From the IMG/VR virus record IMGVR_UViG_2537562152_000014: DNA of 5,803 nt; one strand, given 5' to 3'. Every line of letters starts with the position of its first letter. Positions within the stretch are counted from its first letter, which is position 1. The notes under the pieces are model-generated. The model was given only the letters and a program-made list of their open reading frames with translations, searched no databases and was not told where the DNA came from. Of the stretch, positions 1 to 5,803 are shown piece by piece. This DNA is from a virus (taxonomy: Duplodnaviria; Heunggongvirae; Uroviricota; Caudoviricetes). Position numbers and translations under genes: made by a program.

Positions 1-287
1 CTGTGACTGCGCATACGGGCCACCAGCAGAGGCGGCATTGCCTTTTCGATCGCCGGTAACAGAGCCTGCATTTTTTCAACTGCATCAGGGGTGTCTTTCT
101 CTATCCAGCGGAAAATTTTCTGGGTATTGCGAGCCAGGGCTTCCGGATGGCTGTCGTCGTACAGTTCAGGAAACGTCATACCCAACTCAAAATAAGCCTG
201 GGTTATTCCAGCTGCCGGAACTTTTTCGCCATCAGGACGCGCCCAGGCATTCATCGCCATGCGGATGTGTTCATGCTTGATTTTCAT
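1..287 (-). CDS. YdaT-like / CII-position prophage early regulatory protein (partial; C-terminus lies beyond the window start)
   Basis: Minus-strand frame is open from ATG at 287-285 to position 1 (95 codons, no stop); it is absent from the ORF track because no stop falls in the window. Translation begins MKIKHEHIRMAMNAWARPDGEKVPAAGITQAYFELGMTFPELYDDSHPEALARNTQKIFRWIEKDTPDAVEKMQALLPAIEKAM. A G-run SD (GGGGGG, complement of 292-297) lies 4 nt upstream. The start overlaps the last 17 nt of the cro-like gene. The MKIKHEHI N-terminus and the position directly after cro match my recollection of Rac YdaT; this is not verified by alignment. Confidence 0.55.
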   Translation of the reverse strand, partial: MKIKHEHIRMAMNAWARPDGEKVPAAGITQAYFELGMTFPELYDDSHPEALARNTQKIFRWIEKDTPDAVEKMQALLPAIEKAMPPLLVARMRSH

Positions 288-513
288 GAATCCCCCCTTG
301 GTTAGAAGGCGGATTATGATCAGAATCGGGAATGACAACCGTCGGTATGTGTAACTCATATTTGAGCGCCCCGGCAGTGACTGCCTGAATTAGCAACGCC
401 CATTTCCACGGAACGTCTTCCCCCCACATGCTGACTGTGGTTTTTGACGTTCCTAGAGCGGCGGCTGTTTTAACAACTCCGCCAAAATAGCCTAATACTT
501 CTGATTTTTTCAT
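271..513 (-). CDS. Cro-like HTH transcriptional regulator (DicC/YdaS-like)
   Basis: ORF-track ORF 271..561 trimmed to the ATG at 513-511, which has a GGAG SD 6 nt upstream; the upstream ATGs at 561 and 525 have none. The 80-aa product MKKSEVLGYFGGVVKTAAALGTSKTTVSMWGEDVPW... has an HTH-like core and the LxYFGG opening typical of DicC/YdaS-type Cro proteins. It is divergent from the CI-type gene, the classic genetic-switch layout. Confidence 0.7.
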   Translation of the reverse strand: MKKSEVLGYFGGVVKTAAALGTSKTTVSMWGEDVPWKWALLIQAVTAGALKYELHIPTVVIPDSDHNPPSNQGGIHENQA

Positions 514-604
514 GAGTCGCTCCATAAAACTGAACGCCAAAAGTTTAATAATCAAAACCAAAGAAAGTCAAGAAACAAAACCATCTGTGTTTTAAAATCA
601 AAAC
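514..604. promoter_or_regulatory. Divergent promoter/operator region between cro-like and cI-like genes (OR/PR/PRM analogue)
   Basis: 91-bp AT-rich intergenic between divergent repressor genes. CAAAAC occurs three times at 23-bp spacing (553-558, 576-581, 599-604) within longer related units (550-559, 573-582, 596-604). An inverted repeat TGTTTT-N6-AAAACA at 588-605 overlaps the cI start codon. A candidate -10 TAAAAT (593-598) sits 6 nt before the cI ATG. A candidate minus-strand promoter for cro has -35 TTGACT (complement of 566-571) and a -10-like TATTAA/TTAAAC (complement of 543-550). Confidence 0.5.
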
Positions 605-1243
605 ATGAACAAGCAAACAATATCTGAACGCATAACCCAACGTATGCATGCGCTAAACTTGAAAGGCAAAGACCTTGTCAATGCCACTGGCGCATCAAAA
701 GGCTCCGTAAGTCAATGGATGAACGGTGGAGGAGCGCCGTCCTCGCGTTACATAAGTTCACTGGCAAAGATATTGAAAGTAAACGAAAATTGGCTTCTTA
801 ATGGAGGAGAGTTAAATACAGGTGATTCGCTTGATCTATCTTTACCGCCGATAAAAACGGTTCCGCTACTATCACTTCAGCAGGCAGCAAGCTGGAGTGA
901 TTATATGAAAAATTCCTCAATAACCTCTTGTGTGCAGCTTGTCGGAGAAATCCCGGCCAATACCTTTGCTGTTGTTCTAGAGAGTGACAGTATGTCGACA
1001 TCTGGTGGTGGAGTTTCCATCCCAAATGGTTCAACAGTTTTTGTTGATCCCGATCGAATCGTACAACCAGGAAATATTGTCCTTGCCTTACCCAAAGGGA
1101 CCACAACGCCTGTCATTCGCAAACTGGAGATAGAAGGGCCGGATATTCTTTTAGTCCCCACGAATCCTCGCTACCCTTCAATTATGCTGGATGATCTATC
1201 TTGCATATTGGGAGTATGCTTTAAAATTCAACAAGATATTTAA
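605..1243 (+). CDS. CI-type prophage repressor: N-terminal HTH domain plus C-terminal LexA-like S24 autopeptidase domain
   Basis: 212-aa ORF. The N-terminal segment (ISERITQRMHALNLKGKDLVNATGASKGSVSQWMNGGGAPS) has an XRE-type HTH pattern. The C-terminal part carries the S24 catalytic signature: Ser in ESDSMS and a Lys about 40 residues later in VIRKLE. An in-frame TAA at 593-595 leaves 605 as the first possible start, and no SD precedes it. Confidence 0.85.
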   Translation: MNKQTISERITQRMHALNLKGKDLVNATGASKGSVSQWMNGGGAPSSRYISSLAKILKVNENWLLNGGELNTGDSLDLSLPPIKTVPLLSLQQAASWSDYMKNSSITSCVQLVGEIPANTFAVVLESDSMSTSGGGVSIPNGSTVFVDPDRIVQPGNIVLALPKGTTTPVIRKLEIEGPDILLVPTNPRYPSIMLDDLSCILGVCFKIQQDI

Positions 1244-1307
1244 CCAACCTCATCTATTTGATTAACTGTATGCCATCGTAGTGATGGCGTAACAGCTGCC
1301 TGCTTAA

Positions 1308-1356
1308 AATGTTTTGATAAAAAAACATTGACCTTAAATGTTCGTTTTTCTAAACT
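1308..1356 (+). promoter_or_regulatory. PL-like promoter of the early-left (ydfA-dicF-dicB) operon with an overlapping operator palindrome
   Basis: -35 TTGACC (1328-1333), 17-bp spacer, -10 TAAACT (1351-1356). A perfect 8-bp inverted repeat AATGTTTT (1308-1315) / AAAACATT (1322-1329) with a 6-bp spacer overlaps the -35, and a further AATGTT half-site lies at 1337-1342. The core TGTTTT-N6-AAAACA is the same as the palindrome at 588-605. Confidence 0.45.
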
Positions 1357-1535
1357 TCATTCATTCCCTCACCCCGCCCCACAGAATGCAGGGCAATACT
1401 TCGAGTTACCAGGCAGTGGTCAGGGGTTAAGTAGCCAGCCCGAGGCGTAAGAACATGACGGCAGGGTTCAACTTTAATAACTATGCAGCAGGTTTTTGTT
1501 CCGCTACCCCGGCGTTAAGGGGAAATGAGGTCAAC

Positions 1536-1688
1536 ATGGATACGCTCAATCTTGGCAACAACGAATCTCTGGTATGTGGCGTGTTCCCCAACCAGGACGG
1601 TACGTTCACCGCGATGACGTATACCAAAAGCAAAACGTTTAAAACTGAAGCTGGCGCGCGTCGCTGGTTAGCCAGAAACACTGACTGA
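1536..1688 (+). CDS. ydfA: DUF1391-family small prophage protein (YdfA-like)
   Basis: 50-aa product MDTLNLGNNESLVCGVFPNQDGTFTAMTYTKSKTFKTEAGARRWLARNTD from ATG 1536 with GAGG SD (1527-1530) 5 nt upstream. The ORF track extends it to 1455, but that start has only a weaker, more distant GAGG. Size and position (first gene after the repressor, in the dicB operon) match my recollection of K-12 ydfA. The stop overlaps the next gene's RBS. Confidence 0.6.
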   Translation: MDTLNLGNNESLVCGVFPNQDGTFTAMTYTKSKTFKTEAGARRWLARNTD

Positions 1689-1699
1689 TGAGGTTGACG

Positions 1700-2338
1700 A
1701 TGGAATTTAAAGATTTACCTCCTTCAATCCAGGAGATTGCAGCACACACACTTCGTCATCGTCTGAACGAACTTGAATTGGAATCGGTAACGAAAAAAGA
1801 CACTGATAATATGGCTCGTAATGTGCGCGATGCGTTTACCGGATTGTATTTCTGTGCGTCTATAAATAAACACGACTCAGAGAGTGTGGCAAATAAAATT
1901 GCAGAAACGACAGCGCAAAACATCAATACGAAACCAACGGAAGAAGAAATTGATCAGTTTGCTCATGATGCTGGTTTAAAAAACAAGAAAGAAAAATCGC
2001 CATATGCGGGGAACATGTTTGTTTATGACAATCTCATCAGAATTCGTGGCGAAATTCCGGCGGAATACCTGGCAAGAGTCCATCAGGCATTGCTTAAAAA
2101 TTTGGAAACAGAATTATTTGATGGCAACACTAACGGTTTCTTCATGGTATCAGGCCTTGAGAAAGACTGGGATGCAGAAAAACGCTGGAATGTTGCTACA
2201 TGGTTATTCAGTAACAGAGCCGCTGCACTGGAAGCTTCGGCATGTATTTGCGGCCTGTTCTTAACAGACCACAAATATAATCTGGATGTGTACAGTTATA
2301 TTTACGCTGAACACGGTCCACTCTGGATTGACTGGTAA
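1700..2338 (+). CDS. Hypothetical protein (212 aa), unrecognised cargo gene in the early-left operon
   Basis: Long ORF; start set at ATG 1700 (MEFKDLPPSIQ...) because GAGG (1690-1693) lies 6 nt upstream, whereas the ORF-track start at 1688 has no SD. No recognisable catalytic motif or TM segment. Sampled 60-nt stretches are about 37-40 percent GC, against about 50-63 percent in the right-hand part of the window. Confidence 0.65.
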   Translation: MEFKDLPPSIQEIAAHTLRHRLNELELESVTKKDTDNMARNVRDAFTGLYFCASINKHDSESVANKIAETTAQNINTKPTEEEIDQFAHDAGLKNKKEKSPYAGNMFVYDNLIRIRGEIPAEYLARVHQALLKNLETELFDGNTNGFFMVSGLEKDWDAEKRWNVATWLFSNRAAALEASACICGLFLTDHKYNLDVYSYIYAEHGPLWIDW

Positions 2339-2548
2339 TTATAAGGAAACACCAGCAGGGCCGCGGCGACCAACAGAACGATTAAAATCAATAATGCCAT
2401 TATAAAGGACATTATTTAATTTATCGTCGAATGCTGATTCTGTGAGCCTCAACTCTGAATGAGTTTTTAATAACCCTGATTGCCTGAGTTGATTTACCAG
2501 GCATTCAATCTGTTTTTCAATAAGCGGATTTCTTTTTTTGTTTGGCAT
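2339..2548 (-). CDS. Hypothetical small protein (69 aa), convergent with the 212-aa gene
   Basis: The minus-strand ORF 2339..2560 contains an internal ATG at 2548-2546 preceded by a perfect GGAGG (complement of 2554-2558) with a 5-nt spacer, so the SD-supported product is MPNKKRNPLIEKQIECLVNQLRQSGLLKTHSELRLTESAFDDK... Its stop codon (2341-2339) directly abuts the stop of the plus-strand 212-aa gene (2336-2338). No family recognised. Confidence 0.5.
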   Translation of the reverse strand: MPNKKRNPLIEKQIECLVNQLRQSGLLKTHSELRLTESAFDDKLNNVLYNGIIDFNRSVGRRGPAGVSL

Positions 2549-2885
2549 TTTATCCTCCATTGAGGTTCTGGGTTAAAAATGGAGACCAACACGCTGTCAC
2601 GTGTGGTCGTGCGCCGGACACGGATAAGAATCCGGTACTGACAGTTTACTGAAAGGATATTTCCCTGAAAAGTCAGTGCATAACGCGAAAGCGTACGGCG
2701 AAGCTCTTTCCCTTAGAAGGCTTGTCGTTAGATTTCTTCGAACGTGCGCTTCCGGTTGTGGCACTCCGCGAAATGGCGCGGCGGTAAGTATGGCGGGGTT
2801 ATTCCTTCCCCATTGAGGACACCGGGTTGTCAGGTTGACCATACGCTTAAGTGACAACCCCGCTGCAACGCCCTCTGTTATCAAT

Positions 2886-2938
2886 TTTCTGGTGACGTTT
2901 GGCGGTATCAGTTTTACTCCGTGGCTGCTCTGCCGCCC
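2886..2938 (+). ncRNA. dicF: DicF small regulatory RNA (ftsZ translation inhibitor)
   Basis: TTTCTGGTGACGTTTGGCGGTATCAGTTTTACTCCGTGGCTGCTCTGCCGCCC is near-identical to the 53-nt DicF sequence of E. coli K-12 as I recall it, with possibly one substitution. It is followed by a T-run (2939-2943) and lies immediately upstream of dicB, as in the K-12 dicB operon. Confidence 0.75.
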
Positions 2939-2943
2939 TTTTT
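2901..2943 (+). terminator. DicF 3' stem-loop / intrinsic terminator-like hairpin with T-run
   Basis: GGCGG (2901-2905) can pair with CCGCC (2933-2937), enclosing an internal structure, and is followed by TTTTT (2939-2943). Transcription must read through at some frequency because dicB lies downstream. Confidence 0.5.
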
Positions 2944-3112
2944 AAAGTGAATTTTGTGATGCGGTGAATGCGGCTAAGCGCACGCGGAACAGTTAAAACC
3001 AAAAACAGTGTTATGGGTGGATTCTCTGTATCCGGCGTTAATTGTTAACTGGTTAACGTCACCTGGAGGCACCAGGCACTGCATCACAAAATTCATTGTT
3101 GAGGACGCGATA

Positions 3113-3301
3113 ATGGAAACGTTATTACCAAACGTTAATACGTCTGAAGGTTGTTTTGATATTGGTGTTCTGCTCAGTAACCGGGAGTTTACTGAAGATG
3201 CCATTAACATGAGGAAATATGAGCCTTATCTGCTCAATGATAATTCCATACTTTCCCGAATTGCTCTTCTTGAACTTGGTATTTTCGGAGAACGTCAATG
3301 A
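3113..3301 (+). CDS. dicB: DicB-like cell division inhibitor (MinC-dependent FtsZ-ring inhibitor)
   Basis: ORF-track ORF 3008..3301 trimmed to ATG 3113, which has GAGGA (3101-3105) 7 nt upstream. The 62-aa product METLLPNVNTSEGCFDIGVLLSNREFTEDAIN... matches the N-terminal half of K-12 DicB (MKTLLPNVNTSEGCFEIGV...) as I recall it, with a more divergent C-terminal half. It sits directly downstream of DicF. Confidence 0.85.
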   Translation: METLLPNVNTSEGCFDIGVLLSNREFTEDAINMRKYEPYLLNDNSILSRIALLELGIFGERQ

Positions 3302-3486
3302 CTTCAGCATTTGCACTGATGATGACGGTTTTTCTTATAACGGGTGAATCACAGAATGTGATTACCGGAATTTATGCCAGTAAAGAATCCTGCCTCCAGG
3401 CAAGAGACGAGCAAAAAATTTCTGGTGAATGCCTCCCGGTAAAAAAAGTATCGCTGTACCTGAATAACGAAACACCGGCTGGATAA
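3298..3486 (+). CDS. ydfD: YdfD-like small membrane (lysis-type) protein
   Basis: 62-aa ORF whose ATG (3298-3300) overlaps the dicB stop (3299-3301) as ATGA, suggesting translational coupling. It has an N-terminal hydrophobic segment SAFALMMTVFLITG. Size and position immediately after dicB match K-12 ydfD as I recall it. Confidence 0.6.
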   Translation: MTSAFALMMTVFLITGESQNVITGIYASKESCLQARDEQKISGECLPVKKVSLYLNNETPAG

Positions 3487-3578
3487 CCCTCCAGCCATAT
3501 TAACACCATACCAACGGATTAAAAATGCCAGCAATGGCAGGGATTTGTTCACCCTTAAATCTGTAATGAGGTTTATCA

Positions 3579-4796
3579 ATGAGCACTGATAAAGAAGAAT
3601 TTGCGCTATATTGCGAAGCAAAAAATGACAAAGTCAGAAAACGTCTGGGAATTAAAGGTGGTTTTTACTGGACTACAGCAAAAAAATTATCTGTTGCCAT
3701 CTCCCGCTGCATTACCGCAATGGATGACAACGATTATGATGAAGACGACTTTAAAAAACCCGTTCGCGTCCATTTACCCGTTGTGAATGACCTTCCACCT
3801 GAAGGCGTGTTTGATACCGAATTCTGCAACCGATACGAAAAAGGCGGGGAAGATGGCATTACAATGGTATTTATCGCGCCCTCTCCCTCCGTGCAGGAGA
3901 AACCAGCCAGTACTGACAATACCAACGTCAACGGCGAAGACATGACGGAGATTGAGGAGAATATGCTCCTGCCGGTTTCTGGTCAGGAGCTGCCCATTCG
4001 CTGGCTTGCGCAACACGGCAGCGAAAAACCAGTAACGCACGTTGCACGGGAAGAACTTCAGGCATTACATATAGCACGGGCGGAAGAACTGCCGGCTGTT
4101 ACTGCCCTGGCCATTTCTCACAAAACAAAGCTGCTCGACCCGCTGGAGATTCGCGACCTTCACAAACTGGTACGCGACACTGACAAAGTTTTCCCTAATC
4201 CCGGTAATTCAGACCTGGGACTGATAACTGCTTTTTTCGAGGCATACCTGGACGCTGACTACACTGATCGGGGTCTGCTGACAAAAGAGTGGATGAAAGG
4301 AAATCGTGTTTCGCGTATCACCCGTACGGCTTCCGGTGCAAATGCCGGTGGCGGGAACAAAACCGATCGCAATCCGAATTTAGTACACACCTTCGATACG
4401 CTGGATGTGGAGATTGCAGCAGCCACACTTCCGATGGATTTTAATATTTATGAAATTCCGGGCAGCGTTTATCGTCGCGCAAAAGAAATCGTCCTGAAAA
4501 GAGAAAGTCCGTTCAAAGAATGGTCCGCAGCACTTCGCGCAACCCCGGGTATTCTGGACTATTCCCGCGCCGCTATTTTTGCACTTATCCGGAGCGCTCA
4601 CCCTGAGTTTTATCACTACCCGGGACGCCTTCAGGGGTATATCAACGCCTACTTAACGGAGACTGATCACGAGAACCCCAGCAAGGAAACTCTCACTGCT
4701 GCACGACATACACCGGAAAAAGATTCTGCAAAAACTTTTGTTCAGGAGACGCTGAAAGATACCTGGGAGTCTGCTGACGAGTGGTTTGTTCGCTAA
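3579..4796 (+). CDS. Hypothetical prophage early-left protein (405 aa), possibly an intact homologue of the gene after ydfD in Qin-type prophages
   Basis: Long ORF with GAGG (3568-3571) 7 nt upstream of the ATG. It contains an acidic patch ([10 protein letters not shown]) and a Gly-rich segment ([15 protein letters not shown]), with no TM segment. Sampled stretches are about 50 percent GC. Function not recognisable. Confidence 0.7.
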
Positions 4797-4799
4797 TTA

Positions 4800-5665
4800 A
4801 CGAGTAAAATCGACCCTGTACACGATTCTGTGTAAATGCCTTTTCTCAGAAGTGACCGTCCAGGCGGTCACCGAACTCGATAATAAAGCGGCTCATTGCC
4901 ATACGCCAGTCCCGCAGTGGCATCGTCCATTTCTGTGAAGCCGCCTGGATTGCCAGCCACACGACCTTTTTCACTGAGTCATCCGTCGGGAACACCTTGC
5001 GTTTTTTGATGGCATGCCGGATTACGCTGTTCAGCGACTCGATGGCGTTGGTTGTGTAGATGACTTTGCGGATATCTGCCGGGTAAGCGAAGAACATCGC
5101 CAGGTTGGTCCAGTTTGCCTGCCAGCTCCGGCTTATCTGCGGGTAGCGACTGTCCCAGGCGCTGGCGAACGCTTCCAGCGCCTGCTGGCCTGCTTCTTCT
5201 GTGGGGGCCTGGTAGATGGCTTTCAGGTCGCGGGTGACGGCTTTGTAGTCCTTCCAGGAAACGAACCGCAGGCTGTTGCGCACCATATGCACGATGCACA
5301 GCTGGATGCGGGCTTCCGGATACACCGTGTTGATAGCGTCCGGGAAGCCTTTCAGCCCGTCGACACAGGCTATGAGAATATCGTTCAGGCCGCGGTTTTT
5401 TAGTTCAGTCAGCACATTGAGCCAGAACTTCGCTCCCTCGTTTTCGGCCAGCCACATACCCAGTAACTCTTTCTGGCCTTCGATATTGATACCCAGTGCG
5501 AGGAATACGGATTTATTGATTACGCGACTGTCCTGCCGAACCTTCAGGACAATACAGTCAAGATAAACAATGGGATAGACCGCATCCAGTGGCCGGTTTT
5601 GCCATTCGACTACCTGCTCCATAACGGCATCGGTGACCTTCGATACCAGCGCCGGTGAGACATCA
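4800..5665 (-). mobile_element. Remnant of an IS256-family insertion sequence (3' part only); boundaries approximate
   Basis: Transposase homology spans roughly 4846-5665. The IS end should lie in the 49-bp gap between the 405-aa gene stop (4796) and the transposase stop (4846). No terminal inverted-repeat partner can be identified within the window. Confidence 0.45.
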
Positions 5666-5748
5666 GGTAAGCGTACAGCCTGAACCGTCTGGTCAGAATC
5701 TGACGAATTAGACAAAGTGGTGCCCACCAAATAAGTAGTGGGAACCAA
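4846..5748 (-). CDS. IS256/mutator-family transposase, C-terminal DDE-domain portion; probably a 5'-truncated remnant
   Basis: The product contains IS256-family hallmarks: DVSPALVSKVTDAV, the first Asp in YPIVYLDCIVLKVRQD, the second Asp in ILIACVDGLKGFPDAI, and the Glu in TTNAIESLNSVIR, followed by the KKRKVFPTDDS tail. The track start at 5748 is a TTG and the frame stays open to the window end, but residues upstream of about 5665 do not resemble the family in any minus-strand frame. Confidence 0.75.
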   Translation of the reverse strand: MVPTTYLVGTTLSNSSDSDQTVQAVRLPDVSPALVSKVTDAVMEQVVEWQNRPLDAVYPIVYLDCIVLKVRQDSRVINKSVFLALGINIEGQKELLGMWLAENEGAKFWLNVLTELKNRGLNDILIACVDGLKGFPDAINTVYPEARIQLCIVHMVRNSLRFVSWKDYKAVTRDLKAIYQAPTEEAGQQALEAFASAWDSRYPQISRSWQANWTNLAMFFAYPADIRKVIYTTNAIESLNSVIRHAIKKRKVFPTDDSVKKVVWLAIQAASQKWTMPLRDWRMAMSRFIIEFGDRLDGHF

Positions 5749-5803
5749 AGTATCAGATATGCAGAAAAATGTGACTCCCGGCAGGCGAAAAGGCTGCCCT
5801 AAT

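Follow-up and report, generated by a model that had tools for sequence, protein, structure and literature searches.

Conserved 23-bp-phased repeats between divergent cro-like and cI-like genes as the proposed tripartite operator of a lambdoid prophage immunity region

Results

Genes and distribution of the immunity region

The stretch of DNA analysed here (the window, 5,803 bases) comes from a lambdoid cryptic prophage, of which it forms the immunity region; the following genes were recognized in it.

1-287, minus strand: YdaT-type CII equivalent; N-terminal 95 residues, cut by the window edge
271-513, minus strand: Cro-like regulator; 80 amino acids, P22_Cro family, 47% identical to P22 Cro
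605-1243, plus strand: cI-like repressor; 212 amino acids, N-terminal HTH and C-terminal Peptidase_S24
Further downstream: truncated recE and insertion-sequence remnants

The cro-like and cI-like genes diverge from a 91-bp gap with a G+C content of 32% (47% for the window), and the ydaT/cII gene lies downstream of cro. In the cI-like protein, Peptidase_S24 scored above the Pfam cut-off and HTH_3 just below it (21.5 versus 23 bits). The YdaT is close to 90% identical to crystallised homologues: 88 of its 95 residues match PDB 3c4r, and the YdaT of prophage CP-933P (8bt1) scores almost equally. Bases 1 to 1400 of the window matched chromosomes of E. coli O157:H7, O121, and further strains at 100% identity. 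The control region with the flanking gene starts (440-760) was present at an identity of at least 97.8% in 1,032 of 5,426 complete E. coli genomes, with a further 10 genomes at about 84% bringing the total to 1,042. It also occurs, at 96 to 98%, in three E. coli phages that were induced or predicted.

Alignment of the recognition helices (SKGSVSQW in cI and SKTTVSMW in Cro, versus SNVAISQW in P22 c2 and SDAAVSQW in P22 Cro) showed that cI and Cro of this prophage share the pattern S-K-x-(S/T)-V-S-x-W. Helix position 1 is Lys and position 3 is Ser or Thr in this pair, whereas both P22 proteins have Asn or Asp and Ala, respectively. Such a shared pattern is what would be expected of a repressor and a Cro acting on the same operators, with a specificity that would differ from that of P22. 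Protein searches with cI and Cro returned close relatives only (at least 73% identity), and a scan of genome contigs with cI yielded only three irrelevant S24 fragments (Mycobacterium and Alicyclobacillus); beyond the close relatives, P22 and one Klebsiella phage had DNA with which helices and operators could be compared. According to a published Cro "evolutionary code", Ser or Thr at helix position 3 pairs with G at base pair 5 (PMC6649833). The code was set aside as a predictor for this locus, where the base at position 5 of the sites described below is T, not G.

Three phased repeats in the divergent control region

The 91-bp gap contains three copies of a CAAAAC-containing repeat, all in the same orientation.

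550-559, plus strand: repeat unit 1, AATCAAAACC
573-582, plus strand: repeat unit 2, AAACAAAACC
596-604, plus strand: repeat unit 3, AATCAAAAC; its final base directly precedes the cI ATG (605-607)

A first-pass annotation of the window had described these repeats as phased at exactly 23 bp between the cro-like and cI-like starts, with the last unit ending on the cI ATG. The coordinates bear this out: the start-to-start distances are 23 and 23 bp, the array lies between the P22_Cro-family gene (271-513) and the HTH and S24 repressor gene, and unit 3 stops at 604 with the ATG following from 605. The additional suggestion that the units fall on one face of the helix holds only approximately, since 23 bp corresponds to 2.19 turns at 10.5 bp per turn, a rotation of about 70 degrees per step.

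CAAAAC occurs seven times on the plus strand of the 5,803 bases, three of these occurrences being the repeats. The annotation had itself cautioned that a short A-rich word might recur by chance in such a region and should be compared with a shuffled control. The 94-bp control region was shuffled with its dinucleotides preserved and searched for three phased 9-mers at any spacing of 10 to 40 bp with at least 8 of 9 columns invariant; an equally good phased triple was reached in 3 of 5,000 shuffles (P ~0.0006). A repeat search also detected a longer direct repeat of 16 nt (at 543-558 and 589-604, 46 bp apart, 88% identical [14/16]), and a pair of this quality was reached in 26 of 2,000 shuffles (1.3%); the pair alone is moderately unusual. 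A possible weak fourth unit, AAACTGAAC (527-535, plus strand), covers the predicted PR start, 23 bp ahead of unit 1. At a fixed position, a 7/9 match such as this one is not significant (P = 0.067), and the unit was left uncounted. Two other explanations of the A-rich elements were tried and rejected: at units 1 and 3, an IHF-type site (WATCAA-N4-TTR) lacks the TTR part, and the A-tracts do not have the 10- to 11-bp phase of A-tract bending.

Three proposed 16-bp sites and the candidate promoters that they overlap

A promoter consensus scan placed a candidate PR in the control region, and a candidate -10 element for PRM was recognized by reading the sequence.

542-571, minus strand: candidate promoter PR (cro-ydaT); -35 TTGACT (571-566), 18-nt spacer, -10 TAAACT (547-542)
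593-598, plus strand: candidate PRM -10, TAAAAT

Around the repeats, we propose three 16-bp sites with 7-bp spacers between them, at a centre-to-centre distance of 23 bp.

543-558: proposed OR1, GTTTAATAATCAAAAC (minus strand GTTTTGATTATTAAAC); fits GTTT-N8-AAAC, overlaps the PR -10 and spacer, invariant in all relatives
566-581: proposed OR2, AGTCAAGAAACAAAAC (minus strand GTTTTGTTTCTTGACT); half-site only, its promoter-proximal end being the PR -35 TTGACT
589-604: proposed OR3, GTTTTAAAATCAAAAC; 12/16 self-complementary, immediately before the cI ATG and overlapping the candidate PRM -10

The PR -35 thus lies within OR2, the PR -10 within OR1, and the candidate PRM -10 inside OR3. OR1 and OR3 have GTTT-N8-AAAC ends and are 14/16 identical to each other. 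Since AAWCAAAAC, the repeat as first described, reads GTTTTGWTT on the opposite strand, it makes up the better-matching half of each 16-bp site. The 16-bp pseudo-palindrome GTTT-N8-AAAC is probably the functional unit, and the repeat, GTTTTGAT(T) on the minus strand, would be that half.

The palindrome was sought by enumerating every inverted repeat with arms of 4 to 5 bp and gaps of 2 to 14 bp. In the two control regions on either side of cI, no pattern other than GTTT-N8-AAAC reached three copies: besides OR1 and OR3, a copy at 1311-1326 is the only other one in the window (0.21 expected), 17.4 kb of the strain TR01 prophage contained no further copy, and three or more copies arose in 0 of 200 shuffles. 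The alternative palindromes AAAAC-N7-GTTTT (577-593) and AAAC-N12-GTTT (527 and 573) are formed by facing ends of neighbouring sites; these registers were rejected because their centres are hypervariable spacers.

OR2 keeps the exact 23-bp phase and is invariant in all relatives, yet it is only 2/16 self-complementary and has no recognisable second half. A position matrix built from the three strong sites scored it at background, ranking it about 21st in the window, so that its sequence by itself does not qualify OR2 as a full site. OR2 may be weak and rely on cooperativity, that is, on contacts with a neighbouring dimer; its invariance could stem only from the PR -10 and -35 elements, chiefly the -35 hexamer.

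A second set of proposed sites at the candidate PL

The third copy of the palindrome lies downstream of cI, beside a second candidate promoter found by the consensus scan.

1311-1326: proposed OL2, GTTTTGATAAAAAAAC; third and last exact GTTT-N8-AAAC, ending one base upstream of the PL -35
1328-1356, plus strand: candidate promoter PL; -35 TTGACC (1328-1333), 17-nt spacer, -10 TAAACT
1340-1355: proposed OL1, GTTCGTTTTTCTAAAC; the only one-mismatch site in the window
Downstream, driven by the candidate PL: DUF1391 gene, DicF RNA (2887-2938), and a stretch annotated dicB by RefSeq

A location downstream of cI is that of PL in lambdoid phages. The PL -10 consists of the last 5 bp of OL1 and the T that follows, and OL1 overlaps it in the register that OR1 has on the PR -10. 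The two sites, the only recognisable ones here, together flank and overlap the promoter. Their centres are 29 bp apart, not 23, and they are inverted in orientation relative to the OR units. An Rfam search of the window returned DicF only, and the PL leader (1363-1460) folded as RNA was not unusually stable (z = 0.34).

In relatives of the window, conserved blocks at 1309-1332 and 1340-1356 enclose a hypervariable segment at 1334-1339. OL1 has a perfect GTTT-N8-AAAC core in one lineage (L093-L096; GTTTGTTTTTCTAAAC) and up to two changes in some relatives. OL2 is altered at position 5 in one lineage, and a few sequences have lost 1 bp of it. Conservation is therefore looser at the OL sites than at the OR sites.

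Conservation of the sites among related prophages

For comparison of the control region, 84 related loci were gathered from viral contigs, E. coli genomes, and assemblies. The 53 unique close sequences had no variable operator position and no indel across 514-604. A diverged set comprised eight sequences in four lineages, one of them from a Salmonella assembly, with cI proteins 83 to 92% and Cro proteins 80 to 87% identical to those of the window. Comparison of the repeat phase across homologous prophages, which the first-pass annotation had named as a check, gave a uniform result: the 23-bp phase is kept without indel in the 53 close relatives and in all four diverged lineages.

The four lineages vary at 16 intergenic positions (514-516, 519, 525, 531, 536-539, 559, 583-586, and 600). 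Position 559 belongs to the OR1-OR2 spacer and 583-586 to the OR2-OR3 spacer, which occurs in four different forms. Only 1 of the 16 falls within the 48 operator positions of the 91 (hypergeometric P = 3e-5), although the variable positions are clustered and the true significance is therefore weaker, though still clear. This sole in-site variant, A600G, affects operator position 5 of OR3 and turns unit 3 into AATCGAAAC in two related lineages. The CAAAAC hexamer is hence not strictly invariant because of A600G, unlike the outer GTTT...AAAC of the 16-bp site, which is. Both promoter hexamers of PR are invariant across lineages, as are the recognition helices of cI and Cro in the lineages that keep the operators.

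Part of this pattern may have a simpler source. Some conservation is to be expected anyway, because OR2, OR1, and OR3 contain the PR -35, the PR -10, and the candidate PRM -10, respectively, and one could suppose that an A-rich word recurs here by chance and that selection acts only on the overlapped promoter hexamers and the ribosome or start signals. The low G+C content of the gap and the 1.3% of shuffles that reproduce the 16-mer pair suit that explanation, as does the presence of promoter hexamers inside all three OR sites. The three-copy phased match is much rarer in shuffles, however, and GTTT-N8-AAAC is confined to OR1, OR3, and PL. The conserved blocks also extend well beyond the hexamers, OR1 and OR3 being kept over all 16 bp (save for A600G in OR3) next to hypervariable spacers, and the spacing is never altered among relatives. 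We therefore regard chance recurrence with promoter-only conservation as very unlikely. The three phased repeats are real and conserved, and A+T richness does not explain them. The first-pass suggestion that they form an array of operator half-sites resembling OR1-OR3 gains support from the position between the two divergent genes, the promoter overlap, the phase that persists while the spacers change, and the occurrence of the same motif at PL. We consider it likely that the three repeats are the better-matching halves of OR1 to OR3, the proposed operators of a lambdoid bistable switch.

Other proteins and other binding units

A different protein might read part of the same sequence. Units 1 and 3 contain AATCAA (TTGATT on the other strand, with TTGAT in OL2), which could represent half-sites for a YdaT/CII-like tetramer, instead of or besides sites for cI and Cro. 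The operator of CP-933P YdaT is TTGATT-N6-AATCAA, and incomplete repeats are also protected at higher concentration (PMC9986795); this behaviour, together with the close similarity of the present YdaT to crystallised homologues including that of CP-933P, lends the idea some plausibility. Against it, no TTGATT-N6-AATCAA palindrome is present in 514-604, and the only match in the window with at most two mismatches lies at 277-294, at the cro/ydaT junction, the orthologous place to the OM site of CP-933P. Unit 2 lacks AATCAA, and in CP-933P neither PR, PRM, nor PL responded to YdaT (PMC8630535). We rate it as highly improbable that the repeats are YdaT half-sites. The A600G variant hits the base just after the AATCAA hexamer and is neutral in this respect.

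The repeats might also be the binding units themselves. P2 C repressor reads direct repeats, and a protein of this locus could in the same way read a 9- to 10-bp direct repeat head to tail at the 23-bp phase, possibly in four units including 527-535, with the palindromic ends of OR1 and OR3 being incidental. This would account for an OR2 that has the direct-repeat half only, for the uniform direction of all units, and for the 7/9 fourth unit in phase; CP-933P, too, has been reported with four equally spaced repeats, of direct and inverted classes (PMC8630535). It would not account for the GTTT partner halves of OR1 and OR3, which are invariant though they lie outside the direct repeat, or for the PL sites, which are inverted relative to the OR units and again have the form GTTT-N8-AAAC. 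Moreover, among relatives of these proteins with solved DNA complexes, P22 c2 binds a symmetric site and the helical-fold Cro dimer of N15 a symmetric consensus OR (PMC6649833), and the fourth unit is not significant. There is accordingly only a slim chance that the direct repeat is the true unit.

The two ideas can be joined, with three or four phased direct repeats, a one-half OR2 site filled via protein contacts, and YdaT touching the TTGATT words of OR1, OR3, and OL2. If this combination, which we consider improbable, were true, the establishment regulator would be coupled directly to the maintenance switch. The reading that we prefer remains that of 16-bp operators for cI and Cro.

Probable start of cI and position of the candidate PRM

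An in-frame TAA at 593-595 precedes the cI-like gene, so that the ATG at 605 is the earliest possible start; the HTH of cI requires residues from about residue 5 onward. The gene has no Shine-Dalgarno sequence and has the TAAAAT element seven bases upstream of its ATG, and for these reasons, together with the TAA, a leaderless cI mRNA is likely. We infer a PRM start at 605, and the A of the cI ATG is the likely +1. Leaderless repressor mRNA has been stated for lambda cI and was mapped by 5'-RACE for paaR2 of CP-933P (PMC8630535).

With +1 at 605, the centre of OR2 would lie at about -31.5, where a bound protein would occlude a -35. Lambda-style activation by cI takes place from about -42. Positive autoregulation by cI at OR2 is therefore not to be assumed, and we consider such autoactivation doubtful.

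Discussion

Our combined results suggest that the control region most likely contains a tripartite operator and that the module is an ordinary lambda/P22-style switch with its own DNA specificity. Dimers of cI and of the P22-type Cro would bind the OR sites via nearly identical recognition helices. On OR1, cI, assisted by a second dimer that touches it from the weak OR2, would cover the PR -10 and -35 and thereby turn off cro, ydaT, and the replication genes, whereas Cro or excess cI on OR3 would cover the PRM -10 and start. Through OL1 and OL2, the same repressor would also control PL and the DicF/dicB operon. By analogy with such switches, we infer the binding, its cooperativity, and the order of site occupancy by cI and Cro.

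A literature search found no paper on this immunity region or its operators, the Cro/operator compilation cited in PMC6649833 being outside its scope. The architecture is textbook, and the known picture of such switches is unchanged; the operator specificity appears to be one for which we found no description in the literature. The immunity module is nevertheless a common one, carried by 1,042 of 5,426 complete E. coli genomes, O157:H7 and O121 among them, and it appears to gate a PL operon that includes the cell-division inhibitors DicF and DicB. With defined operators, one could predict which of the many lambdoid prophages in pathogenic E. coli are homo-immune or regulate each other, and correct a widespread mis-annotation of the repressor start. 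They would also provide an additional repressor/Cro/operator triple for the study of helix and half-site co-evolution in the P22-type Cro family.

The module shares with lambda a divergent cI (HTH with an S24-like C-terminal domain) and cro and a second operator set at PL. The spacing of lambda OR1-OR2-OR3 is 24 and 23 bp, and the consensus halves TAWCACCG of the lambda OR sites all point in one direction and read as direct repeats. Relative to lambda PR, OR1 is centred at about -17 and OR2 at about -41; the calculated positions here are -15.5 and -38.5. Lambda sites are 17 bp long with the symmetry axis on a base pair, whereas those proposed here are 16 bp long with the axis between base pairs, and the present Cro is of the all-helical P22 type, unlike lambda Cro in fold. 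The candidate PRM is about 13 bp closer to PR than in lambda, which places OR2 outside lambda's activating position. The OL sites lie about 750 bp from OR, compared with roughly 2.3 kb in lambda (PMC5880393).

Another of the closest known systems is P22, with which the immunity region of phage 21 can be grouped. P22 Cro belongs to the same Pfam family (PF14549) as the Cro described here, to which it is 47% identical, and the present cI is about 28% identical to c2. Both intergenic regions are short and divergent (80 bp in P22 and 91 bp here). In the P22 sequence, the operators are AGTTAAGTCATCTTAAAT, ACTAAAGATTCCTTTAGT, and ATTTAAGTGTTCTTTAAT, with centres 25 and 23 bp apart and OR3 abutting the c2 ATG; the two systems, taking the sites here as proposed, have in common three sites 23 to 25 bp apart, an axis between two base pairs, a PR -35 of TTGACT, and an OR3 that abuts the repressor ATG. 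The half-sites are related and in the same register (TTWAAGAT in P22 and GTTTTGAT here, alike at positions 2, 3, 6, 7, and 8), but GTTT-N8-AAAC does not match the P22 operator AnTnAAG-N4-CTTnAnT, and helix positions 1 and 3 differ in both proteins; the immunity is related to, yet distinct from, imm P22 and imm 21. The present sites also lie about 13 to 14 bp further upstream relative to PR, OR2 lacks a second half, and the CII is of the YdaT type. In the Klebsiella phage, whose Cro is 53% identical, the last palindrome (GTAAC-N4-GTTAC) likewise ends on the cI ATG.

The DicA/DicC switch of Qin, which acts on dicBp of the dicBF operon, has a similar cargo, with DUF1391/ydfA, DicF, and dicB behind a PL-like promoter that answers to a neighbouring immunity module with sets of three operators, as proposed here (PMC10448788). 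Its proteins differ, the present repressor being a cI with S24 rather than DicA and the present Cro not being DicC. A study of "DicC" in O157:H7 (PMC6915034) was considered as a possible account of this Cro, but its dicC primers encode MLKIDA..., a different gene.

The PaaR2/YdaS/YdaT switch of CP-933P in E. coli O157:H7 resembles the present module in host lineage and layout. It has a 97-bp intergenic region with equally spaced repeats over PR and PRM, a leaderless repressor mRNA, and repeats again at PL (PMC8630535); its repeat consensus GTTTAGTAA also starts with GTTT, and an OM-type YdaT site occurs at the cro/ydaT junction in both. PaaR2, however, is a protein of about 15 kDa that starts MQKKE and has no S24 domain, a toxin-antitoxin pair lies downstream of it, and YdaS starts MTLKEF and differs from the present Cro. 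CP-933P has four 18-bp repeats backed by EMSA, footprints, and reporter assays, compared with three proposed 16-bp sites here.

Repressor and its possible inactivation

The repressor gene cI (605-1243, plus strand) encodes SDSM and RKL motifs that, judged by eye, resemble the catalytic Ser and Lys of S24 peptidases. Around residues 93-97, its QQAASW aligns with the VQAGMF segment of lambda cI; if that segment holds the Ala111-Gly112 self-cleavage site, the repressor of the window would carry Ala-Ala at the corresponding position. A natural variant of 178 aa (L088, 2501-3037; also in L089, both related loci) has a 34-residue deletion that takes out the entire linker together with the putative cleavage site. 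In these loci, the OR sites between cro and cI are unchanged and OL2, at the candidate promoter PL, is short of one A. This variant may be a noninducible repressor. The cro gene is annotated as frameshifted in several E. coli genomes (1331-1574 in both L005 and L006), while cI and all OR sites are intact in the same genomes, as would fit prophages that have been domesticated and can no longer leave the repressed state.

The start of the repressor is misannotated in public records (window, 605-1243; also L001, 8905-9243, and L007, 2144-2743): the RefSeq/PGAP call covers only 905-1243 (112 aa, "LexA family protein"), and in the record for phage 640R1 the repressor begins at Met14. In most genomes listed, Cro is the sole annotation on the match, and the helix-turn-helix domain is therefore left unannotated. 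The misannotated start probably arises because a Shine-Dalgarno sequence is missing at ATG 605, and the internal ATG 905 is preceded by GGAG.

Elements flanking the control region

Elements near cro and cI
277-294: YdaT operator-like site TTGATTTTCATGAATCCC, GGGATT-CATGAA-AATCAA read in the ydaT direction
506-514 and 604-612: 9-nt inverted repeat, TTTTTCATG and CATGAACAA, flanking the control region
1269-1285: hairpin GCCATC-N5-GATGGC, directly past the cI stop codon

The site at 277-294 is the orthologue of OM, the footprinted YdaT operator of the O157:H7 cryptic prophage CP-933P (TTGATT-CATGAA-AATCAA), with two mismatches, both in the cro-side half. The ydaT ATG falls within its spacer, and the counterpart in strain UC4316 is TTGATTCATGAAAATCAC. 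The start codons of cro and cI lie in the arms of the inverted repeat, which is probably incidental. The 6-bp stem of the hairpin is invariant in all lineages, and its 5-nt loop varies (GTAGT, GTGGT, ATATT, and ACACT). A standard intrinsic terminator was rejected for this hairpin, because no T-run follows it on either strand.

The prophage end at 4846-5748 is decayed, as marked by a truncated IS256/Mutator-family transposase and a truncated recE; RefSeq further annotates a dinI-like gene and part of an integrase there.

The proposed PL operon

Genes downstream of PL (proposed operon, 1328-3301)
Within 1328-3301: DUF1391/ydfA gene
2887-2938: DicF RNA
About 3113-3301: dicB

A Qin-like dicBF operon seems to be transcribed from PL. 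Across lineages, the leader that separates this promoter from the start of DUF1391 (1376-1455) is more conserved than either the flank nearest the promoter or the 3' region of cI; as RNA, its stability is not unusual (z = 0.34), and Rfam gave no match to it. Whereas DicA is the repressor in Qin, the dicBF-like operon is here controlled by a cI that carries an S24 domain; should the SOS response lead to cleavage of this cI, the DicF and dicB cell division inhibitors might be induced by DNA damage in about one-fifth of E. coli genomes.

Follow-up and report, generated by a model that had tools for sequence, protein, structure and literature searches.

Gene content of the window

The stretch of DNA analysed here (referred to as the window; 5,803 nucleotides, IMG/VR record IMGVR_UViG_2537562152_000014) is 100% identical over positions 1-2400 to the chromosomes of the E. 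coli O157:H7 strains EDL933 and TR01. Judged by its gene content (Table 1), the window is a cryptic (defective) lambdoid prophage of the Qin/dicBF type from E. coli O157:H7. The cro-like gene and the cI-type repressor gene are divergently oriented and separated by 91 bp, which is the gene arrangement of lambdoid immunity regions. The genes from ydfA through dicF to dicB form an operon under the promoter at 1328-1356, and this is also the operon that is controlled in Qin-type prophages.

Table 1. Genes, candidate operators, promoters and mapped transcription starts of the window (genome positions and conditions of the starts are from the gene-associated starts in Supplementary Table S5 of PMC10469882)
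Feature	Position	Strand	Sequence or remarks
YdaT-family gene	1-287	minus	
Cro-like protein, P22_Cro family, 80 aa	271-513	minus	Pfam PF14549, E = 1e-15
Start, cro-like gene	535	minus	genome 1896690 (+); 2/8 conditions, both salt
OR1 (candidate)	540-561		AAAGTTTAATAATCAAAACCAA; spans cro promoter -10; leave-one-out rank 1
PR-like promoter, cro-like gene	542-571	minus	-35 TTGACT 571-566, 18-bp spacer, -10 TAAACT 547-542
OR2 (candidate, weak, less certain)	563-584		GAAAGTCAAGAAACAAAACCAT; overlaps cro promoter -35; leave-one-out rank 7
OR3 (candidate)	586-607		TGTGTTTTAAAATCAAAACATG; holds -10 TAAAAT 593-598 and ATG; leave-one-out rank 1
Repressor maintenance promoter	593-605	plus	-10 TAAAAT 593-598, start 605
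Start, repressor	605	plus	genome 1896620 (-); 8/8 conditions
cI-type repressor, 212 aa	605-1243	plus	N-terminal helix-turn-helix, C-terminal S24 peptidase domain
OL1 (candidate)	1308-1329		AATGTTTTGATAAAAAAACATT; perfect 8+8 palindrome, top matrix score, leave-one-out rank 1
PL-like promoter (dicBp equivalent)	1328-1356	plus	-35 TTGACC 1328-1333, 17-bp spacer, -10 TAAACT 1351-1356 (consensus scan)
OL2 (candidate)	1337-1358		AATGTTCGTTTTTCTAAACTTC; spans spacer and -10; leave-one-out rank 1
Start, ydfA-dicF-dicB operon	1363 (an A)	plus	genome 1895862 (-); 6/8 conditions, absent in stationary LB and stationary acid
ydfA / DUF1391	1536-1688		operon downstream of the 1328-1356 promoter
DicF RNA	2887-2938		Rfam, 75 bits
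dicB (DicB)	3113-3301		
Further content: DUF1482 gene, RecE remnant, insertion-sequence remnants			

At least 326 of the 5426 complete E. coli genomes carry this immunity type, where places covering 80% or more of window positions 1-2400 were counted, and it also occurs in more than 100 IMG/VR prophage contigs. No experimental work on it was found in the literature. A study of DicA and DicC in O157:H7 (PMC6915034) was considered as work on this locus and set aside, as its primers do not match the window and belong to a different prophage copy. At about 4711-4724 the window lacks 965 bp that are present in EDL933 (CP120944; L001 10725-11688). This deletion joins the N-terminal remnant of RecE to a DinI-like C-terminus in a single 405-aa open reading frame (3579-4796), and it shows that the window derives from a related O157:H7 strain instead of this EDL933 assembly.

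The repressor and the Cro-like protein

The repressor carries the Pfam domain PF00717 (Peptidase_S24), and its match to PF01381 (HTH_3) reached 21.5 bits, just below the 23-bit cut-off. Its best match among solved structures was lambda cI (3bdn, E = 4.9e-10), whereas the N-terminal domain matched the DNA-binding domains of the 434 and P22 c2 repressors with E values of about 1e-4. The serine in ESDSM and the lysine in IRKL align with S149 and K192 of lambda cI, and the Ala-Ala of the motif QQAASW (residues ~93-97) aligns with the lambda cleavage site Ala111-Gly112. This motif is unchanged in relatives that are 83-89% identical in protein sequence. Since Ala-Ala occupies this position, SOS inducibility of the repressor is uncertain, a situation reminiscent of DicA, which is non-cleavable.

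In a large protein database no repressor relatives below about 83% identity were found save truncated forms, and a scan of species-representative genomes for distant relatives yielded merely irrelevant S24 fragments from Mycobacterium and Alicyclobacillus. Among the repressors of phage records identity drops from 98% straight to about 30%. The RefSeq model of the gene (905-1243, WP_001416688.1, 'LexA family protein') comprises the C-terminal 112 aa alone in both EDL933 assemblies. This model appears to be truncated, since both the reading frame and a mapped transcription start begin at 605 and the helix-turn-helix lies in the omitted part. The gene model is corrected here so as to include the DNA-binding half.

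A family of 22-bp candidate operators

In the initial annotation a perfect inverted repeat was described at 1308-1329, and its core, TGTTTT-N6-AAAACA, was reported to recur at 588-605 over the start codon of the cI-like gene. Both readings were correct when the sequence was re-examined. The first repeat has the structure AATGTTTT-GATAAA-AAAACATT, and its final two bases overlap the -35 hexamer of the downstream promoter; the second reads TGTTTT-AAAATC-AAAACA, and its last base is the A of the ATG at 605. Both copies are real, but the count of two was too low, as the family consists of four strong and one weak candidate operators in 22-bp frames, including OL2 and the weak site OR2. Likewise, the related element noted at 551-558 was placed properly but is more than a half-site, being the right half of the full site OR1 (ATCAAAAC occurs at 551-558 and 597-604, ATCAAAACA at 597-605).

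The sites suggest a 22-bp consensus of roughly AATGTTTTGAT..ATCAAAACATT with the core TGTT-N10-AACA. There are two flavours of half-site, ATGTTTTGAT and AAGTTTA, because the promoter-proximal half (TAAACTT, the reverse complement of AAGTTTA) is at the same time a -10 element. OR1, OR2 and OR3 follow one another at a spacing of 23 bp; the right half of OR2 is good, and its left half is shifted by 1 bp. Thus several related, imperfect palindromes overlap both divergent promoters, and the family recurs, as OL1 and OL2, at a second early promoter beyond the repressor gene. Both features are characteristic of lambdoid switches. No third OL site was recognised in the 35 bp that flank OL1 and OL2 on each side. 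A possible LexA box at 585-600 was rejected, as its left half is CTGT but its right half is ATCA and not ACAG.

For leave-one-out tests a symmetric matrix was built from the other four sites, and about 5700 positions of the window were ranked with it. The frames starting at 540, 586, 1308 and 1337 each came first and the one at 563 came seventh. A repeat search revealed that 1337-1355 is 79% complementary to 1311-1329 and that 542-560 is a copy of 588-606, and the pattern GTTT-N8-AAAC (at most one mismatch) was found four times in the window, each time at a site of the family. The hexamer CAAAAC occurs at 553, 576 and 599 with an exact period of 23 bp, which was reached in 77 of 20000 shuffles. 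When the whole window was shuffled with dinucleotides preserved, the exact 12-base core appeared in 5 of 3000 sequences, and in none of them more than once; given the palindrome at 1308-1329, the same core and spacing were obtained in 20 of 100000 local shuffles of the 97-bp cro-cI region (OR). An 8-bp perfect inverted repeat arose in 67 of 2000 shuffles of 1244-1454. A loose test allowing up to two mismatches was weak: the window had 2 matches and the shuffled sequences 0.57 on average, and at least two were present in 24 of 200 shuffles. The exact tests confirmed that the recurrence of the palindrome is well beyond chance.

Promoters and transcription starts

Transcription starts were taken from Cappable-seq data for EDL933 (gene-associated starts in Supplementary Table S5 of PMC10469882; NZ_CP008957.1), which score each start as present or absent in each of eight conditions. 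Genome positions were converted to window positions by subtracting them from 1897225, and the 3425 nt compared contained 0 mismatches. All three starts of Table 1 lie exactly 7 nt past a -10-like hexamer. The starts at 535 and 605 had been predicted from the hexamers beforehand; 1363 had been derived likewise but had not been written down.

The initial annotation had recognised TTGACC, a 17-bp spacer and TAAACT as a promoter, and the same hexamers were returned by the consensus scan. This promoter is real, as a start was mapped at 1363, 7 nt past TAAACT (PMC10469882, gene-associated starts), and the mapped start of the ydfA operon is therefore compatible with it. Its hexamers are conserved. 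The palindrome at the beginning of cI had been assigned to the promoter of the repressor itself, and this too was borne out by the start at 605 and by the -10 TAAAAT, which lies inside the palindrome. From the position of this site we infer that the repressor is autoregulated. The mRNA of the repressor is therefore leaderless, its first base being the A of the start codon, and no Shine-Dalgarno sequence was found upstream of the repressor ATG.

Detection of the repressor start in all eight conditions and of the cro start in two is as expected for a repressed prophage. The 1363 start was seen in six of the eight even though the repressor is always transcribed, which means either that repression is incomplete or that basal or subpopulation firing was detected. 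The hexamer that is best placed to act as -35 for the repressor (AAGAAA, 570-575) overlaps the cro -35 (571-566, minus strand) back to back. Taking into account these overlapping -35 elements and starts that are 70 bp apart, RNA polymerase could probably occupy just one promoter at a time.

Minor starts inside the repressor gene were listed among the gene-associated starts at 622 (two of eight conditions), 666 (four of eight) and 703 (one of eight). The one at 666 comes after CTAAACTT (653-660), a copy of the half-site that contains the -10. K-12 DicF has been described as a processing product. In EDL933 genome position 1894339 was listed as a start for stationary M9 only; it corresponds to window 2886 and precedes the 5' end of DicF by 1 nt. 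It reflects either an abundant processed end that was carried over or a promoter of its own.

The ydfA transcript begins with a 173-nt leader (1363-1535), which is 92-98% identical among prophages of different immunity types and mostly absent from K-12 Qin. A search for structured RNA in this leader gave no significant fold (z = +1.17), and Rfam applied to the window returned DicF alone. Translation from an in-frame ATG at 1455, which has GAGG in front of it, would yield a YdfA form of 77 aa. The segment 1266-1295, which lies 23 nt past the stop codon of cI, folds into a strong hairpin (-15.9 kcal/mol, z = -4.2), and does so on the minus strand too. Its arms GCCATC/GATGGC are invariant among relatives and its loop is variable, and there is no U-tract. 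It could be a stabiliser of the 3' end or a protein site.

Conservation of the sites

Positions 543-607 were invariant across 54 haplotypes. In the same haplotypes the sole change in the arms of OL1 was T to C at 1328, the rest of the changes being in the central spacer; in each of two distant relatives one further arm base is changed, at 1308 or 1315. OL2 belongs to the more variable intergenic stretches and differs among relatives, but its GTT...AAAC core never does. OR2 is invariant except for its last two bases (583-584), and OR3 has a single change, A600G, in a relative whose repressor protein is 84% identical. In three contigs with repressors 83-84% identical (cro/cI DNA ~80-83%) all sites are kept, and the changes are mostly between the sites, at outer positions, or swaps of half-site flavour.

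The five 22-bp frames had been fixed before variation was examined. Within these pre-recorded frames 21 of 107 positions vary, compared with 70 of 195 other intergenic positions (Fisher p = 0.004). Because promoter elements overlap the sites at 540-607, their conservation was taken as supporting evidence only.

Exchange of operators and repressor as one module

The link between operators and repressor was examined by module-swap comparisons, and the palindromes of other modules were sought by pattern searches. Homology to prophages with other repressors breaks at ~292 and at ~1360-1370: an O111:H8 prophage is homologous over 1-292 and 1360-2400, and a prophage of a dog isolate over 1-292 and 1370-1679. 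These breaks place both operator sets and the promoter inside the exchangeable module (~293-1368), the right edge of which falls within a few bases of the start at 1363. Operators and repressor are exchanged as one module, as in lambdoid phages. All 80 IMG/VR loci with this cI keep window positions 1-1523 or more unbroken, and in all 79 evaluable loci that contain OL1 this cI is directly upstream.

Other modules carry palindromes of their own in the same two places (TACCCATGGGTA; GTAAC-N4-GTTAC; AAAAACTGT..ACAGTTTTT). In one module three copies of TACCCNNGGGTA lie between cro and the repressor gene and two precede the ydfA leader; the scan yielded 8 matches in total, where chance would give 0.62 on average. 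At the corresponding places of its own module GTAAC-N4-GTTAC is present in two copies and in one. A second EDL933 prophage with a different repressor has AAAAACTGT..ACAGTTTTT palindromes at both promoters; among the gene-associated Cappable-seq starts, that of its repressor is the first base of the start codon and that of its ydfA is 175 nt before the ATG.

Geometry of the sites and the proposed switch

Taken together, it is very probable that the palindromes serve as operators in the immunity switch of this E. coli O157:H7 prophage, a cryptic lambdoid element of the Qin/dicBF type. The OR/OL logic of lambda, which the initial annotation had invoked, is supported by the placement of the sites in the module, by the palindromes of the other immunity types and by the layout of K-12 Qin (PMC10448788, PMC3441716). 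The centres of OL1 and OL2 are at -44.5 and -15.5 relative to the start at 1363, and those of OR1 and OR2 at -15.5 and -38.5 relative to the cro start. OR1 and OL2 are thus identically placed at the two lytic-type promoters. Relative to the repressor start, OR3 is centred at -8.5 and OR2 at -31.5.

In the proposed switch a dimer of the repressor would recognise the 22-bp sites, and the divergently encoded P22-Cro-type protein probably shares them. As the proximal half-site of OR1 and OL2 doubles as the -10, bound repressor would bar RNA polymerase: occupied OR1 would block the cro promoter, and occupied OL2 that of ydfA-dicF-dicB. OL1 and the weak OR2 may assist by cooperative binding. OR3 covers the -10 and the leaderless start, and synthesis of the repressor would cease once either Cro or surplus repressor had bound there. 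We infer which protein would act at which site, and likewise the order of affinities, the cooperativity and the direction of autoregulation. The overlap of OL1 with the -35 is just 2 bp, so OL1 alone may not occlude polymerase. The best palindromes (OL1 and OR3) are not over a lytic -10, and the order of affinities is therefore not readable from the sequence. The position of OR2 at -31.5 argues against a lambda-style activation of the repressor's own promoter.

A different wiring could be read from the same geometry, in which the repressor is mainly negatively autoregulated and not SOS-inducible, and dicF/dicB expression is tuned to be leaky in O157:H7, unlike in lambda and K-12 Qin. It is suggested by the most symmetric sites, OR3 (-8.5) and OL1 (-44.5), which spare the lytic -10 elements, by OR2 at -31.5, by the Ala-Ala of the repressor and by the activity of the ydfA-dicF-dicB promoter in six of eight conditions. 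We consider such a wiring unlikely.

The proposed operators offer a testable consensus and a promoter map for an uncharacterised immunity type. DicF copies have been linked to virulence regulation in EHEC, according to literature cited by PMC10448788. The module lies upstream of the O157:H7 copy of dicF/dicB, and knowledge of the gating sites would allow clean derepression and silencing experiments.

Alternative explanations

The sites might reflect A/T-rich promoter architecture instead of repressor binding, OL1 being an UP element and the others lookalikes of -10 and spacer sequences. OL1 does resemble an A/T-rich UP element, the consensus of which we take to be NNAAAWWTWTTTTNNNAAANNN; it spans -55 to -34 and by our own reading fits most of that consensus. 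Moreover, OR1 and OL2 share TAAACT since each contains a -10, and the loose pattern counts over the whole window were not above chance. However, chance is very unlikely to have placed the exact 12-base core, identically spaced, at two promoters, even when judged by local shuffles, and the promoter-distal halves of OR1 and OL2, too, match the consensus. The sequence of the sites is swapped along with the gene for the repressor. The leader transcribed from the promoter, in contrast, is common to the immunity types, and other modules have unrelated, G/C-containing palindromes at the same positions. These observations make an explanation by promoter architecture very unlikely, and in the case of OL1 the UP-element and the operator readings can both hold. 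Another possibility is that the repressor is not the protein that binds the sites. They might be bound solely by the Cro-like protein, or by a nucleoid or regulatory protein of the host with a preference for A/T-rich palindromes. The sites are A/T-rich, Cro-type proteins usually share their operators with cI, and H-NS/Cnu counteracts DicA at the K-12 operator (PMC3441716). A host factor, however, would leave it unexplained why the sites travel with, and are replaced with, the repressor and cro. The operator frame is common with that of the DicA operator, and the DNA-binding domain of DicA is homologous to that of the repressor. The Cro-like protein is unlike DicC. Binding by some other protein in place of the repressor is thus regarded as highly improbable.

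The palindrome at 1308-1329 could also be viewed as an RNA hairpin that terminates the repressor transcript or stabilises its 3' end, as it is located 65 nt past the cI stop codon and its fold, at -5.7 kcal/mol, has a z of -4.4. Its stem, however, consists entirely of A-U and G-U pairs and is followed by no U-tract, and the far stronger hairpin at 1266-1295 lies upstream of it. The sister palindrome at 588-605 folds no better than shuffled sequences (z = -0.96), and a hairpin cannot form there in the repressor mRNA because this mRNA starts at 605. With a weak fold, no U-tract and a sister palindrome outside the repressor transcript, the terminator reading was rejected, and a function as RNA hairpin seems extremely improbable.

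Comparison with known systems

The closest parallel is found in K-12 Qin, which has the same order of cro-like gene, repressor gene, promoter and ydfA...dicF-dicB. Lambda-like operators between dicA and dicC and at dicBp are attributed to Bejar et al. 1988 in PMC10448788. DicA represses dicBp, with 22-fold derepression on deletion, and together with DicC constitutes a bistable switch (PMC10448788). In vivo DicA binds Oc, a 20-bp inverted repeat, TTGTTAGTCATAACTAACAA (Yun et al. 2012, PMC3441716). The K-12 promoter dicBp (TTGACC-17-TAATCT) and its counterpart here (TTGACC-17-TAAACT) are alike in the -35 and in the spacer, and in K-12 (where the sites are of ATGTTAG type) as here there is an operator upstream of the -35 and another over the spacer and -10. 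A K-12 operator overlaps the dicA ATG in the same manner as OR3 overlaps that of the repressor, and Oc fits the TGTT-N10-AACA frame of OR3 and OL1.

In other respects the two systems differ. The DNA-binding domain of DicA is 37% identical to that of the repressor, the 65-aa helix-turn-helix region alone aligning, and DicA has 135 aa and lacks the S24 peptidase domain of the 212-aa repressor. The inner operator bases are ATGTTTTGAT here and (A/T)TGTTAGT(C) in K-12, hence the sites are not of the Oc type. In a BLASTP comparison the Cro-like protein displayed no similarity to DicC. In view of the S24 domain, the inner operator bases and a Cro-like protein unrelated to DicC, the repressor is not an orthologue of DicA. 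The spacing of the downstream operators is 29 bp, compared with 35 bp in K-12. The 173-nt ydfA leader is longer than that of K-12, which measures roughly 70 nt if its start is taken from the -10. The perfect palindrome of K-12 adjoins dicC, whereas the better palindrome here is on the repressor start.

With lambda the switch shares divergent cI and cro genes around three operators at intervals of ~23 bp, a leftward early promoter past cI that has related operators, a leaderless cI mRNA, and a repressor composed of helix-turn-helix and S24 domains. The lambda PR and PRM starts are 82 bp apart; those of the PR-like and PRM-like promoters here are separated by 70 bp. Further differences from lambda are two recognisable OL sites in place of three, 22-bp sites of other sequence, a middle site at -31.5 that is too close for activation of the kind exerted from -42, and Ala-Ala for Ala-Gly at the aligned cleavage site. 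The 434 and P22 c2 repressors are about 28-30% identical over the whole protein, and the spacing and core of their operators are different. The 434 operators have the form ACAA-N6-TTGT, and as in these the outer bases of the present sites are conserved and the centre is variable. Conceptually, nothing is added to the classical lambdoid switch; what is described here is a new immunity (DNA) specificity within a classical lambdoid, Qin-type architecture and not a new kind of system.

Follow-up and report, generated by a model that had tools for sequence, protein, structure and literature searches.

Two convergent genes, here called orf212 and orf69, occupy the interval between ydfA and DicF in a lambdoid prophage of Escherichia coli. 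We tentatively favour the explanation that they are accessory partners expressed under opposite regimes, and that they reside at a hotspot of recombination within the early ydfA-dicF-dicB operon of DicF-type prophages, which the repressor probably controls. This explanation starts from what the analysis showed: the reality of both genes, the modularity of orf212, the linkage of the pair across three lineages, the variability of the slot that holds it and the operator/promoter context.

Results

Two convergent genes in an early prophage operon

The window (the whole stretch of 5,803 nt that was analyzed) comprises the immunity and early regions of a lambdoid prophage from E. coli O157:H7/O121. 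This prophage is defective, with a truncated recE and a fragment of an IS. Many complete genomes match positions 1400-3400 at 100% identity, and strain MA11 is collinear with the entire window. The gene order begins with YdaT-like and P22-Cro-like genes on the minus strand, followed by a gene for a CI-like repressor with HTH and S24 domains and by ydfA. It continues with orf212 on the plus strand, orf69 on the minus strand, a conserved non-coding stretch, DicF, dicB and a DUF1482/ydfD-like gene, and ends with a truncated recE-like ORF and an IS256-family fragment. This is the layout of a Qin-type DicF/dicB early operon, with ydfA upstream and DicF and DicB downstream on one strand (Table 1).

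Table 1. Positions of the features in the window
Feature	Position	Strand	Remarks
212-aa HTH+S24 CI-like repressor	605-1243		
Operator-like palindrome TGTTTTGATAAAAAAACA	1310-1327		Half-sites identical to those of 588-605 in the cro/cI intergenic region
Promoter-like site TTGACC-17-TAAACT	1328-1356	+	Upstream of ydfA; consensus match only
ydfA-like gene (DUF1391)	1536-1688	+	Pfam DUF1391, 102 bits; conserved left flank of the slot
orf212, predicted 212-aa acidic soluble protein	1700-2338	+	WP_000394548.1; PHROG 2151; 'Ybl81'
orf212 N-terminal helical 'MEFKDLP...NVRDAF.GLY' domain (predicted)	1700-1870	+	Also fused to many unrelated C-termini
orf212 C-terminal alpha/beta domain (predicted)	1982-2335	+	Cassette-specific; residues ~95-212; motifs FDGxxNGxF, WxFS..AAxEA
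orf69, predicted 69-aa basic protein	2339-2548	-	WP_001133037.1; PHROG 4274
A7 run in codons 4-6 of orf69	2533-2539	-	A6 frameshift in 8/80 related loci
orf69 translation-initiation region ATGGAGGATAAAATG	2546-2560	-	GGAGG + ATG; reused by unrelated antisense ORFs ('MEDKM...')
Hairpin 1, CCAACACG-CTGTCA-CGTGTGG	2586-2606		Sequence inverted in other alleles
Hairpin 2, conserved motif GTGCGCCGGACAC...TCCGG	2609-2635		Kept in diverged prophage lineages (one in Salmonella)
DicF sRNA	2887-2938	+	Rfam, 75 bits; downstream context
dicB	3113-3301	+	Pfam DicB, 125 bits; downstream context

The coordinates, Shine-Dalgarno sequences and abutting stops given for the two ORFs in the original prediction all proved correct when compared with the sequence and the ORF list. 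The ATG of orf212 is preceded at 7 nt by GAGG, and a second possible start, the ATG at 1688, shares letters with the stop codon of ydfA (TGATG); a GGAGG (2554-2558) lies 5 nt before the ATG of orf69. The stop codons TAA (2336-2338) and TTA (2339-2341) adjoin with zero spacer. No terminator-like site was found between or near the genes on either strand, in agreement with the expectation that no terminator separates them. RefSeq labels both products 'hypothetical protein'. Each has a full-length PHROG match (E = 1.8e-147 for orf212, 1.2e-51 for orf69), and orf212 is named Ybl81 in some sources; these PHROG numbers and the Ybl81 of E. coli B are cluster names without function and add no biology. 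Our literature searches found no publications on orf212 or orf69.

To judge from their alleles on 80 IMG/VR contigs, both ORFs are under purifying selection and are real genes, beyond chance ORFs: dN/dS is 0.19-0.36 for orf212 and 0.19-0.27 for orf69, the latter similar to that of ydfA. The cargo had also been described as AT-rich, and this holds in part. The GC contents of orf212 (0.41) and orf69 (0.37) lie below those of the immediate flanks (0.50 in ydfA, 0.52 in 2609-2886), but the argument from composition goes no further than this because dicB (0.38) and the ydfD-like gene (0.42) are just as rich in AT.

The slot between ydfA and DicF is variable

In K-12 Qin, only ydfB and ydfC lie between ydfA and DicF, as the original prediction had stated and as the K-12 alignment bears out. 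Homology with K-12 Qin breaks off directly behind the stop codon of ydfA and is regained at 2608, so that a cassette of 919 bp (1689-2607) stands in place of ydfB/ydfC. The ydfA-to-DicF distance, measured in 80 viral contigs with DicF, ranges from 262 to 1359 nt and sorts into at least 14 length classes; the K-12 type (~726 nt) is the most frequent of these, and the orf212/orf69 module was seen once in the sample. In complete E. coli genomes the module is present in 600 of 5426 (~11%), at up to 4 copies per genome, compared with 4759 genomes matched by the DicF-region query (1400-3400). It adjoins several different cI/cro, dicB, ydfD and recE alleles. The comparison across related prophages thus upholds the view of a cargo module in a variable position.

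One could ask whether orf212 and orf69 have lost their function and simply persist in a prophage that is decaying, given that the prophage in the window is defective and that frameshifted orf69 alleles occur. We consider this extremely improbable. Purifying selection on both genes largely refutes it, and the module is spread over those 600 genomes, in up to 4 copies, and is conserved across genera.

Representatives of the other length classes carry, on the plus strand, either ydfB/ydfC or a protein with the MEFKDLP domain found at the N terminus of orf212 and, in many cases, an unrelated small ORF of 66-143 aa on the minus strand. Three unrelated antisense ORFs begin with the same MEDKM/GGAGGATAAAATG region as orf69. 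The plus- and minus-strand cargos reassort among these cassettes; for example, a 128-aa plus-strand gene is found without an antisense ORF or with either of two different ones. When ten alternative cargo ORFs were searched against PADLOC-DB 2.0, only chance-level matches were obtained. Only one of ten antisense ORFs had a family match, a weak one to GhoS, a type V antitoxin (21.8 bits, with a cut-off of 21).

A modular protein and a conserved two-gene unit

The sequence of orf212 indicates a modular protein, composed of a shared N-terminal domain and a rare C-terminal domain. In a profile search over 1.84 billion representatives, the first ~55 residues (MEFKDLP..IQE.AA...NVRDAF.GLY) were recovered in ~45 clusters of small proteins with unrelated C-termini. 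Stx2a phages carry the domain in early-left genes, for example ArgO145 gp22, and in a tblastn search of deposited phage genomes orf212 was matched by its N-domain only, in Stx phages. The C-domain was found only in the Escherichia/Salmonella relatives of orf212 and, at 27-31% identity, in a diverged group (P0189, P0210-P0214 and P0176).

It is the C-domain that is linked to orf69. In every IMG/VR locus with orf69 (73/73), the orf212 C-domain adjoins it, and orf69 sequence is present convergently in 74 of 80 orf212 loci, two of the six exceptions being contig ends. The alleles of the C-domain and orf69 co-vary; N-domain alleles reassort. Furthermore, the convergent pair recurs in two diverged lineages, one represented by P0189/P0214 in Salmonella enterica and the other by P0176, where it sits directly after cox in prophages with a P2-like int/C/cox switch. 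There, convergent ORFs of 64-69 aa are homologous to orf69 (52%, 53% and 42% identity), with the SGLLK and PAG..L motifs invariant, and the 3' ends of the two genes overlap by 53 or 11 nt. The plus-strand proteins of these lineages have a different N-terminal domain (MFNVKRNG...), and that of P0176 also has an inserted HTH_3 domain (26 bits). Since the N-terminal domains differ between lineages, recombination has swapped everything upstream of the C-domain and has never split the C-domain from orf69. No pair was detected in cox-related P2-like contigs of 52-58% identity, which are too distant to say much. On these comparisons, what the lineages conserve as a unit is the C-domain of orf212 together with orf69; the N-terminal third of orf212 is a module shared with other proteins. 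The prediction that the two genes belong together therefore stands, with its boundaries redrawn to leave that third outside.

The association is not absolute. The A7-to-A6 frameshift in orf69 (8/80 loci) and internal deletions of the gene (3/80; L067, L077 and L079) both leave orf212 intact, and in the three deleted loci another antisense gene is inserted right of the hairpin. Conversely, at locus L081 orf212 is disrupted and orf69 is intact. Since each gene is lost alone in some loci, neither strictly requires the other. With regard to retention of an antidote, orf69 is always beside the C-domain, orf212 lacks an intact orf69 in ~11 loci, and L081 shows the reverse; loss of orf69 with retention of orf212 argues against an obligatory antidote role.

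One alternative hypothesis, and the main rival to a partner pair, is that an early-operon accessory gene and an antisense moron are unrelated cargo genes, adjacent without functional partnership. We regard this as possible, if doubtful. The adjacency would persist because abutting or overlapping stops leave no place for recombination between the conserved handles of the slot. The free mixing of plus and minus cargos in other cassettes is in keeping with this, as is the loss of orf69 from ~14% of loci that keep orf212, and the MEDKM start common to unrelated antisense ORFs would make the antisense position a generic platform. In addition, the whole block down to the GTGCGCCGGACAC..TCCGG hairpin motif and the sRNA-precursor region is syntenic in the diverged lineages; the synteny is thus not specific to the pair, and the linkage could be block inheritance without an internal recombination point. 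Against unrelated neighbours, the linkage has outlasted divergence to 27-31% (C-domain) and 42-53% (orf69) identity, a changed prophage backbone and the exchange of the N-terminal domain just upstream, and orf69 has never been observed without the C-domain in the IMG/VR loci.

Candidate control signals of the operon and of the antisense gene

A perfect TGTTTT-N6-AAAACA palindrome occurs twice in the window, once at 588-605 and once abutting the -35 element of the promoter-like site upstream of ydfA, a site in the position of dicBp/an early-left promoter. About 0.6 matches would be expected in the window by chance even with two mismatches allowed. The sharing of this predicted operator by the cro/cI region and the ydfA promoter-like site speaks for control by the repressor over the operon in which orf212 lies, as the original prediction had it. 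In K-12, the dicBF transcript begins upstream of ydfA and continues through to DicF (PMC10448788). To reach DicF here, an early transcript from the promoter upstream of ydfA must cross orf212 and the antisense strand of orf69.

For orf69 itself, no promoter above chance was found: three promoter-like sites were counted, and 3.6 are expected in shuffled sequence. The best candidates are weak (2671-2643 with 8/12 matches, 3048-3021 with 9/12, and 2576-2547, which overlaps the ATG). The proposed antisense transcriptional interference on dicF-dicB therefore stays conjecture. Another reading is that orf69 acts mainly in cis, with convergent transcription or antisense RNA throttling ydfA-orf212-dicF-dicB or guiding RNase III processing, and with the protein secondary. 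In each of the three lineages the stop codons adjoin or overlap, terminators are absent on both strands, and DicF maturation needs RNase III and a transcript spanning the ydfA-to-DicF region (PMC10448788), all of which would suit such a role. We nevertheless think that this is very unlikely, because the orf69 reading frame is constrained as protein, in its dN/dS and in the motifs that stay invariant at 42-53% identity, and because no antisense promoter was identified.

Searches for a function

The profile and fold searches linked neither protein to a named function. With orf212, no credible match was obtained in Pfam, NCBIfam, PADLOC or PDB; with orf69, none was obtained in these collections (PDB by sequence and by Foldseek) or by tblastn in deposited phage genomes. 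Noc appeared in the PDB profile search at E = 0.036 over a low-complexity helical stretch and was taken as a chance match. YdfB and YdfC, judged by inspection, look unrelated in sequence to either protein.

The orf212 product is acidic (pI 5.2), and its maximum 19-residue Kyte-Doolittle mean of 1.16 predicts no membrane segment. In its AlphaFold2 model, which is weak (pLDDT 63), the N-terminal part is helical and the C-terminal part alpha/beta. Most of the invariant residues of the C-domain are hydrophobic or structural; D, N, S and E also occur among them, a His/Lys/Arg catalytic set does not, and this pattern suggests a binding domain rather than an enzyme. The occurrence of the MEFKDLP domain with many different C-termini is a testable lead toward a common targeting or adaptor function. 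The orf69 product is basic (pI 9.7) and likewise has no predicted membrane segment (maximum mean 0.22); in its model (pLDDT 66), residues 8-24 and 37-58 form helices, and the conserved R(R/G)xPAGxxL tail is disordered.

The original prediction had singled out the module as a candidate for a defence, exclusion or toxin function, and the searches lend this no support: those of PADLOC, Pfam, NCBIfam, PDB and predicted folds were empty, the proteins are predicted to be soluble, and orf69 has been lost repeatedly. A toxin-antitoxin or abortive-infection defence/exclusion pair, in which one protein is toxic or blocks phage and the other neutralizes or regulates it, is in our judgement quite unlikely. 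A hypervariable slot beside an immunity region is typical of conflict genes, the two genes are tightly linked and their products opposite in charge, an alternative antisense cargo resembles GhoS weakly, and the neighbouring dicB is reported to protect against phage (PMC6832061). Yet PADLOC gave no credible match with orf212 or orf69 (0 families at E <= 1) or with the ten alternative cargos, and neither Pfam nor NCBIfam revealed a toxin or antitoxin domain. Moreover, orf212 and orf69 are convergent and not co-transcribed, each can be lost alone, neither has a membrane segment such as those of RexB and SieB, and the invariant residues of the C-domain lack a catalytic set.

Discussion

The explanation that we prefer, that of accessory partners, can be put as follows. 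The C-domain of orf212 and the orf69 protein would act together, most simply by direct binding. The orf212 protein would be made only once the repressor is lifted, and orf69 would be made from the opposite strand by signals in the conserved right flank, so that convergent, overlapping transcripts oppose each other and derepression flips the orf212:orf69 ratio. The outcome would be accessory, a role in conflict between phage and host or between phages or in the tuning of early expression, and not an essential phage step. Expression of orf69, a physical interaction between the proteins and any phenotype are the elements that we infer.

Several features of the sequences point to partnership: purifying selection, the exclusive adjacency of orf69 and the C-domain, recurrence in diverged lineages and co-variation of alleles. 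The opposite charges (pI 5.2 and 9.7), the shared palindrome, the K-12 transcript that extends to DicF, the lack of an intervening terminator and the antisense-cargo architecture of the hypervariable slot are further support. We count against it the failure to find an orf69 promoter above chance, the single-gene losses, the reassortment of cargo elsewhere, the block synteny and the poor structural models.

A broader hypothesis would treat the ydfA-to-DicF interval as a double-stranded accessory-gene hotspot, in which the C-domain and orf69 are a new two-protein conflict system switched by derepression. Plus-strand cargo would ride on the early lytic transcript, often behind the common 'MEFKDLP' adaptor domain, and antisense cargo would be plugged into a fixed expression platform consisting of the conserved hairpins and the GGAGG-ATG 'MEDKM' start. 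The conflict system, whether for defence, counter-defence or self-immunity, would work through convergent transcription and protein-protein titration. We consider this hypothesis, taken as a whole, rather unlikely.

Both DicF and DicB influence cell division and resistance to phage, and DicF also influences the virulence of EHEC. The module is found mostly in Shiga-toxin-producing lineages of E. coli, and if orf69 is expressed, convergent transcription could set the amounts of DicF and DicB in the lysogen. In one sense, orf212/orf69 is one more orphan prophage module, yet it is conserved and widespread in STEC, and a slot with conserved handles on both sides is a place where dozens of orphan early and antisense prophage genes could be mined for defence and anti-defence functions.

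How does the pair compare with known systems? Like type II and type V toxin-antitoxin systems, it combines a small and a larger protein, tightly linked and opposite in charge; unlike them, it has convergent genes, no toxin or antitoxin domains and independent loss. Of the features that define type II systems, a co-directional bicistronic operon, a toxin fold or family and a DNA-binding antitoxin domain were all looked for in orf212/orf69, and none was found. With lambda rexAB and P22 sieB the pair shares the position of accessory genes near the repressor of a lambdoid prophage. It differs from them in having neither sequence similarity to their products nor a membrane segment, and in that orf212 lies on the repressed lytic transcript and not on the lysogenic one.

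Morons of the type described by Hendrix are accessory genes in temperate phages, lambda bor and lom being examples, and Rousset et al. (2022) reportedly described the defence hotspots of P2 and P4 temperate phages. The similarity to both is that of a cassette between conserved genes, with highly variable content and a GC content below that of the immediate flanks, and orf69 opposes the surrounding operon, as bor does. Unlike morons, which have their own promoter and terminator, orf212 and orf69 yielded neither in our searches; orf212 belongs to the early operon and has a shared N-terminal domain, and the antisense genes share a fixed initiation region. Finally, in comparison with the ydfABC-dicF-dicB region of K-12 Qin, the repressor is CI/LexA-like with HTH and S24 domains instead of DicA, and orf212 and antisense orf69 replace ydfB/ydfC, within a framework of ydfA, the DicF precursor region, DicF, dicB and the ydfD-like gene that the two prophages have in common.

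Repressor and candidate operators

Two perfect copies of the palindrome TGTTTT-N6-AAAACA were found in the window, one in the cro/cI intergenic region (588-605) and the other at 1310-1327, where it adjoins the −35 element of a promoter-like site 5′ of ydfA. A degenerate third copy is located at 542-560. These sites are probably OR- and OL-like operators of the CI-like repressor listed in the table. The RefSeq annotation of strain TR01 reduces this repressor to its C-terminal 112 residues, designated a "LexA family protein", and the HTH is therefore missing from the annotation.

Features of the window and of compared loci (L-numbers)
Feature	Location	Strand	Description
CI-like repressor ORF	Window 605-1243 (= L001 11206-11844)		212 aa; HTH_3 + Peptidase_S24
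A7 homopolymer	Window 2533-2539		Codons 4-6 of orf69
Hairpin	Window 2586-2606		Upstream of orf69; CCAACACG-CTGTCA-CGTGTGG
405-aa ORF	Window 3579-4796		Exonuc_VIII (RecE) fragment fused to the C-terminal 24 aa of a DinI-like protein
Truncated IS256-family transposase gene	Window 4846-5748	-	
98-aa cargo ORF	L165, slot offsets 151-447	antisense	Marginal Pfam GhoS match
143-aa ORF	L079 4799-5557; L103	antisense	Second insertion point; coiled-coil + zinc-ribbon (CxxC...CxxC)
147-aa hypothetical protein	L086 5001-5444		Phage ArgO145 gp22; MEFKDLP N-terminal domain

Variation within and beside the slot

At the ydfA junction (1686-1702), the stop codon of ydfA overlaps an alternative start codon, the ATG at 1688 (TGATG), and the product initiated there would begin MRLTMEFK. 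Because this start is kept in other cassettes of the slot, the variable interval between ydfA and DicF, it is possible that the slot's first gene is translationally coupled to ydfA.

The convergent gene orf69 carries A6 in place of A7 in 8 of 80 related contigs, which shortens its protein to 17 residues. The A6 alleles could be phase variants, mark a lineage in which the pseudogene is fixed, or stem from misassembly of the homopolymer. Other alleles (L064, L073) carry the precise reverse complement of the hairpin that precedes orf69, with the loop flipped, as would be expected of template switching within a palindrome.

Other antisense cargo was also observed. The 98-aa ORF, from a different slot variant, matches GhoS, a type V antitoxin endoribonuclease, at 21.8 bits, barely over the Pfam gathering score of 21. 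Beyond the conserved hairpin, on its right-hand side, is a second antisense insertion point, and the 143-aa ORF found there accompanies ydfB/ydfC in some cases and orf212, the plus-strand cargo gene of the window, in others.

Right end of the window

Most O157:H7 genomes have approximately 980 bp extra at the position of the 405-aa ORF, comprising an integrase remnant and a dinI-like gene; the window therefore carries a deletion. Among the 12 best matches listed, strain MA11 alone is collinear with the window. The TR01 copy of the transposase gene is split by an IS66/ISEc8 element.

Comparison with other prophages and phages

The diverged int/C/cox prophages, in Salmonella and a related lineage (L083, ~7100-7165; L085; L281, ~6380-6420), retain a DicF-precursor-like region; the place of DicF itself is occupied by a different hairpin and T-run, a candidate sRNA (e.g. 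TGTGCGTAGTTATATTGGCGGGAAAGGAC..CTGCATTTTTT). The MEFKDLP domain, the N-terminal module of orf212, also heads the 147-aa protein, in ArgO145 and approximately 70 Stx phages. In Stx2a-converting phages, the 147-aa gene resides in the early-left operon, with a DUF2303 gene on one side and a PAPS-reductase gene on the other.

Follow-up and report, generated by a model that had tools for sequence, protein, structure and literature searches.

A covarying four-way-junction RNA domain lies upstream of DicF in prophages and shares its slot with other inserts

The 337 nt preceding the DicF small RNA (positions 2549-2885) in the window, i.e. the whole stretch of phage DNA analysed here (5,803 nucleotides), harbor a 115-nt RNA domain, hereafter called the core, which folds into a four-way junction with a pseudoknot and is common to DicF prophages, phage P1 and Shiga-toxin phages. 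DicF is among the oldest known bacterial sRNAs. The 137 nt that precede it have so far passed as a precursor sequence; some 115 of them fold into a complex RNA domain that is under selection and missing from Rfam, a concrete new RNA. We propose, with a probability of about 0.4, that the core is the structured 5' head of a prophage sRNA excised by RNase III and built like STnc100 and PasD.

The 337-nt region is matched by 4317 of 5426 E. coli genomes and is composed of four parts (2549-2607, 2608-2688, 2689-2751 and 2755-2869). These parts and the neighbouring features are the following:

2339-2548, minus strand: coding sequence of a 69-aa gene (PHROG match, phrog_4274)
2549-2607, minus strand: 5' region of the 69-aa gene, with a ribosome-binding site and a weak promoter-like pair
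2558-2554, minus strand: GGAGG ribosome-binding site of the 69-aa gene, from the sequence
2599-2594 and 2576-2571, minus strand: weak promoter-like pair of the 69-aa gene, -35 GTGACA and -10 TTTAAC, as read from the letters
2608-2688, plus strand: Qin-type leader (module A), found only in Qin-type prophages
about 2612-2636, plus strand: hairpin GCCGGA/UCCGGY of module A (RNAalifold consensus)
2663-2678, plus strand: hairpin CCCUGA-AAAG-UCAGKG of module A (RNAalifold consensus)
2689-2751, plus strand: 13-bp hairpin, AAGCGUACGGCGA (2689-2701) pairing with UCGAACGUGCGCUU (2738-2751)
2755-2869, plus strand: core RNA domain, 115 nt, four-way junction (P1, P2, X+P3, P4) and pseudoknot
2755-2762 with 2862-2869, plus strand: P1, acceptor-like closing helix, GUUGUGGC with GCUGCAAC (covariation)
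2766-2781, plus strand: P2 hairpin CCGCG-AAAUGG-CGCGG, in the place of the tRNA D arm
2783-2823, plus strand: arm X+P3 (covariation)
2783-2785 with 2821-2823, plus strand: helix X, GGU with ACC (UA to CG in 3 sequences)
2788-2793 with 2839-2844, plus strand: pseudoknot, GUAUGG with CCAUAC in the P4 loop (covariation)
2794-2798 with 2808-2812, plus strand: P3, CGGGG with CCCCA, loop variable
2824-2832 with 2852-2860, plus strand: P4 hairpin (covariation)
2835-2837 with 2848-2850, plus strand: P4b, within the P4 hairpin
2870-2886, plus strand: AU-rich single-stranded linker between the core and DicF
2878-2884 with 2891-2897, plus strand: possible pairing of GUUAUCA with the DicF seed UGGUGAC, a hairpin in the MFE fold
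2887-2939, plus strand: DicF sRNA and intrinsic terminator (Rfam RF00039, 75 bits)
2940-3101, plus strand: STnc100-like multi-branch element between DicF and dicB (Rfam STnc100, 34.7 bits)
2940-2966 with 3075-3101, plus strand: 27-bp closing duplex (-32.2 kcal/mol)

The evidence for the core is comparative. When 60 sequences were aligned with MAFFT, double changes appeared in 11 pairs versus 4.2 ± 1.4 in shuffles, and 94.9% of the cells could pair versus 35-54% with slid partners. When 81 distinct sequences were aligned to the model, helix X and the pseudoknot being taken into the test, compensatory double changes were found in 13 of the 39 core pairs (5.2 ± 1.5 expected) and 96.1% of the cells paired (37-51% when slid). 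Helices P1, P2, X and P4 each pair in at least 94% of the cells, with compensatory changes in P1, X and P4. In P1, double changes affect three of the eight pairs (CG to UA, GU to UA and, for the outermost, GC to UG) and 94% of the cells pair; in phage P1 itself, this helix could not be recognised. P2 pairs in 96% of the cells and shows wobble changes only, without any compensatory change. Three of the five P3 pairs are doubly changed, one of them taking GC, CG, AU and UA, and 91% of the cells pair. P4 carries double changes in five pairs, e.g. GGGUAACCA/UGGUUACCC in Izhakiella and GUUGCCA/UGGCAAC in phage P1, and a UA to CG change is found in the pseudoknot of P1-type sequences; the invariance of the P4 loop is partly built in, since most homologues were gathered by an exact P4-loop pattern. 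The linkers between P1, P2, X and P4 are 3, 1, 0 and 1 nt long. The P1 pairs are mostly U-G or G-U (45 and 51 of the 81 sequences), which would be mismatches on the minus strand, and the RNA is therefore assigned to the DicF (plus) strand. The core is under selection as an RNA of this strand and with this fold. The covariance model built on it (R1) gives 153 bits in the window, and the Rfam scan that had been suggested revealed no family for it: up to E = 1 on the window and up to E = 10 on 2735-2945, only DicF and noise were returned. A MITE or another mobile DNA was discarded, the copies lying at one homologous prophage position and the substitutions keeping the RNA pairs, G-U included.

The region had been described as GC-rich and highly structured. 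The first term is appropriate in a measured way, 2549-2885 having 51.3% GC versus 40.4% in the flanking genes, and the core 57.4%. The second is not supported by folding energy and is upheld by the comparative evidence for a part of the region only. The MFE z-score of the whole region is -1.36 on the plus strand and -2.2 on the minus strand, which is thermodynamically unremarkable, and that of the core alone is -0.8, no better than shuffled sequence; in view of these weak values, folding energy was dropped as an argument. A perfect inverted repeat of at least 9 bp arises in 15 of 500 dinucleotide shuffles, and it is the strong covariation in 2755-2869 that gives this segment alone a more-than-chance status. 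The 9-bp perfect repeat on which the original prediction had drawn attention is exactly where it was placed, GGGTTGTCA (2824-2832) and TGACAACCC (2852-2860) with a 19-nt loop, and is helix P4. The two shorter pairs exist with positions shifted by one: TGACAG lies at 2639-2644 instead of 2640-2645 and CCGGA at 2614-2618 instead of 2615-2619. The claim that plus-strand ORFs do not exceed about 20 codons failed, as GTG- or TTG-started ORFs with 36-46 codons occur (2542-2652, 2676-2816 and 2744-2854); in the ORF scan of the region, only the ATG-started ones are short. A leader peptide was also considered and rejected, the mini-ORF from ATG 2790 to TGA 2816 (MAGLFLPH) varying in length and frame among homologues.

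Outside the DicF prophages, the core was found in other phages at 78-88% identity and with compensatory changes: phage P1, cdtI and Stx2c phages, in which the flanks differ and the downstream hairpin has no DicF seed. It lies about 20 nt after the start of phage P1 Pban, followed by an unrelated terminator. In the Stx2c, cdtI and Ayreon phages it is found about 280 nt down the PL leader, with a linker of only about 10 nt. The core is always on the operon strand in repressor-controlled early leaders (Qin dicB, P1 Pban, Stx2c and Ayreon PL), and an intrinsic terminator follows it in all 24 context classes after a linker of 9-60 nt. There is one copy per phage and none in the PR operon; C4 and isrK copies are located on the PR side of the phages studied. 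That the core is invariably followed at short distance by a terminator, within a repressor-controlled leader, fits a control of transcription in cis as well as it fits an sRNA head.

The place of the core is a slot. The 5' flank and the P1 helix are shared by 124 loci, in 57 of which the insert is the core, and at least 20 other inserts occupy the same slot in these 124 loci. One of them (L262) passes the Rfam tRNA model with 42.1 bits versus a gathering score of 29 and displays canonical D and T arms; another one (L287) passes STnc100 with 48.2 bits versus a gathering score of 47. The exact P4-loop pattern is missing from 36 of 138 DicF-type loci, about 4 of which still have a variant core; the core-less ones have a 5-nt loop in its place, and more than one fifth of the DicF-type loci keep the terminator and the flanking stems without the core. 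We read the core as one of a set of interchangeable multi-branch heads carried by the same closing helix and followed by a DicF-type terminator, and the other heads as STnc100-family RNAs, tRNA-like RNAs and several unnamed types. In its general arrangement, a head followed by a single-stranded linker or seed and by a terminator, the RNA resembles the prophage sRNAs STnc100 and PasD. The slot links DicF, STnc100/PasD and tRNA-like RNAs as one architectural class of prophage sRNAs.

In the window, DicF itself is located at 2887-2938 as predicted (RF00039 covariance model, 75 bits; gathering score 48), and this model has no match inside 2549-2885. A DicF of 190 nt has been detected on Northern blots and by primer extension, and its 5' end requires RNase III (bioRxiv 10.1101/2023.04.14.536235). 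The same study describes that RNase E turns this RNA into the 53-nt form and that the 190-nt species accumulates upon RNase E inactivation (bioRxiv 10.1101/2023.04.14.536235). Counted back from the DicF 3' end at 2939, 190 nt lead to about 2750, a position placed by length only, which is 5 nt before P1 and within the 3' strand of the stem 2689-2701/2738-2751. The published RNase III-dependent species thus spans about 2750-2939, in agreement with the idea that the region belongs to a DicF precursor which undergoes processing. The stem, with a duplex energy of -19.8 kcal/mol, is the probable RNase III substrate, as predicted by modelling, for the 5' end of the 190-nt RNA; its apical part (2702-2737) is variable, and the consensus structure of the hairpin shows wobble or one-sided changes only and no compensatory ones. 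A duplex of 2737-2760 with 2969-2988 was also considered as the 5' RNase III site and was rejected, being possible only in a read-through RNA: as the terminated 190-nt RNA cannot hold the 3' strand 2969-2988, the local hairpin 2689-2751 is preferred. The RNase E cut giving the 53-nt DicF is likely at the 3' end of the linker (2886/2887). The hairpins that the original prediction had listed as RNase determinants are consequently not the ones that we would retain, the likely RNase III stem and RNase E site lying elsewhere. Downstream of DicF, the STnc100 match (2936-3145) reaches 34.7 bits, under the gathering score of 47. The 27-bp duplex that closes this element is modelled as a probable RNase III site for the 3' end (2958) of the 72-nt DicF, a species described earlier (PMC5069750); the duplex shows no compensatory changes and its position fits the published 72-nt end. 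Upstream of the RNase III stem, module A has no counterpart in the cdtI-type and phage P1 contexts. In an RNAalifold analysis of 18 diverse sequences, a double change was seen in one pair and the covariation term, +0.33 kcal/mol, spoke against favouring the fold; module A is conserved, with weak support for a structure.

The core was compared with known systems. The long DicF (Faubladier 1990; Ragunathan 2023) is the same transcript, the core, the linker and DicF making up 190 nt (about 2750-2939). In the accessible part of this literature the additional 137 nt are precursor sequence, and a fold, a covariation or a presence in seedless phages of the P1 or Stx2c type is not described. With STnc100 (RF02076) and PasD, which are Hfq-bound prophage sRNAs, the core shares a closing helix, an AAU, a C-rich 5-bp hairpin, central arms and a last hairpin that directly adjoins the 3' strand of this helix, followed by a terminator; it differs by its four arms, its pseudoknot and its sequence, and it does not match the STnc100 model. 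With tRNA (RF00005), it shares a four-way junction whose arms follow the order acceptor-, D-, anticodon- and T-like, short junction linkers and a closing helix abutting the last hairpin, and the true tRNA-like insert L262 has both its closing helix and its slot in common with the core. Unlike in tRNA, the T-like arm has 9 bp and a 19-nt loop, the interrupted central arm has a variable loop, a pseudoknot takes the place of the D-loop/T-loop contact, and there is neither a variable loop nor a CCA. No tRNA match to the core was obtained in Rfam up to E = 10, and ARAGORN detected 0 genes in the core and none in any locus. C4 (RF01695; P1 c4, P4 CI) resembles the core as a small stable RNA cut from the leader of a repressor-controlled phage operon, and differs from it in sequence, in structure and by its antisense pairing within its own operon; the Rfam scan gave no C4 match in the region and no antisense target was found for the core. 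The put RNAs of HK022, about 70 nt long with two stem-loops and a short triplex, are present there in two copies, putL and putR. Like the core, they belong to early-operon leaders of N-less lambdoid phages and precede terminators, and they act without a phage protein, as the core would if it is cis-acting; the core is a single 115-nt copy with a four-way junction and a pseudoknot.

In the reading that we prefer, transcription would start at the repressor-controlled early-left promoter and, in Qin-type prophages, RNase III would excise the RNA from the polycistronic transcript at the hairpin 2689-2751. The excised RNA, the stable 190-nt long DicF with the core as its 5' head, would end at the DicF terminator, and RNase E would then cut the AU-rich linker at 2886/2887 to release the 53-nt DicF. 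The core would most likely act post-transcriptionally, as a compact tRNA-shaped body that stabilises the RNA and fixes the positions of the RNase cuts, and that is probably bound by a host factor recognising a tRNA-like shape. Because the core scores with neither the tRNA nor the STnc100 model and is not called by ARAGORN, a tRNA ancestry is suggested by the shared position, closing helix and topology; this ancestry is inferred, and so are an action after transcription or in trans and any partner that the core may bind. A head serving stability only would not need loops as conserved as those of the core. An extension that we regard as improbable is that the core and the other slot inserts are tRNA-derived mimic RNAs, expressed first after induction by temperate phages and engaging a host factor that recognises the tRNA shape. 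Such mimics may be decoys against tRNA-targeting defence nucleases or toxins, or may be an RNA-only device modifying RNA polymerase in N-less phages. If they are indeed tRNA mimics, phage and host would interact through RNA in a new way, and the many alternative heads on a constant acceptor-like helix would be the trace of an arms race, or a specificity code.

The constant vicinity of a terminator also led us to consider that the core is a cis-acting RNA antiterminator comparable to HK022 put, the nascent core binding RNA polymerase and allowing read-through of the adjacent DicF-type terminator and of any later terminators or Rho sites along the early-left leader, which is long and untranslated. 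The core would then stand in for N in N-less lambdoid phages, in which early antitermination has been called unexplained (PMC12315714), and would play the same role in the phage P1 ban operon. We judge this explanation, the main rival of the preferred one, rather unlikely. The core is a candidate for the way by which N-less lambdoid phages pass early terminators. In favour of antitermination, the strong intrinsic terminator 9-60 nt after the core must be passed for dicB/kil, recE, xis/int and ban to be expressed, and in phage P1 the ban transcript runs through more than 1.5 kb that is not translated. The left operons of the window, cdtI, Stx2c, mEp460 and Ayreon yielded no N-like gene, the 6 kb upstream contain no N of lambda or 933W type in any of the 82 core-bearing loci (the tblastn panel consisting of these two types only), and four N-encoding loci (phiSTEC1589, PhiR5_2, POCJ13 and L157) have lost the core. 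However, about 20 core-less loci are also without detectable N, which makes the association one-way and confounded by shared ancestry, so that the anticorrelation, with which all four N loci fit, was rejected as a proof. Against antitermination also stand the occurrence of a single copy in each phage, the PR operon being without one, the pattern scan of mEp460 and of the window, which gave no further clear intrinsic terminators downstream, and the lack of similarity between the core and put, model R1 having no match in the HK022 immunity region. Moreover, a slot that also accepts STnc100-type sRNAs and tRNA-like RNAs looks like a site for interchangeable cargo and not for an essential regulator. 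Two specific versions were rejected: a boxA-like reading of the 5' flank GUGCUCUC, which has no second copy in the Ayreon PR operon and whose motif count is at chance, and an antiterminator pairing via GGCGGUA (core junction and 5' arm of the terminator), a 7-mer missing from the phage P1 terminator.

Alternatively, and in line with the main idea of the original prediction, the core could be only a processing and stability scaffold for DicF, directing the RNase III and RNase E cuts and masking the seed until cleavage, without a function of its own. The RNase III stem 2689-2751, the RNase E site in the linker and the ability of 2878-2884 to pair with the seed are compatible with this, and an RNase E cut in an AU-rich trailer after an acceptor-like helix resembles the processing of tRNA precursors. 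Conservation of the core in the phages without a DicF seed, and the DicF-type loci that keep terminator and stems without it, render this explanation unlikely; for the former reason, the view of the region as a plain DicF leader or processing signal was abandoned, and among the three alternatives of the original prediction the independent structured RNA comes closest, in the form of the covarying domain 2755-2869. The covarying helices and the conserved junctions and loops, in a 5' leader with an adjoining terminator, could also evoke a riboswitch, in which the four-way junction and pseudoknot would be an aptamer for a host metabolite or signal setting the adjacent termination. Its size and complexity are those of four-way-junction riboswitches such as SAM-I. 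This is very improbable: inspection by eye revealed no expression platform whose pairing would exclude that of the aptamer and no conserved alternative pairing between core and terminator, linker lengths range between 9 and 60 nt, terminator sequences vary and that of phage P1 is unrelated, the regulated genes have no common metabolic theme, and a 5-nt loop or unrelated RNAs take the place of the core in the same slot. Hardly any credit can be given to a protein-coding or DNA-level feature, i.e. a minus-strand ORF or the promoter/operator of the convergent gene. The minus-strand ORF (2597-2884) is present as had been noted, with 95 aa and a TTG start, and 2549-2607 does contain a ribosome-binding site and a probable promoter for the 69-aa gene. 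But the ORF has no PHROG or Pfam match and is interrupted in most homologues, staying open in about 44 of the 153 loci compared, the P3 indels are not multiples of three, and the substitutions preserve plus-strand RNA pairs, including G-U.

The suggestion that the region is the promoter and leader of the convergent 69-aa gene thus applies to its left edge and not to the core. The RefSeq CDS in an identical O157:H7 record reaches window position 2548, next to the ribosome-binding site, and 2549-2607 is the probable promoter of this gene, judging from its motifs. The homology to K-12 and other prophages begins only at about 2596-2608.

The DNA belongs to a Qin/DicF-type lambdoid prophage with 100% identity to E. 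coli O157:H7 chromosomes, and its features are the following.

Features of the window
271-561, minus strand: cro-like gene
605-1243: cI/LexA-like repressor gene
1536-1688: YdfA-like DUF1391 gene
1688-2338: 216-aa gene (phrog_2151, function unknown)
2339-2548, minus strand: 69-aa gene (phrog_4274, function unknown)
2549-2885: GC-rich stretch under study
2887-2938: DicF (Rfam, 75 bits)
3113-3301: dicB, then a ydfD-like gene
3579-5748: truncated recE-like gene, then an IS256-family transposase fragment (minus strand)

The ydfB and ydfC genes of K-12 Qin are replaced in the window (1688-2548) by the 216-aa gene and the convergent 69-aa gene, the products of which have no Pfam match. The recE-like gene encodes 405 aa versus about 1040 aa in L159, a DicF-type locus; since it is truncated and followed by the transposase fragment, the prophage is defective downstream.

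The original prediction described 2549-2885 as a GC-rich, highly structured and non-coding region. The GC content is indeed 51% in this stretch and 57% in positions 2755-2869 (hereafter the core, 115 nt) against 40% in the flanking genes, and the perfect 9-bp inverted repeat was found with exactly the announced position and sequence. The two shorter repeats are also present, although one arm of each had been misplaced by one base. Folding energy gives no support to the description as highly structured (MFE z = -1.36 for the plus strand, -2.2 for the minus strand and -0.8 for the core alone), and a perfect inverted repeat of at least 9 bp arises in 3% of dinucleotide shuffles. The plus strand, said to lack any long ORF, contains GTG- or TTG-start ORFs of 36-46 codons. 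The minus-strand ORF had rightly been doubted as a gene: PHROG and Pfam searches gave no match and, of 153 loci, only about 44 keep the frame open throughout the homologous segment. The proposed Rfam scan (Rfam 15) detected no family inside the stretch, even when a short part of it was searched with E-values up to 10, and ARAGORN found no tRNA in the core region.

Of 5426 complete E. coli genomes, 4317 contain matches to the 337-base stretch, mostly several per genome and chromosomal almost without exception. Its conservation divides it into modules. Positions 2549-2607 accompany the two cargo genes (216 aa and 69 aa) and include, on the minus strand, the GGAGG ribosome-binding site of the 69-aa gene; the idea of a leader for the convergent gene holds for this segment, the rest of the stretch being made of other modules. 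Homology with K-12 Qin begins only at about 2608, and a homologous 280 bp fills the K-12 ydfC-dicF gap. A far shorter segment (about 2755-2877) is conserved by itself in very different phages, with 88% identity in cdtI, Ayreon and Stx2c-converting phages and 78-82% in phages P1 and P7 and more than 400 P1-like plasmids.

Homologues of the core were gathered from species-representative genomes and viral contigs with the exact pattern of the P4 loop, and the helices were derived by reading their alignment. The 81 distinct sequences, many of them closely related to each other, originate from Escherichia, Shigella, Citrobacter, Trabulsiella, Erwinia, Izhakiella, P1-like elements and a phage deposited under an Actinobacillus host.

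Helices of the core, plus strand
P1: 2755-2762 (GUUGUGGC) / 2862-2869 (GCUGCAAC)
P2: 2766-2770 (CCGCG) / 2777-2781 (CGCGG)
X: 2783-2785 (GGU) / 2821-2823 (ACC)
P3: 2794-2798 (CGGGG) / 2808-2812 (CCCCA)
P4: 2824-2832 / 2852-2860
P4b, 3-bp extension of P4: 2835-2837 / 2848-2850
Pseudoknot: 2788-2793 (GUAUGG) / 2839-2844 (CCAUAC), 3' strand inside the P4 loop

In an independent MAFFT alignment, double-sided changes affect 11 of 36 pairs against 4.2 +/- 1.4 in column shuffles, and 94.9% of the cells pair against 35-54% with partners slid. The model-based alignment, which includes helix X and the pseudoknot, gives 13 of 39 pairs against 5.2 +/- 1.5, and 96.1% against 37-51%. The covariation analysis suggested earlier supports the core pairs, and of the original proposals that of an independent structured RNA comes nearest to these results. 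Compensatory changes convert GUUGUGGC/GCUGCAAC of helix P1 to GUUGUGGU/ACCACAAC, P4 from GGGUUGUCA/UGACAACCC to GGGUAACCA/UGGUUACCC in Izhakiella, the pseudoknot from GUAUGG/CCAUAC to GCAUGG/CCAUGC in phage P1 and a UA pair of helix X to CG in a P1-like subgroup; a single P3 pair is found as GC, CG, AU and UA, and P2 shows wobble changes only. The search anchor biases the P4 loop towards invariance, and single changes in this loop are seen in L156, L178 and L162, loci found by a different anchor. Helix P1 is rich in G-U pairs that would be A-C mismatches on the opposite strand, which assigns the RNA to the DicF strand. With inter-helix linkers of 3, 1, 0 and 1 nt, the helices form a tight four-way junction that has the topology of a cloverleaf.

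Helix P1 is not evident in the core copy of phage P1. In the loci L016, L037 and L082, a deletion fuses the upstream ACGCGAAA (window ~2683) to the P2 5' strand and takes out the 5' strand of helix P1, so that these copies are probably unable to form the closing helix. A mini-ORF preceded by GGCGG (2790-2816, ATG..TGA, MAGLFLPH) overlaps the pseudoknot strand and P3; it is probably not a translated conserved peptide because its length and frame vary in P1-type and L042-type homologues.

The 190-nt DicF species has a 5' end generated by RNase III and accumulates when RNase E, which produces the 53-nt form, is inactivated; no internal promoter was found (bioRxiv 10.1101/2023.04.14.536235). Counting 190 nt back from the DicF 3' end (2939) places this 5' end, mapped by length, at about 2750, 5 nt ahead of helix P1, and long DicF is therefore composed of the core, a 17-nt linker able to pair with the DicF seed, and DicF. 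Position ~2750 falls in the 3' strand of a 13-bp stem (2689-2701 / 2738-2751) predicted by RNAalifold from 18 Qin-type leaders and possible in terminated transcripts. An alternative long-range duplex (2737-2760 / 2969-2988) was rejected, as it cannot form in such transcripts. The 72-nt form results from an RNase III cut on the 3' side (PMC5069750); its 3' end (2958) lies within a predicted 27-bp duplex (2940-2966 / 3075-3101) closing an STnc100-like multi-branch element between DicF and dicB (2936-3145; Rfam 34.7 bits, under the gathering score of 47).

The phage P1 copy of the core begins about 20 nt past the C1-controlled Pban promoters and is followed by an unrelated strong terminator, then by tRNA genes, tciABC and ban. 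The distance from a near-consensus PL promoter adjoining cI to the core downstream of it is about 280 nt in Stx2c phages and Ayreon, where the core precedes a terminator and 120 nt more of leader. Each of 24 downstream-sequence classes has a GC-rich hairpin with a U tract within about 9-60 nt after the core, and the left operons of these contexts contain no recognisable N gene.

Klebsiella phage Kp4866-6 and Edwardsiella phage EPP-1 were reached through a BLAST match confined to the 5' flank; in them this flank (a small hairpin followed by GUGCUCUCUUC) and helix P1 surround quite different inserts. Scanning the 5' flank and P1 5' strand against viral contigs revealed 124 loci with such a slot, filled by the core in 57, by one other type in 26 and by at least 20 insert types overall (for example L193 3016-3140, L194 ~3016-3175, L195 ~5076-5200, L262 8173-8299 and L287 6707-6913). 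In different phages, the shared 5' flank and the closing helix GUUGUGGU ... RCCACAAC frame 20 or more unrelated inserts. All inserts of the scan fold as multi-branched, P1-closed structures, with the first hairpin after (G)AAU, the last one directly against the 3' strand of P1, and a DicF-type terminator next. Most insert types have no Rfam match; the L287 insert passes the STnc100 threshold (48 bits) and that of L262 the tRNA threshold (42 bits), with canonical D and T arms and an anticodon arm expanded by 69 nt. The first (AAUGCGGCUAAGCGCACGCGG) and last (CACCUGGAGGCACCAGG) hairpins of the window's STnc100-like element match slot inserts of other phages.

The exact P4-loop pattern is missing in 36 of 138 loci sharing the common post-terminator flank. 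A variant core persists in about 4 of them, and the others have a 5-nt loop in its place (GGUUGU-AAAUA-ACRAC), a clean replacement (L152, ~2640-2680; L154; L153; L155, L158 and L159, 330 nt upstream of the AAAGTGAATTTT flank) that keeps the flanking stems, the terminator and kil/dicB. This type includes all four loci in which an N gene is annotated or was detected. The variation of the inserts and the 5-nt substitute suggest that the core is one among several interchangeable heads of a conserved RNA cassette.

We propose, with a probability of about 40%, that the core provides the structured head of a stable prophage sRNA that is processed by RNases, belongs to the STnc100/PasD architectural class and acts post-transcriptionally. 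This reading is favoured because the core is present in vivo within the stable 190-nt RNA, is conserved where the DicF seed is absent, and shows in one slot the presence, absence and swapping typical of accessory cargo, and because a family known as Hfq-bound sRNAs is among its slot-mates: a 2026 preprint, in which the core element is not mentioned, connects PasD with STnc100, both Hfq-bound prophage sRNAs.

The main rival, a cis antiterminator, seems unlikely. Lambdoid phages without N may, according to a 2025 paper, employ put-like RNAs (PMC12315714), and the core is placed in early leaders immediately ahead of a terminator, where N is absent; it is lost in four N-encoding phages, N being found in 0 of 82 core-bearing loci versus 4 of 28 without the exact core pattern. 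However, many core-less loci likewise have no N, and each phage has one copy only. Somewhat less probable still is a pure processing scaffold, to which the idea of a DicF-precursor leader would amount; long DicF does include the core, but phage P1 and cdtI would be left unexplained. A riboswitch is very improbable, the core having no expression platform. In the DicF papers this part is described as a long untranslated region or precursor (bioRxiv 10.1101/2023.04.14.536235; PMC5069750), and the phage P1 record annotates only a 'dicF-like region' overlapping the 3' half of the core; no description of the domain was found in the literature, the coverage of which was incomplete, so earlier ones are possible.

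E. coli Stx2c/Ayreon phages and a Klebsiella phage share a conserved leader of ~280 nt from PL to the core (L151 3715-3995; L193 2700-3015), for example in the segments GUAUGGCACAUGC.GCGUUAGC, GGAAUGUGCAAG and CAACGAUGAG.GCAUU, and in L151 it contains a DicF-seed-like UCUGGUGACGUU at ~3793-3804; the whole 580-nt untranslated leader may be structured. C4 antisense RNA and isrK copies (Rfam 60-80 bits) were seen on the PR side, at L151 1539-1727 and L195 2538-2726 on the minus strand, in the same phages that have the core in PL. In the phage deposited as Actinobacillus phage vB_Apl-pPE4 (L005 3110-3300), the P1 3' strand and terminator module is tandemly duplicated and the P1 5' strand is absent, the locus otherwise resembling an E. 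coli Qin-type prophage. The alternative upstream leader of L155, L159 and L158 carries, about 150-210 nt upstream of the terminator, an H-type-pseudoknot-like CCACC..GCCCGG..GGUGG..A-rich..CCGGGC, and a similar arrangement (ACCAC..GCCUG..GUGGU..UUAAAA..CAGGC) is present in other Qin-type leaders.

Follow-up and report, generated by a model that had tools for sequence, protein, structure and literature searches.

IS256-family insertion sequences depend on their single DDE transposase, and one member of the family, IS1414, carries an embedded astA/EAST1 gene. Insertions of the IS66 family are expected to be flanked by an 8-bp duplication of their target. Elements of both families lie next to each other in prophage Sp12 of Escherichia coli O157:H7 strain Sakai, where an 855-bp segment (2205799-2206653) is annotated as 'ISEic2 Family: IS256 partial' and abuts a segment annotated as 'ISEc8 Family: IS66' (2206654-2209095). 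A 2442-bp ISEc8 is also tabulated in Sp12 (PMC7430833 Table S7). The closest uninterrupted relative of this arrangement is the allele of E. coli O55:H7 CB9615 (WP_000343700.1, 402 aa), which has the same element and flanks (dinI ... nleG7) at 99.9-100% identity to the locus studied here, but which has no ISEc8, a single GACATCAG and an intact transposase gene.

We analysed a 5803-bp stretch of DNA, hereafter the window, which is E. coli O157:H7 prophage DNA with 100% identity to many O157:H7 chromosomes. Matches of typical O157:H7 genomes to the window nearly all fall in two pieces, with a total span of 6783 bp, and the sole uninterrupted 5803-bp match is in strain MA11 (NZ_CP040314.1), where positions 8001-13803 of the extracted locus (L002) equalled the window exactly in a script comparison. 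The sequence past position 5803 was read from this MA11 locus, identical to the window over its full length, and coordinates marked L002 refer to it. As comparison loci, we used those of strains KS 470-1 (L003), Sakai (L008) and O55:H7 CB9615 (L004). The Sakai Sp12 locus (ECs_2221-ECs_2225) has the same 855-bp IS256-family segment, the same junction, the same target duplication and the same ISEc8 as the window, and the nested insertion that we describe is an ordinary one, already known and annotated in the Sakai reference.

The original prediction had recognised, at the right-hand end of the window, an IS256/Mutator transposase with its C-terminal DDE region, and the profile and structural comparisons bear this out. 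On the minus strand, positions 4846-5666 encode residues 131-402 of the transposase and its stop codon (4846-4848), as judged by the Pfam Transposase_mut profile and by alignment to the IS256-family transposase of ISCth4 (PDB 6xg8). The product of this coding remnant matches Transposase_mut (PF00872) with an E value of 1.8e-86 and 290.9 bits (cut-off 21) over profile positions 121-377 of 379; the C-terminal two thirds, with the DDE region, is kept, and the match lacks the first ~120 positions of the profile. Residues D166 (5557-5559), D232 (5359-5361) and E339 (5038-5040) fall in the same alignment columns as the D, D and E of 6xg8, columns that hold the catalytic residues in the IS256 family. 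The frame that ends at 4846-4848 stays open as far as the window end, its next in-frame stop lying at 5803-5805, and yet the transposase similarity stops at 5666/5667, inside the interval 5665-5680 that had been predicted. The missing residues number 130 within the window. In RefSeq the same frame is annotated, with no pseudogene flag, as a 289-aa 'IS256 family transposase' (WP_000071962.1; window 4846-5715, minus strand) that starts at a GTG at 5715.

The ends of the IS256-family element were set from copies in four different, mutually unrelated flanking contexts, and are GACCCTGTACA... (at window 4812) and ...TGTACAGGCTC. The window holds the C-terminal (3') part, 855 bp of the 1315-bp element, at 4812-5666 on the minus strand, which has the same extent as the Sakai repeat_region 2205799-2206653; the element therefore ends at 4812 and does not extend to 4797, as had been proposed. 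The terminal inverted repeat distal to the transposase start, GACCCTGTACACGATTCTGTGTAAATGCCT, occupies 4812-4841, and the same end is present in four other copies (L004-L007). Its counterpart at the other end, GAGCCTGTACATAGATTTGTGTAATTGCCT, is located past ISEc8, and the two pair imperfectly, with ~26 of 31 columns matching. When ISEc8 was left out in silico, the element measured 1315 bp, with a 402-aa ORF and imperfect terminal repeats of ~30 bp. No 8-bp target duplication was recognisable for the IS256-family copy at this locus, where the flanks are GTAAAATC and CTCAGTAA (window 4802-4811 and L002 16567-16576). Among the other copies, one on a plasmid (L007) has an 8-bp duplication, TTGCACAT, and those in L005 and L006 have none. 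A shifted AGTAAA similarity in the flanks was considered as a target duplication and set aside as probably due to chance; later recombination or decay of the flanks could possibly account for the missing duplication.

With respect to nomenclature, ISEic2 is the label of the Sakai annotators, PGAP goes no further than 'IS256 family transposase', and the papers retrieved from the literature under 'ISEic2' were all unrelated. Over a 241-bp segment, the window element is ~90% identical to ISEic2 and ~88% identical to IS1414, both as named by PGAP/RefSeq. It shares family and architecture with these two elements but is identical to neither, and, judged by its sequence, it is a relative of both. A frame resembling astA/EAST1 (...CIRKPASSCASCIWCATACGSFPGRTTKPSPAT*) overlaps the transposase frame at window ~5226-5351 on the minus strand and contains no ATG/methionine codon. 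A closer EAST1-like version (...RRPASSYASCIWCATACASCHGRNTKPSLAT*) is present in an 'IS1414 partial' remnant in prophage Sp9 (L001; annotated in L009). Compared with EAST1, the frame in the window differs at several residues.

The DNA immediately to the right of the transposase remnant belongs to a second insertion sequence. From window 5667 there begins a 13-mer, GTAAGCGTACAGCCTGAACC..., whose reverse complement is found in MA11 at L002 16096-16108, and these two positions delimit an ISEc8 of exactly 2442 bp (L002 13667-16108) with the ends GTAAGCGTACAGC and GCTGTACGCTTAC and with direct repeats of GACATCAG on either side. Its terminal inverted repeats begin with GTAAGCG and are perfect over 13 bp, with ~22 of 30 positions matching overall. 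The last 137 bp of the window (5667-5803, plus strand) are, by the MA11 locus and the Sakai annotation, the first 137 bp of this complete IS66-family element, starting with the left terminal repeat GTAAGCGTACAGC..., and they include the first 15 codons of tnpA, the gene of the IS66 accessory protein (5759-5803, plus strand; start codon at 5759; RefSeq CDS L002 13759-14139; NCBIfam IS66 TnpA models). Of the two copies of GACATCAG that make up the 8-bp target-site duplication, the left one lies at 5659-5666 and the second directly follows the right end of ISEc8 at L002 16109-16116. Past the window, the three ISEc8 ORFs of MA11 match the IS66 models for TnpA (NF047595/NF038385), TnpB (NF033819) and transposase (NF033517, 459 bits), and RefSeq names the third an 'IS66-like element ISEc8 family transposase'. 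The copy has 2 mismatches in 2442 bp to each of the Sakai repeat_regions labelled ISEc8 in Sp12 and Sp9, and ISEc8 itself appears intact.

This arrangement accounts for the open frame at the window end. Over 5667-5803 the minus-strand frame is read antisense to the left end of ISEc8, whose tnpA starts at 5759 on the plus strand; its openness is a matter of chance. And because the window stops 137 bp into ISEc8, the frame seems to continue the transposase while being unrelated to it. The first 16 codons of WP_000071962.1 are likewise antisense ISEc8 sequence, and this record is best seen as a chimeric gene call, an artefact that the nested insertion has produced in the annotation.

The N-terminal part of the transposase was found beyond ISEc8. 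In MA11, 130 N-terminal codons are intact at L002 16117-16504 on the minus strand, 2.44 kb away and outside the window, in a piece that RefSeq labels 'IS256 family transposase, missing C-terminus'. Removing ISEc8 and one copy of GACATCAG in silico gave a continuous ORF of 402 aa in which the split codon is codon 130. The reconstructed protein matches PF00872 over positions 17-377 of 379 (E 7.6e-119, 397.4 bits) and the NCBIfam IS256 model NF033543 with 424 bits (cut-off 150), and it aligns over its full length with the ISCth4 transposase (E 1.9e-111), sharing the D, D and E columns. ISCth4 is a different element from another organism, and the copy in the window differs from it in lacking the 130 N-terminal residues that align to the ISCth4 N-terminal region. 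By descent, the element belongs to the IS256 family, with the profile match, D/D/E residues, size and terminal repeats of that family and with a transposase gene that is now interrupted. On the MA11 locus, the sequence past 5803 consists, as read in order, of the rest of ISEc8, the far GACATCAG and then the N-terminal codons, and excision restores the ORF. The original prediction had been right that ~130 residues were lacking from the window (exactly 130), but these residues were neither deleted nor replaced; they are intact and displaced by 2442 bp. Similarly, its proposal of either a deletion or a second insertion at about 5665-5680 held for the insertion, which is ISEc8 from 5667, and failed for the deletion.

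The uninterrupted state of the locus exists in natural isolates. The reconstructed sequence, 1345 bp including flanks, is present without interruption at 100% identity in O55:H7 strains CB9615, RM12579 and DEC5D and at 99.9% in DEC5B, and the uninterrupted allele is also found at 100% in three strains labelled O157:H7 (493/89, LSU61 and F3113). When CB9615 was aligned with O157:H7, the alignment blocks overlapped by exactly 8 bp at the insertion point, corresponding to one copy of GACATCAG. A 240-bp probe spanning the IS256/ISEc8 junction was matched with full cover in 224 of 5426 complete genomes. We found no second intact copy of the IS256-family element in typical O157:H7 among the best 60 empty-site matches, which came from O55:H7, some atypical O157 and non-O157 strains.

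The boundaries, the target duplication, the ORF recovered by excision in silico and the O55:H7 allele without ISEc8 are direct observations, and we conclude that the truncated transposase is almost certainly an IS256-family element split by insertion of ISEc8 in the opposite orientation. None of the results contradicts this reading. Other explanations have to be weighed against this. The limitation of the window match to profile positions 121-377 is what a 5' deletion would leave, one that took the N-terminal third, perhaps together with neighbouring prophage genes, and made the sequence a true remnant at a prophage edge. We consider this extremely improbable, given that both MA11 and Sakai show the N-terminal codons past 5803 together with the 8-bp duplication, that the 130 codons and the second terminal repeat are intact beyond ISEc8 and that the uninterrupted O55:H7 allele contains nothing that is lacking here. 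It could instead be argued from the frame that is open from 5666 to the window end that the element is intact, with 5667-5803 and the sequence beyond encoding a divergent transposase N terminus; this was the outcome that the original prediction had named as contradicting it. However, 5667-5803 is the left end of ISEc8, matching such ends in thousands of records at 96-100% identity, with a tnpA start on the opposite strand; the frame meets an in-frame stop at 5803-5805; and the real N terminus is elsewhere. The probability left to a divergent N terminus is negligible. We put at the same level the idea that the junction arose during assembly, as a false join between two repeats. Both elements are multicopy, and such repeats are well known to cause misassembly, but the same junction with its matching duplication recurs in 224 independently finished genomes and is curated in the Sakai reference.

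A different question is whether the truncated ORF might be functional, whatever its origin. It could encode a DDE-only protein without the N-terminal DNA-binding region, started from within the ISEc8 end (GTG at 5715), that might inhibit transposition, and the presence of a 289-aa RefSeq CDS without a pseudogene flag, together with the 100% conservation of the remnant in many O157:H7 genomes, could be taken in its favour. We regard this as very unlikely: the CDS begins with 16 codons read antisense to ISEc8, a search of both strands of 4700-5803 gave no sigma-70-like promoter, the youth of the O157:H7 clone accounts for the conservation, and, with no intact copy among the best-matching typical O157:H7 records, there would be nothing to regulate. 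Equally slight is the chance that the DDE-only remnant (4846-5715) is expressed as a regulator or has been co-opted or, as a secondary variant, that the astA-like frame gives a peptide from a non-ATG start.

We return to the split by ISEc8 as the preferred reading. A 1315-bp IS256-family element encoding one 402-aa DDE transposase would have occupied a site between dinI and nleG7, in the terminal cargo region of a lambdoid prophage that is named Sp12 in Sakai. In an ancestor of typical O157:H7, a 2442-bp ISEc8 (tnpA-tnpB-tnpC) would then have inserted into codon 130 in the opposite orientation, duplicating the 8 bp GACATCAG and leaving the gene in two parts, the C-terminal one at window 4846-5666 and an N-terminal one of 130 codons 2.44 kb away. 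We infer this order of events, which is explained most simply if ISEc8 inserted once, on the branch that gave rise to typical O157:H7. With an element of 2.4 kb in the opposite orientation between its halves, the gene of this copy would give no full-length protein, and in its split form it presumably yields no active protein; the IS256-family copy would be a dead, interrupted element that no longer makes its own transposase.

The position of the element within the prophages also differs from what had been supposed. The early region of the window (cro, cI, dicB, recE') belongs to Sp11, the prophage with a lambda-type replication protein P, whereas dinI, the IS256-family element and nleG7 belong, by the Sakai annotation, to the terminal cargo region of Sp12. 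The Sakai annotation puts the Sp11/Sp12 boundary at 2204088/2204089, with the integrase pseudogene ECs_2217 on one side and dinI (ECs_2218) on the other. O55:H7 lacks an Sp11-like prophage at this position, and its dinI-IS-nleG7-tail fibre block lies directly next to ydfJ'. The IS remnant is therefore not the right-hand boundary that it had been taken for: it lies in the neighbouring prophage, and the true boundary, between int' and dinI, was removed from the window by a deletion. This deletion comprises 980 bp (L003 12725-13704) that are kept in nearly all other O157:H7 genomes, and it took the integrase pseudogene, the Sp11/Sp12 boundary and the first two thirds of dinI. Its junction, 4724/4725, falls within a short imperfect repeat (CACCGGAAAAAGAT / CACCGCCGATAAAGAT) and is found in one piece only in strain MA11 among the 5426 complete genomes. 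Sakai, by contrast, keeps the int' remnant and, an IS629 insertion aside, a full dinI. That extra IS629 (annotated IS1203, IS3 family; L008 8372-9681) is inserted towards the 3' end of dinI, a short distance upstream of the IS256-family element, and is absent from the window and from KS 470-1.

As a result of the 980-bp deletion, the window carries a chimeric 405-aa ORF (3579-4796, plus strand), in which the N-terminal part of a RecE/ExoVIII-family protein is in frame with the last 24 residues of DinI. Pfam Exonuc_VIII is matched at residues 57-189, and at the DNA level the part up to 4724 matches genes annotated as 'exonuclease' in other EHEC prophages. Published work describes Int as disrupted in both Sp11 and Sp12 and Sp10 as the only one with an intact ExoVIII-type recombination system (PMC2669165). 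In the annotations, RecE and Int are truncated at sites upstream of dinI, and these truncations are found with an intact and with an interrupted IS region alike. The suggestion that recombination and integration functions had been lost at the transposase does not stand; the IS256-family element is not the cause of that gene loss, and the RecE and Int losses are separate lesions, the 980-bp deletion among them. The same early region also has a 212-aa ORF (605-1243, plus strand) that resembles a complete CI-type repressor, with a Peptidase_S24 domain and a weak HTH_3 hit of 21.5 bits, under the cut-off of 23. The RefSeq CDS covers just its last 113 aa (905-1243), and the Sp11 repressor is described in the literature as disrupted.

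Some strains show further variation at the ISEc8 copies. In strain 20R2R, an ISEc8 (L001 9871-12312) has hybrid flanks: the left flank, GACATCAG, is that of the Sp12 site, and the right flank, CGAAAAAC, corresponds in reverse complement to the Sp9 duplication GTTTTTCG and has nleF/nleH1-2/nleA beyond it. Such flanks are the signature of an inversion via recombination between the Sp9 and Sp12 copies of ISEc8. In strain BB24-1 (NZ_CP038402.1 3061394-3061580), the match to the junction probe breaks off 67 bp into ISEc8, after which a 'head-tail connector protein' is annotated, suggesting further rearrangement or truncation at that copy. We also considered a target preference of ISEc8 for IS256-family elements and rejected it; the Sp9 copy is flanked by a duplication of its own, GTTTTTCG, and lies ~250 bp away from the 'IS1414 partial' remnant.

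The finding carries little biological weight in itself, being a textbook insertion of one IS into another within the IS-rich prophage pool of E. coli O157:H7. For annotation, it means that WP_000071962.1 should be treated as a pseudogene fragment. For the organism, the ISEc8::IS256 junction is a clean presence/absence marker by which typical O157:H7 (224 complete genomes) can be told apart from O55:H7 and certain atypical O157 strains, which retain the uninterrupted allele, and the ISEc8 copy is a substrate for homologous recombination, as the Sp9/Sp12 inversion signature in 20R2R indicates.
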